DNA of 63,998 nt, filler included, from Stramenopiles sp. TOSAG23-3 (Eukaryota): the NCBI GenBank assembly GCA_900128585.1. It is 17 parts of 17 records of this genome, joined end to end, with 100 filler letters (N's around TTAATTAATTAA, not from the genome) between each part and the next. Parts side by side here need not be neighbours in the genome. Positions count along the whole stretch, not along the records: positions 34,148 to 37,829 come from LT644122.1; 16 more parts are not named here. The stretch is one strand, 5' to 3'. This document shows, piece after piece, positions 1 through 63,998 of the stretch. The notes beneath the pieces are model-generated. The model was not told where the DNA came from and did no database searches. It saw nothing but the letters and a program-made list of their open reading frames with translations. The position numbers and the translations under genes were made by a program. How positions within the stretch are numbered: position 1 is the first letter of the stretch; each line of letters opens with the position of its first letter.

Positions 1-366
1 GTATGTCTCTCCCAAGTTCTGGTCAAGATTCCAACTGGCAAGTAAACAGCGGCATAAATGTTTTTGAAGGGCTCGTTGTTTAATGTTGTGCATTAACCGG
101 TTTATAATGCTGTGTTGCAATGTTGCAACTTATATAAAATAACAGCCAATTTTTCTTGTTTTTATGTTCATACAAGACAGGGTAAAATATTTATTAAAAA
201 AGCTTTTTACACATTACGAAAAAGCACATGATAATTCAGTCCGCTAAATTTAATTACTTAAATAACAGCCAATTTTGCTTTCTTGTTTTTAAAAATTCAG
301 CCATCAACCTGTAATAAAAAGGCAAACCCAGTAAGTTTACTGTTTTTTCAGCGCACACACTCCAAA

Positions 367-3300
367 TTAATTCCCTACGACAAAACCACTCACAGTAATG
401 CTGACCGTCTCTTCCGCACCTACTCCGTTCGGTATATACCCACCCTTCAAAACACAAGGGAACGTAAGTTCATTCCAGCGCCCAATGACGACACACGGGT
501 CTTCTTTGTCTTGCTCTGATTCATCGACCTGCGCGGGAGGGGTAAATTTCACTTTGACAACAGTCTCGCCTCCTGCCGACAACGATCCTTTGTTCGGCTC
601 AAACGAAAAGTACTGGGCGCCTTCCGTTGAGTTCGGGGCTCCGATTTCGAAGGATCCGCCATTTCCAGATCGCCCTGGTTCGTTGATACCAGTTGCACCG
701 ATTGCGATTTCTTTTTCGATGGTTGTGCCATTTTTCGACTTTGGAAACACCAACTTTATTGCGTGTGATTTAGCTTTCGTTGCCAATTCTTCCTGACCCT
801 CGGGCAATTTTAATTCTACATTTAATTCCGGCGGAACGCCGAAAATGTCATCAATTGTTTCGCGTGATCCAACAGGCAAAAAATCTGCAGCCTTCAGTGG
901 CCTTGCAAACAATTGGCGTTGCCAGCATTGCGCGGTCAGGTAAAGATTTTTTTCAACTGCTTTCTTTTCGTCTGCGGTAGGAACCCTGACAACCATCAGG
1001 GATTTGAAAGGCATCGCAAGCTCATGGTCTGGTCGGACCGTCACTTGGACCTCCTGCGTTGCGCCGGGTTGGATAATAGCTGATTCCGGGACGCAAGAAA
1101 ACACTGATGTACCATTGTAGTTTGTCGGAACATTTCCTCGACTGATAATGTTGTATGTCAAGGGAAAGACACTCAGATTCTTCAACGTGATCGTTTTCGT
1201 AGAAGAATCACCAGCCAAGACCTGGCCTAAATCAACCTTTCCATCTTCTGGGTTCATTTCAAGTACAGGTTCGACTCCCTGCCCAACGAGGAAAACAGAT
1301 GCGTTTCCAAACTCCGTTTCTAAAGTAATTTTCTCCGAGTACTTAAGCTGGGCCCCCGGTCTAAACTGTACAAAGAGACTGCGCTGCCCTTTACCATGCA
1401 GATTGCCATGCTCAGCCAAAGGCCGCGGTGCATTTACAATAGAAAATGGACCGTGTGCGTTCGGCGCAGTCTTCACCTTCAAGTAAGTGCCCGTCGGGTT
1501 CAAATTGCTTACAATAATTGGGGCAACTTCAACTTGCCCTACTGCCATTTGTCCAAAGTCTAACTTTTGGCTGGTTGATGCGGGGAAGCGAACGATAACA
1601 TCGTTTGGAACCACTGCGCTGAACACTTTTTCGATAGTGACTGTGTGCACTTCCACGCAAACCAGCGGTGCTTTCGGGTCTACTTGAGCGCCTTCCTTGG
1701 CGGGCTTAGTAAAACATGGTATTTTCCACACGGCGTGACGGCTCCACTTTTCTTTGCCGCCGGTAATTTGATCACTCCACGATACTTTTCCCTCGTACTC
1801 CGGGGGTGCTGAAAACGGTTTGGCCTCAACAACCTTTTGTTCTACTTTCTCCTCGGCCTTTTCTTCGGTCTCGGGCTCAGGAGTAGAGCCCTTTTTACCT
1901 TTCTTCTTTCCGCCTTTTCCCTTCGCAGGAGTCTTTTTCCCACTCGGAGTCTTTTTTCCACTTTTGCTGCTCTTTCCCGTGCTAGCACGAGAATTCGGGC
2001 GAGAAGACTTCTCTTCTTCTGCGACGACCTCTTCGACCGTTTTCTGCTCTTCCTTTCGCTCTTCGCTGATGTCTTTGCCATCCGGTCCTATTGTAACCAA
2101 ATCTGGTTTAAAGCTCACTTCCACTCGCACCTGCTCTCCAGGTTTCAACACCTGCACTCCAGGGCAAATGGTCAGGCCGCATATTCGGACATCTGGAGGC
2201 GAGAACTCAAACACTTGAGAAATTTTGGAAGCATTCTTAACCATTATAGACTGCACAACACGTTCACCCTCTGGGCAAGCAGCCATCTTAACGACATTGT
2301 AGTCCAAAGATAAAACCGGCTCCACCCCTGTACCTATGCAATTAATTTTAAATTCACGCCCAAGAAATGTTTGCATTTTGAGGGCAAACTTCCCAGGGAC
2401 AGCAGCAACGGGGCTAAACACAACATTTCTTACAATCGACTCATTCGGCAGTAACGTGCCAAACCCATCGTCTTCCGGGACTGAAAGCTCCCGGGGCAAA
2501 CCGACGAATCCAAATTTTTGTGGCAATGCGCACATATTAGTAATTTTCATAGGGACTGATACGGATTGTTCGGTGTAGCAAGAGCCAAAATTAATTTCCC
2601 GTGGCTCGAACGAAATATCCGAAGTCGTTAATTTTGTTTTTAATCGAAAAATAACCGGCAAGGTTTGGTCTGGGACCAGAATTCTAATTGGTACAACGAT
2701 GATGTCTGGATCAGATTCGTCTGTGCAGAATTTTTTGCATTTTGCCTTTATGTCTTCGGTCGGCCTGAACTTCATTTGCACAACAAAAATTCCCGACTCA
2801 CCGGTAGACTTTTCTGCGGCCTGGACGAATCCCATCGGGGGGAACATTCCCAGCACGTCACTTAGCTCTTTCGGCACGGAAGTTGCCATTTTCAACGCAA
2901 CTGTTCCTCTATTGCGCACACGAACTGCTGCGCGGTACAGTTTTCCAAATACACAACACCTCATGTCGATCAACCGTTTGTCTACATAGATTGGAACTCG
3001 CAACGATAACGCGGTCACAGTCAGAATAATTTCTTTGTCGGAGCCATCGAACGTTACCCGAAGCACGCGGTGCAATTTTCCAGGCTGTGTGGGTCGAAAG
3101 GTAAAATTGACGTTCGTAGAGCTGTACGATTTCATATCTCCAGTATCGAAGTGTTGAAGCAATTCCGGGGGGTTGTCTTTGACAGGTTCAACCAGCAACT
3201 CGTTCGTTTCAGGATCCCAATTAAACTCGTCTAGTTCAGTGACTTTCTCCACATGGAACTTGGTTGGCAGAGCCCCACCGTTGATAAACTTACACGAACA

Positions 3301-3701
3301 TTGAACGTCGTCGCCCAACACGACTGTGCCCATGTCGATCAGCGACGTTGACAACGACGGGTCAACTTTCTTGGTGTAGCATTCTAACGGGAGCGATATG
3401 CGCCCCGTGTGAGAGAGAATCGGCAGTTCTGAGACGATGTCCTTGTTCAGTTTCGGGTCAAATTCGATCAAAATAGAGCATGACGTTCCTGCACTCATAC
3501 GACCTGGTTTCGTGTAGGTAATGTCAAAAAAGTCCTTTATTTCATCGTCCAGGTCCAAAAGTTTAAAGTGATTGAACGTGTAAGAGACATTTGTCAAAGA
3601 AAACCGCATTTTCATCTTCTTTCCTACTTCAAAATCTTTGAAAACTAATTTGGCGGGCTTCGATATAAACGCGTCCCCTTTAAACTCTTTCCCCCACACG
3701 A
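367..3701 (-). CDS. CFAP74: Cilia- and flagella-associated protein 74-like (tandem ASH/Ig-like domains), 5'-truncated by contig end
   Basis: 1110-aa open frame; N-terminal part FISKPAKLVFKDFEVGK...LTNVSYTFNHFKL...PGRMSAGTSC resembles CFAP74; repeated 'I/LDFG...N' ASH-like modules. Confidence 0.85.
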
Positions 3702-3801
3702 NNNNNNNNNNNNNNNNNNNNNNNNNNNNNNNNNNNNNNNNNNNNTTAATTAATTAANNNNNNNNNNNNNNNNNNNNNNNNNNNNNNNNNNNNNNNNNNN
3801 N
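3702..3801. other. Artificial contig linker (N-run, TTAATTAATTAA, N-run), recurring about every 3.8 kb through the window
   Basis: Identical 100-nt spacer with stops in all six frames; intervening contigs decrease in length (3700, 3700, 3698, 3697, 3692...). Confidence 0.99.
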
Positions 3802-4621
3802 GACACCGGATGAGGAAGTTGATTATGGGTCATGTGGAAGCACTGCTAATCCATCTACTGATTCAGATCATAAATGGAGTGCATCTGGGAATGATAGTCA
3901 AGACTAAGTGACAAGGATATAGCGATTAGTAAAACCAAAAGAGCAAAGATAAGTTCGCAGTTCATGAAGGAATGTAAACCTAGAATGTCTAAATCTAGAA
4001 TTCAGTTCGCAGTACATTAATTTTAATTACTTAAATAATTTAGATATGCCTAACTCGTTTCATTTCTCTTATTCAAACTCTCTTTTTGCAATCTCCGCAA
4101 AAAACTTCTGGGCAGAACTGCTGCTCAAAACAACAAAATTTGCGAGCGTTTCCTTCCGTTCTGCATGTTTATTTTTTTTTAAACTCAACAATCTAAATTC
4201 TATTAATTAAAAATATGAACTATTTTCTTTGATCTTAACCCTATCCCGGCCTTTTACCTTTTCGGATTCTCAGTTTCATTTAAACGAATTGAATTTTACG
4301 TATGGTCCAACACGAACATATGACTACTCTTAGGCACTCACATCTGCAAAACAAAATACCATGCAATTTTTCCATATGCAATCCCGGAGGAGGAGCGGGC
4401 ACCATGACCGATTCATGGTAGGCGTCATCACCCTCTCCTTCCCCGATCCCTCCACTGGCTACCCCGCACGCTGCGCGTTGTAAAAATCACATCCTTCAAA
4501 GACTAATTTAAATTCTCTTTAAATAAATGAATTTTTGCGTTTTACTGTTTAAACATTGCTATTTCATGAGAAATAGTTTGCATAATGTAATCCAACCCCC
4601 TCGTGAATGCGAGTGACAAAA

Positions 4622-7501
4622 TCAATGATTAAACAGAGATGGTGCATCATCAGATGAAGTTTGTTGCCTACTACTTGCATCGCTCCTTCCACTGCCGTTA
4701 CTCCCTGATTGGCTTATAGAATCGCTTTCTTCATCAGATATGTGACTTACACCAACGGAAGCTGAAATTTCGGACACGTCGTCGTCGTCTAAATGCCTTG
4801 TATTTAGTTGCGAAGTCAACGTCTCCTTCATGTCATTGTCGCTGCCAGAGGTAGAAGATTCTGCTTCGCTAGATGAAAATACTTCTGCATCAGAACTGCT
4901 TAAAATCGATGACGCGTCGGACGAGGATGGGCTAAGAGTAACCTTCTGCTCTTTTTCAACTGGCATTTCATGCTCTATCTTACTAGCTACTTTATCATTC
5001 CCAAGTATGACCGATGGATTTGGTTTCGGGGTGATCTTTGAAGCTCCTGCAGCGGTTCTACGAAGGTTTTTCGGTACTGCTGTGGCTGATCCCAATTGAT
5101 TTGCCTTTTCAACGAAGGTCTTTGGTTGCACAGAAGTACTAGTTTTTAAAACAGCAAGTTTTTTTGACTTCAAAAGTCTTGCGTTCATGCCTCTTATTTT
5201 TGCAGAATTAGATTTAACTCGGGCCCAAAGCATTTCTCTACGTGTTTTTCGTTTCACACTACTGCTTTTTATTTCATGCATTACACTAACGATAAAATAT
5301 AGAGATGTTAATCCAATTATTGCGATCGCGACACAAACTATGACCATACTGTGAGAAGAATAGTCACGCTCCAGTAAATATTTCGAATTAGTCATCACAG
5401 CGCATAAGCACAAGAACACTAAAGCGCCTAAAAGTACCGTCTCTATTGTGTTAAGATTAAACAAATCGTGTTTATGCTTGTTCATTATTTTTTCTTGTTC
5501 GTCAATTTCAACTCTCATACGGTGCATTAGTTCGTAGTAAGACTTTCCGTTGATTCGGACCAGGAGCTGGGCGCGTTCCAAACGCTTAATTTCCGATAAT
5601 ATGCGCTCCTCGGCTTCTTGCCGTATCACAACTGCTTTTTCCCTGACACCCATGTACGGCATATACCTAACTTGCAACACAAAATTTACGAAAACGATAC
5701 CCAATATAGAAGCAACTTGGAAAGTGACGTCATCGTTGAACATGAGAAATATAACACTGAGGGCAAATTTTCGTAAAATAACCGTTATAGACCATCGAAA
5801 ATACTTTGGTCGAAACATATAGTAGACCTTCCCAAAAGCCATACGAAGAAAATAAAATCTATTCGTTCTTACACTGTCACCTTTATCATGCGCTCTTAAT
5901 ACCTGGTCTGCGATAATCTTGTCTTTAAAGTAGTGAAATATGCAAAGCAGTAACAATGGGAACCCTCCACTATAACTGGCCAGAACCAGTAGCGCGTAAG
6001 GCGCCAAACGATTTTGAAGAGTTCCAGGGACATAGCATTCTTCTAAAGGTTGGGATGCCATATAATACCGCCCTGTTTTCGGGGCAGTGTCTTTACAATT
6101 AAAAATTTCTAGAGCCTGCGGAAGATTAGATCAGGTTGGGGGATTATGAGGTTAATTGTCTGTTTAGAATTTAAAGGATGTGTCAGTGTATAAATGCTGG
6201 TACTTACGGTTCGGCAAATTGTAAGGTATAAAAAGTAGATCATTGAAAAAGTCATTGAGATTACAACAGCTCCGAGAGGGACCACTTTTTTCACTTGCTT
6301 TCGTTTTTTTCGGGGTCTACGACGTTTCCTTTGAGACCACCAGCGTTGCAACTTATACAGTAGTCGACGAATGTATATAATAATGATGCAAAAAGTTACG
6401 AACGCCCCTCCTATTATTGGAAATGACACCTTAATCCACCACTTTCGCTCGTAAGTTACAAATTCTCTTAATGCACACTCCGGCCCAGTCATGTCAAGAT
6501 CCATTTGAAACCATTGCATCCAACCAATGACTAGTGCAAAGTCAAAAGGCAAAGTGACCCCTGGGGGCAAGGGAACAAAAAGCTTCACTATGATCGACAA
6601 TGTTTGGAAATAGTCTATTCCAACAGACAAAATGGACAGGTTGATGCCACTTCGGCTGAGAAAAAACATCCCAACTCCAACAAATAGACAAAGAAACACC
6701 ATGGCTGCTGGAAGTAACCATGGTATCGATGGACATGGAACACACTCGCCATCAAGGCGAAAATGTGGGGTTTCTTCAGATATGTCGCACATTCCGCAGC
6801 GAGGGGCATAGCAGAATCCACTTGGTAGAGTTATGTGCAAATAACTGCATTGCAGCAAACCATCTTCTCCTTCAATGTAAGGCTCATATGTGGATACGTA
6901 ACCTCTCGTGCAAGTGTTGTTGTACCCACATGCGACTGCGGGTTCGCAGGGCATGACATATGGGCAATATCGACGTCGAGTTGGGGATGCGTATGAAAGT
7001 TTCAATGTATTCACTGTCGTCGAAGAATTGAAGCGATCTGGATGACAAATTTCCCCTGGAACCAATGCTGCATCACAATCCGGCACACCTGAATTTCCAC
7101 TCTGAAATATTTGTCTGTCAGATAAACATTTGTCCGGTATGCGGTCCAGGCCAGTACCAGGATCCGGAGAGCACACACCAGTGCCTTTCGCTATTTGGCA
7201 TTCTACCGGTGGCAACAACGCAAATCCAGGTTTGGCCACCGGCTCTTCCGTCCCAAAACCCTCAATAAAAATTCCTGTACACTCGACGGCATAAATTTTT
7301 TTGTCTTCGTCTGACGCCAAAGTATCACTTCCTTTATCCGCGTTTAAAAAGTGCCAGCACTCTACACATCTTTCTGCAAGCTTTCCATAAAACCCATATG
7401 CGCATCTGGCAGATAGGAACTTGTAGAAAGTGGAATTTTGCATCGCCACATTAATTTTGATAATTTTCTCTCCTACTGTTGACAATCGGGGCCGGCAGGA
7501 T
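4622..7501 (-). CDS. Large multi-pass membrane protein with Cys-rich ectodomain; two exons (7501-6208, 6115-4622), 5'-truncated
   Basis: ORFs 6109..7485 and 4622..6061 join in frame (ICRT|ALEIFNCKD...YYMASQP) on removing the intron; many hydrophobic helices; Ser/Asp-rich tail. Confidence 0.85.
6116..6207 (-). other. Spliceosomal intron, 92 nt
   Basis: GTAAGT donor, CTAAT branch point, GCAG acceptor; removal restores the reading frame. Confidence 0.9.
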
Positions 7502-7601
7502 NNNNNNNNNNNNNNNNNNNNNNNNNNNNNNNNNNNNNNNNNNNNTTAATTAATTAANNNNNNNNNNNNNNNNNNNNNNNNNNNNNNNNNNNNNNNNNNN
7601 N

Positions 7602-7663
7602 CTACACCGACTTCTACGGCACAAACCGAAGCGCGGTCCTTGCGGCCTACGAGCCGGCAATTA
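7602..7663 (+). repeat. 62-bp inverted copy of 9530-9591 at the contig end (probable amplification chimera)
   Basis: ctacaccgacttctacggc...gccggcaatta is the exact reverse complement of 9530-9591. Confidence 0.92.
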
Positions 7664-10600
7664 CTTTCAAGTTCACGATGCCCCCGACCATCACGTTGAT
7701 GCGGGAGGTAAACACGGGGCAGTCGCGGAACTCTTTGACCCATCTGCGCATTTGGTACCGAAACAAGGCCGACAGGCAAAAGCGGGCCACAAACACTACG
7801 GACACAAGGATAATGGACCAGAGGAGACGCCCCATAAAGTGTTGCAACAGGGCTTCCGGGTAATACTCCCGCTCAAGACCGTCGAGCACGGGAAAATTAT
7901 GGAACGGTTCAATCATCGCGTCGATGTCTATCGGCGGAAGGGGGGACGGGCTTGGGACCACCGGGGGCGTGATGCACGGGCACTTGGACATTGTGGCATT
8001 CTCGTTCAGGTGGGACCGGTTGTAGAACGATGGAAGGCGCCGCTCCGCAAACGGCAGCCAAGAGCAAAACCTGTCGCAATCGTTCCATTCGAACCCGTTG
8101 GTTTTGCAATAGTTCTCTTCGCATTGCGCAGCCTGCACTTGCAGCGGGGAGAAAAGGCCGGCAAGATGAAAGCCATAGCACATCCCATCGTTCAGACAGT
8201 CGATTCTGTACGGGATCACCGTGTTGTTGCACGAGAGAAGCGTTTTGTTTTCGTCCAAGATCAGCGCGTCGTACAACGAGACGTTTCCGGGAAGGGAGGT
8301 CCGGTTGCTTGCCTTCCAATATCGTTCCGCGACGTCGAACGTCGTGTTGCCGCACATCTTCCTCGTGCAGTTGACGACCGTAGTTTGGTTCGTGCTGTTA
8401 AACGTAGGAACGTAGAGGGAGTAATTCCAAACTTTTTTGTCGTACGAATCGTACCAGGACTGAACTTTGGCCAGCGTGTAATTGCCGCACATTGGGATGG
8501 ACGCATTCGGAACAGTAGCCGTTTTGTTGTGCACCACGGGCACGGGTGGGGCCGGGCTCCACCTGTCCGGGAAGGAGGAGATTTGGACGGGCAGTTCGTC
8601 AACATTGGGCCATGGCACGCGAAAAGACCCCACGTCGGGCATGTTGTCCAAGACAAACACGCCGAGCATACGCGTTGCAAATGGGCCATACGCGGTTCCG
8701 TAGTCCTGCACGAACCTCAAATGGCCCACCAAGGCAGTGCATTGCAAAGTCCACAGCACAAACCAGATGCTGACGTGGTGGTAGCGGCGGTCTTTCGTCT
8801 CGCACACGGGCGACCTTGCGCCAGCAACGCTTATGTGCGCTTTGTTGTTGGCATCGCGCAGGTCCCACGTGTCTATCATGGCCCACGCGAGGGACGCCAG
8901 GATCCGCCAGAGCAGGACGACCAAGATAACCCACCGCAGAGCGTCCGCTACCGTATCCCTCGTTTGGGCAGCCCACCACGTCACGTCGTCGTCGTTGATC
9001 CTCACGGGAACGTCCACCAGCATGACCTCGCCCTCCCTGTTGTTCACTGGCAAGCGCACACTCTCTCCCCCCATCGTGTACACCGAAGCAACGTCGTCCC
9101 AACCGTGCCTGTAATCCCCGCTTGCTGGCAACAAGTAAACCCTTAACTTGCAATTGAACGCGCCTTCTTGGTGTACGTTGTCGATGGTGCCAATGGTTTG
9201 CCACGTACCGTTAAACGAGGAGCGCCAGTTGTCGTTCGTGATGTTGTAGTCCGCGACGTTCAGAAGCTTGCCGTTGAGCGTGAGACGTGCGTACGCTTCG
9301 TTCAAATATGCATCGGGGGAAAAACAGTTTTTCCCATCGATTTGAAGCGTCATCATGCCGTCGTTGGTAAACCTCGACGGCCCGGCGTTCATTTGCAGTT
9401 GGATTTGTGGGAAGGGGTCATTTGGCCGAGAGAGGTCGCCCCCCTCTTCCAATTCTACCTGCGTGTTGTCCGCGTTTGTGGCCCCCCCTGCTACGATGTT
9501 TATCGCCGGTTGAACAAAAAAGCTGGTGCTAATTGCCGGCTCGTAGGCCGCAAGGACCGCGCTTCGGTTTGTGCCGTAGAAGTCGGTGTAGTTGTCGCAT
9601 ATCTTTGTGTAGTTAACTTGCCACGGGGGCGAGTACAGCGATTCTCGGTCGCCGCCTTGGCCGTCAAAATACGTGTCAAACGCCTTCGTGATGTTCGCCA
9701 GGTCGGCCTTGTCCTGCCTCCATCGCCACAAGGTAACGTTGTAGGTGCCGTGGAGCCACGGCATGGGCATGTCGACCGTTTGGTTCTTCGCGCACGAGGC
9801 GTTTTCGTCACACGGTGGAATGTAAATCTGCCCCCAGGTTTGCGTACAGTACTTGTGGTGCACCAGGGGCGGCCATCGAACTATGGTCAGGATAGAGTGG
9901 TTTTGGTCGGTCTTGTTCGGGCGATCCCAGTGTATGCGGAGGGTAGGCTCGGTGAAGTGGTTAAAGTAGTACCTGGTCTGATTCGGATCGTACTTGTTCC
10001 GGACCACGTTCACCCCGTTCGTGTTCACAACGCGTAGGGCGAACGACTCCCCGCACGCTTCCTCCGCTGAGATCGACCCGATCTTGTGCCCGTACCTTCC
10101 GATGGGACAAACGTTCCCGCATGCGAGTGAAAACGACGTTGCCCCCGACACGTTTCCCCACGTCCCCGCGGTGCAAAACTGCGTGCAGGACCCCTCTTCC
10201 AACCGTTGCCCGGTGACATTTCCGTACCTTCCCGCAGAACAGTTGTGCGGGCATGCCGCCACCAACGAAGTCGACCCAATGAAATTGCCAAATTTCCCAG
10301 CAGGGCACAGTTTGCAGGCCCCGGTCTCCGTCGTCTCCCCAGAAAAGTTTCCGTACTTGCCCCCGGGGCACCGCGACGGGCACGCCGCTTGCTCGGTCGT
10401 TTTTCCCGCGACCGCCCCATACTTTCCCCCCGGGCAGACGTTTGAGCACCCCACCAGCACGGCGAACGTTCCCGCCACCGTGCCCCACCGCCCCGGAGGG
10501 CAAAGGTTTGGGCATGCCTCGTCGAGGGCACGCTTCCCGACTTCGGACGCCCCGCCGTATCTTCCCGGGGCACACCGCGACGGGCACGCGTCCAGTTCTG

Positions 10601-11301
10601 CGACCTTCCCATGCACGTTTCCGAACCGTCCCGAGGAGCACACCCCCGGGCACGCCCCAAGCTCGGTAGTTTTTCCAGTAACGTTCCCATACCGTCCCGG
10701 CGGGCACTGCTTGTCGCACGCGGTGGCTTCGGCCGTGCTCCCCGTCCCGTTCCCAAACTTCCCCGAAGGGCACACGTGCGGGCACGCCAGCCCGACCTCG
10801 CTCTGTCCCGTCCCGGCGCCATACTTCCCACCAGGGCATTGGTACGCGCACGCGGCGCTTTCCCTGATCCTCCCCGTCGCGTTTCCGTACGTCCCGGCAG
10901 AGCAGGCGTTCGGGCAAGCGCCCGTAACGTTTGTTTGCCCAGTTCTATTTTCGTTCCCAAACTTTCCCACGGGGCAAAGGCTCGGACACGCATTGGATTC
11001 TATCGTTCCCCCGGACACGCCCCCGTACCGTCCTGCACCGCACACGTTGGTGCAAGCAAACGATTGGTTCGTTTGGTTTGGGACGTTCCCGAACCGCCCG
11101 GGCGGGCACGGCACCAGGCCATTTGTTGATCCGGGACAAAAATGCCCCGGTTCGCACATCGAACAGGCCAGGTCCAATTCGACGTCCGATCGATTCCCAT
11201 ACTTCCCGGCCGAGCAATAGTACCACACCGTACCGTTTGTCCCGTTCGTCGCATTCGACGATTCCACAGAGAATGGCAAGAGGACTAACGATACCATTAC
11301 T
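7664..11301 (-). CDS. Cys-rich repeat surface/membrane protein (about 15 C-P/S-x-G-x-Y/F/W-G repeats of ~22 aa, ephrin-receptor-like/GCC2-GCC3 type, then TM segments); real 3' end lost at a chimeric junction
   Basis: 1216-aa ORF; tandem CPxGxYG...AC units; many N-x-S/T sequons; hydrophobic helices in the C-terminal half. Confidence 0.8.
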
Positions 11302-11401
11302 NNNNNNNNNNNNNNNNNNNNNNNNNNNNNNNNNNNNNNNNNNNNTTAATTAATTAANNNNNNNNNNNNNNNNNNNNNNNNNNNNNNNNNNNNNNNNNNN
11401 N

Positions 11402-14191
11402 GTGGTCTGCTCGTACAAGGCCAGCTTTGAGGCGGCCAAATATTGCAAAGAGAAAGGATTAAGCGCGAACAGCTTGCAGTCGTGCCAAAACAAAGCGTGG
11501 GCGCATCTCACCAAGAACAACAAGACCGACCATGACGTTAAGAAGGAGTGCCACAAAATGCACTTGAACTCGACCGACGTCATCTGGCACTGCATTGCCG
11601 CGCGCACGATCGAGATCAAAGTCTGGTGCCAAGAACCGTTGGACGAGAACAACCAGCGCTGGGAAATCACCGACTACAAGTCGAACTCCGAAGATGACTC
11701 CAAGCCGACCTGGGATTCGAAGCAAGGGAAGCTCTCCGTGGAGCAGTGCAGGGACAAGGTGACCGAGACGACCGCGATTGCCGGGTGGCAGACTGGAGAG
11801 CTGGTGGGGCACCTGCAGGACGCCGGGGAAACGATCACGCAGTGGCTGGGCGATCTGCAGCAAACATTGGACGCCATTCTTGTCACGGGGCTCCTATTTA
11901 CGGTTATCCTAAGTTTGGTCTGGCTGTATTTCATGCGGGTGGCGCCGAAAGCGATCAGCTGGACGTTCATCGTCCTCGCCCTGCTGTCTATTTTCATCCT
12001 CATGCTCTTCTTCTTTGAAAAGGCGGGCCTCTTGGGCATGGAGGCGAAGCTGCTGGGCCTGAAAACGAAGTTGCAGAAGCAGACCTACATCTCTGTGGAC
12101 ATGATGCCAACGGCGGTGCCCGCCATTGCGGCAGAGGACAAGAGCAACCACGAGCTTTACAAGTGGGGGGGCATTGTGACGGCATGCATTTTCGGGATCG
12201 CCACTGTCGTGACGGTCTTGGTCCGGGACAAAATCAGCCTTGCCATCCAGGTGATGGCGGAGGCCAGCAAGGCCATCCGCGACCTTCCGCTGCTGATATT
12301 CTACCCCTTGTTCAACTTCGTTGCCATCATACTCTTGGTCCTGCACTGGATATTCGTTGGGGGCTTGATCATGACGAGCGGGGAGATCATCAACAGCGCG
12401 GGCGAAGACTTGGCGGAGAAGACCAGGCAAGGACTCGGAAAAGTGCCGGCGGGGGAGTACACGCCCAACTTCATCAAAGACGTCAACACGTCCAACTTGA
12501 ACTGGGAACCCTTCAAGGAGGACGACGGAAAGAAGTGGTCGATGGCGTTTCACACCGTGTGCATGATGTGGACGTACGGCACGCTGATCGCGCTCGGGTA
12601 TTACGTGATCGCCCGGGCGGTGAGTCAGTGGTACTTCAAGGAAGGAAAGTACATCGCCGCGGTGCGAAACCGGACCGTCAAGGTTGACGAGAGCAAGCTG
12701 TGCAACCTGGGCTGCTGCAAAGTGAATTGTGAGGAACAGAAGGAGACGCCGGTGGTGGACGCGTTCTTGTCGGCATGGAAGTACCACATGGGCTCCCTGC
12801 TTTTCGGGGGGTTCGTGACCACGCTGTGCAAGCTGCTGATCGTTTTCTTTGGCCTGCTGCACAAATTCTCCGAAAGGATTGAGGGGGTCGGGGCCGGCAA
12901 CAAGTTTCTGGACCTTGTGAAGAAGTGCGTTGCCACGTGCTTGTCCTGGTTCAACAAGTTTGTCAAGTTCATCTCCCGGAACGCGTACATTTACATTGCC
13001 ATGTACAGCGACCAGAGCTTTTGCCAGGCCTCTATGGAGAGCTTTAAGCTGATCAAGGAGAACATTGTTGAAATCTGGGTCGTGGACGCGATCAGCGACT
13101 TCATTATGTTTGTCGGCAAGCTCTTCATCGTGTTCTTCAACGGGTGGATTGCCTTCCTGTGGGTTGCGGGGCACGAGAACAAGCCCTCCTCGATCTTCCT
13201 TCCCGTCTTGATGACCTGTGTGCTCACCTACTTCATCGCCAGCGGGATCATGCAGGTGTACGAAATGACCATCGACACGATCATCTTGTGCTACCTCGAA
13301 GACAAGCTGAAAAACAAAGGGGGGCCGTACAACATGAGCCCGGCGTTGAAGAAGGCCATGCAGGTCGAGACGACCGATCCATTCAACATGAAGCCCAGCG
13401 AAAGCTTTTACTTTTCCAACGACGTGTCTCGAAACGGCCAGGTCAGCCTTGGCATTGGCTGGTCGTGCGAGCAGGTGGAAGTGGAGGGGGCGGCCAACAA
13501 GGTTGACGTTGACATCGACGCGAGCCTTTTGTGCTTCGACAAGGACGGCAACATCAAAGACTGGATCGGTTACTGGCGAGACCAGTCCTCCGGCCAGTTG
13601 AAACGAAAGCACAAGAGTGGCGGGCGCTTGTTTGAGTGGGTCGGCGGGGACAAGCGGGTAAGCCCCCTTAAGCCTGGTGATATTTCCCACAGCGGCGACA
13701 AGACCAAGGGCTCCCTGACCGAGAACGGGGAGAGCATTGACGAAGTGGTCACGGTGGACCTGGCCGCCCTGGACCGGGCGGATATCGATGTCGTGGCCTT
13801 CTGCATGTTTGTCTTCAAGGGCGGGGACTTCCAAACTGTGAACCACGTGTACATGCACGGCCAGGAGCACCAGAGGTTGGGCGCTGGGCTGGGCCAGCAA
13901 GTGTGCCGCTTCAGCTTCTCCCCCGTGGGCGAAGAGAAGAGAAAGAGCGGAATGCTGTTCGCCAAGTTGAGGAGAAACGTTGTCGGAGGGTCAGACGGCG
14001 TGGAACGCAAGGCGTTCTGGGAGCTGGAGGCCACGGGGCAATTTACCACCGGAAGGACCGTCACAACGGAGAACATGATTGACATTACCAAGTACTGCTT
14101 TCCCTCCGAGGAGAAGCGCAAGAGCCTGGGCCTGCTGCAGGGGGTAAAGAATGGTGTCGGGGCCGGCATTGCCGTGATGGCCATGCAGTAA
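11402..14191 (+). CDS. Choline transporter-like (CTL/SLC44) protein with a C-terminal TerD-like domain; 5'-truncated
   Basis: CTL motifs KYHMGSLLFGG, KFISRNAYIYIAMY..SFCQA, IDTIILCYLED; then TerD motifs LGIGW...DIDASLLCFD...HSGD...DEVVTVDL...AKLRR...WELEATG. Confidence 0.88.
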   Translation: MVCSYKASFEAAKYCKEKGLSANSLQSCQNKAWAHLTKNNKTDHDVKKECHKMHLNSTDVIWHCIAARTIEIKVWCQEPLDENNQRWEITDYKSNSEDDSKPTWDSKQGKLSVEQCRDKVTETTAIAGWQTGELVGHLQDAGETITQWLGDLQQTLDAILVTGLLFTVILSLVWLYFMRVAPKAISWTFIVLALLSIFILMLFFFEKAGLLGMEAKLLGLKTKLQKQTYISVDMMPTAVPAIAAEDKSNHELYKWGGIVTACIFGIATVVTVLVRDKISLAIQVMAEASKAIRDLPLLIFYPLFNFVAIILLVLHWIFVGGLIMTSGEIINSAGEDLAEKTRQGLGKVPAGEYTPNFIKDVNTSNLNWEPFKEDDGKKWSMAFHTVCMMWTYGTLIALGYYVIARAVSQWYFKEGKYIAAVRNRTVKVDESKLCNLGCCKVNCEEQKETPVVDAFLSAWKYHMGSLLFGGFVTTLCKLLIVFFGLLHKFSERIEGVGAGNKFLDLVKKCVATCLSWFNKFVKFISRNAYIYIAMYSDQSFCQASMESFKLIKENIVEIWVVDAISDFIMFVGKLFIVFFNGWIAFLWVAGHENKPSSIFLPVLMTCVLTYFIASGIMQVYEMTIDTIILCYLEDKLKNKGGPYNMSPALKKAMQVETTDPFNMKPSESFYFSNDVSRNGQVSLGIGWSCEQVEVEGAANKVDVDIDASLLCFDKDGNIKDWIGYWRDQSSGQLKRKHKSGGRLFEWVGGDKRVSPLKPGDISHSGDKTKGSLTENGESIDEVVTVDLAALDRADIDVVAFCMFVFKGGDFQTVNHVYMHGQEHQRLGAGLGQQVCRFSFSPVGEEKRKSGMLFAKLRRNVVGGSDGVERKAFWELEATGQFTTGRTVTTENMIDITKYCFPSEEKRKSLGLLQGVKNGVGAGIAVMAMQ

Positions 14192-14808
14192 CGATCGGGT
14201 GATGTGCAGATCCTGGTGTTGCTCACTTCGGTGCTGATCACTCATACAAACACCTTTCGGCTGATGTTGGGTTCACTTGCAAACTCTTTCCCAAGGCTGT
14301 TCTTTCCGGAGAAGATTAATCGAAGCAATTTGGCTGGGAAAAATACAACAACTAAATAATGGCTGCTTTCAAATCGAATGTGCTGTATATTTAAAAGAGT
14401 CTAGATGTAACACCTGTTTTTTGTTATATATGAAAATGAAAAGAATTCTTTTCAACAAAAACTAAAAATGTGATATAAATTTTAGTATTTCAGTTCGCAG
14501 TACTATGCATACATAAATTTTAATTATCATACTTCAATAACAACCAATTTTCTTGTGTAAAATCTTAGTACTGTGTACCTGGTCCGTTTACGAGTTAAAT
14601 TTTCTCAGTAAATTATTTTATTACGATACTTAATAACTAAAAATTGGTTTTAAAAAAGTATTTTTTTACGCAATTTAGGGTTTTTGTTACGAAGTAGAAA
14701 TTAAAGTTTTCGTGCGTATGAAGTTACACGTTTGTTTTTAATGGTGGACGGAAGCAACGCATCGACGCTTGAAGCTTATGCATATTTAAAATTTCTGCTT
14801 CTTTTGTT

Positions 14809-15099
14809 TTACGCCTCACTCTTCAACAGGGTCGCAATCGCGCTCAAGCACTTCTCCCCAACCTCCGTCACGTCCTCCTCTGGGTTGATGATTTTCACCC
14901 GCAAGATTTCGTCCAGTCCCTCTCGAAGGAGGCGGACGAGCACAGGGATCCGTCTGTTGGTGAACCGAAAGGCTAGCCAATCGTCCACAGTTATCATCTT
15001 CTCCCGGTGCCACACCCGCAATTGCCCCCCAAACAGCAACATGGGGTAGGCCCCAATCGACGAGCAATCGCGAAGGTACACTTTGCTCGTTTTCACCCG
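14809..15099 (-). CDS. C-terminal fragment of a DEAH/RHA RNA helicase (OB-fold extension, DHX29/36/57-like)
   Basis: KTSKVYLRDCS...YPMLLFGG...VDDWLAF...LREGLDEIL..KI.NP. Confidence 0.85.
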   Translation of the reverse strand, partial: RVKTSKVYLRDCSSIGAYPMLLFGGQLRVWHREKMITVDDWLAFRFTNRRIPVLVRLLREGLDEILRVKIINPEEDVTEVGEKCLSAIATLLKSEA

Positions 15100-15269
15100 N
15101 NNNNNNNNNNNNNNNNNNNNNNNNNNNNNNNNNNNNNNNNNNNTTAATTAATTAANNNNNNNNNNNNNNNNNNNNNNNNNNNNNNNNNNNNNNNNNNNNG
15201 ACTACTAACTACTAAAACAAGAAAAATTGGCCAGTCACCATCATGGGTTTGGAAACTGTCTCATCTTCA

Positions 15270-16419
15270 TCACTGTGAGTCAGTCTCCTCTTGTCTCCTC
15301 TTCTTCGCTTCTTCCTGTTGGTCAGACAATTCTTCCTTGCCTTTTTCTTTTATCTCTTTAGCTATTTGTTTTGCGTTTTTTTTCTTCTTCAGCGCTTTAA
15401 AGAACTGTTTACTTTTGTCGATAGCGCCTCCTTTTTTCTTAAGGTCTGGGCGTTTTTTACCCAACCACTTGAAAAATTTTGTGCCAAGTTTCCCAACCCC
15501 TTTCACACCTTTTGCTATGAGTCCAAGCGGCGTTAAGTTTAAGGCGACCGATGCAATAGCTAAAGCATGCTCTTCTTCTGAAAGTTTTTCTCCAGTTATC
15601 ATATCACGTCCTTCCCTTGCTTCGTATACTTCTCGAGCTAGAGAGACAATGGGCAAATTTCTCGTAACAGAATCATATTCTTCCGAGGCGATATACTTTG
15701 AGAAGTTTCCCCTCCAACCAACCAACATCCTCGAAATCGTATTGGACACTTATGAGAGCCATGTCATTATCTTCATTCTTGTTTCCGGCTTCTATTTTAA
15801 AGAAGTGGTCTTTTGGCCAGTTTGAGAAATCATCCGTGCTCGCAGCTCCGGTGTAAAGTACTGCTTTCAAGGACGACTCGATCACTCGAGAATCAGGGTC
15901 CAAACCTCCATCACATTGTTTAGCCTCGTCTAGCATTCTTTTGTGTAGTTCTTGATTTGTCCCTGTTTTTGCTTCCACACTTTGTTCGGCATTTTTTTTC
16001 AGAGCAGTAATTTGGGCATCCTCAGATGGTTTCTCCTGCTTATTTTGTACTTGAGTGGAACCTCCTTCTTCCTGGGAATCATCAGTGCCCTGGTTTTCAT
16101 TTTCGCAATCTTTGCCTTCACAATCGACCTGGATGAACGAGGTGGAGCTTTGCATATTGTTTGAGCGAAGCAGCCCTCTGGTATCAACAGCCACTTTTTT
16201 GCACGGGCACGAAGAACGTTTCTGAATTACATCTTCATCATTGCCAATATTCATCATATAATTGGGAATAGATAGAGCCCCTGTGTTTGCCAAGCCCCCC
16301 GTATCAGGGAAAAAATTGGCAGCGGATGACGCGGAGGCCCCAACCCTAGAGACAGCATGTGCTATAGAAATCAATTCATGGTTAAAAAGTAGAATCAAGA
16401 TAAAGAAAGCAACGTTCAT
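15270..16419 (-). CDS. Putative secreted protein with PT-TG (pre-toxin TG)-like domain and Lys-rich tail; split by a +1 frame break near 15680
   Basis: Signal-like MNVAFFILILLFNHELISIAHA from ATG 16419; overlapping ORF 15270..15749 contains LPIVSLAREVYEAREGRDMITGEKLSEEEHALA...TPLGLIAKGVKGVGK. Confidence 0.65.
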
Positions 16420-17386
16420 GATTGCTTTGTCGAACGTCAAATGTTGGATAGTGACTACTGTCTTGGAAAAAATGGATTTAGCACTAACTTTCCCATTTGC
16501 ATCGGCAAAGTTGCAAATCACATTCTCATTTAATCACATATTTACAATTGAAGACACCATTCTTCCATGAAAACAAAGAGACGTGTCTACTTACAAGTAA
16601 ACGACTAATAAAATATAATTCCAATGTAATAATAATATAAGAAAAGGTATTAAAAAAAGTAGTACAATATATAGAAGAACCCACCCTATACTAAAAACAA
16701 GAAAATTGGCTGTTATTTCAGTAATTAAATTTAGCTTCCTCATAGTAGAATATAATATTTTTAAAATATATATGATGCAACAGCAACAAAAATCAACACA
16801 AACAAACAACTATTGTCACATATGTAGACTAGACTCGTAGGGACTCTCCCCCCCCCTTTTTTTTTATGAAGTACGAGTAGAACACTTCAATACTTTTTTT
16901 TTGGTATAATATTCTCCCCCACTATAATGCTGTAATTGTGTTTTCTTTTTAGAATTGGATTATTCGGATTTTAGTTTTTTTTTTTTTGGATCTTTTTTTC
17001 TTCTTTTTTCTTTTTTATGAACTTTTTTTTAATTAAAAAACTAGTTTGAAGAAGGATGATGATTCTGAAAATGATTGTAAATTGGATGATATTATTATCG
17101 AATCACATACATACTACATACATCATACGGAGGATAGGCCTTATTATACTTCTTCGTCAAATTACATACAGAAAGTGCCAAGAATCCTTCTTTAATAGAA
17201 CCACCCCTTTTACTTTCTATTATCTGTACCGCGAAAAGTTTCGTTAGAACCAGAATGTAAATTGTGCAATATTCGCGTAGCTTTTAACATATGCCAGTAA
17301 AACGTTCCCACATAAAAAATTAATCACAAAAAGCCGGTACGTATCCATCGAGTCACTCTGCCTGCGTCCTCAATAATAGCTCGAAG

Positions 17387-18359
17387 ATGCGCGCCTACCT
17401 CGCCCTGGTCTCGAGGGCTGTGAGGTCACCGAGGCCGCCGCCGCGCGCTCCCGTCGCTGAATGGAGGGCGGGATTTCGACGTCGATCGCTCTGCGCTGCC
17501 GCGGGCGACGCAGGTGTTGATGGGCAGGACGTGAAGGCGCTCCAGGAACTCGTGGAGGAGAGAATAATACAACTGTATGTGGACCATGACAGACTCGGTT
17601 GGGCGGGCATTCCTGCACCCAATGAATGCAGGGAGGCGCTGGAGCAGTTCGCCGGGGACATGGAGGCGGCGAGCGAGTGGCTGGGTGAGAAGGCGCGCAA
17701 GCGCGCCATAAGCGAGCATGATAAAGAGAGAAAGAAAAGGGCGAAACTGTATTGGGAACAGCCAGAGAAAAAAAAGGGCAGAAAGGAGGAAAAGAATGGC
17801 AGCGCAGTTGAATGAAAAGCTAAAGCATACAAGGAACGAACTCTTCAAGTTGCATGAGCCGCCGCGGTGCGGGCTGCAGAAGCAGCTTGTGGGGAATTGG
17901 TATTCAGACCGTAAATACAATCCCTATTCACGCGACTATCCACGACAATGGTTGAAGTTTAAAGTGAGTACGGGTGGCATTGGATCCCTCGCGGCCGTCA
18001 ATGTTGTTTTCCCTGGGAATGACCAAGAATATTTTAGGACGCGCGGATTACCTCACGTGGGTGGACGGGTGCCTTTGGAAGACCAAACTTTCGCTCTACC
18101 CCCCTCCGGGTGGGACCCTACAGTACATACACGGGTAGTCACAGGGTCACTCAAACAAGCAGCGACGGACCGGATCGAAGTGACGTTTTACGGCGACCAC
18201 CCATATTTGGACTCGCACAGCACGTTCCATAAGGCTTCTGCGACCGAGTGCGAGGAGGAGAGAGAGAGGAGAGAGAGGATCTTAATCTGCGAACTAGACG
18301 ACCTAGAGAGAGAGGAGAGAGATGACGTAGACCCCAGACCCATAGACCCAGATCCCTAA
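17387..18359 (+). CDS. UBA-like domain protein with a C-terminal beta-sandwich-like region; frameshift in the A8 run at ~17768-17775
   Basis: ECREALEQFAGDMEAASEWL is UBA-like; ORFs 17387..17815 and 17718..18359 join by removing one A; Arg/Ala-rich N-terminus resembles a transit peptide. Confidence 0.6.
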
Positions 18360-18751
18360 TTGTGAAATGTATTTAAAATGAGAGTCTTAAAACATACTAT
18401 ATATTTTATTTTTTTTTTATGTTCAAAATATGCAAAGTCTCAGAGAATGCATACGACTGGCTTGAACTTTCACAAGAAGCAGCGTAAATTGTAAATGTTA
18501 AAAGATATTAGATAATGAATTTATTATATAAGAAGGCTTAGAGTATCGTGTAAAGATTTAATTTATTATTTAAAAAAAAAAATAGAAGAAAAAGGGGATC
18601 AAATATCATATGTTACACTAACAAATTCTTAAATTTAAACATATTATACCATGTCCATTAATCGGTCATAGCCTTTTCTTCTTCTTTCCCGTTTCAATCC
18701 CTAACATTTCGGACATGGAGACTTCCATCTCACTCATTGCCTCGCCCATGG

Positions 18752-18895
18752 GGTCCGTATTTGATGGTTTTTGACGGGAAACACCTTTCCGAGGGCCCTG
18801 TGTGCACGATTGACGTGAAAGCGCAGCTACCCTACGGGTTTCACGGGAGCTGGTGCATCGACGGCGCGTCCTCGTCGCCCGCTGCCAAACTGTAA
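18752..18895 (+). CDS. Orphan C-terminal fragment of a carotenoid cleavage dioxygenase (RPE65 family), ending in PTS1-like AKL
   Basis: My translation (not in the ORF track): GPYLMVFDGKHLSEGPVCTIDVKAQLPYGFHGSWCIDGASSSPAAKL*; PYGFHG.W is the family's last iron-ligand His motif. Confidence 0.8.
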   Translation, partial: GPYLMVFDGKHLSEGPVCTIDVKAQLPYGFHGSWCIDGASSSPAAKL

Positions 18896-20181
18896 ANNNN
18901 NNNNNNNNNNNNNNNNNNNNNNNNNNNNNNNNNNNNNNNNTTAATTAATTAANNNNNNNNNNNNNNNNNNNNNNNNNNNNNNNNNNNNNNNNNNNNGCAA
19001 GATTTTCTATTCTCTTTACTCTCGGGGACAAAAAACTTGTGAACGTTCACAGTTGATACTCCCTGGGTCACACGGTCTGCAGATTTGCCAATGTCATACG
19101 CTAGAAAGTACTGCCCGTGCGTGCGGCGCTCTTCCCAAAATGACATGCACTACGAGGCGGCCGAGGACATCTTCACTGTGCTGTGGTGTTTCCTTAATAG
19201 GGTGGTTTCAAAAAAGTAATCAACTCCCGTTGAGTCTGTGGGTTCTGCTTCTGGCCCACGCTACTAAAAACGTAAGAATTCTTGTCCTAATTCTACGCAC
19301 GGGATGAAGCCAACTCTTGACCGTCAATTTTACACCTCGGGCGGTGGAGGAGGGGGCAACGCACCCATTGAAAGGCGCGGTGGTGGAGGTGGCGGCCTGG
19401 AACGAGCGATTGAAGCGGTACAAGTATGGCCAAATGCCCAGCTGAAACATGTGTGTCCGAGGCTCCAACGCCCAAGAGTCCACAACAAGATATTATTATT
19501 CGAAGCGAGAAACGAGAAGTAACACAGAACAGCATTACACCAGTAGTTGTTCACTCAGGTCTTCCTTCACCCGTCGATTAGTTCCTGGAAATAGCCCTGT
19601 GTGGAACACGAACGATAGAATTAGATCGTCATTGCCAACCCTATTTATAACATTTACAATGGGATGAAAATTCGATTCACTCCAAAGCTTGATTTTTGAG
19701 ACATTTTTCATATAGATGCTATGAACCTTTTATATAATAAACATCCTATCATTAATTTTCATATTGTACCCATAATCATACTTTATATACTAATACAACT
19801 ACGTTAATAATACGTCGTAGAAGTACATACTTTGTATCATAACCGTGTCCGAACAATTACCACCATCCATCATCATCATCAAATATATAATAAATACTCT
19901 AAGATTACTAACTCACGACTACTATTGGAATGAACAACAACAGGCAGCAATTAAAAAAAACAAGCAAGAGAGAAGAAGAAGAATGGCACTGGTGTTTTGT
20001 GTATACAATACAGATCGAAATCGTTTGGTTCAATAATGAATGACCAGGGGAATAATTTTGTATTATGTAGAAGATTGCTTGCCCATTTCTAAGTATCCAG
20101 AAAAAGAGTATTGCCACGAAAAAACAAATCAGAACAGTGCACAGTGTTTGTTTGCGTACCGTCGGTTAGTTTCTTCGCAGC

Positions 20182-20430
20182 ATGTCTACCAAGCGAAAGG
20201 CGTCCGCTGTCGGAGGCGTTAGCGAGCGAGAATGGTTTACAAATATACACCGGGATTCGTATGCCTCTCATATTGGGCACAAAGATATGCTCTCTTATTT
20301 TGCAGTTGCGCAAAACAAACACGTTGAACGTGTTCGTTTTGATATGTTAGAGAAAATGCTACAGCCCTGTGCCCCCCCCCCCGCCATCTCCAGAGAAACA
20401 GTAGCAGTAGTTAGTGAACGTAGCCACTGA
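20182..20430 (+). CDS. SF3B5: Splicing factor 3B subunit 5 (SF3b10), divergent N-terminus
   Basis: EWFTNIHRDSYASHIGH..MLSYFAVAQN....RVRFDMLEKMLQPCAPPP. Confidence 0.9.
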   Translation: MSTKRKASAVGGVSEREWFTNIHRDSYASHIGHKDMLSYFAVAQNKHVERVRFDMLEKMLQPCAPPPAISRETVAVVSERSH

Positions 20431-20595
20431 AGATTCGTGTGTACTTAACGAGTTTTGTTGTACATCTGTGTCGTACATGAAAGTACATGAACTGGCAATT
20501 GTAAAATGTATTGATTACCGTAGAATAGGTATTTAGGATATTTTTAAGACAGCCAGCCAATTAATTCTAGACTTCAACCAACAGTCGATCGTCAA

Positions 20596-22167
20596 TCATA
20601 TATCTGGTTTCCACAACCTCCACTTGTTATCGTGGCATCCTGTTATCAGAAAATTTCCATCTTGGCCCCACGCTGCATCGAAGACATGGTCTTCATGCCC
20701 TTCTAGCGTATCTGTGCAATCAAACGTGTACATGTCCCACACTTTGGCCGTGCCATCCCCTGATGTTGTTGCTAGCGCGCGACCGTAAGGCGAAAACGAA
20801 ACACGCTTGCATTCACCCTGATGGTCTGCTAATATAGCAGTGGACCGCCACATTCGACAATCCCACACGCGGCATGTGCCATCATCACTGCCGGTCGCCA
20901 GAGCAATCCCATTTGGTGCAAAGTCGACGCCAATAATATCATCACGGTGGCCTTCCAGTTTTCGAACGGGCGTGCGAGTGCTCTCTCTAGGATCCCATAT
21001 AAGTGTCATCCAGTCAAATGCCACAGATGCCAAAAGGCCTCCATTGGTGTGCCCAGCAGGTTGGTAGCACAAGCCGTACACACTATTCCTGTGACCTTCC
21101 AATTTAGCTACAGCTTGGTATGTTTCTATGTCCCATATCATGATTGTTCTGTCGTCCGAGGCCGTGGCCAACGAATTTTGATGAAATGCCATTCCATTAA
21201 CCTCGTCTTCATGGCCGCTTAACTTGGCTATCTGCTTGCCCGTGTCCAAGCGCCACAGCCTGCACGTATTGTCACTTGAGACGGTCCCGACTAGATTTTG
21301 GTGTTCTTTCGAAAATTTTGCTGCATAAAGGCCTTTCTTGTGGTGCCCTTGCAACTTGGTAAGGACAGTGTCCCGTTCGATGTCGTATATGATACACGAT
21401 TTGTCCCATGAGGCCGAGGCAACAAGTGGCTTTGTAGGGTGAACGTCCACGCCATGAACAGGGTCGTTGTGCAGCTCGTAAGTTTTCCATAATTCGAACC
21501 GCGAAAGAAGCTTATTTTCCACTTCGCTTGGAATCGATTGGTCGTAGAGCGCAGAGCTCTCGACTTGACGTGAGGCATCCTCGTCCTCCGCGTCGTCATC
21601 AAACTTACTTCCAGCGCCTGATCTGTCATTGCGCTTTCGCCCCTCTCCTCCGTCAGCCCGCGGTTCATCGTCATGGCGAGAACTTTGACGCCCGTGTCCA
21701 TCCCTTTCGTTCCCATAGTATCCTTCCTCATCACTTGCCACCTCGATGTCGTCCTGGCGCTTTCGCATCGTTGCCTGCTTCTTCTGGGTATCTATCTCAA
21801 TTAGGGCGGCTTCCAACTGCTTTTTCAATTCTTCATTCTCATGCTCTAGCTTTTTTACCCGTGCATTTAGTTTTGCACGGATCATGATGCTTTCATCCCA
21901 CCCACTTTGTAAATTCCTTAACATTTTTTGCACACTATCGCCCTCGCCATCTTTTTTAGTAAAATTGACCTTTCCACTCTTCTCGTCCGGCTCATCCTTT
22001 CCGTCGTAGACCTTGACCAACAACTTCGGCTGTATGTGGCGCCGGCACACTGGGCACGTTGACTCCTGCTTCATCCATTCCAATATATGAGTATTGCAGA
22101 ATATATGCCCACAGGGTGTCACCGTGGGTACATCGGCGTGCTCTTCAAAACATATCCGGCATTTCAT
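20596..22167 (-). CDS. RING finger, coiled-coil and WD40-repeat protein (putative E3 ubiquitin ligase)
   Basis: C3HC4-like CRIC...PCGHIFCNTH...CPVC (one Cys replaced by His), heptad region, seven GH...WD repeats. Confidence 0.92.
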   Translation of the reverse strand: MKCRICFEEHADVPTVTPCGHIFCNTHILEWMKQESTCPVCRRHIQPKLLVKVYDGKDEPDEKSGKVNFTKKDGEGDSVQKMLRNLQSGWDESIMIRAKLNARVKKLEHENEELKKQLEAALIEIDTQKKQATMRKRQDDIEVASDEEGYYGNERDGHGRQSSRHDDEPRADGGEGRKRNDRSGAGSKFDDDAEDEDASRQVESSALYDQSIPSEVENKLLSRFELWKTYELHNDPVHGVDVHPTKPLVASASWDKSCIIYDIERDTVLTKLQGHHKKGLYAAKFSKEHQNLVGTVSSDNTCRLWRLDTGKQIAKLSGHEDEVNGMAFHQNSLATASDDRTIMIWDIETYQAVAKLEGHRNSVYGLCYQPAGHTNGGLLASVAFDWMTLIWDPRESTRTPVRKLEGHRDDIIGVDFAPNGIALATGSDDGTCRVWDCRMWRSTAILADHQGECKRVSFSPYGRALATTSGDGTAKVWDMYTFDCTDTLEGHEDHVFDAAWGQDGNFLITGCHDNKWRLWKPDI

Positions 22168-22200
22168 AGTGCGTCAAAGTTTCCGCCACTCACTCCTTTA

Positions 22201-22256
22201 CTACCAACCAATAGAAAACAGGGAAGCGTGTTAGACTAGTATTATCACCGACTTAC
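22201..22256 (-). other. Probable 5'-UTR intron (56 nt) of the RING-WD40 gene
   Basis: AAAG|GTAAGT donor, CTAAC branch point, pyrimidine tract, TAG acceptor 33 nt upstream of the ATG. Confidence 0.7.
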
Positions 22257-22788
22257 CTTTGCGAAGAAAGAAGGTATGGGCGAAGACGACGCAGGCTCGG
22301 GCTCGTCAAGGGATGTATGTAGGTATGAGCAAATAACTTTCCCTCCTTTATGAATTTAACGCACTCCTAGCTTTATTTATTCAGTATATTGAGGACCAAA
22401 CCTGTTGCAATTTTTCCTTCTGCTGAATTATACTGATTCTTCTTCTCTTACACTTACTTCTTCTTCCTTCGCTTCGGATGGACCTCCTCCGGGATATGGT
22501 TGTTGATATGATTGATTTTTATTATTATTTTTTTATTGTTATTACTTGGTGTATTTGTTATTTATTATTGTGTACCAAAGTCTTCTAGGTAAGGAAGGTA
22601 CGTACCTTACCAAGTGTACTACTCACTCTACAACAACTACTACAACTAAATTTTCCTTCCTCTCTCCCTTCTTCTCTTCTTTTTTAGTNNNNNNNNNNNN
22701 NNNNNNNNNNNNNNNNNNNNNNNNNNNNNNNNTTAATTAATTAANNNNNNNNNNNNNNNNNNNNNNNNNNNNNNNNNNNNNNNNNNNN

Positions 22789-23273
22789 ATGAACAATAGA
22801 TTAAATTCTTGCTCAGGCTTGTCTTTTACCCCTCTCATTATTGCCGCAACAAATCCCGACACCTCATAAAATGTCTCCACGTTGCATGGAACGTACAGCT
22901 CTTTTGCCGCTCGCTTGATCAGGTATGCCGCAGCTACCCCGCAATCCTTCCTATTTTCTAGAATCAAAGCGTTCAATGTTTTTGGACGCTCGTATTCAAA
23001 TTCTTGAACTTGGTACTTGTCGTGGAGGGGCGGGATTTTGGGGACGCCATGCCAATGAAAACCACGGATCCTTGATAGTTGCCGCAGGGTTTTCAAGAGG
23101 TGAGTCTCTTTCCCCTTTTCCTCCTTCATCTGGGCTTGAGAATACAGCCTGCCTTTATCTTCTAATGCTTGCAATCGCTTCCATTCTGCCAACGCCTTTT
23201 GCGTTTTGTCAGTCATGGGGATTGCAGTGATCCCACCAGGTTGACCCGACAGGCGCTTCTTTGCACGGAACAT
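22789..23273 (-). CDS. Hypothetical protein, 3'-truncated; end resembles the first half of a response-regulator receiver domain
   Basis: LNALILEN-helix-NVETF-helix-FNLLFI pattern, cut by the contig end. Confidence 0.5.
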
Positions 23274-23889
23274 GAATCCAAGAACGGTTTTCCATGTAAA
23301 AGAAAAAACAAACAATACCGTACCAAACTCGAACTTTGTTAGGGAAAGAAAGCTTTTTGACCAACCTGGTTTAAAAGAAAAGTAAAAAGAATTCCTGACG
23401 TATTACCAGGAAAGGGAATTTGAAACGGGGCATTACAAAGTACCAAGCACAAGGTCTACAACGGACACTTCTCTTCTTCTCTTTTTTTCTTAAGTTATTA
23501 TTTATAGGTGTGACGGCTATATTATATATAATAGCAGAATACCAGGTAGAACGACTCCATTACTTTGGACTTTGGATTTGGTAGTAATGGTATTTCCTGT
23601 TAAAATCTTGTTGTTTAACTGGTGGTATGATCCTGTTAGACTACAACATAGTTTTTTAAAAGAAAAAAATAATGTCTTCTTAGTAAATTATTAAGTTAAT
23701 TTTTTTAAAAAATTAAATCTTAATTATATTATATTCGTTATGTTTGGGGAAAGGATACACGATTTCACAATGCATGTTTACACACTTTGACTAAAACTAA
23801 AATGGTAAACGTTCAAAGGTTCACGAGGCCTTCATCCGATACGGCGCGCCCATTTTGGGAACTTCGCAATTTGACCCCCGAAGACGACT

Positions 23890-25953
23890 TTATTGGCCAC
23901 CTTTCTTATGGGCTTGCAAAACTTCAATGGCCTCCGTGGTCTTCTTCTTCAGCTCGCTATTGTCTTCTAGCAAATTCAACAGCTCTGGGGTCGGCATCGC
24001 TTCCAGGAGCATGCCCGTAACCTTCCCTGCCATTGTTGGCCCTGCGATGGCGGTAATTCTGGGGTAAAGCTGTTCGCCAATCATATTCTTCTGGCCTTGG
24101 GGAGATGCCGCGGCAAGAATGGCCGCAGTCAGCTTCGTCGGGCCGGCGGGTGCGGCGGGGGCAGCAGGGGCGTCCTCAGCATCGGGGGCGCTGTCCTTCT
24201 TGTTGCGCTGGCCATTTTGCGAATTGCGGTTGTTCGGCCGCCGGTTCCTTCTCGATTGCTGCTGCTGCTGCTGCTGCATTTGCTGCTGCATCATCATGGA
24301 GGCCTGTGGCTGCATCATCTGGCCGTAGGCCCCGGGGTACCCCCCGCGGGGCATCCCCATGGGCATGGGTTGGCCGCGTCCCATGCCTGCCATGTTCATC
24401 ATTCCTGGCTGCATCATCCCTGGCTGGTACATTTGATACATTTGGTACATTTGGTTCATCGGCATCTGGTTCATCATCATGTTTCTTGGCATTCCCCTTG
24501 GCCCGCCATTTCCACCACTATTTCCCCCTTGGGCAAAGTTGCGTTTCATGTGCTTCTGGCGAGTGCTCTTGGGCTGCGCCAGGGAGACAAAAAGGGTTTT
24601 GCCTTCCAACTCCTTGCCGTTCATTTCCTTGGCCGCCTTGGTGGCTTCCTCTTGGCTGGAGTAGCAGACGAACCCGAAGCCACGGGACTTGCCACTCTTA
24701 TCGGTCATGACGAGGGCAGAGGAGATGGCACCCAGGTCGTTGAACGTTTTCCGAAGAAGGTCGTCGGTCACGGTATCGGCCAAATTTTTAATATACAAAT
24801 TTCTTCCCTGATATTTGTTCAAACGTTCGATGCGCTTGTTCTCTTTGCGCTCCCGAAGCTCGCGCTCCCGGTCCTCCTTCCTCTGCGCTCGGGACACGAC
24901 AAGGTACCGTTTCAAGGGCTCTTCTTTTCCGTCGGCGTCGGCGGCCTCGGCCTCATTCGGGGCTTTCGCGTCGTCTTTCGCCCCTGGGGCTTTCTCCCCT
25001 TCGCCGGCGGCCGCGTCCTCTTTCGCCTGCGGCTGCCTGCGGGACGGCTCGATGATGACCGCATCCGCGGGCAATTCGTATTTACCATTCAGCCCTTCGA
25101 TTGCGGCAAGGGCCTGCTCGTGGGTATCCATGTCGACGAATCCAAACTTTGCTTTATTTCCTTCCTCCGCCTCCCCGCCAATGGTCTTCAAGATCACGCT
25201 GGTCACGGTCCCGAAGTCTTTGAAGATTTCCTTCAGCTTCTCTTCGTCCCATCCCTCTGGAATGTTCTTGACGTACAGGTTGGTCCACTCTAAAGTTTTG
25301 CGCTTGTGCTTTTGGAATTTGGAAACGTAGACTTCCTTGTCGTTGATCTTCATCCCGTTCACGCGCGAGATCGCCTCGGCAGCGCTGCTTTCGTCGTGGT
25401 AATGGACGAAGCCGTACCCCTTCGACTTGCCGGAGCGGTCGGTGGCGACTTTGCAGCTCAAGATATCGCCAAACATACTAAACGTGTCGTGCAGCTGCTT
25501 GTTGTCTATGGACTCGTCCAAGTTCTTGATGAATATGTTGGCCTCGTTCGACTTTCGCATGTGGGGGTTTCGGTTGGACCACATAATGCGGCACGATTTG
25601 CCCTTGATGGGTGAAAAGTTCAGCATGTCTTTTGCCTTCTCGGCGTCGGCGACGGACTGAAAGTTCACGTAGGCGTAACCCATGGACCGCTTGGTGGACA
25701 GGTTCCGGCACACGCGCACCGACATGACCGCGGCAACCTTGCCGAAGTGCTCGAACAGGTGGGATTCCGTGACGTCCTGCGCCAAGTCACCGACGTACAG
25801 CGAAAGGGATTTGTGAAACGCAGTGTTTCCCACGTTCGGGTGCATCGGCGACATGACGAACGGCTGGGCCATTCCACCTGCTGGAATCTGCAACGGTTGG
25901 CCTTGAAAGCCTTGCTGGGGCATCATATTTGCTGGGGGATTTTGTTCGGACAT
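23890..25953 (-). CDS. PABPC: Cytoplasmic polyadenylate-binding protein (4 RRM plus MLLE)
   Basis: SLYVGDL, SMGYAYVNF, SKGYGFVH, SRGFGFVCY; QKNMIGEQLYP...AGKVTGMLLE. Confidence 0.98.
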   Translation of the reverse strand: MSEQNPPANMMPQQGFQGQPLQIPAGGMAQPFVMSPMHPNVGNTAFHKSLSLYVGDLAQDVTESHLFEHFGKVAAVMSVRVCRNLSTKRSMGYAYVNFQSVADAEKAKDMLNFSPIKGKSCRIMWSNRNPHMRKSNEANIFIKNLDESIDNKQLHDTFSMFGDILSCKVATDRSGKSKGYGFVHYHDESSAAEAISRVNGMKINDKEVYVSKFQKHKRKTLEWTNLYVKNIPEGWDEEKLKEIFKDFGTVTSVILKTIGGEAEEGNKAKFGFVDMDTHEQALAAIEGLNGKYELPADAVIIEPSRRQPQAKEDAAAGEGEKAPGAKDDAKAPNEAEAADADGKEEPLKRYLVVSRAQRKEDRERELRERKENKRIERLNKYQGRNLYIKNLADTVTDDLLRKTFNDLGAISSALVMTDKSGKSRGFGFVCYSSQEEATKAAKEMNGKELEGKTLFVSLAQPKSTRQKHMKRNFAQGGNSGGNGGPRGMPRNMMMNQMPMNQMYQMYQMYQPGMMQPGMMNMAGMGRGQPMPMGMPRGGYPGAYGQMMQPQASMMMQQQMQQQQQQQSRRNRRPNNRNSQNGQRNKKDSAPDAEDAPAAPAAPAGPTKLTAAILAAASPQGQKNMIGEQLYPRITAIAGPTMAGKVTGMLLEAMPTPELLNLLEDNSELKKKTTEAIEVLQAHKKGGQ

Positions 25954-26392
25954 CGTAAACTTGAAAACGGTAAGAAGAAGAAGATGTGTTTTAAAGAAAA
26001 AAGAAATAGAAACAAAGGTGAAACAATGATTATTTCTAAAAGTGAAGGAAAAGTTCTACTTGTGAAAAGAAACGTGGACTTGATTCTCATCTGAATGGTC
26101 TAAGTTGTTATTGTTTTAATTTAAATATGAAAGGCAATTTGGAAAGACCTCTTTTTTCTTCTTTTTTCTCTTCCACCTTTCTTCTTTCTAGGTATTATTA
26201 ATTGTAAATTGTAATACATATACACTGACTAGCGCATAGCGCTCCACTCAATTTCTTTTAATTATTATTTTTTTCTTTTTCTTTTAATTATTATTATTAT
26301 TTTTTAGATATTTATTAATACCAAGAAGAAGAAGAAGGTGAATTATCATTGCGGATTAAAATAAAATAAAGCCTTTAAAACTAACGAAGCAC

Positions 26393-26393
<1 letters not shown>

Positions 26394-26432
<39 letters not shown>

Positions 26433-26433
26433 T
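26394..26433 (+). repeat. (TTTC)n microsatellite
   Basis: Direct observation. Confidence 0.9.
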
Positions 26434-26822
26434 TCTTCGCTAAAAAAAGAAGAAGTTAAATTAAGGATATAAAAATTGANNNNNNNNNNNNNNNNNNNNN
26501 NNNNNNNNNNNNNNNNNNNNNNNTTAATTAATTAANNNNNNNNNNNNNNNNNNNNNNNNNNNNNNNNNNNNNNNNNNNNACCACAACAACCCATCGACCG
26601 AACCTTCACACTACCAAAGGTATACTTTTGTATTAAATTATATGTACGTATTTGTAGGTAGGATGACATTTAAAATATATGAATGAGTGAATGAATGAAT
26701 GAATGAAAGAAAGAAGTGCAATTAGGTTTAATTTGGAGAGTGTATATACACAATTAACCGAACGTGCAATTTTCCAAGAGGTTGAATTACTTTGGAAATA
26801 CGTCAAATTGTGGTAAGAGTAA

Positions 26823-29209
26823 ATATGTCTGGCAGCCGTTCATCCAATAGTCGAGAAAAGCGTCAGCGAACGTCCAGGCGCTCGGACAAGGACGAGCGCG
26901 TTCAGGTTCACGCTCGGGTGAGGCCACTTTTAGAGCGAGAAAAAGAGGCGGCGGCGAACTCCCCACCAGTTTACCAAGCCTTGACCGGTACAACTTGCAA
27001 CTTTATCAAGAACCCTGGGGAAGTCAAATCGCTGACGTTCGACACGGTCTTTGAGGAGACTGCAGCTCAGTCGCTGGTGTACGAGAAAGTCGCAAAAAAC
27101 ATTATCGATGGGGTGCTTAGCGGGTACAACGGCACCCTGTTTGCGTATGGACAAACGGGCACAGGCAAAACCCACACGATGATGGGGGAAGACGTCCACG
27201 CGGACTCACGAGGAATCATTCCCCGGGCCCTTGATCATATTTTCGAAGCCGTGGAAGAAAACAGCGATAAATTTACCTACGAATTGAACATGAGCTACGT
27301 TCAGCTCTATTGCGAGCTGTTGCAAGACTTGCTGGAGCCTGACTTTAGCAAGACCTTGACCATTAGGGAAGACACGGAGCAGGGCCGCGGCGTGTTCATC
27401 CAGGGCCTATCGTCGTTCAGCGTTGCCAGCAAAGAGGAGTGCCTGAATTTGCTCCGCATCGGGCAAGAGAACCGGACGGTTGCGGAGACAAACATGAACG
27501 CGCAGTCCTCCCGGAGTCACGCCGCGTTCATGCTTTCCATCGAACGCCGGCCAAAAGCCTCGTTCGACGTTCTCGCCCAGCAGTCAGAGATCGGTGGGGC
27601 AGTGAAACAGTCGGCGCCAAAGAAGACGTTTGCAAAGCTATTCATTGTGGACCTTGCCGGTTCAGAGCGCGTAAAAACTGCGGGGAGCATGCACGGTCAG
27701 CGATTCAGTGAATTGAAGTCGATCAATTTGTCCCTGTCTGCCCTTGGCAACTGCATCAGCGCGCTGGCAGAGAAGAAGCGGCACATTCCCTTTCGTGATT
27801 CAAAGCTGACCCGGTTGCTGCAAGACAGTCTTGGCGGTAACGCACGGACGTCACTGGTCATTAACGTGAACCCGTGCCCTGCTGATGCGCACGAAACCCA
27901 CTCGTCCCTCATGTTCGGCCAGAGGGCCATGGCGGTTCAGACCAGGGCTAAGCGAAACGTTGAAATCGACTACAAAGCGTTGTACGCTACGGTTCAGAGC
28001 GCGCTGGACGAGAAGGACGATGAGATCCATCGATTGCAGATTGAACTGTCCAAGTCCAAGCAGATGGTCGACCGTCTCTTGCAGGACGTCGCTAGCGCAA
28101 GGTCGGCCCAGCAGAGCGCAGAAATGAGGGCGAGTGCCATAAACGCCGTGCAGACGAGCCTTGCAGAAATGTCCATCGGAGGCGGGAAAGGGAGCGGCGG
28201 CGGGGACAGCACGGGCGGCGGCGTCTTTGGCTTGACCTCGTTCGATGACGGAAGCGATGACAATGCCAAACACATGCTCGATGAGATCAATCAAAAGTGG
28301 TCGAGCCAGGTGCAGCAGCTTCAGGAAGCGTTCGAGAAGAAACTGGAAGAGGAGAAAAAACGTGCCGGCGGAATGGTGACCAAAAGTAAAGAGAAGACTG
28401 CGAAGGCGGAAGACATGTGGAACACGATTGAGTACGACCTCCGGGGGGAACGGGAGGAGCATTTGAGGACCTGTCTGCAGCTGAAAGAGTGTCGCATACA
28501 ATTGAATGAGTTAGATAAACAGTCATCGCAGCGACTGAGCGAGTTGACGACAGAAATTACGGAGTTAAAGGAAGATTTGGAGGTTGCCCAGGCGGGTGGA
28601 AAACAGCAAGAAGAGCTCGCGCAAGCGCTGAAAGACTCGACCAAGTCTGTTGCCGCGGTCCGCACCGGCTATCGTCAGAAAGCCCAAGATTTAGAGAAAG
28701 TCTATGGGGAAAAGATTGAGTGGTTGGTTAAGCGTGTCGAGCAGCTTGAGACGCAAAGGCCCGAGTCGAACGGTTCGCGTGCTGGTGCGGCGCCGCCCGC
28801 GCCCCACGCAAGGCAGTCCCGCCGGGGGCTGCCGGTGGGCGGAAAATCTAGTAGCAGCAACGCAAGCAGGCGTCGGGGAAACGTTGGTAGGAGCAAAAGT
28901 GGCATGGGTATGTATAATACGAGGGACTACGGTGCAAAAAGCCGAGTGATGCAGGAGCGTTCTCGAAATGCAAACATGGGGGCCGCGGGAGGAGGCGGCG
29001 CAGGAGCCGCCAAGATGCTGCGCAGTTCTCGGGGGGGCTACGGTACGGATGCACAGAAGAGGCGTGAGACGAAATTTGCTCTAAAGTCCCGCACGAAAAA
29101 GTACGGTGGGGGCAGTCGGTCGAAGAGCAACTCAAGGAGTTACGGGCAGGGAGGTTCATCCGGTGGTGGAAGCATGAGTATTCTTAGCGGAGGGTCTAGA
29201 TTTCGGTGA
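26823..29209 (+). CDS. Kinesin with N-terminal motor, coiled-coil stalk and basic Gly/Ser/Arg tail
   Basis: VHARVRP, FAYGQTGTGKTHT, NAQSSRSH, VDLAGSER, HIPFRDSKLTRLLQDSLGG. Confidence 0.97.
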
Positions 29210-29448
29210 GGTAGTGCACTCTTATTCTTAGTCAAACATTCTCTCAGCAATGCTTATGCTTTACGCTAAGAATTATAAAAAACAAACTATATAGTATGTT
29301 ACGATTGGGAAATTCACGCAACCTGATCTGCTGCTAGTTACAAACGGAAATCTACCAAGCGAGGAGTTCCCGACTACAAGCAGATCGAAGCCACGCCCCC
29401 TACACATGAACAGCTTACCAAACCGAGACCGGCAGTTCCAAAAGTTCA

Positions 29449-30144
29449 TTGCCCACTGCGCCGAAAATCTCCAAAGACTTAGAAGCGCGTTACGGTACTT
29501 CGGGATCGACCGAAAAAGCCTGTCGCAAACGTTTTCGTGAGAGTTGCAACGAGCTGGAACAGTTCGATGGCAAAGCGGTGCGCTCCATCGACATTATAAA
29601 ACGAGCGAGCAGCTCGAAGAAACCTGCGTCGGCGCTCCTTGACTTTGAAGACGGCGATTTGTGGTGGGTCAAAGGACCGTACCTCGATCGAAAGACCCTC
29701 GAATTCCAAGTGAACGTGGACACCATGAAACAGCACATTTTGCGCATGCAAATCAAGAGCGTGGAGGAGGACAAACTGTTTTACCTGTGCGCCCCAAAGT
29801 TCCCTGGATTCCGTCCCTATTCTACGGTGAAGACGTACAACGATGCGATAATGTGGGAACTCGTCAAAGTGTTGGTATTTCGGTTCTCGAAACGAATTCG
29901 GTCCACAACACTGAGTAACATTCTGGTCAACGAGGCAACGAACGAGGTGCTCTCCATCGGCGAAATGGCTGGCGAACGTATTGAGCCACGCGGAAACCGT
30001 CTCATCGATTACCTGTTCACAAAATTACCGAAGAAAAAGGTGTGCGATAGAATCATTGCCTTCATCCGTTCCCACAGGGCGGAGTTCCAGGCGGAGACGG
30101 CGAAGTACCACGTATCGCAATATTTAAGAGTACCAGGCGTATAA
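29449..30144 (+). pseudogene. Start-less ORF resembling a degenerate atypical (PI3/PI4-kinase/HipA-like) kinase fold
   Basis: WVKGPY and FR.....STTLSNILV......VLSIGE; no ATG at the 5' end, in-frame TGA at 29407. Confidence 0.4.
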
Positions 30145-30365
30145 AAAAATAAAAATATTTCAGTATTACTAGAACTAAATCAACGACGAAGACTTAAGGA
30201 AAATAGAGACGCATGAGGGAAGCCTTTACCTGAACAAAACAACGTTGGGGGAACCACTTGTAGAANNNNNNNNNNNNNNNNNNNNNNNNNNNNNNNNNNN
30301 NNNNNNNNNTTAATTAATTAANNNNNNNNNNNNNNNNNNNNNNNNNNNNNNNNNNNNNNNNNNNN

Positions 30366-30560
30366 TAAACAGGTTGTCTTCGTTTCTCCACCTTGGCCAG
30401 AGGTGACCACAACCCCAAACTGTTTGACTTCCCACTGCACCTCGTAGTCATACTGCCCTTGGATCCAGTCAACGGTTACCTGAAGTTTCCCGTCCGGACA
30501 GGCGAGTACCGGTGCTGCAACAATCAGCAGGGTGATCCAAAGTGGGAGAAAAGGGTTCAT
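30366..30560 (-). CDS. N-terminus of a secreted protein, 3'-truncated
   Basis: Signal peptide MNPFLPLWITLLIVAAPVLA followed by CPDG and beta-rich sequence open to the contig end. Confidence 0.65.
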
Positions 30561-31617
30561 TTCGTTTGCTCTTATACTTTGGATTGGGCTGTATACCCTT
30601 GTACGGTTACAAATAAACAGGGGGGCTTGATTGGGCACTCGACGTGCCATGACTACTATTTTTTTATTTTTGACTATTCGTTTTGAAGCCTAAGCCTTTT
30701 CTATCGTATAATAATAAGGTTTTAAAACTTGGAGGTGACTTTACCATGTCTAGCACCTCCTATAAAAAAGAGATAGAAGAAGAAGATTATTGATGACTTT
30801 AAAAAAGTTATTAAGGCTGCTGCTTCAGCCTTCAGCTTCAGGTCAAAAGATTTCATATGAGAGGAGTGGTATTACCAAGTAGTACTACGGTACTACCCAG
30901 ACTCCTGACAAGAATAGATATATTCTATACGTTATTCCCACTGTTCCACTGTTCAGAACATACTCCCCAGCTGTAAACGCCGACATGCCGACAGGGTTCA
31001 AGTAAGCGGGTTTTTGTATCATCAGGTTTTACTGATAACTGATATAAAATAGCTAGGGTGTTAATGTTAATACATGATCATTTAATACAGTATTAATATT
31101 AATACCGTAGCTAAGTAGCCAGCCGCAGGCGAACGAAAACAAAGTTCGAAGAATGAGGTAATGAGTAATGAGTAATGAGAGGTGCGTAAAATATTACCCT
31201 AATTTTAACACTGAAAAAACCGGGCATTATGTAAATAGCAAATAGCAAATAGCTCATAAAATCTCATAATATTTCTTCTTTCTTTCTTCTTCTTTCTTCT
31301 TTTTTTTTTTGTTTTTGTTTTTTTTCTTCGTCGCTCCGCTCGTCGCTCGTCGTTTCTTTTTGAATGAATGAAGGGCAAGAAGGGGCAAGAGTGTGTGTGA
31401 TGAAGGGAATATGGGATAATCTTTTTTATTTGTTTTGTTTTGTTGTATTTGTTTGTTTTTGTGACATTTACTTGAAATTCATACCTTCTATAAAGTGTTT
31501 ACAGGAAGATTTTTTGTTTGTTTGTAAAGAACGAAGTAAAGAAGAAAGTGTTAAGTGAATTGCTACCACGACAGGAGACGCGCAAATCATATATAGTGAC
31601 CGAGTGTTATTCAAAAT

Positions 31618-32019
31618 ATGGCAAAAGAGGATAATGATAATAGCGTTGTGAAGGCGTCTGAGTCTGGCAAGACGGCGAAAGGGGATGCTACGAAAGGGCT
31701 GGAAAATTTGGGTGATATGAAAAAAATGTTGGAGGAGAGCACGAAAGTAGACCCGAAGAAATGCCAAGAAGCGTTGAAGAAATTGGCAGAGGCAAGCCAG
31801 GCGAATATTCAGGAACAGAAGAAACGGGAGAAGGAACTCAAGGCCGTGCAAGTGAAGGACGAAGACGTGGCGTACGTGACCGACCAGTTTTTGTTGAAAA
31901 AGGCTGCGGCCGACAGGCTGCTTCGAGAGCACGGCGGAGACCTCACAAAGACCTTGAAGACCCTGCTGGACCCGGCCGCGAAAACGGAAGCGAACATTCG
32001 TCCGAGCAATTTGTACTGA
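31618..32019 (+). CDS. HYPK: Huntingtin-interacting protein K-like (NatA/NAC-associated, C-terminal UBA)
   Basis: REKELKAVQVKDEDVAYV...AADRLLREHGGDL..TL..L. Confidence 0.85.
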   Translation: MAKEDNDNSVVKASESGKTAKGDATKGLENLGDMKKMLEESTKVDPKKCQEALKKLAEASQANIQEQKKREKELKAVQVKDEDVAYVTDQFLLKKAAADRLLREHGGDLTKTLKTLLDPAAKTEANIRPSNLY

Positions 32020-32275
32020 ATGGACTGTTACGAGAAGTAGAAACATGTGCGGATGTGGACGGAGTAGTGTTGAAACCGTGCGGGGACAGGATGGCCATCA
32101 ACACCCTCTTCAAGATGCTTTTATGTAAATCCTTCTTCAAGAAGCTTTTATGTAAAACCCTCCCTTTCAAATTAAGTTGTATTAAGACTTATTTCTCATC
32201 ACTTCGCATTGTAATTACTTTTTACTTATAACGCCCCCGCCGAACCACCATGCCCCCCCCCCCTCCGTCTTCTCC

Positions 32276-33487
32276 TTACTGGTGGTAGTGCTTCACAATC
32301 CGCCACGCCTCTTGCAGCTCCTTCGCCCCGTCGCTCTTGATGTTGGACACGGCTAGGCCAATGTGGCTACACAAAAGCCGCAACAGGCGCTCGTCGTCTG
32401 CGGTAAAATGGCCCGTCTCGGTCTTCTTGTTCACGACCTCGACCACCCCGGTGACGGTCCCGTCGCTCCCAAAGATGGGCATGGCCAGGACGCTCTTGGT
32501 GGTAAACCCAGTCTGCGCGTCAATGTCGGGGTAAAACCTATCGTCTTTCGAAACGTCCGGGACATTGACGATCTGCTTCGTCATTGCGCACGCACCCACC
32601 AGGCCTTTGTTGGCCGGCACGTATATCTTTGCGTTGTCCTCGGTCATGTTTGGGTTCACCACGGCGTACGAATATATCCGGTCGGTCGCGTCGTCCAACA
32701 GAAACAGGGTCGCCGACTCCGCGTTCAGCATCGTCCCTACCTCCTGGAACACGTTGTGGAACAACATTTCCAAGTGCAACTTTTGCTTCTTCACTTCAGT
32801 CCCACCACTGTCCATGAACAGGAGGGGAAACATTCCGATCAGGCACCCAAGGGCCACCCCGACTGCGCTCCCGTAGTTGTCAGCCCGCTTCGTCCATTTG
32901 TGCTTCATTTGGCCCCGGGTCAATACGGGGGCGCTGAACCCTAGCCGAGCCGATAGTTTTTCCACCGAACTTCCCGCCCAGACCCCGGCAACGTCCGAGA
33001 CGAGGTTCCCGAGCCCGGCCGCTGCCATGGTCGATATCCCGAGGGTAACTCCCATCGTCATGTCAATGTAGTCCCCCGCTATTATCATAATCGCATTGTC
33101 TATAATCCCAAACCCGACGAATGGGATGGAAGACGCCAAGAAGACGCCCTGGAGCTGGGCAAAGGTCGGCGCGCCCGAGTTCGCGGCGCTCTCCAGCTCC
33201 TGGTACATCCGTTCGACGCGCGTAACCGCCGCACCAAGTTCCCCCACACTCACAATTGATTTCGTTTCCTGCACCAACATGGCCGCTATTTTAGGATCTT
33301 CGTCCAACATTTTCTGTATCGAAAGGAACGTCCCCTTGTTCGCACCGCCGGACGACGACATCGGCCGACGCAGTGCCGAACGCTGGCCGTAGCGTGTGCG
33401 GGCCAGCGAAGCCGAACCCAACCTTGGGAACCCTTGAAGGCCTCGGCGTACAAAACTCTTGCAAACACGCTTCACGGCGAAAGACAT
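32276..33487 (-). CDS. TMEM65-family mitochondrial membrane protein fused to a C-terminal GAF domain
   Basis: Arg/Ser-rich presequence; IPFVGFGIIDNAIMIIAGDYID...STMAAAGLGNLVSD...GCLIGMFPL; GAF motifs GLVG...NVPDVSKDDRFYPDIDAQTGFTTKSVLAMPI...VVNK...FTADDE. Confidence 0.92.
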   Translation of the reverse strand: MSFAVKRVCKSFVRRGLQGFPRLGSASLARTRYGQRSALRRPMSSSGGANKGTFLSIQKMLDEDPKIAAMLVQETKSIVSVGELGAAVTRVERMYQELESAANSGAPTFAQLQGVFLASSIPFVGFGIIDNAIMIIAGDYIDMTMGVTLGISTMAAAGLGNLVSDVAGVWAGSSVEKLSARLGFSAPVLTRGQMKHKWTKRADNYGSAVGVALGCLIGMFPLLFMDSGGTEVKKQKLHLEMLFHNVFQEVGTMLNAESATLFLLDDATDRIYSYAVVNPNMTEDNAKIYVPANKGLVGACAMTKQIVNVPDVSKDDRFYPDIDAQTGFTTKSVLAMPIFGSDGTVTGVVEVVNKKTETGHFTADDERLLRLLCSHIGLAVSNIKSDGAKELQEAWRIVKHYHQ

Positions 33488-34290
33488 TGTTGTGATATAT
33501 ACCAGACCAAGACGATTGCACAGTATTTGTGTCAAACGATCAGAGTGGTATTTATATCTGTCATTCATGATGGTTTTGATATTCATCCTTTGGTTTCATT
33601 TGTTTTTATATAGTACAATTCATTCAGTTATTCTCTCTATATATATAGGTTCGTTCATTCAATCGACCTCTCTTTTTTTTCTTTTTTTTCTTCTTTTTTC
33701 TTTCTTTCTCTTTTTTCTCTTTCTTTCTTCTTTCTTCTTTCTCTTTCTTTCTCTTCTTCTTCTTCGCCCAACAACAAAATAATAATAATAATATTAAATA
33801 TTATAATAAATAACACCCCACAAACACAAACAACATAGACACAACAACAAAAATAAAAACAAAAAAAAGAAGAAGAAATAATAATCTATTATTATTATTA
33901 TATCCTCCACGGTAACATGTGCTGTGTAGGTGTTAAAAATATAACAAAAACTATATATAGTTGTTTAATACTATGGGGACCTGGATGTTATGTTTGTGAT
34001 GTTTGTGATGTTTGTGATGTTTCTGATAAACTACAATTTACAATATANNNNNNNNNNNNNNNNNNNNNNNNNNNNNNNNNNNNNNNNNNNNTTAATTAAT
34101 TAANNNNNNNNNNNNNNNNNNNNNNNNNNNNNNNNNNNNNNNNNNNNGCAGTCCGTTATCATTTCACAGAAAGAAAAGTTTCTTCACAAGGGAAACGCAG
34201 AACTTTCGCAGAATACCGTTTACCTACAGTGTTTTAGAAACTTTCGCAGAACGCCGTTCCAGTTTTATAGAAGCTTTCGCGTTGCTGTTT

Positions 34291-34655
34291 GAGTTCGTTG
34301 CAAGCCGCTGACAGTTCTTTAAGTTAGTAGCTTTCGTGAAGTTTACGCAAGTCGAGTTTGTTGCAAGCCGTTGACAATTCTTTAAGTCTTCTAGTAGCTT
34401 TCGCATAGCGCCCGTGAAGTTTACGCAAGTCGAGTTCGTTGCAAGCCGCTGACAGTCCTTTAAGTTAGTAGCTTTCGCATAACGCCCGTGAAGTTTACGC
34501 AAGTCGATTTCGTTGCAACCGAAGCCGCTGACAGTTCTTTAAGTTAGTAGCTTTCGCATAAGCCCCCGTGAAGTTTGCGCAAGTCGAGTTCTTTGCAACA
34601 GAACCCTCTCCGTATCACATAGCAGCTCTAAGACCAGCCGCTGACAGTTCTTTTG
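34291..34655 (+). repeat. Degenerate tandem minisatellite, ~74-80-bp unit, about 4.5 copies
   Basis: Units start ~34291, 34351, 34429, 34503, 34583; consensus GTCGAGTTCGTTGCAAGCCGCTGACAGTTCTTTAAGTTAGTAGCTTTCGCATAGCGCCCGTGAAGTTTACGCAA. Confidence 0.93.
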
Positions 34656-34747
34656 TAGAAGTCTCGTTACCTACAGCCTTTAGAAGCTACTCCCGCGAAG
34701 GCTGCGATAAGACGTACTTTGCCGTTGGATACGCGTAGGCTTTCAAA

Positions 34748-36337
34748 ATGAAAATCATTTCCAGTGTTTTATTTGTCGCTAGCTTCGTCGGGGTTGCACT
34801 GGCGGCCGAGTGGGACTGCTCTGCTACCACCGGGGTATTTGAACGAAGTACGGACTGTACTATGACGGACGAAGTTGACGTTTCAGGAGACTTGACCGTG
34901 ACGGGGAACGAGACGGTGTACTCTACGCTGATAGCAGCGAGCTCGAAGAGGCATTTTAAAATCACCAGTGGAGCGCACACACTGAGATTAAAATGGTTGA
35001 ACATGACAGGTGGGGATATCAGTGGGAACAGCGGAGGTGACAAAAATGGCGGTTCCATTTTTGTTAACAGCGCAGCTGCCCGTTTGAACATATCTTACTG
35101 CGTATTTTTGGATAACACAGCATCATCTGGAGGTGGTATATGGAGCACAGGTACCACTATATTACATAATACCCTTGTTTCCCGGAACACAGCTACAGTT
35201 AGAGGCGGCGGGATATATCAGAAGCAGGGGTCGATCGAAATATATCGCTCAGAAATATGCAAGAATACACAAACAGATACAGATACAGGATTAAACTGTG
35301 GTGGCGGTGGTTTGGCCACAATTCTGAATGCCGTGGTGACCATACGAGGAAGTACCTTTGATCAGAACCGTGCTGTGAACAGCGGTAATGGACACCAGAT
35401 CTTCGTATACAAGCAGAGTGGTGATGTTGCCTCTGTGACTGTTGTGAATACACGGTTTGTTGTTTCCAGCAGTGGGACAAACTTTTATGTATACGACCAA
35501 GACAATTTTGGAAACAGTGGGGCTGCCGCGTACGCCAGTTTGTCACGCAAAACATGCTCCGATGCCGACCCCTGCACAGTAGCCCCGTTCACTGGAAGCT
35601 GCACTGACCGCACTGATAATGCAGATTACGGCGTTACTTGCGCGTATTCCTGCGGTTCTGGCACGTACGGCACTGTGAGTGCAAATTCGTTACCACCTGC
35701 CCCGACGTGCACCACGTGGTCATCTTGCACAGCAGGGGAGTACATTTCCTCGAACGGAACCAATATCACCGACCGTGTATGCTCGTCTTGCGGTACCGGA
35801 GAATATTCCGCGACTACCAACGAAGATTCATGCACCCCTTGGACCTCTTGCACGGCCGGAGAGTACATTTCTTCGAATGGAACCAATACCACCGACCGCG
35901 TATGCACACCTTGCGGTGCCGGAGCATATTCCGTGAGTGCCAACGAAGGTTCATGCACGCCATGGGCGAATTGCGTAGCAGGCCAAAAGATAGCCGTCAA
36001 CGGCACAAGCAGCACCGACCGCACCTGCGAAGCATGCACGACGGGGCAATTTTCTACCGCGTCCAACCAGAACACCTGCGCGAATTGGACCGTATGCAAT
36101 GCCACCACCGAAGTGGAAAGCAGCGCAGGTTCTGCCACCGCGGATAGAGTGTGCGCTTTGGCCGGCAGCCCGTCGCCATCACCGGCAGGAAGGTCGCCAT
36201 CGCCGGCAGCCAATACTTCCACCACTGCTATACCCAATAAACTGAGCGCTGCCAGTCGCTCCGGGCCAACTATATACCTCTACGGAGTATTGATGGCATC
36301 GACGTGGTTTGGAATGGAGCGTCGGTTGCGGTTTACC
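34748..36337 (+). CDS. Surface protein module 1: signal peptide, PMP-like beta-helix repeats (GG-x-I...F-x-x-N), Cys-rich 42-aa repeats, Ser/Pro linker, GPI-signal-like tail; no stop before module 2
   Basis: MKIISSVLFVASFVGVALA; NGGSIF, FLDNTASSGGGI, RGGGIY, FDQNRA; CTAGEYISSNGT repeats; SPSPSP; SAASRSG plus hydrophobic stretch. Confidence 0.8.
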
Positions 36338-37829
36338 ATGATTCGTCTCTTTTTGTTCGCTAGCTTCGTCGGGGTGGCGCTGGCAGAGGCAGAGTTTGAG
36401 TGGTCGGGAGCCATATCTACCACAGGAACAGAACCTACGGCGCGTAATACTCACACCTCGGTGGTCTATGGCGATTTTATGGTTGTGTTTGGTGGGTCGG
36501 ATGGTAGTCGCAAAAACGACCTTCACAAATTGGATTTGACAGATAATTCATGGTCTGGTGCCATATCCACCACGGGAACAGAACCTTGGGCGCGTGTTTA
36601 CCACACCTCGGTGGTTTATGGCGATTATATGTTTGTGTTTGGTGGGTTTGGTGGTGCAACCCTCAACGACCTTCACAAATTGGATTTGACAGATAATGCA
36701 TGGTCGGGTGCCATATCTACCACGGGAACAGAACCTACGGCGCGTTATGCTCACACCTCGGTGGTCTATGGCGATTTTATGTTTGTGTTTGGTGGCCTAG
36801 ATAATTCCAATACAAAACTCAACGACCTTCACAAATTGGATTTGACAGATAATTCATGGTCAGGAGCCATATCTACCACGGGAACAGAACCTACGGCACG
36901 TATTAGTACTCACACCTCGGTGGTCTATGGCGATTTTATGTTTGTGTTTGGGGGTGATGATGGTAGTCTCAAAAACGACCTTCACAAATTGGATTTGACA
37001 GATAATACATGGTCTGGTGCAATATCTACCACGGGAACAGAACCTACGGCACGTCGTTACCACACTTCGGTGGTCTATGGCGATTTTATGTTTGTGTTTG
37101 GTGGTTATGATGGTACAAACAGTCTCAACGACCTTCACAAATTAGATTTGACCAGCAATGCATGGTCTGGTGCCATATCCACCATGGGAACAGAACCTAC
37201 GACACGTTGGTGCCACACTTCGGTGGTCTATGGCGATTTTATGGTTGTGTTTGGTGGGTCCGATACAGGCCTCAACGACCTTCACAAATTGCAACTGCCA
37301 TCCTTAGCCTGCCCAGAAGGCCACTACTGCCCCGATTTATCCTCACAAAATAAAATTGCATGCCCACTGGGAACCTACAACAACTTAACGAATCAAACAG
37401 AGTGCAAAAATTGTTCCAGTGGGTTTTATTCCAATGCGACGGGTGAAACCTCATGCAAAGAATGCGAAAGCGGAAAGTACAATCAAGATAACCGTACAAC
37501 CTGCTGGCTTCATTCGGCATCGTGTTCCATGGGGTATTTTAAAGGTTCTGGGTCCACCATCAGCGATACTTGTGAAGCATGAGTAGACGGTCAGTACCAA
37601 AGCAGTGGAAGCTATACCGGTGGAAGCTGTACACCGCGGACAAATTGCACCGCCGGCCATCGCATCTCTGCCAACGGAACGAGTACCTCGAATCGTGTTT
37701 GCAGCAGTTGTATGGCTGGAAAATATTCCACCACCGCCAACGCTTTCTCTTGCACCGCGTGGACAACTTGCGTAGCGGGTCAGAAGATAACCGTCAACGG
37801 TACAGGCAGCGCAGACCGTACCTGCGAAG
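36338..37829 (+). CDS. Surface protein module 2: signal peptide, six Kelch repeats, Cys-rich stalk with an in-frame TGA at 37580-37582; 3'-truncated
   Basis: MIRLFLFASFVGVALAEA; 6x WSGAIST.GTEP..R..HTSVVYGD.M.VFGG...NDLHKL; same frame continues after TGA as VDGQYQSSGSYTGGSCTPRTNCTAG...DRTCE. Confidence 0.85.
36401..37296 (+). repeat. Six near-identical 150-156-bp coding tandem repeats (Kelch blades)
   Basis: Units begin near 36401, 36551, 36701, 36857, 37010, 37163; long stretches such as AACGACCTTCACAAATTGGATTTGACAGATAAT are identical between units. Confidence 0.97.
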
Positions 37830-37929
37830 NNNNNNNNNNNNNNNNNNNNNNNNNNNNNNNNNNNNNNNNNNNNTTAATTAATTAANNNNNNNNNNNNNNN
37901 NNNNNNNNNNNNNNNNNNNNNNNNNNNNN

Positions 37930-38001
37930 TTCTTCTTCTTCTTCTTCTTCTTCTTCTTCTTCTTCTTCTTCTTCTTCTTCTTCTTCTTCTTCTTCTTCTT
38001 C
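37930..38001 (+). repeat. (TTC)n microsatellite at contig start
   Basis: Direct observation. Confidence 0.95.
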
Positions 38002-38149
38002 GTTTTTTTTTATTTATTGCGTGTTGTTTCTTTTGAAACGTTCAACTAGTCGTGCATGTAGCACGAGTAGTTGTTGTTAGTTATACATGAGGTTGTTTTA
38101 TTATTGTATATTGTGTGATTCAACGGTTATTAATTTTATCATAGTTTAT

Positions 38150-38578
38150 TTAGTATTTTTCTTTATAGCAATTCGTCATACAGCATTTTTGCTGCTTTGT
38201 GCTAACCGCCCACACCAGATGTTGCACCGTCCATATATATATCAACGTCATATATACCGAAAAAATATAAAAACGCCACCACCATTTCGTCTTGTCATCA
38301 TTAATGTCAAAAAAATTTCTTTTCATTAATATTTCCTCTTTCATTTTGAATTGCTCCTCTTTCATTTTTAATTGCTCTTCTTTCATTTCTAAAAGCATCT
38401 CTAACAAATCACCATTTGTTGTTTCTAACATGACACTCTTTGACAACTCATTTTGACGGTAGAGCATTTGTATTTCTTTTAAGTTAGACATTTTGTTGGT
38501 TGCTTCTATTGTTTGAATGGTTTGTTTAGATAGTGTTCGTTTGACAACGTGCTGATGGTGCTGTTGTGAGTGGTTCAA
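38150..38578 (-). CDS. Small AT-rich hypothetical protein (MKEEQ repeats plus one C-terminal TM helix) between direct repeats
   Basis: ORF with EMKEEQLKMKEEQFKMKEE and WWWRFYIFSVYMTLIYIWTV; start codon uncertain. Confidence 0.4.
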   Translation of the reverse strand: MNHSQQHHQHVVKRTLSKQTIQTIEATNKMSNLKEIQMLYRQNELSKSVMLETTNGDLLEMLLEMKEEQLKMKEEQFKMKEEILMKRNFFDINDDKTKWWWRFYIFSVYMTLIYIWTVQHLVWAVSTKQQKCCMTNCYKEKY

Positions 38579-39987
38579 CTAGTCGTGTGCATGTAGCACG
38601 AGTAGTTTGTGTGCGTGTAGCACGAGTAATTGTTGTTAGTTATTGCGTGTGGTTGATTCTACAGTTGTTAATAGTATTATCTGAATCAACGGTCATAATT
38701 ATCGTCCCTATGAAACCGCCGCCGAATCGGGGGTGAATTATACAGGGATAAATATTATTTTACAAAAAATTTCTATTTTTAATAATTAGTAATTGGGGAG
38801 AGAAAAAGTCTGTATTTTTTTGATGGCGTATGCGCCGTAATTATAACAGCTATTTTCTAAATAGTTTTTTTAATATATTAATACTCCGTTTTTGTCTTAT
38901 GATTCAACAAAATCTATAATATCAACATTTTCAAAATCTGGAATAGTTGAGTAAAAGAGTTTTACTCTTAAAATTATTATTTATTGAAGTAGAACAAATT
39001 TATATTTGAAGTAGTTTGGGAGAGAAAAACCTGTGATTTTTGCTTTTTCTAAATAGTTTTTTTATATATTTAGTTTTGCATGACTCTAAAAAAATACAGG
39101 GTATTTCTCTCCCAAAATACTCAAAATTAAAAAAATAATATTTTCAAAATCTTTAATACTTGAGATTTTTTTAAAAAGACAGGGATTGTGATTTGATGGC
39201 GGTCGGGTTGAGCTAGTGGAGTGGTTGGTTGGAAGTTTCAACGTTTTTTTGCGGTATTTGCTTTTTTCTCTTATATAAATACCCATTTTCCGCAAGAAAA
39301 CCTAGACATTAGCGAATATCTAACTCAACCGCCCATTATTGCCAAAAAATTTTATGTAGTTTCGGCTGTAATTTTAATTTACTATAAGAAACGCCGCTAA
39401 ATTTAATGGTTTTTTAATAGAGATTAGGCAAAACGTTGATATTAATCTAGCTGGTACGCCACGCCCCGCCTCCAAATTCCGTTTTCCGCCCTAATTTCCG
39501 CCTCAATTTTACAACAGCTTTTATCGTCTCAAAAGTGAAAAAATAGAAAAACTAACTCCCGCACCTATGCTATTCCCATATTAGCGTTTTCAATGGTGTC
39601 TTCCTATAATAATAATAAGTTCTTTTTATATTGTTTTTCTATATGTTCTAATTTCCTCCCTGCTGTGTCAATGTTCCTCCCCCGAAACCCCTGCTGTCTC
39701 CCTACTAAATCAAAAAAGATTGTCTTTTCCTTATTATCCTTAACACCTTAAATGCCAATGATATTTACCTGTTATTTTGTTGTAGTTATTAGCAGGAAGT
39801 AGTATTGTCAAATATAGGGCGAGGATTACGTTCTGAATAATATTATTGTTTGTTGAATTGTTTGTTTTGCATTTGTCAGACTTTTATATATTTTTGTACA
39901 TGTGGTACGTATAAGATATGGGGGGGAAAAAATCGTGAGTCAGTATACTGTATCATTACATTGCATAGAAAAACAGAAAGCACAGTC

Positions 39988-40699
39988 ATGGCCTCGGTTG
40001 CAGCGGGAGGCCCGAGCGATAGCGAAGGAGCCGGGAAGAAAGCAAAACGAAGCGAGGGATCGGAAGATGCGAAACAGGGGGGATTCCAATACATATTTGA
40101 CATAATATCAACGGAGGTACTTAAATTTTTGGATGACAATACAGATCCGAAAACTGTGGCTGCGTTGCAAACTCTTGGGAAAAGATACGAAGGCTGCCTT
40201 GGTGAAACGTTAGCCGTTGCTAAAAAGGTTCATGAAGTTATCGAGAGATACCGTGTTATGTATAACCTGGAGTTTACTTGTCCTCTTATCGAGGCAGCAA
40301 GTAGTGGCAAAATAGAAGACGTGAAAATTCTCCTGTCGCAAACTGGAATAGACGTCAACGAACAAGATGATGAAGGCAATAGTGCATTGTTAGAAGCGTC
40401 AAAAGAAGACCATGCCGACATAGTGAACCTTTTGTTAAAGCAGCCGTGTATCGATATAAACCAAGAGAACAATGTAGGGGTTACCCCACTGCATATGGCA
40501 GCATCTTCTTGGTCGTCCCATGAAATCGTTGGGTTGCTGTTGAGCTTTCCTAATATTCAAGTAAACCGGCAAGATGAACTTGGTAGAGCACCGCTGCACA
40601 AAGCTGCAAATTATGCTTGCAATGAAGTAATCAAGATACTTTTGAATCATCCAGCTATTCAAATCAATCTAGAGTCCAATAGAGGACGGACACCCTTGG
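39988..40699 (+). CDS. F-box-like plus ankyrin-repeat protein, interrupted by an N gap
   Basis: VLKFLDDNTDPKTVAALQTLGK; ankyrin motifs GNSALLEAS, GVTPLHMAA, GRAPLHKAA, GRTPL. Confidence 0.88.
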
Positions 40700-40929
40700 N
40701 NNNNNNNNNNNNNNNNNNNNNNNNNNNNNNTTATTTAAATTTATCTTCTTGTTATACCCACAAGAAAGTGAACCTGCTCCTTTTGTCCGATTAAAGGTTT
40801 ACGTTCCTTCATACACTGCGAATTTATCTCTGCTCCTGTGATTTTGCTAATCAATTATAAACTCTTGTCACTTAGTCTTGACTATCATTCTCTGATGTAC
40901 TCCATGCATAATCGGTATGGGTATTTGGA

Positions 40930-41460
40930 TTAACATAAAATATCAATCGCTGACTTGGCGTCAGCACTGGTTAACCCTAATCCTGAATTGCATCGAACAA
41001 AGTGGCCGGGCTGCGCCCAACCGGTTAGATCCGCATCGTCTAAACACACGTAACGTTTCACATTCTGGTTTTGGTTCAAAAACTCTTCGATTTCCTTTAC
41101 TCTGTTCTGTGTTCCCATTCCAAGGATTGGAGTACAACCAATGATTGGCGTCGAAATACCATGCTTTGCAAGCTGGAAGGCGACCGCCGCTTGACCACAA
41201 CGAGTCTCACGCCAAGTCGATGACAGCACAATCTTTGCGCTGGTTGTCGAAACTATGTGGCACAAATGATGCATGTTTTCTTCCAAAAATTCCCCCTCTA
41301 CGGGTGGAGACGTGTAACTGGGTTCTTCGCCGTGTTCCATGTCCGAGTCCGCACGTGCAACAAGGTCGTCTAGCTTGGCAAGCTTTGGCAAATGCTTCTC
41401 GTTCAGCGGGTGCAAGACACCATCAACGTCGAGAAATATAACCACGGTGTCTTCCTCCAT
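40930..41460 (-). CDS. HAD-superfamily protein of the 'Swiss Army Knife RNA repair-like' (HAD_SAK_2) type
   Basis: VIFLDVDGVL, KIVLSSTWR, GCTP, R..EI, YVCLDD, GLT...A..AI.IL. Confidence 0.88.
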   Translation of the reverse strand: MEEDTVVIFLDVDGVLHPLNEKHLPKLAKLDDLVARADSDMEHGEEPSYTSPPVEGEFLEENMHHLCHIVSTTSAKIVLSSTWRETRCGQAAVAFQLAKHGISTPIIGCTPILGMGTQNRVKEIEEFLNQNQNVKRYVCLDDADLTGWAQPGHFVRCNSGLGLTSADAKSAIDILC

Positions 41461-41711
41461 AACACAACACACACACGTTCTTTCAGATCATTCGGTTCAT
41501 TTCCTTCAATATTCCTAAGTTTAATAATACTAGAGTTTGGTCGTCTATATACGTATCTTGATTGAACAGGATGAAAAAAAGGTCGGCCTCGTCGTCGTCG
41601 TGCGTCAATTANNNNNNNNNNNNNNNNNNNNNNNNNNNNNNNNNNNNNNNNNNNNTTAATTAATTAANNNNNNNNNNNNNNNNNNNNNNNNNNNNNNNNN
41701 NNNNNNNNNNN

Positions 41712-41783
<72 letters not shown>

Positions 41784-41809
41784 GAAAGAAAGAAAGAATG
41801 AATGAATGA

Positions 41810-41872
<63 letters not shown>

Positions 41873-41917
41873 GAAAGGAAAGGAAAGGAAAGGAAAGAAG
41901 AAAGAAAGAAAAGAAAG
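41712..41917 (+). repeat. (GAAA)n/(GGAAA)n microsatellite at contig start
   Basis: Direct observation. Confidence 0.95.
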
Positions 41918-42605
41918 AACTCCTTCCTCCTTCCTCCTCCCTCTCTCTCTGTTGTTATATCTTAAGATCTTAAGTAAATCTCCTTCCTCCTCTTCATAAT
42001 ATAAATATACTATATAGTCCTATTAATCATTGTAATACGTACGGTACTTCAGCCTCTCTCCTTCTATTTTAAACTCTTCTTCTTTAATAGTAAAAATTTA
42101 ATCTCTTCTTCTCTTCTTCTGCGTAAATCCGTCTTATATATAATCTAATTAAGGATTAATTAATTAGGGAATATATACTTTGGTTTCCACAAAAATTATA
42201 TACATATGATTAATACATCCAAACGACAAAGTATTTTCGCAAAGGAATTAATCTTAATGAATGTAATAATACATTAATCCTTACTTACGTAATAATAAAA
42301 AAAGCGACGCGGCATCATGCAAACTAACGCCATCATCACCACGTGTCAACAAGAAAGAAAAGAAAGATTTAGAAGAAAACGCATACAAATGAATTTTAGA
42401 AAGAAATTGTTTAAACTTAATTTAATTACACACACCCATCTTGTCCAGCACTACTCCATCGGTATTATTTGATAGGCAGTGTTGGTTGTATAGAAGGAAA
42501 CGTACTTTCGTTTCGTGCTTCTTTCTTTTTTTAAAGTTTTACTGTTACTTCGGTTCGTGTTCTTCCGTTCCTCTCTCGCCACCACCACCTTACGTCAGCA
42601 ACGCC

Positions 42606-43658
42606 ATGTCGGGAATGTACGAGCTTATTTTCTACATGTTTGTGGTCGCGCCGGGGGCGCGGTGGTTCATTGAAAAGAAAGGGGTCGTGTCCGCGGTTGG
42701 ATTTCTGTCCGTTTTGTCGCTGGTTCAGGTGTACTTTCAGCACATTCACTTTGCGGAGCCAAACTTCTACCGCACGCTGAACGTCTACCGGGACGCCACC
42801 GGCAGCCAGGTCAAGCGGGCCTACCGCCAGGTCAGCCTGCAGTACCACCCGGACAAGCTGGTGGGCGCCACGCCGGAGGAGCAGCAGTTTGGCAAGATCA
42901 TGATGGAAAAGGTGCACATTGCATACGAAGTCTTGAAAGACGGAAGGAAGAAAATGATATACGACCGCCACGGAATCAGCGGCCTCGAAGGCTTCGAGTC
43001 GAGCCCCGGGGACAGAGACCACGAAAATTCGGCGCTTATGGGGATGGGGATACACTACATGATGACCGCCGTCATGACCTTCCTCATGACCCTTGGCAGC
43101 GGCTCCAACTCCGCGCGAACGTACTGTTACACTGCCCTTATTATAATGTTTTTGATAGAATGGCAGTGCAAGTTTGATGATTTCGACTTTTTCGTCGCCG
43201 CGCTCCCGTACGACTCCCCGTACGACAAGATCCAAATCCTACACTTGCTTTACCCGGCCTTCATGGTCGGGGCGCGCCTGATCGCCGAGATGACGTTCGT
43301 CGACCGGGAGGGCTTGCTCATGGCGCACGTCGTTAATCTGCGAAGGGAGAACGTCGCCATCATGGAGCGGCTCAATTTCATCACGGCAGCAATACAGAAG
43401 AGGGGGGGGGCAAAAGGCATTAGTGCCGCAGCGGACGACGCCAAGGCCAGCCCGAACAAGCTGCCCGACACCCCTGCTGTAAGCGAGCTGCGGAATCGGG
43501 CGAAGCGGGCAGATGCGCCGCCGGGAGCGCGAGTCATGTCCAAGGAGGACGAAAAGATTGCTGCCGCGCAGAAAAAAGCAGCGAGCGCATGGCCAAGTAT
43601 TCCGAGCCCTGTTATGTACCTTGGGTTTTACTTTTTGATCAATTACATTTTGAAGTAA
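42606..43658 (+). CDS. Membrane-anchored J-domain (DnaJ class C) protein
   Basis: NFYRTLNV...VKRAYRQVSLQYHPDK...AYEVLKD...YDRHG flanked by hydrophobic helices. Confidence 0.92.
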   Translation: MSGMYELIFYMFVVAPGARWFIEKKGVVSAVGFLSVLSLVQVYFQHIHFAEPNFYRTLNVYRDATGSQVKRAYRQVSLQYHPDKLVGATPEEQQFGKIMMEKVHIAYEVLKDGRKKMIYDRHGISGLEGFESSPGDRDHENSALMGMGIHYMMTAVMTFLMTLGSGSNSARTYCYTALIIMFLIEWQCKFDDFDFFVAALPYDSPYDKIQILHLLYPAFMVGARLIAEMTFVDREGLLMAHVVNLRRENVAIMERLNFITAAIQKRGGAKGISAAADDAKASPNKLPDTPAVSELRNRAKRADAPPGARVMSKEDEKIAAAQKKAASAWPSIPSPVMYLGFYFLINYILK

Positions 43659-44249
43659 AAGAAGGCCCGCAGTGGAAAGCCTTCCTGGTAAATGGGACAC
43701 GTGGCTCTCTCTCTCCCGGCAGCATTTTCGACTTAGTATGTGTGGAACGGGTAGATTGCAGATAAAAGTGAAGTTCTTAGGGAGATTTTTCTTTGTGTCG
43801 TAAAGAGGGGTGTTTATTTTTAAACCCCATATTAATTTTCGCGTGGACACAGTATTGCTATATATGTATTTTTTTATGATAATAAATTACACAGACAATT
43901 ATATATTCGTTTTTAAAAAAATGGATAACTTAGTAAAATGAAATGAAGTTTACAGGTACATGCACTGAAGAGGCGGATATTTTCGCATGGTCTTTCCGCG
44001 CGATCTCTCTCCTAAAAACCGGTACCACTCCGTTTTCCTCTACTGTTTTGGTTGGTGCTGAGGGTAACTCCATGGTGCAGTGTCAAGTGACAGAAATTCT
44101 AAAATATGTACAAAATGGTGCATGGGTTACTTGGTAATACGCTCACAAAAAAAAGCGTGTAAAAAAAAGTAAGCGTCTCCTCTTGGAGTTGTTGTCGCAG
44201 CGGCGAATACGAATTCGTTGTTGGGGCCAGGCCAAAAAACCTCCTTCGC

Positions 44250-44795
44250 TCAATTGGAACGATCTGCTAATGCGTCCCTTTCTTCCCCACCCGTTTGTTT
44301 TTCCCATTCCTTGTCGAACGCATCAATATTCTCCATCGTTGCCTCCGGCTCCCCCGTTTTATTGACCAGGGAGCGGGCCTCGTGGAGAACTTTCTCCCCC
44401 ACCATTTTCTTCTCGTGCTGCAACTCCATGCCGTTCAAGAGTTTCGCTTCTTTCACAAAATCCCTTCCAGTGTTGTCACGGTAACGTCGTTGAGTTCTAC
44501 AGGTGGTATTGCCATCTCTTGTTTCCGAAATGGACTCGTACGAGTAGACTTGAAAGTTGCAGTTCTCATCGTCGTGCCCCGTCTTCGTTTCCTCCGTGGG
44601 CTCATGGCAATCGTCTTCGCTCTCCGGTTTTTGACGCATGGACATTACGCTTCGGAAGAAGGGGTCGTTTCTGAACTGATCATCAATCGCCGCAAAAGGA
44701 CTCTGCATCCCATTCCTTCGTCCCAGCACATCGTCAAACCTGTCATTAAAAATTGACATCAGGCTGTTCGGTCGTTGTATCCACAGCGAGTTCAT
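44250..44795 (-). CDS. Myeloid leukemia factor (MLF)-like protein
   Basis: N-terminal DPFF/SPF low-complexity region, YSYES...RRYRDNTG, NKTGE...AFDKEW, as in MLF-family C-termini. Confidence 0.55.
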   Translation of the reverse strand: MNSLWIQRPNSLMSIFNDRFDDVLGRRNGMQSPFAAIDDQFRNDPFFRSVMSMRQKPESEDDCHEPTEETKTGHDDENCNFQVYSYESISETRDGNTTCRTQRRYRDNTGRDFVKEAKLLNGMELQHEKKMVGEKVLHEARSLVNKTGEPEATMENIDAFDKEWEKQTGGEERDALADRSN

Positions 44796-45492
44796 GGTGT
44801 TTCTTCGGATTGTCAGGAAGTTGAAGTGTGCGCAAAAAAGAAGATGTTGAGTTAGTTTGGTAAAGCTTTTCGTATTGAATTTTTCGGTTGTGTTTAAAAT
44901 CGTTTTTATTATTTTGTATCTGATGAATTGATGTTAGCTTTTGTTTTCACGAGGACGATTTTGTTTTCTTCTTGTTTTGTTTTCCTCTCTCTCTCTCTCT
45001 CTCTCCCTCTCTCTTGCTTCAAGTGTTATTTTATACCACCACGCACAACAAGAAAAAGTCACTACCTACTACTACTAAAAAATAATATTAATTATTATAA
45101 AAAAAGAAGAAAAAAGAAGAAGAATAAAAATTAACAACAGGAACATAGTATAGGGAGAAAAGGAAGAAATGAAAAATTGAGTATAATAATATAATATTTC
45201 CATAATAATGTAATAATAAAGTGATGAATAATAAGGAGAGATAATGAAGAATGAATGTTGTTCTTGAAAGAAGAATGGGTGGGTATATTGGATTATTTTC
45301 AGGTAGTCTATATTATTATAGTCGTTCTAGCATAGAGATAGAGTGCGTGTCAAGAAGAATGAATGAGTTAAAGTTTTAATAGAGAGCTGTTANNNNNNNN
45401 NNNNNNNNNNNNNNNNNNNNNNNNNNNNNNNNNNNNTTAATTAATTAANNNNNNNNNNNNNNNNNNNNNNNNNNNNNNNNNNNNNNNNNNNN

Positions 45493-46488
45493 GCGCGAAA
45501 ATACCGAAAGGTACTCCCAAGCCAACATCCAAAAACAAGAAAAAGAAGAGGGGAAAGAAGAAGGGGGGGGGGTGCTAAGAAGAACCAGGAAGGCTCTAAA
45601 CAAGAGGAAGGCAAGCCCCCACGGACCCCTAGCATATTGCGATCCCGCAACGCTGGCAACAAGCGGGGTGGAGGGAAGTGGACGACTTCCAAGGTGAAGT
45701 TCAGCAGTATTCATGTCAGAGAATACTCTCGATCGATTGGTGGGGGCGGTGGGGTGCCAGGCGAAGGCTCGTGGTCCCTGGGCTTGGGCACGCTAACAGG
45801 CGAGTACACGGTAGGGACCGTAGACGACTTTGAATCAAATCGGGCAATCGAATTGGAAGAGCGGAAAAGCCAGATCGAAGACCCGTACTTGAGAAGCATA
45901 GCAAACGGCGAAACCCGGCAGTTCAGCCACAAGTCTGGTGTTGGTAACCCTCTCCTGGGTCGCTTGTCTGAGAAGGAGCGCAAGGCGCTGCTAAAGGGTG
46001 AACTAGACGACGGCCCGGAGGCCGAGGAGAAAGGCGGGTTTGATAGCAAAGAGGTCGACCTAATGAGTATTGTCGCAGAGGATAGAAAAGAGGTCAACGA
46101 GATTCGAAAGAGTCGAAAGTACAAGAACCTTGGGTGTGATTGCAACATAAGCTACATAAAACGATTGCCGACTAAAAAGTTGAAGGAGTCGCTTCGGTAC
46201 CATGGATTCGAAGACTTGGGAACAAAACACGTTTTGCAAACTCGCTACATAAGCGAAGTTTTGGTGGTGAAGGGGACCTGCTGCGATAATAATTGCCCAT
46301 GCTACCGCCTGGGCGTTCCTTGCCACGATGTGACGTGCTTGTCGCTCACCAAGTCGAAAAAGCAAAAAGGTCCCGAACTAAAGTGCGGAAATCCCAACGG
46401 GTTTTACAAGTACGACCCGGCGGTAGTGAAGGCCGCGAGAACCCCGAAGTACACGAAAAAGAGAAGGTCGACGAGGGGGACAAAGTGA
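45493..46488 (+). CDS. CSRNP (Axud1)-like cysteine-rich nuclear protein with an embedded SAP-like motif; 5'-truncated
   Basis: VKFSSIHVREY.R..G...VPGEGSWSLGL; IRKSR...GCDC; C...CPC...GVPC...CGNPNG. Confidence 0.7.
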   Translation, partial: ARKYRKVLPSQHPKTRKRRGERRRGGGAKKNQEGSKQEEGKPPRTPSILRSRNAGNKRGGGKWTTSKVKFSSIHVREYSRSIGGGGGVPGEGSWSLGLGTLTGEYTVGTVDDFESNRAIELEERKSQIEDPYLRSIANGETRQFSHKSGVGNPLLGRLSEKERKALLKGELDDGPEAEEKGGFDSKEVDLMSIVAEDRKEVNEIRKSRKYKNLGCDCNISYIKRLPTKKLKESLRYHGFEDLGTKHVLQTRYISEVLVVKGTCCDNNCPCYRLGVPCHDVTCLSLTKSKKQKGPELKCGNPNGFYKYDPAVVKAARTPKYTKKRRSTRGTK

Positions 46489-46845
46489 GCCCTGGGCACC
46501 CTCTCAGTAAACGGATCTAGACCAAATTAGGAGTCTTAGAAGAGGCATAAGTGTGCGTTGAGAAAATAGTATTCTTAGGACCAAGAGTTGCCCATCGCTG
46601 AAAATCTTTTAGAAGAGAGGCCAATTTTCTTGTTTAATTGTATTAGGTTTTTTTCTTCTTTTAACAAATTTTAAATAGCAGCCATTTTCTTTAGTTTTAA
46701 TAAATCCCTTGACTGATTTACAAGGCAGACAATATGGTTTAAGTGTTGATGGTTTAAATTTTTAAAGTGTGCGCTAAGAACTTAAGTTCATCCATATTCT
46801 TAAGATTACTAATTGCCAACTGTGTGGTACCTCTTAATTGTAACA

Positions 46846-47439
46846 TCACTTTTTCTCCCCGTCATCCTTCGAGACGCCTTCTTCCACGACAACCGTATCC
46901 CCAGCTTCGATTTCCAAGCCCGCAATTTCCTCTAGCGCCTCCGAGCTTTCTTCTACAAACCCGGAGCTTTCTTCCGCAATTACTTCCGCTAGATCGCCAC
47001 TCCCTCCCGCACTTGTTCCTAAACGTTTGACGTCCACCCAGTTCTCATCCCAAGGCCGTCGAGGTGGTTTGAGTTCGCCCGGTCGGTCCACAAATTCAAT
47101 TATTGCCATTGGGGCGCCATCCCCACGCCGATTTCTTGTCTTCAAAACACGGGTGTAGCCCCCCGGGCGTTCGGTGTAGTTCGGGCCTATCTCACTCCAC
47201 AGCTTGTGCAAGGCGACATAGTCACGGACCACGGCGTTTGCTTGTCGCTTTGCGTGCTGATCTCCTCGCTTCGCTAACGTAACCATGTTTTCAGCAACCC
47301 TTCGCAACTCCTTTGCTTTTGCAACGGTGGTTTCTATGCGCCCGTGATGAATCAAAGAGGTGACCATATTCCTAAGCATGGCCCACCTATGCTTTGCCGT
47401 TCTTCCTAGTTTTCGATGTTTAATTCGGTGCTTCACCAT
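46846..47439 (-). CDS. MRPL17: Organellar (mitochondrial) ribosomal protein bL17
   Basis: [39 protein letters not shown]...RPGGYTRV...[12 protein letters not shown]. Confidence 0.96.
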
Positions 47440-48321
47440 GGTGGCTAATATGTATATGTATATACGTACGTACGTCCTCTTCTTCTTCCACTCCTATTTC
47501 TTAAAAAATCAATCCTCTTTTTGTAGTGCTTTATAAAAAAAATTTGTAATCATCCAACGACATGATATCAAAAAAAAAAAGTAGTAATAAGTGTTCTATT
47601 ATTCAATTTTATAATATAATACACATAGACGATTATGAATGTACCACTCTGTAAAAAAAAAAAAAAGTTCAAAAAAAAATAAAAATTCTACGAACAACAA
47701 CAACTACTACGCTGCGAGCTGCGGAGCTGCGGAGAGAGAGAGAGAGAAAGGAAGAAGAGAGTCGAAGAAGAAGAGAGATGGATGATACAAATCGTACGTT
47801 CATATTATAGCTACCGTACGTAGTCCTATTTTTAATACAAGTACAAATTACTTACAGCCATAAAAGAGGACTTCTTTATTTTAAATTACGAGGAGGACGG
47901 GGGCGGACGGGGCGGGGCGGACGGAGTCAAGTAGGATAATTAAATAGTCGATCTAGTATTCTAAGTATACGATTAATTATAGTAAATATAGTTTTATTGA
48001 CTTGATCAATTTAATTTATGGTTTGTATATGCTATGCCATGTTATTTAAAATTAATACTATGTATGTATGTATGTGTATGAGGATGATGATGATGTGATG
48101 ATGTTGACTTTTTTCATACTACTGGTTGGTCTGGTCGTACCGTTCCTTCTTCTTCTTCTTCGCACATTTTTTAATTTTTGCTTTGTGGCAGTCGATGAAA
48201 GTATTAGTTGAGATTAAATGCAAACGTATAGAATTGGGAATACGATAGATTTTCATAGTTCACAACCTATAGGGGTAAATAACTCTGAGATATTGTAGTT
48301 TTATCTGGTTAGTTTTTAAAG

Positions 48322-48873
48322 ATGAGTAATAGTTCCGCGAGCGAAAGTAACAGTAGCAGCAGTAGCGACGAGAGTGACTCGGAGGGTGAAAATGAAGTTC
48401 AGAGTATCCGTGGTGTAGATTGGTTGAAGGCTGGAATAAATCCTCATGGAGACGACGAGGTTCAGCCGAACCATGCCGAGGCTGGCAAAGATAGCGCAGC
48501 AAATGATGGCATAGGGCCGGAGCAGTTTCAATACATTGAAGCGTTTCTTTCTAAGAAAGGAAAAACTTTGTACCGTTGTTCTTTGTGCCCGTCGAAAGGG
48601 CCCTTTCCCTCAGAGGAGGCTGTCGTCGACTTTATGAAAGGGAAATATTTCCTGGGCCAGTTGCGAAAAATCACCCGACTTTTAAACCCCAAAAAAGAAG
48701 TAGACGAAGAAGCGCTGAAGAGCAAGCTTGAGAAACGCAAGGAAAGGCAACAGCTGAAGCGAAAGGCAAAGAATGCAAATTTGACTCCAGCGCAGATCAA
48801 AGCAAAGAAAGAGAAATTTCAACGTAAAAAACAACGGAGGGAGGAGCGAAAGAAGGCCAAAGCAAACGAGTAA
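48322..48873 (+). CDS. Hypothetical nucleolar-type protein (acidic/Ser N-terminus, degenerate zinc-finger-like CxxC, basic tail)
   Basis: 183-aa ATG-to-TAA ORF with coding-like GC in AT-rich flanks; YRCSLCP; K/R-rich C-terminus. Confidence 0.7.
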   Translation: MSNSSASESNSSSSSDESDSEGENEVQSIRGVDWLKAGINPHGDDEVQPNHAEAGKDSAANDGIGPEQFQYIEAFLSKKGKTLYRCSLCPSKGPFPSEEAVVDFMKGKYFLGQLRKITRLLNPKKEVDEEALKSKLEKRKERQQLKRKAKNANLTPAQIKAKKEKFQRKKQRREERKKAKANE

Positions 48874-49097
48874 AACTAGAGCCTGCTCGTCCAGAACGAG
48901 GATAGGACTATCTCGACCTGTTGCCGTCTTTACCTGTTCAATTTAATGTATAAATATATAGACCTTTGTAAAATCAATATAATAAATACTATAGAAAATA
49001 AATAATGAAATAAATTATAATCGTCTTTATGTTTGAAAGTAGTAATACAGGAGGTATGATATGTTGTATTATTTTTTATATAAAAATATTAATTATT

Positions 49098-49170
49098 TCT
49101 TTCTTTCTTCTTCTTCTTCTTCTTCTTCTTCTTCTTCTTCTCTCTTCTTCTTCTTCTTCTTCTTCTTCTT
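49098..49170 (+). repeat. (TTC)n microsatellite at contig end
   Basis: Direct observation. Confidence 0.9.
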
Positions 49171-49271
49171 NNNNNNNNNNNNNNNNNNNNNNNNNNNNNN
49201 NNNNNNNNNNNNNNTTAATTAATTAANNNNNNNNNNNNNNNNNNNNNNNNNNNNNNNNNNNNNNNNNNNNG

Positions 49272-50882
49272 CACGACATAATTAGCAGGCGGGGTTGGAA
49301 AACGATCGCGCAGTTTCAAGCCGAACATGCAGCGAAAGAAAAAGCCGCCATGGAGAAAAAGGCGCGGCTGGATGCAATGCGTGAAGTCGTTCAAATTGCT
49401 TTCCAGAGGTACGACAAGGACAACAGCGGCAGCATTGACATTAATGAAGTTAGCGAAATGATGCGGGAAGAGTTGCACGAACCGATAGAAGGGCAAGAGC
49501 TGGAGGCGTGCATGGAGGAAATGGACAAAGATGGGAACGGCGTGATCGATTTCGAAGAGTTTTTGGACTGGTTTACGTCCGAAAAAGTCTACGGTCGCCA
49601 GGCCAGCAAAATTTTGAAGGCAATCCGTTTCAAAATGAGAGTGGAAGCAAATGCCTTAAAAGCGGCACGGAAAGCTGCCGCAGTAACGGACAAGGTATTG
49701 ACGAAAGGCTTCGAAAAAATTGCGGTGGGAATCGACAAATTCTCGGCTATGAAGAAAAAAGTGGAAGAACGGTTGGAGGAAACCAAACAGAAAGCTTACG
49801 AAGACTTCGTCCCTGAAAAAATAAAGGACAGGATTGAAAACCCGTTGGTACCAGGAACGGCTGTGCCACCGATTGATTTCGGGCATTACGAGGAGAAGAA
49901 GTTAGTGTTCGTGCGGTGGTGCCGCGAAGAATTCTTGATTGACATTCCGCCTGCCGACTGGTTGGAAGACGACAAGGCAAAAGATGCCTTCGAGGAAATT
50001 TTCATCCCTGCGTACAACGCTGGCCGTTTGAAGCTGCGGCACTACCACGACGGCCGAGTATTCAAATACGACGATGCTCGATGGAAGCAAGAGTGGATTC
50101 CAGACATTATGGAATTCCAGTACAGGAACTTGAAGACCAAAGAGGTCGAAAGGCTAGACCCAGAATGGTACGATAAATGCGAAGAAGCCGCGGAAAAGGC
50201 CTTCAAAAGTTACGACAAAGACAACAGCGGTGCTCTTAACGAAAAAGAATTGAAAGATCTTCTCAGTTGGGATTTGTGCAAACCCGTCAAAGGCAGAAAT
50301 TTAAAGCGGTTGATGGTAGAGATGGACATTAATGGAGACGGCGTGATTGACTTTGACGAGTTTCTTCCGTGGTACGCTGAGCAAACGGACCCGAACGGGA
50401 ACAATGGAGAGTGGGTGCGCGCAATCGAGCAAAAGGCGTTAGAGGCGGCGCTGAAATCCAGAAAAGCAGCCAAAAGCTCAGCCATAGCTTCGGCAAAGCT
50501 AGCGAAAGAGGCCGCAATGGCGGGAAAGTACAGACTGTACGATAAATTCGTTGCGTCGCCAGCGTATTTAAAACTAGTGCACGAACTGAGGTACGAGCGC
50601 ATTCCTGCTGAAAAAGCGGTCTCCATTTGCAACCATGATTTTGAACAGTCTCTCACGTGGCTGAAGGGAAAAGGGTTCGACCCATTACCCGAACTGACCG
50701 CCGAAGAAAAGTTGGAGAAGAAGAAAAACTCCATGCGATACAAGGCGAAGAAAAAAATGCGCGATAGCTTCCGAAAGTCAAAGTTTGCAAGCCGTTTAAT
50801 CCACAAAGTAGGCATGGCCCGGTTGCTTCAGAAAGACAAGGACGACACCGAGAGCGAGGAGGACGACGAAGACGACTATTGA
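49272..50882 (+). CDS. EF-hand protein (two EF-hand pairs, with WW-like and UBA-like segments); probably 5'-truncated
   Basis: DKDNSGSIDINE, DKDGNGVIDFEE, DKDNSGALNEKE, DINGDGVIDFDE; frame open from contig start. Confidence 0.9.
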   Translation, partial: HDIISRRGWKTIAQFQAEHAAKEKAAMEKKARLDAMREVVQIAFQRYDKDNSGSIDINEVSEMMREELHEPIEGQELEACMEEMDKDGNGVIDFEEFLDWFTSEKVYGRQASKILKAIRFKMRVEANALKAARKAAAVTDKVLTKGFEKIAVGIDKFSAMKKKVEERLEETKQKAYEDFVPEKIKDRIENPLVPGTAVPPIDFGHYEEKKLVFVRWCREEFLIDIPPADWLEDDKAKDAFEEIFIPAYNAGRLKLRHYHDGRVFKYDDARWKQEWIPDIMEFQYRNLKTKEVERLDPEWYDKCEEAAEKAFKSYDKDNSGALNEKELKDLLSWDLCKPVKGRNLKRLMVEMDINGDGVIDFDEFLPWYAEQTDPNGNNGEWVRAIEQKALEAALKSRKAAKSSAIASAKLAKEAAMAGKYRLYDKFVASPAYLKLVHELRYERIPAEKAVSICNHDFEQSLTWLKGKGFDPLPELTAEEKLEKKKNSMRYKAKKKMRDSFRKSKFASRLIHKVGMARLLQKDKDDTESEEDDEDDY

Positions 50883-51027
50883 ATTAAACTGAAAATAAAA
50901 GATATAGAAACTATATACACTTAGTAGTAGTATAGTTGGATAGTGTCGTCTACTATTCTGTTAGTTATTACAGCTATTAAAAAATTATTTGCCTGCTACA
51001 CCGGGTAATAATATAATATTACCCGTT

Positions 51028-51105
51028 CCAGGTACGGTACCTGGTACCTGGTACCTGTACCAGGTACCTGGTACCAGGTACCCAGGTATTAATACTACCT
51101 GGTAC
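51028..51105. repeat. Self-complementary GGTACC(T/A) short-repeat cluster
   Basis: ggtacctggtacctggtacctgtaccaggtacctggtaccaggtacccagg. Confidence 0.85.
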
Positions 51106-51298
51106 TCACGCACAACTCCTTCTTCTTTCGGCGGCAAAAAAAAGTCGGTAGTAAGTCGTGTAGTTGAGAAGTACTTCTCTTCAACCTTGATGAATAAACG
51201 AACGAAACACTAAAATGACTTAAGAAGGATTAGGGAATAAGTAATGTATCCTTGAGTCAAACGAAACAAAACAATTGTTAAATAAAAGGGTAAAAACC

Positions 51299-51673
51299 AT
51301 GGCATCGATTACAGAGGTATTAAAACGAGAAGAAGAACAACAGCATGATTTCCAAACCATCTTTGGTATCGACCATCGAAGTGACGGTACCGGTGAGGAA
51401 ATGACGCGATTATTGCTTTCATTTTTGGACAACAGCGAAGATCCAAAGACCATTGCTGCATTACAATGTGTCAATAAAATGCACAGAAACTGTCTCGAAG
51501 ATACGTTGGCATGTGCTAAAAAGATTTATTGGCCTGCAGTGGAAGAAAAAAGAAGGAAAAGAAAGATAGTGGAAGAGATGGAAAAGTGGCGTAAACAACT
51601 TAGGGATAAGGAGATGTATGAGCGTAACAATGTCAACCCACAATACGCATTTTGTTCACAATTTGGTTTTTAG
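51299..51673 (+). CDS. Small protein with the same F-box-like module as the ankyrin gene at 39988
   Basis: FQTIF...LLSFLDNSEDPKTIAALQCVNK...CLEDTLACAKK. Confidence 0.75.
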   Translation: MASITEVLKREEEQQHDFQTIFGIDHRSDGTGEEMTRLLLSFLDNSEDPKTIAALQCVNKMHRNCLEDTLACAKKIYWPAVEEKRRKRKIVEEMEKWRKQLRDKEMYERNNVNPQYAFCSQFGF

Positions 51674-51800
51674 TACAAGGACACGTGGATCAATTTAAAG
51701 TTAAAATCACAACAATACATTTTAAATAAATTAATCTATACGGCATCATATACTTGCGAAAAAGGTATATACGAACTTAAGAACTTTTAGACGACTACTA

Positions 51801-52948
51801 TTAAGGAGAATTCAACTTGCCGTCCGGGTTGGGCTCGAGTTTATTCCGTTTCGGCGAAGGGGACTCGTCCGCGGATGGTCGTGGATGTTCCAAGTTTATG
51901 CCTGAGCCCGAACTGTTATTTCCCCCTGTTAATCTTTGAAGTTGCTTCCTTAGACCTGCAATTATATGTTTATCGGCTTGTCTAATAAAATTTTTATCTT
52001 TCTGCAACTTCTCGGATGCATACTCTAAAGCCGCCGGATCTTGTTTCACAGCTTCCATCATAATCTCTCGATTACTCTTGATCTCAGGGGATGCAAACAT
52101 TATAGCAGCCCAATGCTCTTTGACGGCTGCCATCACAAGATCTTGATGATCATTTTGGAACTCATGGGATATGTAGAGTAAAGCCTGCCCATTTTCATCC
52201 AAAGCTTTCCGCACAATCTCTTCATCACCCTTTAACTCAATAGATGCATACTTTAAAGCATCCCAATCTTGTTCTACAGCTTTTAGCACAATCGCTCGAT
52301 CATTCTTTAACTCATAGGATGCAAATTCTAATGCTCTCCAATTTTGTTCCACGGCTTTCGTCACAATATCTCGATCATTCTTCAACTCTTTGTCTGCATA
52401 TGCTAGAGATTTCCAATCTTGTTCCACGGCTTTCGTCACGATCTCTCGGTTACTCTTCACCTTATCGGATGCAAAGCACAAAAGCTGCCCTTCTTGTTTC
52501 ACAGCATTCAACATAAACTTTTCATCATTCTTCAAATCATTGGATGCGTAGTAAAGACAGTATGGGTGATGTTTCATTGCTTCTTTCATAAAACTTTTAT
52601 CAGTCTTCAACTCATCTGATGCATGGTCGAAAACATCTAAACGTTGTTCACATCTTGTTACACGTTGTTTCAAAGTTTCCAGCACAACTTCCTTTTCAAT
52701 ATCGAGTGCGGATATCCCACATTGTTTCGAACAAAAATTATACCTTTCAACATCTGTTTTCAAAAAAAATTGGAAAAAGAGCTTTCGTGCCTTTGTAATA
52801 CCCTGTGATCCTGGAAAGGGGCATTTGCTGAGAGCGGTCCCCTCATTACTAATGGACCAATCTCTCTTCTTATCCTCGTTGAACATATCCACGACTTCTT
52901 TGGTGCACTGAATCCTTTTTTTTTTCCCACCAATGTGCAGTATGTGCG
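51801..52948 (-). CDS. DUF4116-type ~25-aa helical repeat protein; 5'-truncated
   Basis: About nine repeats of AL.YAS.ELKNDREIV.KAVEQD; frame open to the contig end. Confidence 0.88.
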
Positions 52949-53433
52949 NNNNNNNNNNNNNNNNNNNNNNNNNNNNNNNNNNNNNNNNNNNNTTAATTAA
53001 TTAANNNNNNNNNNNNNNNNNNNNNNNNNNNNNNNNNNNNNNNNNNNNAATTGTTGTGTTAGTTCTTGTGATTTTATCTTTTGTCTTGAATCGAGGCACG
53101 CAGTTTTAACATTGCATACATTAATGAAATAATAATAATCTAAATGCTTTGGACGATTACCACCACCGGCGTTTCTTTATTATTTTTGATGATGATTTAT
53201 AGTAGCTCACCGTTGCTCATAAATGTTAATTTAAGAAGAGTAGTACACGAAAGACGATTATATAGAGACTCACAGCTATTATTCTTTCACTGAGATTCAC
53301 ACACCACCCTCCACTTTGTCTCCACATCATCATTTCACTTCGATAGAACCGACTTCTTCTTTCTTACTTTGAATTATTACCCTATTTTATAACACTAACT
53401 AACTATAATATGTATCTGATAATGTAATAGAAG

Positions 53434-53519
53434 GAAGAGGTATCGTACGGGTTAGTGTTAGGGTTAGTGTTCACTAGAAGAGGTATCGTACGGGTTAGTG
53501 TTAAGGTTAGTGTTCACTG
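53434..53519 (+). repeat. 43-bp tandem duplication containing telomere-like GGTTAG/TTAGGG hexamers
   Basis: GAAGAGGTATCGTACGGGTTAGTGTTA(G/A)GGTTAGTGTTCACT(A/G) twice, starting 53434 and 53477. Confidence 0.9.
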
Positions 53520-53722
53520 GAATAACAGAATACAGAAGAAAGAAGAGAGAGAAGAAGATGTGATTGAGATTCTTTTCCCCCATTCAATCAACAACAAAAC
53601 ATCTACAAAGAAGAGATTGCGTTGTAATTAATAGCTACTACGATATGTTGCATAATGTGTTTTAAATCGAAAGGAAATCATTAAAGGCAACTAAATTGTG
53701 TTATTGTATGCTTGGCATTGCC

Positions 53723-55480
53723 ATGAAAGTGATAGTACTTTTCTATGTTTACGTCTGGGCTGCCCTGCCATTTGTTTATGCTTCTGAGAGCATCGAACAG
53801 AATGAGCAGCGAGTGTACTTGGAGCCAGAAGGTGGGACGATATCGTTCTCCAAACATTGGGAGCGGGGCAGCCGTTGCACCCCAAAGGAAGAAATTACCA
53901 TTCATACAAAATTAACCCTATCGCCAGAAGTGTCCATGAAACTTGAAAAAAGACTTCTTACTGTGAGCGACCCAACCTCAGAAGACTATGGGAAATACTT
54001 TTCGCGCGAAGAGTTAACCAAGTTCCTTGCCGTTTCTGACGAGCAAGTGAAGACGGTTCGCCGTTTTTTAGGTGTTCGCGATTCGAAATTGACTGTATCG
54101 CCACATAAAGATGCAATTGAGGCAACAATGAGCTGTGCACAAGCCGAGGCTATTTTTCGCGTGAAACTGTTCTCTTACACTCACGTTCACACAAATACCA
54201 CTACGGTTCGGGCCTCCCAACGATACTCCGTGCCGTCTACGGTTGCCCCCTACCTGTCCATCGTTTCCGGACTAAGCAGTGTTCCCATACGGCGGTTTCG
54301 CTTGAAGCTGTCGGGTAGCTCTCAAAGCGTAAATTCTGGTTTTCAAGGATCTCCATGGAAAAGTTGTAGTGCCAACTGCGATGGCCAGATCGTCCCTTCA
54401 GTACTCCAAAGTCAATACAGAATTCCAACGTCGACTATACCCGCAACGGCTATCGCAAGTGGCATGGCTGTTGCAGAGTTTGCGTCCAATTGGGACCAAG
54501 AGGGGCTTAATGCGTTCGCAAACGCCTGTGCGCTTCCCGTCAATTTGACTGTTGATCGTATGGTTGGAACGAACGGCGCTGGCATATGTCAGTCACGCCA
54601 CGGTGGGCCTACGTGTGCAGAAGCTATGTTAGACATTACGTACATCAAGGCGCTGGCAGGGAATATCAAGCTGACCGATGTCTTTCAAAGTAACGAGTTT
54701 TCGATCCAAAAGTGGGCACTTGAAGTGGCACAAATGTCGGACAGAGAGATCCCGCTTGTCCAATCGGTGAGCTTTGGTGAGGACGAGCATGAGCTACCGT
54801 CGGTACCTTACATGAACGAGTGCAACGTAGAGTTTCAAAAACTCGGCCTAAGAGGTGTGACCATTCTGTTCGCAAGTGGTGATGGTGGAGTGTGGGGGGA
54901 GAGGAGGAACCACCGGAGGGGTGTTCCATCCCGATTTTCCAGCCTCAAGTCCGTACGTGACGGCTGTCGGCGGCACTGTCTTGTCGACGGCTGGAACGAT
55001 TGGGAACGAGACGGCGTGGAGCAATTCGGGTGGAGGATTTTCTAATGTATTTCCGCAACCATCGTACCAAAAGGGGGGCAGTTTCAGATTACATCAAAAA
55101 GAGCATCGAACTCTCTTCCTCAACAAAAGTATTGGAATAGTACGGGAAGAGCATATCCTGATGTAAGTGCTCTTGCAGGTGGGCAGAACGCATATTGTGT
55201 CAGTGTCGATGGCAAGTCTTTCAACGCGTTTACTGGCACGTCAGCATCGACCCCAGTATGGGCTGCAATAATAGCTCGGTTGAACACGATTCGCGTTGCA
55301 AAAGGAGGCAAGCCCCTGGGTTTCCTTAATCCGCTCATTTATAAGAACCCCCAGGCTTTTTTTGATGTCACGTCGGGAATTAACTCTGCGGGCACGGGGG
55401 AAGGCTTTGCGGCAACGACAGGATGGGATCCAGCAACCGGCATGGGCACTCCAAACTTTAATGCTTTGGCCAAACTGTAA
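53723..55480 (+). CDS. Sedolisin/tripeptidyl-peptidase I-like S53 peptidase with three +1 homopolymer frameshifts (~54895, ~55075, ~55098)
   Basis: Signal peptide; prodomain [70 protein letters not shown]; removing one base from each run restores the frame. Confidence 0.92.
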
Positions 55481-55589
55481 AAAAAAAGGATGAATTTAAC
55501 AAATATAGAGTGTGTACTTAAATTATGTTTTCATGAATACGAACGAGGACTGTCTAATAAAAATATTTAACTGAATGGATAGGAGACTG

Positions 55590-56723
55590 TCATTTGATTC
55601 CCTCCATCCACACTGGCAAAGGTGCGGTTTTTGCAAAACTATAGTAACGCGCCCCGTCGTCTTGGCTGTCCGTTTCAGAATTACCCAACGCTCTGCTGAT
55701 CCGTAGATCCCTGCGCGGTCCAAAATTGTGTTTGCAATGCTTGTCCCATGATTCAAATTTTCGCTTTAAATTCGGTTCCAGTGACACTGGGCTCTGTCTA
55801 TCCCCGTCAATTCGAACAACCCTATCGTTTTCTTTATGGTAAATTGCATACTCATATTTGTCGTCCGTAGCATAGTAATTTGAATTCTCAAACGCCTCGT
55901 AGAGGCGGGAAAAAAGTGTCCCGATGTACTCCTTGTACTGTACCTTCAGGATTTGTGATGAGTAACCAATGATGTCGGTGGAGAGCATGTCGCGAGCGTT
56001 TGGGAGAGTCTCTCCCATCTCTACCATTTTTTTCAGGCATGCGGCCACGTACTCAGCGGGGAAACACCTGCCTGGCTTAAAATGCGCCAGACAATCATTT
56101 CGCAGCGTATCCGCAATTGTGGGTGCTAAAATCGTTTGCAAATGCAGTTGAAATTGCGAGGGAGGGCTATTGAAAACAAGCAACAAATCACTTTTGCAAA
56201 TCTGTTCGACCGTTCGAGGCTGCTGTTCGCCGACCCTCCCAGCTGCTGATCTAAGATTAGGGAGAGACAAGAATTGCGACTTCACTACCCCAGTAGCAGA
56301 TGCCATCATCTCGTTGCAAAGTTTCAAGCCTTCCCCCGGGTGTTCGAACAAGTAGTGCACATGCGGAATGTATGCCCCAGTGAATACAGCACAAAGGTGC
56401 ACGGCACTCATAGAGTTCATATCATCCATCACTATCATATTTTTGGTTTCTTTCCGAATGTAAAGAGACAAGGGTCGCTTGGGAAGCTTTGCGACACCAA
56501 ACACGAAACACGCAAAAATATTGAGTGTAAGCGCTACTTTTTCCTTCGATATGTCGTGTCCGCACCCGTTGCAAGCCACCATCACAACCCCACATGATTT
56601 CCCGCACATGGGACAGACTCTAACCTTATTTTTCATTTGCATTTGAAAAAGCTCCACCAGCTCTGGGGAATTTTGACGCAACTCCTGAAGCTTCGCGTCA
56701 ATGAATTTTTGGGCGGTTCCATT
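55590..56723 (-). CDS. Zinc-ribbon plus HIT/DcpS-like domain protein; 5'-truncated
   Basis: CPMC...CNGC; SAVHLCAV; FNSPPSQFQLHLQ resembles the F-H-x-P-P-S-x-x-x-L-H-L-H motif of DcpS/aprataxin-like HIT folds. Confidence 0.6.
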   Translation of the reverse strand, partial: NGTAQKFIDAKLQELRQNSPELVELFQMQMKNKVRVCPMCGKSCGVVMVACNGCGHDISKEKVALTLNIFACFVFGVAKLPKRPLSLYIRKETKNMIVMDDMNSMSAVHLCAVFTGAYIPHVHYLFEHPGEGLKLCNEMMASATGVVKSQFLSLPNLRSAAGRVGEQQPRTVEQICKSDLLLVFNSPPSQFQLHLQTILAPTIADTLRNDCLAHFKPGRCFPAEYVAACLKKMVEMGETLPNARDMLSTDIIGYSSQILKVQYKEYIGTLFSRLYEAFENSNYYATDDKYEYAIYHKENDRVVRIDGDRQSPVSLEPNLKRKFESWDKHCKHNFGPRRDLRISRALGNSETDSQDDGARYYSFAKTAPLPVWMEGIK

Positions 56724-57097
56724 NNNNNNNNNNNNNNNNNNNNNNNNNNNNNNNNNNNNNNNNNNNNTTAATTAATTAANNNNNNNNNNNNNNNNNNNNN
56801 NNNNNNNNNNNNNNNNNNNNNNNTGAGGAGAGGAAAACACAACAGAATTCGCTACTCTATTTTTGGTAATACACAAGCCTTGAAGAGAAGAAGCTCTGTT
56901 TTTTCTGTTATTATTTTATATCGCGAAAGATTAACCGAAGAACTTAATCACCAAACAAAAAATATTGCCTAGGTTGTTCTCAGGCGGCGAATTGGAAACT
57001 GGTCTGGTCGTCCAGTCTCGCAGCGTTAAACCGCAATAAGTAAGAGCGGGCTGGAGTCGTTATTTTTGACAGGCTTACCTCCTCTGATATCTGGAAG

Positions 57098-60000
57098 ATG
57101 TCCCTGACTAGGCCAAAAATGAGACGGGAAGGGACTGGCGTCAATAGTTTTTTGCAGGGTATGTCTTCGAGTGAACCGAAGAATTCTGCCATCGCTCAAA
57201 AGAGGGCGGAATTTGAAGCCCAGAGAAAAGAGCGGGCGGATGCAAGGGAACTGGAAAGGGAAGGTCATGAAGAAGCCCGGCGGGCCACTACTGAAGCCAA
57301 CGAAAAACTTGGTGAGGCAGGGACATATCGTGAGTGGACAATTGTGTACGACCCTCAAAGTCACGCAAATTATTACTACAACAATTTTAGCGGGGCCTGC
57401 GTGTGGGAAGAACCAGACGATTTTAAAGTTAGTACGAAGACCGGAAGACCAATAGCAGCGATAAAACTTTGGGCGGCTCGCCGCATGCAAGCAGTGTTTA
57501 GAGGCCGACGAGGACGCTTTAACGCACTAATGAAGCGTGCAGAGGAAGTTTATGAAGACGAACAAACACACACACACGGTGACTGGGTAGAGGCCTACGA
57601 TCCGCACCACCATGCAAAATATTATTACAATCACAGTACTCACGATGTCTCTTGGGAACCACCGGAAGGCTGGGTCGCGACTGAGTTTAATACTATTGAC
57701 GTGGATAAACACGCTGCCCAGCAAAGGTATAATGGGGCGGCCCCCGTCAGAATGTGGAGGCCACGAGCAGCCACAAAAATCCAATCGGTTTATCGTGGCC
57801 ATTTGGCCCGAAGACACGTCCATGCAATACGCGAAAACAAGCGGTTGCAGCATATTAGAAAACCAAAAATGACCGAAGAGGTCCCAAAAGACCAAGATTT
57901 TAGTGGGGCCGGTGAGTATGCCAGAGAAGAAATGCGGCGATTGGGGGATTTGCTTCATGAGAATAACCAGAGGGTGAAAAAAATGGAGGAAAACATATCT
58001 AATCATTCTCATGTCGTTGAAGTAAAAGACGCAAAAATAAACCAGCTGAAGAAGCGTATGGCAATGGACCAGGAAGAAATGCAAAGCCTTGAAAAGCGTC
58101 TTGAGCAGGAAGAGCACGACTTCGAAGAGCTTGTAAAGCTTACCAAGGCTAAAGAAAAAGAGATAGAAGAGAAGAACGAAGAGCTAAAGCGACAACTAGA
58201 ACAAATTACAGGGCACGAAAAAGAATTAGATCGCCACAAGACTATTATTAGACGCCAAGAAAAGGAGTTGGATGCATTAAACCCCGACACCGAGGAAGTT
58301 TGCTTGAGTGCCCGCAGTTTCAGCGAGAACATGGTGATTTCCCTGCGGGACGAGGCTATCGAAGCCAAAGAGAAGCAAATCGCCATCTTGAATGGCCAGA
58401 ATGAGAAATTGTTAGCAAATCTAGACAGTTTAGAGAGTGAAATACATAACATGCAAAAAGATTTGCTTTCAAAGGAAAAGGTCATTCAAAAGAAGACGCG
58501 ATATGGCGAGCATTTAGAGCACAAGATTGACAAACTAGAAAGGGATTTGCAGAAAAAAGGGGGCGAAGAGGCAGCGATTGAAGTGACGAACAGGCAGAAT
58601 CAAAAACAGAGGAGCTTGAGTCTATTAAAATCGATTTGAAAGGGCAAATCCAAAGCGTTGCAGAGCGTCACACTGCTCTGATGCACCAAGCTGCAGAATG
58701 GGAGGCAAAAAACTTACGCCTAGAAGCAGAGAACAGCGATTTGACAAAAAAATTGTCCACAGGGGCAATCACTTGGGAAGGGCAACGAGCTCAAATGGAA
58801 GCAGAAGTGTCGGAAACGAAAAGTATGGCACGTGTGCGTATAGACGCAATGCAAGAAGAACTTCGCACGCGACGGGAAAAACAATACAGCCTTTTGGAGA
58901 GGCTGCAAGCAGCAGAAGAGAGCATGCGGGCATCGGAAGACGAGTGTGAACGGCTTCGCGAAACTGTCAACGTTGTTCAGGAACGTTTGTACGAGTTGGA
59001 TGCTCAATTAATTCAAGCAAAACAGTGGAGGACAGAAGATAAGAGTTCTCAACACGATCTGGAAAAACATCTTAAGCAGCAACTTCGAAACCGAGATGCA
59101 GAAATCAAGAGACAAATAGAGGCAAGCGGCGGAGTTAAACGACAACTGCAGGAGATGGCAGCGACTGTCCTGCAGTTGGTGGAGAAAAACAAAGAAGCGG
59201 ATCAGCGCATGCAGGAAGAGGGCAAAAAAGTCGGGAGTACACAAGCACGGCTGGAAACGCTACAGACAAGAATTTCAGGGCTCATCAAAGAAGGGACTAA
59301 AGAAGGGAAAATGCGCGTTCAAGCAGAAACAACAATCAAAGTGTTGCATGAACAAATGTCAGAGTTACGACGAGGAAATAGACTTTTGACGGATACTGCG
59401 AAAAACAACATTTCTTCGTGGGAGGAGAAAGAAACGAACCTAAAGCGCCGCCTTGCGGCAATCAATGCTCGTCTTCACGGAGAGCAACGGGCTCGGCGCA
59501 GCGCCGTTGTCCGGATCATCGACCGGCGTATTACTACCAGGGCAGAATTAGACGAACGCGAACAGCGCGATCCTTCTGCGGGAACAACGGTAGATTTATC
59601 TAATCTTGGGCTAACAGACGATGAAGTTAGTATGATCTCACCGTTATTTGGGAAGGAGAGTTTATTAGCTCGTCGTTTCGAAACTTTGAATCTCTCATAC
59701 AATCGTTTGGGAGATAAGGGCGCGAATGCATTAGCTAGTTTAATTCGGAGTGGTACATTTCTAGAAACCATTAACGTGAGCGGCAACACCATTTCTGGTG
59801 AGGGTATACGTGCTCTAGCCGAGGGTTTGAGCGGCAGTGGGACACTAGGGATAAAGCATGTCTACGTGCATAAAGATGGGAAAGTGCAAGGACTTGGAGT
59901 TCGAAATCAAGCATGGGTCACCAAGTCTCCCAACTCTATTACGTCAGCAGATGTGCTGGATTCACCTAGAACTGCAGAGACAGTATTGACCGTCGATATG

Positions 60001-60318
60001 CGCAATAACGTTGCCCCAGAGTCAGCCCAGTTGAGCGAATACGAGATGTTGCCGCGAAAGAAACTCCCAGGAATAAAGAGGAAGACTAAAGAAGAGATAA
60101 TTGTAGAGGAAAAGAAAATGAAAGACGATAAATTTTTGGAGCGAGTATATGGGGGGGAGTCGAACCTCAAAGCTGGAGAAAAAGAGCACAATTCTAGTTC
60201 CTTCGGAAACGCCTCGAAAGAGACCTCGAAAAAGAAGAAACCTGGTAAAGTGAAAAGCAGAAGTAAAAAGTCTGAAGGATGGATCTCAAAGCACAATCCT
60301 CTAAAACGCCACAGGTGA
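57098..60318 (+). CDS. WW-IQ-WW-IQ, long coiled-coil, LRR protein; single frame break near 58600
   Basis: W..YD....YYYN..S....W..P twice; MQAVFRG and IQSVYRG IQ motifs; RI-like LRRs LNLSYNRLGDKG; second frame reads ESKTEELESIKIDLKGQ across the break. Confidence 0.85.
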
Positions 60319-60687
60319 TTTAGTAAAATGAAGAAAAATTGGCTGTTATTTTATATATAGTAATTAAAATTAAAGAAAAAAGAAGAGCCAAAATAAGATC
60401 AGCCTTCCCACACAGCAGGCAAAATAAAAAAGCCGTTGATTTACATAGGTAGTTTTAAGTACAAAATATTAGTACCTCATAATCGGGATAGTAAAAANNN
60501 NNNNNNNNNNNNNNNNNNNNNNNNNNNNNNNNNNNNNNNNNTTAATTAATTAANNNNNNNNNNNNNNNNNNNNNNNNNNNNNNNNNNNNNNNNNNNNTAA
60601 ATTTTAATTACTTTGTAGTTTAAATGACAGCCAGTTTTTTGTTTTTTAATTTTCAGAGCAATAACCACCAGTTTTTGGTAAAAAAAA

Positions 60688-61836
60688 TCAGAGCCTCCCT
60701 CGTGCCTCCTCGAAAAGGGGCAAAATCTCTGTCCCTCTTAAAATCTTTCGAACCTCGTTCAGATCGTTTCTCCCGAGGTCGTTGTAACTGTCTCGGATCC
60801 ACCTTAAGCATTTATACTGGTACCGAAAGGTCGGCTGTGACCATAACACACGGCCGCTGTCAACGGTGCATGTAAATTCTTTCTTTCCGCCGGCGTATGC
60901 CTTTCCGTTTGCCAACATGAAAGGGACGTAGAAACGGCCAACTAACTGAAAGATAGTGTGCAAGGTCGGCGGCAAACCCTTGGAAACGTCTACCCACCCC
61001 TTTCCTTCATCCATCACGCTATACCCGGACAGGAACAGGCTCGTTTGGTACCATGCTGAAACGCGCGGCGAGAGTTGCTTTACAAACATCGACGTTGCTG
61101 GGTCCATTGTTATCATGGGATGCAATTGCCCGAGCACTGCAAAATCAGCACTGCTGGGGCGGCTGCCAAGGAGGAAACGGTTCCCGGCCGCCAAGTGGGC
61201 ATCTAGTAGAGTCACAAAGTTTCGAAAAAATGCCTCAATGCTAGGGCCGGTGAGTGCGTTGCTCCCGACCACCTTTAAACGGTCCACTTGCCGCGCTTCA
61301 ACTGATCTTGCTACCTGGTGTATTTTGCTTTCTTTCCCGTTTGGTCCAATGCTGTGATACGCTATCCCCCGTCCCGCAAAACCAGGGTCATGCACCCAAC
61401 GATAGTGATACATACTTTTGGTTAACCACTCGTCGCCAAAATCCTCCAACAAATGGCAAAGAAATCTCAGAGCGCCATGGGTTGCCGAAGGAGGGTAGGT
61501 AGAGCGAGTCCCGGGGTAGTCAGCTTCAAGTTTCCGAATCAGAAACGTGCTGTCGTTCATTACGCTCCCGTCGGGCCACAGCAGTTTCGGAAGTAGCACC
61601 GGGCCTTTAGCGTGCTTTGTTCCGCGTTCTTCGGCCTGGTGCATCACAATAAACCGAAACGGTATTCGGCGATACCGAAGGTACATCATCATTTTAAACG
61701 TATAGGGAGACCCAAGCCCGCCACAAAGCCTTAACACATTTCCATCAACGGCCGGGTCAATGGCTTCCACTCCCCGGTTGTTGTTCAAGTCGTCCCGGTC
61801 CTCGTGGGAAAACTTGGTTGTCTTCAGTGGATCCAT
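60688..61836 (-). CDS. Glutathione S-transferase-like protein, bacterial-type subfamily
   Basis: GSPYTFKMMMYLRYRRIP, LLPKL, NDSTFLIRKLE, LEDFGDEWL...MYHYRW, FLLGSRPSSADFA. Confidence 0.88.
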   Translation of the reverse strand: MDPLKTTKFSHEDRDDLNNNRGVEAIDPAVDGNVLRLCGGLGSPYTFKMMMYLRYRRIPFRFIVMHQAEERGTKHAKGPVLLPKLLWPDGSVMNDSTFLIRKLEADYPGTRSTYPPSATHGALRFLCHLLEDFGDEWLTKSMYHYRWVHDPGFAGRGIAYHSIGPNGKESKIHQVARSVEARQVDRLKVVGSNALTGPSIEAFFRNFVTLLDAHLAAGNRFLLGSRPSSADFAVLGQLHPMITMDPATSMFVKQLSPRVSAWYQTSLFLSGYSVMDEGKGWVDVSKGLPPTLHTIFQLVGRFYVPFMLANGKAYAGGKKEFTCTVDSGRVLWSQPTFRYQYKCLRWIRDSYNDLGRNDLNEVRKILRGTEILPLFEEARGRL

Positions 61837-62178
61837 TTTGTGTAGAATTAGGAACAGGCTTTTATGTTTTCGCCACTTCACACAAATGGGTATGAAATCA
61901 TCAAATAATTACCCTTGGTGGGGGTGGTTGTAGTGGGGTAGATTATTTTATTGGTAATATAACTATTTTTCAGACGAAGAAACAGGTATTAATATCCGGG
62001 TAACCACTTTGGCCAGAAGGAGAAAGGAGACAAAAAAAGTTCTATTTTATTTTTACTATACCAATTTATATTGGGAATTATTACTACAAGTACAATACTT
62101 AAAGTTTTTGCGATACTTTTTTTGTACTTGTACGTCTCTTAATCTTAACTTAATCTCCTATTATTCCTAGAGTACCAT

Positions 62179-63075
62179 CTAAGGTGCAACAGACTTGATT
62201 TTCGCTAAAATGGTCGCCTGAACATTCGGGTCGTACGCGGTTGGATGTAACTTCTGCTCCTTAGTATCACCTTTCGTACTACCAAAATACTTCCCTGTAA
62301 CACCATCAAGTGTTGAACTGGTGGCGCCAAATATTGTGCATTTTGAAGCGGCTTTCGCCGATTTACCATTATCTTCCGTAAACATACATTTAAAGCAACA
62401 AAGGAAACACTTCATTGGCCCTGGGAGCCCACCAAACGAAAGGGAACGGGTCATTACCGTCGATGCCCGCCCTGGAAAAAATACATTCACTGTTATGCCT
62501 TCTTTTTCCAGCTCCTTTGACATAAGCATCGATAAGGATTCCAAGATACTTTTCGAATGTGTATACGTCATTAAACCACGAAAACCTTTCTCCCCAAATA
62601 AATTATTAACATCTATAGCCGCGGGCTTGTCGCCACCTGAAATATTCAAAACTCTTGCTTTACCACCAGCAGCTTTTAATAATGGTAAGACAGACATGGT
62701 TAGGCGTCGTGGCGCAACAACGTTTACCATAAACTCAAGTGGTATGTTGTCTTCATTAACTACTTTTTTATTTCCCATATATCCTACATTGTTTATTAAT
62801 ACGTCGATGCGATCAAGGCGCTCGCACAAATCCGCACTAAGGGCATCCACACCTTTTAACGATGAAACATCCGCAACGATAAATTCAATAGCATCATTAC
62901 CACTTTCCATTTGGATAGTCTTTTGGGCAGCTTCTCCACGTTCTTTGTTTCTTCCGGTGATAATAATACGCGCATCTGATCTTGTTTTGGCAATTCCAAG
63001 AGCACTTTGGAAGCCGATTCCCCCAGTCGCGCCTGTGATGACCACGGTATGATGCGTCACGTTTGTATTAGACAT
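62179..63075 (-). CDS. Short-chain dehydrogenase/reductase (retinol dehydrogenase/WWOX-like)
   Basis: VITGATGGIG, IDVLINNVG, YTHSK catalytic YxxxK, GVTGKYF. Confidence 0.93.
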   Translation of the reverse strand: MSNTNVTHHTVVITGATGGIGFQSALGIAKTRSDARIIITGRNKERGEAAQKTIQMESGNDAIEFIVADVSSLKGVDALSADLCERLDRIDVLINNVGYMGNKKVVNEDNIPLEFMVNVVAPRRLTMSVLPLLKAAGGKARVLNISGGDKPAAIDVNNLFGEKGFRGLMTYTHSKSILESLSMLMSKELEKEGITVNVFFPGRASTVMTRSLSFGGLPGPMKCFLCCFKCMFTEDNGKSAKAASKCTIFGATSSTLDGVTGKYFGSTKGDTKEQKLHPTAYDPNVQATILAKIKSVAP

Positions 63076-63778
63076 CTTTCGTTTTTTCGCCGCAACAAAC
63101 TCGTGTAGAGCAACAACTTGCGGGGCTGTTTTGGTGTTTGTCGCGCTGATTTCTAGCAATGCATGTAGAAAAAGGAAAAGAGGAGGAAGGGCAAGGAGTA
63201 TTATTATTTCTGTTAATTACGATGTTACGAATGAACACCCATGACTCAATATGCATAATATACGATGCTGATGGGCAATTATTACACTGTAATAACAACA
63301 ACCAACCATCATTTTTTTTCCCTTTTTTTTTTGAAAATAATAATAAAATATTACTTCTATGCTGTGTTTATATAATACTGCATTTCAAGTAAATTCCGAA
63401 ATAATAAAATAAATGCGACTATTTATCTTCTTATTACGGATGAAGCGACGTTAAAAGATAGGTATATACCTTACCGGTACCCCCCGATGTTTGGCCAGTA
63501 TAATAGCATTATCGACCATAAAAAAACATAGTCTAAAAAATAATGATGAAATAAGAAGTAAAATAATAATCTAATAATAAATAGTCTAAAAAAAAGAACT
63601 TCTTTTTTTTTAATAATATTGTGTGTGGTTTACTCCAACTCTGTATACCTTAAAATTATTTAATGGCGCCATCGGCAATTTAATTTTGGGCGTATATTGT
63701 GCAAATCTTTTACACCTTTGCATTAAACGAAGCATCACTGGGAATGAAAAAGCTGCAAAGAAATTCTTCCATCGACTT

Positions 63779-63998
63779 TCACTCTACCACCCCAACAGAC
63801 AACACCATAGCTGTTGGTCCTAACATTTGATCTCCCCATGCCCAGTATAGAACTGTAGACGTTTTGCCGTTGATAGTTGCTGTACTGAGATCCATATCAC
63901 TGGTATTTATATTCTTTGCTTTTTTTACGGCGGTCTTGTTGCCTTCTACCACTGCTTTTGTGTCAGGGTGCCAATGTGGGGGCGATACCACTTGATCT
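63779..63998 (-). CDS. 3' fragment of an unidentified ORF
   Basis: Open frame from the window end; coding-like composition; no recognisable motif. Confidence 0.35.
   Translation of the reverse strand, partial: DQVVSPPHWHPDTKAVVEGNKTAVKKAKNINTSDMDLSTATINGKTSTVLYWAWGDQMLGPTAMVLSVGVVE

Follow-up and report, generated by a model that had tools for sequence, protein, structure and literature searches.

An intact and polymorphic gene with a bacterial PT-TG pre-toxin domain in the marine protist Stramenopiles sp. TOSAG23-3

The genome of the uncultured marine protist Stramenopiles sp. TOSAG23-3 contains a real, intact and polymorphic gene that is linked to host DNA and carries a bacterial pre-toxin domain, PT-TG, in a eukaryote. 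The window, by which we mean the whole stretch of 63,998 nucleotides that was analyzed, is a concatenation of contigs of ~3.7 kb joined by linkers of the form N44-TTAATTAATTAA-N44, and the genomic context of the gene is only the contig C4439 (G000:C4439) at 15200-18896, which belongs to an assembly of 28.4 Mb in 7088 contigs. The gene product is a member of the PT-TG family and lies outside polymorphic toxin systems as these are defined, because it has no toxin domain and an immunity gene was not seen beside it; it may nonetheless work like such a system. The features of the locus are as follows.

16692-16744, plus strand: long copy of the host's dispersed repeat element, lying upstream of the PT-TG gene and tying it to host DNA
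15270..16419, minus strand: whole PT-TG gene, one frame of 388 aa when 17 dropped bases are counted, with no need for an intron
16354..16419, minus strand: predicted signal peptide, residues 1-22, with a hydrophobic core and A-x-A before the likely cut, as read from the sequence
15688..16353, minus strand: acidic orphan N-terminal region, residues 23-244, with a net charge of -13 and no family
15687..15688, no strand: assembly error with 17 bases missing, as seen in X1 and X4 contigs; source of the apparent frame break
15495..15668 (about), minus strand: PT-TG domain (PF14449), 43.8 bits, E 2.5e-11
15513..15569, minus strand: helix of marginal hydrophobicity belonging to the PT-TG module, its central residues including Asn, Thr and Pro
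15456..15521, minus strand: cationic amphipathic helix (Gly/Lys), moment 0.64-0.66, +5 per 18 residues, identical in both copies
15273..15452, minus strand: variable tail, Lys-rich and then acidic, without a globular toxin domain, differing from the C5918 copy at 16 of 45 aligned residues
15207-15231, plus strand: stub of the dispersed element just behind the stop of the PT-TG gene, where the contig ends

In the assembly the gene is interrupted by a frame break, which the preliminary description of this DNA had noted between two ORFs, with the advice that reads at ~15680 be checked for a frameshift. We compared the locus with four of 22 listed sequencing runs, namely two DNA runs (X1 and X4), an oligo-dT run (X9) and a metatranscriptome (X16); X1 may be the source run of the assembly and so is not independent, and X4 is a metagenome from another study. 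The whole stretch of the gene is contained in a single X1 contig at a depth of 112 with 17 more bases behind position 15687, and a 581-nt contig from X4 crosses 15687 with the same 17 extra bases and is otherwise identical. The reads thus show dropped bases and one continuous frame, and the break is an assembly error. With the missing bases restored, the 1150 + 17 = 1167 nt correspond to 388 codons and a stop, the added bases introducing no stop as judged by inspection, and there is therefore one gene and not two ORFs. A second copy of PT-TG is present on the 671-nt contig C5918, which starts exactly at the position matching 15687, as would be expected if contigs had been wrongly joined at that point. 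An intron was considered and rejected, as there are 28 GT-AG candidates shorter than 300 nt but the reads show missing bases and no joints; slippage at a TTGG repeat near 15715-15726 was likewise rejected, with none seen in the reads. The peptides quoted in the preliminary description are present on the minus strand. The X9 and X16 RNA runs yielded a total of five clean pieces of the gene, for which DNA carry-over is possible; the X16 pieces of 253 and 211 nt have zero differences from the gene, and neither X9 nor X16 contains an RNA contig across 15687, although we give no weight to missing RNA coverage at this junction or over the upstream flank.

A Pfam scan of other contigs in the window identified the eukaryotic products CFAP74, Prp19, poly(A)-binding protein and kinesin. 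The dispersed element reported earlier on the PT-TG contig at 16698-16735 is real and abundant, with its copy number and shared core confirmed and matches in all 40 of the contigs scored (among 620 candidates), although its span is about 16692-16744 (53 nt). The X1 contig continues 41 nt past 16680, unbroken from the gene into the element, and the PT-TG gene is therefore physically joined to host repeat DNA; the suggestion that the element speaks against bacterial contamination thus holds. The two gene parts have GC3 values of 0.42 and 0.37, which are low but still inside the span of 0.37-0.83 given by 23 other host ORFs. The contig C4439 ends 70 nt past the stop of the PT-TG gene and contains no immunity-like neighbor, and the upstream neighbor is divergent and unrelated. 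The long element copy sits between the two divergent gene starts, and further copies or stubs are present in the window at 146-161 and 46620-46635. The divergent neighbor itself (17387-18359) begins with a mitochondrial-leader-like sequence, shows weak similarity of the UBA/EF-Ts-N-like kind (E 2e-4), and is composed of two overlapping frames of 142 aa and 215 aa, possibly reflecting another assembly frameshift or an intron.

The signal-like N-terminus proposed earlier starts at the ATG at 16419, as read from the sequence and its hydropathy, and the predicted signal peptide has a best 19-mer hydropathy of 1.85. The acidic region that follows it is a candidate pro-region or ectodomain. No Pfam family matches the N-terminal 248 aa at E values up to 10, so there is no LXG, WXG or RHS repeat; residues 130-244 have no Atlas match, and the structure model of the N-terminal part is of low confidence (pLDDT 38). 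A weak match of residues 133-232 to an HNH-type bacterial tip (14.8 bits) was rejected, as 30 block shuffles scored up to 13.2 bits and Pfam gave nothing. We also note an L-R-S ... S-F-I-Q stretch after the leader, at residues 84-99 (16123-16170), which resembles a motif of secreted protist proteins; a similar motif is present in only two of 23 other ORFs of the window, neither of which looks secreted.

The earlier assignment of a PT-TG domain is well borne out by the Pfam check, with the match of 43.8 bits (E 2.5e-11) exceeding the PF14449 gathering cut-off of 23.5 bits, and the domain of the C5918 copy is also above it at 42.3 bits. The top match in an Atlas search is a PT-TG cluster with a score of 0.92, which is weak by Atlas's own criteria. 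PT-TG has a 15-residue loop for which conserved Gly, Asp, TG and Arg residues are described (PMC13483458), and the Gly, Asp and TG are present in the protist protein, whereas the Arg that follows the TG motif (E-R) in bacterial relatives, including four aligned bacterial rows, is His in both protist copies. The hydrophobic helix has a 19-mer hydropathy of 1.63, or 1.36 in the second copy. The Lys-rich stretch has a charge of +18 and +20 over 52-54 residues in the two copies, and the moment of its farther part is low (0.15-0.54). Searches of the tail for a C-terminal toxin domain gave no Pfam, NCBIfam, PDB-sequence or fold match, and the C-terminal model, which is all helix (pLDDT 60), resembles nothing in the PDB at E<=0.001. 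Each copy contains five peptide-antibiotic-like windows, whereas none of 12,145 windows from 23 host ORFs and none of 38 flanks of bacterial PT-TG domains qualifies, these flanks being loci only and the thresholds having been chosen after the query was seen.

Searches with the query P0002 recovered only the ENA protein P0004 among 418 candidates, P0001 ('longer') gave no homologues from 2623 candidates, and P0003 gave none from 128. A library of 1.84 billion proteins contributed five matches, four of them PT-TG proteins (two below the Pfam cut-off) and the fifth P0005, which was discarded as a homologue because its score is a spurious sum over Ig repeats. No homologue was recovered from 503 and 66 pattern hits in JGI metagenome scans or from 96 in a viral scan, and none of the protein-library, metagenome and other homologue searches revealed a eukaryotic homologue. 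A scan of GTDB contigs identified six PT-TG loci, in Bacillota and Bdellovibrio, and among the two phyla sampled the 86-residue PT-TG segment matches 25 of 401 Bdellovibrio-phylum genomes and 4 of 401 Bacillota genomes (E<=0.01), with the best bacterial genome match at 38.8 bits and 36% identity. By a crude rule, a signal-like start is present in 16 of 21 5'-closed Bdellovibrionota frames versus 0 of 10 Bacillota frames, suggesting that the protist architecture resembles the Sec type. The closest architecture is therefore that of the Sec-type PT-TG proteins of Bdellovibrionota, and not that of the LXG/WXG100/Rhs toxins that had been cited for PT-TG in the preliminary description. A PT-TG tree (40 rows and 77 columns) places the protist copies without support.

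PT-TG proteins of bacterial polymorphic toxin systems (in particular the 'PT-TG singleton' group) and the protist protein have in common a G-x-D-x-x-TG-E-x-L-S core above the cut-off, hydrophobic and basic amphipathic helices, an N-terminal export signal and a variable C-terminus. The protist gene differs in being eukaryotic, in lacking both a folded toxin domain and any trafficking domain of the LXG, WXG, Rhs or VgrG type, and in that no adjacent immunity gene is seen. The Bdellovibrionota Sec-signal PT-TG proteins at loci L019 and L025 are like the protist protein in having a signal peptide, an unannotated region of 250-350 residues and PT-TG, and L025 together with P0007 and P0009, which are of the same sequence type, shares an L-T-P-x-x-x-I/L-x-K-G-V-K/R-G stretch with it. 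Unlike the protist protein, those of the Bdellovibrionota have 146-334 residues of globular composition after TG; the N-terminal regions are without similarity, and the tree gives no supported grouping. Among the Bdellovibrionota loci L019-L051 a signal peptide, PT-TG and a variable C-terminal region are a common combination, and L019 (L019:2149-3956) has a C-terminal extension and a small gene that overlaps the stop, in the manner of an immunity gene in a toxin-immunity pair.

The regions flanking bacterial PT-TG domains served as controls (n=38, with three more loci dropped as too short or unanchored). These too have a basic amphipathic helix behind the hydrophobic helix, with a median moment of 0.52 and a charge of +4, and the protist helix is near the top of the bacterial range, its moment being reached by two and its charge by one of the 38 controls. 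The Lys-rich helix that had been put forward as a payload is unusually peptide-antibiotic-like, but it is not a new payload, as PT-TG bacteria have a basic helix too. There are 108 and 147 residues after TG in the protist copies versus 146-362 in the controls, and the hydrophobic fraction of the tail is 0.21-0.22 versus 0.26-0.44, below all 38. This comparison suggests that the enzyme tip is absent and that the helix is the intensified part of a borrowed module. The earlier proposal of horizontal acquisition is retained in the form that a true PT-TG domain resides in a host-linked gene of secreted type and is most simply bacterial in origin.

Between the two assembled copies, PT-TG and the helix show 5 differences over 234 nt and the tail that follows shows 23 over 135 nt (P=4e-7), with the amphipathic helix invariant and the next 45 codons variable. 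The frame is open in both copies despite 17% divergence of the tail, and the only internal indel is a whole codon. The residue is changed in 19 of the 20 differing codons, pN/pS (0.086/0.039) is not significantly greater than 1 (P=0.11; tail alone P=0.42), and the data are at odds with strong purifying selection at a ratio of 0.3 or below (P<=3e-5). Record 13 of X9 has ten differences, and the six listed ones, in five codons of the N-terminal part, all change residues; pooling with this record gives P=0.044 against neutrality, which is post hoc and marginal. As a control for allele divergence, four of 20 small host contigs were searched for a second copy; none was found, and the control thus yielded no baseline for pN/pS. 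The contig C5918 probably comes from another cell, because X1 contains the window type only. Record 12 of X9 is a mosaic, being of the window type for 157 nt and then of the C5918 type for 25 loose letters, and record 7 of X4 has yet another 3' continuation. The tails found comprise two homologous types, a mosaic of these and an additional 3' end, which are related alleles and not unrelated cassettes, and the tail appears to be mosaic among natural variants. In C5918 (L002:381-600) there is also a tandem duplication of ~170 nt of the 3' end of the gene, by which the acidic tail becomes longer and a degenerate second copy remains beyond the stop. The protein P0004 no longer follows the sequence from about residue 160, ends at 205 aa, and may be a broken allele.

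We favor, tentatively and at somewhat less than an even chance, the interpretation that the gene encodes a secretory precursor built on a horizontally acquired PT-TG membrane-entry module and masked by a pro-peptide, which acts as a membrane-active effector against bacteria. The signal peptide would direct the product to the ER and the secretory route, and the acidic N-terminal region (-13) may mask the cationic part, with its charge of +18 to +20 over ~53 residues, up to the moment when the protein would be cut near PT-TG; PMC13483458 proposes such a release as the function of PT-TG. The freed hydrophobic and amphipathic cationic helices would then bind to and insert into anionic bacterial membranes, either in the food vacuole or following release on contact, and the variable tail may tune binding or evade target resistance. 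A membrane-active effector is suggested by the one intact frame in two DNA studies with PT-TG above the cut-off in both copies, by the RNA pieces in X9 and X16 (with possible DNA carry-over), by the combination of signal peptide and PT-TG shared, under the crude rule, with 16 of 21 Bdellovibrionota and 0 of 10 Bacillota, and by a helix at the top of the bacterial range together with variation concentrated in the tail, the changed residue in 19 of 20 differing codons, the rejection of strong purifying selection and the mosaic record of X9. Against it, no eukaryotic homologue was found and there is thus no support from conservation across species, the pN/pS values fit neutral drift, P0004 may be a broken allele, basic amphipathic helices are general after bacterial PT-TG, a membrane anchor would likewise account for a hydrophobic helix with lysines behind it, 15687 is not crossed by any RNA contig, and the thresholds for peptide-likeness were set with the query already seen. 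A bolder version of the membrane-active effector, plausible but doubtful, is that a phagotrophic protist acquired a PT-TG toxin gene of the Sec type from a bacterial predator and dropped the enzyme tip, with the delivery hairpin becoming a membrane-active weapon and the tail being shuffled among alleles to give a eukaryotic polymorphic effector; if so, PT-TG and the two following helices would constitute a membrane-insertion unit.

It is on the unlikely side, although by no means far-fetched, that the gene is a young horizontally acquired relic, namely a bacterial Sec-type PT-TG gene minus its toxin domain that is open, weakly transcribed and drifting with little or no function. A relic would fit with the lack of a relative in any other eukaryote searched, a pN/pS compatible with 1, the shortened variant P0004, the tandemly duplicated 3' end in C5918, and a tail that is shorter (108 and 147 versus 146-362 residues) and less hydrophobic than in the 38 bacterial controls. 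It fits poorly with two copies that are both open despite 17% tail divergence with a whole codon as the sole internal indel, with an amphipathic helix that is invariant when the next 45 codons are not, and with GC3 values inside the host range, and the distance from any bacterial PT-TG (38.8 bits, 36% identity) points to long residence or to an unsampled donor. We consider it decidedly unlikely that the product is a type I membrane protein of the surface or vacuole, with a variable acidic ectodomain, the PT-TG helix as anchor and a basic cytosolic tail, that functions in recognition or virus evasion and not as a toxin. The 19-mer hydropathy of 1.63 with lysines directly following, in accord with the positive-inside rule, and the six listed N-terminal differences of X9 record 13 (5 codons), all changing residues, are what such a protein would have, but Asn, Thr and Pro are central in the helix, hydropathy is only 1.36 in the second copy, the insertion scores are unfavorable (+3.6 and +4.5 on an approximate scale), and the strongest variation lies in the would-be cytosolic part.

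A secreted effector against other eukaryotic microbes (kin, prey or competitors), with PT-TG carrying the Lys-rich tail into the target cell to bind nucleic acid or ribosomes there, is improbable. The tail does occupy the toxin slot and is the strongly basic and polymorphic part, as toxin tips are in the polymorphic systems described in PMC3417536, but it matches no catalytic or binding family, and there is no immunity-like neighbor on a contig that ends 70 nt past the stop. Bacterial contamination or a chance similarity to PT-TG is scarcely credible. Every true homologue match is bacterial in type and the contig is short, but gene and host repeat are continuous in the X1 contig, the stop is followed by a stub of that repeat, there is no operon or immunity gene, pieces are present in the oligo-dT library, and the PT-TG score is 20 bits over the curated cut-off.

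The precursors of magainin, dermaseptin and piscidin, which have acidic pro-pieces, are like the protist protein in combining a signal peptide, an acidic region and a Gly/Lys-rich amphipathic helix with allelic variation. There is no homology to these cationic antimicrobial peptide precursors, however, and the protist helix derives from a bacterial toxin module. If the product is antibacterial, it would provide a concrete and allele-diversified killing factor for an uncultured marine protist, the prey-killing tools of which are, to our knowledge, poorly known.

Eukaryotic captures of polymorphic-toxin parts include the teneurins (RHS and an HNH-like tip), Hedgehog HINT, SuFu and EndoU (PMC3417536), which are like the protist gene in the lateral uptake of a polymorphic-toxin component by a eukaryote; as presented there, these are ancient, widespread and involve other domains, whereas the protist case concerns PT-TG and a single species. 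For PT-TG itself, receptor interaction or binding was proposed in PMC3113570, where the domain was defined, and a cleavage substrate or site in the 2026 survey PMC13483458, which calls it uncharacterised. A eukaryotic protein with PT-TG and two helices minus the toxin domain is a natural minimal construct for telling membrane insertion from cleavage. The 2026 survey covers bacterial genomes only and has many PT-TG proteins without a known toxin, and its main text never mentions Bdellovibrio; the account in PMC3482391, as far as it goes, lists toxin domains and not PT-TG in stramenopiles. Our literature searches revealed no report of a eukaryotic PT-TG, although supplements of the papers may list eukaryotic members.

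Other parts of the window have features of their own. Paired long overlapping ORFs on the same strand at 4622-7501 and 57044-60318 are perhaps assembly frameshifts like that at 15687. At 11405-14191 a choline-transporter-like protein carries a TerD domain as a fusion at its C-terminus (Pfam E 1.9e-71 and 5.2e-8), and at 32276-33595 a TMEM65 domain is fused with a GAF domain (Pfam scan). The start of the contig at 34265-34609 contains four copies of a 45-60 nt repeat with a spacing of 63-80 nt.

Follow-up and report, generated by a model that had tools for sequence, protein, structure and literature searches.

In the window, the whole stretch of 63,998 nucleotides from Stramenopiles sp. TOSAG23-3 that was analysed, an open reading frame termed gene 1 is followed by a gene coding for a Kelch head on a Cys-rich stalk. 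The features of this locus are the following.

34335..34598, + strand: 78-nt tandem repeat (TRF), 3.4 copies, upstream of gene 1 and outside the propeller, with copy-number joints in run X1
34748..36313, + strand: gene 1, an ORF with signal peptide, PMP-like beta-helix head, four TNFR_c6 repeats, S/P-rich linker and hydrophobic tail
36338..36385, + strand: signal-peptide-like segment with which the Kelch gene opens, MIRLFLFASFVGVALA, in the reading frame of gene 1
36401..37296, + strand: six Kelch blades; each unit opens with strand D, and blade 6 is completed by the N-terminal strand EFEW
36401-36550, 36551-36700, 36701-36856, 36857-37009, 37010-37162 and 37163-37296, + strand: limits of blades 1 to 6
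36446-36451, 36596-36601, 36746-36751, 36902-36910, 37055-37060 and 37208-37213, + strand: variable spot 1 of blades 1 to 6, the codons after a conserved Arg (two codons in blade 1) at the end of the D-A loop
36497-36514, 36647-36664, 36797-36820, 36956-36973, 37106-37126 and 37259-37273, + strand: variable spot 2 of blades 1 to 6, in the B-C loop after the GG doublet
37297..37579, + strand: first part of the Cys-rich stalk (Pfam Ephrin_rec_like / TNFR-like)
37580..37582, + strand: in-frame TGA, where the homologous gene L002 has TGT (Cys)
37583..37829, + strand: continuation of the stalk with TNFR-like Cys repeats, in the same frame to the contig end (linker from 37830)

The six blades measure 150, 150, 156, 153, 153 and 134 nt in order, and TRF reports a period of 150 nt in 5.9 copies (36401-37291). 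A 30-nt framework string is matched six times with 0-2 mismatches each, against 0 matches expected in shuffles. The first-pass annotation had described six repeats of 150-156 bp, almost identical in DNA including most synonymous sites. The sizes hold for blades 1 to 5 but not for blade 6; the near-identity holds for a framework of 37 codons, with a nucleotide identity of 0.92 (0.889-0.968), pS of 0.205 and pN of 0.043 over the 15 blade pairs, but it extends to only about 80% of the synonymous sites. Framework amino-acid identity among the six blades is 94%, and whole-blade amino-acid identity has a mean of 0.78 (0.64-0.88). Codon bias was considered as the source of framework conservation and rejected, as the synonymous codon is fixed for each position, with Gly encoded by GGA, GGT, GGC or GGG according to its place in the blade. 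Judged from these sequences, all six blades descend from a single blade type with a nearly invariant scaffold.

The two variable spots in each blade were recovered with exactly the strings listed at first. Spot 1 reads NT, VY, YA, IST, RY and WC in blades 1 to 6, and spot 2 reads SDGSRK, FGGATL, LDNSNTKL, DDGSLK, YDGTNSL and SDTGL. Spot 2 is not wholly free, however, as two of the six blades keep the form x-D-G-S-x-K and share codons in it. Over the 15 blade pairs, the loops have a nucleotide identity of 0.43 and pN of 0.57. When the 12 blades of the window gene and its homologue L001 are taken together, pN is 0.70 and 0.63 at the two codons of spot 1 and 0.62 and 0.63 at positions GG+1 and GG+4 of spot 2. 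These hypervariable codons (pN 0.62-0.70) thus reach about three times the framework pS of 0.22, and Tyr occupies 13 of 54 hypervariable positions. The dN/dS of the loops is about 1 (0.97-1.21), which neither shows nor excludes positive selection because the loops are saturated. Positive selection is inferred only by way of the comparison with framework pS, a value that conversion would depress.

The Kelch family is marked by repeats of about 50 residues that carry a GG doublet and conserved Y/W and R. Membership of the head in it is clear from Pfam, in which PF24681 scores 403.5 bits (cut-off 50) and Kelch_1 (PF01344 family) 118.9 (cut-off 20.1), with Kelch_3, Kelch_4 and Kelch_6 likewise above their cut-offs. 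The best E-value of a Kelch-family profile is 2.4e-121, and Beta-prop_ATRN-LZTR1 matches at 7.5e-48. An AlphaFold (AF2) model has a pLDDT of 93.7, a pTM of 0.91 and about 24 blade strands. Foldseek aligns it with the Kelch domains of LZTR1, KLHDC3, KLHDC10 and KLHDC2 (TM 0.80-0.89), that of LZTR1 at TM 0.88 and rmsd 2.1. The head is accordingly modelled as a closed Kelch propeller of six four-stranded blades, with N-terminal strand closure, in agreement with the initial description. In the strand map of the model, spot 1 (residues 21-22) lies just ahead of strand A (24-28), and spot 2 (residues 38-43) lies between strand B (31-35) and strand C (46-50). Because these are D-A and B-C loop positions in the model and in the blade topology, both spots are predicted to lie on one face, the canonical ligand-binding face of Kelch propellers, as had also been proposed. 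The pocket of Keap1 is likewise formed by D-A and B-C loops, according to the available part of PMC12314335.

Two homologues were found in metagenomes, L001 (79% identical) and L002 (64% identical). One metagenome scan gave these 2 confirmed loci out of 22 pattern matches, and only three members with this head were found in all, the window gene included. Both homologues are complete genes, each coding for a signal peptide, six Kelch blades, a Cys-rich stalk and a membrane anchor (TM or GPI-like), and they bear out the early claim that a secreted, anchored Cys-rich protein carries the head. Their homologous signal peptides are followed by A-E/D-F-E-W, with stops and a spacer of about 1 kb upstream. 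All three genes have exactly six blades, with no repeat-number polymorphism seen among them. The homologues have loops of their own on this scaffold: 12 of 12 spots differ from the same-numbered window blade in L001, and 12 of 12 in L002; the closest pair is spot 2 of blade 4 in L001, one codon away from window blade 4.

The modular plan of TNFR-stalk surface proteins in marine protists comprises a signal peptide, a head that varies, TNFR_c6 repeats, a linker rich in S/P and a hydrophobic tail at the C-terminus, and all five parts are present in L002. Of these, the window gene has the signal peptide, the head and the stalk, and its end lies off the contig; the gene is cut off, as its frame runs to the contig end at 37829. 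Kelch heads stand on the same stalk and tail in P0375 and P0379, and the same stalk and tail are found under other heads in many environmental proteins, one of them named MAST-4. The host of the window gene is a marine protist, probably a MAST-like stramenopile. Gene 1 has TNFR_c6 at 3.1e-17, a weak Chlam_PMP match and relatives in P0361-P0365.

Comparison of the blades between genes bears on the uniformity of the scaffold. Blades of the window gene differ from each other at a framework pS of 0.202 and those of L001 at 0.233; across the two genes the value is 0.230, and same-blade pairs (0.230) are no closer than other-blade pairs (0.230). In the combined framework 30 of 111 sites vary, with 10 shared polymorphisms and 0 fixed differences. 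Label shuffling did not separate the window gene from L001 (p=0.18), in contrast to the positive control, window gene against L002 (p=0.002). In a four-gamete test, 50 of 91 site pairs of the combined window and L001 set were incompatible. The stalks of the same two genes differ at a pS of 0.48 (CI 0.31-0.64) against 0.22 (CI 0.14-0.31) for the framework, two confidence intervals that nearly touch. By these sequence measures, the blades of both genes look as if sampled from a single pool. As the sequences stem from different samples, exchange between the two genes is inferred only indirectly; equidistant blades would also result if amplification had happened in one burst, ahead of the split of the genes.

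A simpler account is a recent sixfold amplification of one blade in which the loops are merely the least constrained part, with no diversifying selection, exchange or recognition role. This account is somewhat improbable. Loop pN/pS of about 1 agrees with it, as does the fact that variability likewise peaks at these two spots in the unrelated repetitive Kelch arrays P0110, P0228, P0247 and P0106 (bacterial and phage-like), and the available passages of PMC9218822 describe propellers, Kelch included, as continuously amplified from single blades. Neutral loops should not, however, outrun synonymous sites threefold as they do here, and the many incompatible site pairs, the absence of fixed differences between window gene and L001 despite their divergent stalks, and the strong enrichment of Tyr at variable positions all argue against it. 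The unrelated arrays, together with the repetitive Kelch propellers in print (available part of PMC9218822), also mean that the pattern is not unique.

The reading that the evidence favours, and that is held to be moderately probable, is that the Kelch propeller, one of the highly repetitive type, forms the membrane-distal head of a modular surface protein, with a uniform scaffold and selected loops, in a germ-line set of receptors or adhesins with a variable face. Uniformity of the scaffold would stem from recent amplification, from exchange of blades or gene conversion (inside a family member and across members), or from the two together, and selection for binding specificity would keep the loop positions different. 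Such germ-line-encoded receptors or adhesins would pair a constant scaffold with a binding face that varies, and a prey surface, a glycan, a virus or a mating partner are candidate ligands.

The window copy itself shows two irregularities, and it may be defective. At its 5' end, the signal peptide proposed at 36338 has homologous counterparts in L001 and L002, but it lies in frame with an upstream ORF of 530 codons, with no stop between. The tail of gene 1 ends in WFGM without a stop codon after it; the homologous tail of P0375 also ends at WFGM. Only 21 nt separate this expected end from the ATG at 36338. Contig alignments from runs X3 and X7 stop at 36357, and run X1 shows joints there. In the stalk, the TGA at 37580 is covered by an X1 unitig with zero differences. 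It is a single stop with no frameshift, and the frame is open and conserved on either side of it, the stalk being 78% identical to that of L002 over 179 codons with pN/pS of 0.23. The frame continues beyond 37580, so a code in which TGA is a sense codon (Euplotes-type) was weighed. It was rejected, since 9 of the 19 long ORFs in the window end with TGA, among them a WD40 gene whose stop comes directly after its last repeat. Comparison of the longest ORFs under other genetic codes gave no systematic gain. An Rfam search of the whole contig with E up to 1 matched nothing, neither SECIS nor any other family; the 3'UTR is beyond the contig end.

That the window copy is decaying or silent, a pseudogene or donor cassette displaced at its 5' side against the 3' end of gene 1 and at most raw material for exchange, is an unlikely explanation of these irregularities. 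It would explain why the TGA falls on a conserved Cys codon, why WFGM and the ATG at 36338 stand so close with no stop where L001 and L002 have a spacer of about 1 kb, and why contig alignments from further runs end at 36357; according to the available part of PMC9218822, disruption is also common among highly repetitive propellers. On the other hand, a single stop without frameshift, in a frame that stays open and conserved across the TGA at 78% identity to L002 and pN/pS of 0.23, speaks against decay, and the TGA may represent selenocysteine or an error of sequencing or amplification.

Blade order was checked against short unitigs of X1, the probable source run. These match with 0 differences, span from loop to loop as well as the junction at 36311-36477, and have the depth of the neighbouring sequence. 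The longest exact repeat within the array is 43 nt, and thus ordinary reads can bridge it. At a likeness of at least 90%, the Kelch array is covered by none of the runs X2, X3 and X7, which is not read as absence or non-expression. Cover of the array thus comes from X1 alone, probably its source, and the other runs lend no independent support to blade order or to expression. It is very improbable that the array or the gene 1 junction is a paralogue chimera of short-read assembly or whole-genome amplification. Such a chimera would fit a window built of contigs of about 3.7 kb, a best-covering run of only 3 million letters, and several X1 joints in and around the contig, with 10 unitigs that fit two places and short unitigs as the only array cover. 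The bridging unitigs and the short longest repeat speak against it, however, and the same six-blade design recurs in L001 and L002, which were assembled independently on contigs of 47 kb and 13 kb.

The first-pass annotation had compared the array with the VLRs of lampreys and with TALE repeats, in which specificity likewise depends on a few variable residues in a constant repeat scaffold. In VLRs, somatic assembly joins an incomplete germ-line gene with flanking donor cassettes into an LRR solenoid, and TALE repeats read DNA at one base per repeat. No LRR domain reached its cut-off in the window gene (LRR_4 at E 0.008 falls below it). A strict system of this kind, with combinatorial or somatic assembly of cassettes or with one blade for each unit of a linear ligand, is extremely unlikely. 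Its resemblance to the present array is formal, in the constant scaffold and variable residues. Neither the contig nor the 4-kb flanks of L001 and L002 hold cassette arrays, no VLR-like cassette assembly or somatic shuffling was seen in these sequences, all three genes have exactly six blades, and the predicted closed six-blade ring would present one composite face rather than an open solenoid for reading a polymer.

The closest analogy, nearer than VLRs or TALEs, is found in the HIC (high internal conservation) repeats of fungal NLRs, the WD40 repeats of Podospora HNWD/het-e/het-d and also ANK and TPR repeats, to judge from the available parts of PMC4986451 and PMC12222747. There, too, repeats are near-identical in DNA and a few hypervariable codons lie on the ligand-binding face. 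HIC repeats mix within and between family members, which may have a parallel here in the lack of differentiation between window gene and L001 and in the four-gamete failures. The available part of PMC4986451 sets the limit for HIC repeats at more than 85% identity from one repeat to another across 100 residues or more; at 0.78 amino-acid identity the whole blades of the window lie below this value, while the framework alone stands at 0.94 (0.92 in nucleotides). The hypervariable positions are confined to the modelled ligand-binding face (D-A and B-C loops). Unlike in fungal NLRs, the repeats are Kelch, the protein is extracellular and membrane-anchored, the host is a protist and the repeat number is constant. 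The NLR architecture of NACHT or NB-ARC plus effector is missing from the window protein, in which Pfam found only Kelch, TNFR_c6 and Ephrin_rec_like and no NACHT, NB-ARC, death or effector domain. The available passages of a survey of highly repetitive propellers (PMC9218822) list the Kelch superfamily, with near-identical blades derived from one blade as in the window and with frequent disruption by in-frame stops; those passages contain no loop hypervariability, no Kelch head on a secreted Cys-rich stalk and no stramenopile examples.

Among Kelch proteins, LZTR1 (phmmer E 1e-42), KLHDC2, KLHDC3, KLHDC10, KLHL20 and Keap1 share the six-bladed fold with the window head (TM 0.80-0.89). These substrate receptors differ in that they act in the cytosol as adaptors of ubiquitin ligases, have BTB, BACK or Elongin-binding parts and are built of diverged blades; identity is only 24-31%. 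Attractin and MEGF8 are likewise extracellular Kelch propellers on membrane proteins, and the Beta-prop_ATRN-LZTR1 profile matches the window head. Proteins of that type have CUB, EGF, PSI and C-type lectin domains and diverged blades. No CUB, EGF, PSI or C-type lectin domain was found by Pfam in the window gene and its homologues. The phage-like P0231 (64% identity) and P0247 (55%) share the blade type NDLH-LDL-WSG-GT-PTAR-HTSV-YG-M-VFGG, near-identical blades and the same two variable spots. Both differ from the window gene in having neither signal peptide nor Cys-rich stalk, and their N-termini match PHROG 'virion structural protein' and Laminin_G_3.

Protein searches returned nothing above 64% identity; designed symmetric Kelch proteins (SAKe) also appeared among the sequence matches. 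Viral contigs scanned with P0231 and with the window head gave no relative, and a tblastn search of 50,697 phage records turned up no more than 10 Kelch matches, all distant (23-31% identity). A protein atlas yielded only generic Kelch and Ephrin_rec_like clusters with scores below 0.8. In the literature, no paper was found that joins Kelch with high internal conservation, a search for Kelch repeats with hypervariability and diversifying selection returned only the unrelated PMC2938197, and one for protist surface proteins with extracellular Kelch repeats yielded no relevant paper.

A more far-reaching version of the favoured reading is doubtful. In it, a bacterivorous marine stramenopile would diversify its surface receptors in the manner of Podospora NLRs, with blades shuffled or converted within and between paralogues and loops selected to differ. 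Defective copies such as that in the window would possibly serve as donors, and the twelve loop positions of the binding face would be kept different as a germ-line repertoire for prey, viruses and mates.

The pattern as such is already known from other repeat receptors, and for cell-surface Kelch propellers it is not yet described. Evolution of receptors with conserved repeats and a hypervariable face has so far been documented for cytosolic repeats in fungal NLRs (WD40, ANK and TPR) and for propellers of bacteria. If the favoured reading is true, this mode of evolution would also take in Kelch repeats and, in protists, extracellular proteins. A near-symmetric natural Kelch scaffold that tolerates loop variation may also be of interest to protein designers. 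With a binding face that differs from one close relative to the next, above a scaffold that stays constant down to its synonymous sites, the protein represents a concrete candidate receptor family, accessible to cloning and tests, for the molecular recognition of prey, viruses and each other by heterotrophic marine flagellates.

Tandem Repeats Finder placed 5.9 copies of a 150-nt period at 36401-37291, in the six blades (b1-b6, 36401-37296) of the Kelch gene that starts at ATG 36338. When the array is divided at the conserved Trp, its units measure 150, 150, 156, 153, 153 and 134 nt. The 30-nt framework given in the first-pass annotation occurs six times with 0-2 mismatches and is absent from shuffled sequences. 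The annotation's near-identical repeats with two variable spots per blade, one after the conserved Arg (spot 1) and one after the GG doublet (spot 2), were borne out, and the loop strings it reported were recovered exactly. Across the 15 blade pairs of the gene, framework DNA (37 codons per blade outside the spots) is 0.92 identical (0.889-0.968), with synonymous and nonsynonymous difference proportions (pS and pN) of 0.205 and 0.043; at the two spots, identity is 0.43, pN 0.57 and pS 0.55. Identity at most synonymous sites had also been claimed, which is correct for the majority, but about one-fifth of framework synonymous sites differ between blades. Codon bias was excluded as the cause of framework conservation because every position retains its own synonymous codon. 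The dN/dS within the loops is about 1, since both site classes are saturated. Spot 2 shows partial structure: two window blades out of six, and 5 of 18 blades when the metagenome homologues L001 and L002 are included, have an x-D-G-S-x-K loop with the codons GAT GGT AGT in common. The remaining spot 2 loops are different and mostly longer, and end in Leu in the window gene and L001.

Pfam places the array region firmly as a predicted Kelch propeller (PF24681 at 2.4e-121; Kelch_1, Kelch_3, Kelch_4 and Kelch_6 also exceed cut-offs). An AlphaFold2 model of residues 17-330, built from a 15-sequence alignment (mean pLDDT 93.7, pTM 0.91), has six blades of four strands each, and an N-terminal EFEW strand closes the last blade. 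Foldseek ranked the Kelch domains of LZTR1 (TM 0.88), KLHDC3, KLHDC10 and KLHDC2 highest, and a phmmer search of the PDB agrees. Spot 1 (model residues 21-22) occupies the last part of the D-A loop, directly ahead of strand A (24-28), and spot 2 (38-43) lies between strand B (31-35) and strand C (46-50). When a blade has four antiparallel strands, its D-A and B-C connections necessarily lie on one face. The model thus supports a location of both spots on one propeller face, as the annotation had anticipated, by blade topology and not by measured distances. The same two loops make the Nrf2 pocket of Keap1, as described in PMC12314335.

A scan of metagenome contigs returned 22 matching stretches, two of which encode relatives: L001 (79% identical, on a 47-kb contig) and L002 (64% identical, on a 13-kb contig). 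The known Kelch-head family is small so far. The two predicted proteins are arranged as follows:

L001 (640 residues): textbook signal peptide, six Kelch blades, short Cys-rich region, coiled-coil repeats, TM helix, basic tail
L002: signal peptide, six Kelch blades, TNFR-like stalk, S/P-rich linker, hydrophobic tail

The L002 stalk is of the window-gene type (78% identity across 179 codons). An open-ended ORF adjoining the L001 Kelch gene (8077-8919) resembles by eye a copia-type retrotransposon reverse transcriptase.

All 18 blades of the three genes were cut and compared over the 37 framework codons.

Table. Framework pS within and between genes
Within window gene: 0.202
Within L001: 0.233
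Window vs L001, same-numbered blades: 0.230
Window vs L001, other blades: 0.230
Within L002: 0.50
Window vs L002: 0.53

When the window gene and L001 are taken together (12 blades), 30 of 111 framework sites are variable; both genes are polymorphic at 10 of these, and no site shows a fixed difference. Shuffling of gene labels gave p=0.18 for window versus L001 and p=0.002 for window versus L002. The actual blade order was no better than one third of all 720 orders, and 50 of 91 informative site pairs failed the four-gamete test. Framework pS between the window gene and L001 (0.22, CI 0.14-0.31) is lower than in the sequences flanking their frameworks (signal peptide 0.65; first 62 stalk codons 0.48, CI 0.31-0.64). 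The window gene has a head like that of L001 and a stalk like that of L002, and the family is therefore a mosaic. Of the six diverged L002 blades, b1 (~2167-2320) and b4 (~2620-2770) show 78-87% nucleotide identity to window and L001 blades and 70-80% to their own neighbours, which hints at a re-amplified blade type or past conversion.

The first-pass annotation regarded loops shared among homologues as contrary to its proposal. When compared with the same-numbered window blade, none of the 12 spots in L001 or of the 12 in L002 is identical; the closest pair, spot 2 of L001 b4, is one codon from the window. At R+1, R+2, GG+1 and GG+4, pN is 0.62-0.70, about three times framework pS, and Tyr occupies 13 of 54 variable loop positions.

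It is proposed that the propeller was re-amplified from a single blade and then kept uniform. Blades would have been exchanged among family members as well as within them, or would all date from one burst, and the residues forming the face would have been kept different. The loops would either have outpaced synonymous sites or have withstood a homogenisation sweeping the intervening 45- and 81-nt stretches. Under both routes, exchange and single burst, loop diversity would be favoured. A uniform scaffold with face residues kept different appears to fit these data, but less strongly than it sounds: the comparison covers 12-18 blades, and L001 and the window gene are from different samples.

The window (63,998 bases) is not a continuous piece of genome: 17 contigs, each about 3.7 kb and arranged from longest to shortest, are separated by artificial linkers (N44-TTAATTAATTAA-N44) across which no feature is to be read. 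Long intron-free eukaryotic ORFs on the contigs include CFAP74, poly(A)-binding protein, kinesin and WD40. The Kelch array is on contig 34148-37829, of which 94% of sampled words are present in one public run (only 3 million letters), probably its source. Another run from that study contained 46%, and marine metagenomes and poly-A metatranscriptomes contained 7-18%. Sequence support for the array is limited to the probable source run. A 78-nt tandem repeat (3.4 copies) lies at 34335-34598, upstream of gene 1 (described below); contigs of that run, X1, omit 126-252 nt within it, pointing to copy-number variants or to assembly paths that collapsed. The next contig starts with a perfect (TTC)24 microsatellite (37930-38001).

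An ORF of 944 codons (34748-37582) contains the protein of two genes. The first, gene 1 (34748-36313), is directly upstream of the Kelch gene and encodes, in order:

signal peptide
beta-helix-like head, weakly matching the Chlamydia-PMP repeat
four TNFR_c6 repeats
S/P-rich linker
hydrophobic tail

The homologous tail of P0375, an environmental relative of gene 1, stops exactly at ...STWFGM. Gene 1 has no stop codon, and 36314-36337 adds seven more codons (GAG and six) into ATG 36338, which begins a second signal-peptide-like segment akin to that of gene 1. At 36357, contigs from three runs end or are joined to others; one unitig of the probable source run does bridge 36311-36477 at the depth of its neighbours. 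The junction may be an amplification chimera, a real rearrangement, or two genes in tandem that have lost a stop. The view that the propeller opens a secreted protein is supported, because stops and a spacer of about 1 kb lie upstream of both the L001 and L002 genes.

The propeller is followed by the Cys-rich stalk and an in-frame TGA (37580-37582), the counterpart of which in L002 is TGT (Cys). Past it, the conserved frame runs on as TNFR-like repeats up to the contig end. TGA functions as a normal stop codon in this assembly; accordingly, the gene copy in the window may be truncated, decaying or mis-sequenced, or, less likely, a selenoprotein. An Rfam search of the contig, the 3'UTR lying off it, gave no match of any kind, SECIS included.

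The two-variable-spot pattern is not unique to the window gene, as entropy peaks at the same spots in the unrelated, highly repetitive Kelch arrays P0110, P0228, P0247 and P0106. P0110, a bacterial-looking protein with a sorting-domain tail and about 13 near-identical blades, varies at the two residues after the conserved Arg and at those after GG. The nearest protein-database relatives of the blade type are P0231 (64%) and P0247 (55%). Because the regions of these two outside the blades have matches to PHROG virion structural protein families and to Laminin_G_3, the Kelch scaffold seems also to be used in virus particles. In a wider set of closest database relatives (P0231, P0247, P0102, P0281 and P0111), other parts match PHROG virion structural/tail protein families, Laminin_G_3 and CBM_5_12, and the blades of several members are near-identical and vary at these two spots. 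The proteins of this set may be phage receptor-binding proteins, and blades may have passed between viruses and protists.

Pereira and Lupas (PMC9218822) describe all propeller lineages, Kelch included, as continuously amplified from single blades, and such propellers as often disrupted by in-frame stops. In fungal NLRs, WD40, ANK and TPR repeats are described as highly conserved internally, exchanged within and between paralogues, and under positive selection on the binding face (Dyrka et al., PMC4986451). These fungal repeats are a better model than VLR or TALE repeats, the comparison first offered, which is only a loose analogy. A literature search of openly accessible main-text articles found no paper that ties Kelch to high internal conservation or reports a Kelch head of this type on a surface protein of a protist.

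With gene 1 as the query, many environmental proteins (P0361-P0438) were recovered that have the same TNFR_c6 stalk, S/P-rich linker and hydrophobic tail. Their heads include PMP/beta-helix, Kelch, RCC1, SBBP and Ephrin_rec_like types, the Kelch heads of P0375 and P0379 being diverged. The same stalk and tail under varied heads argues that the propeller is one interchangeable head of a modular surface-protein family. This family probably belongs to marine stramenopiles, a taxon taken from the name of one stalk/tail relative (Stramenopile-MAST_4 by its source, 45% identity), and it merits its own study. The window propeller is classed as a putative extracellular repeat receptor of a marine protist, in which Kelch blades present a variable face on a constant scaffold.
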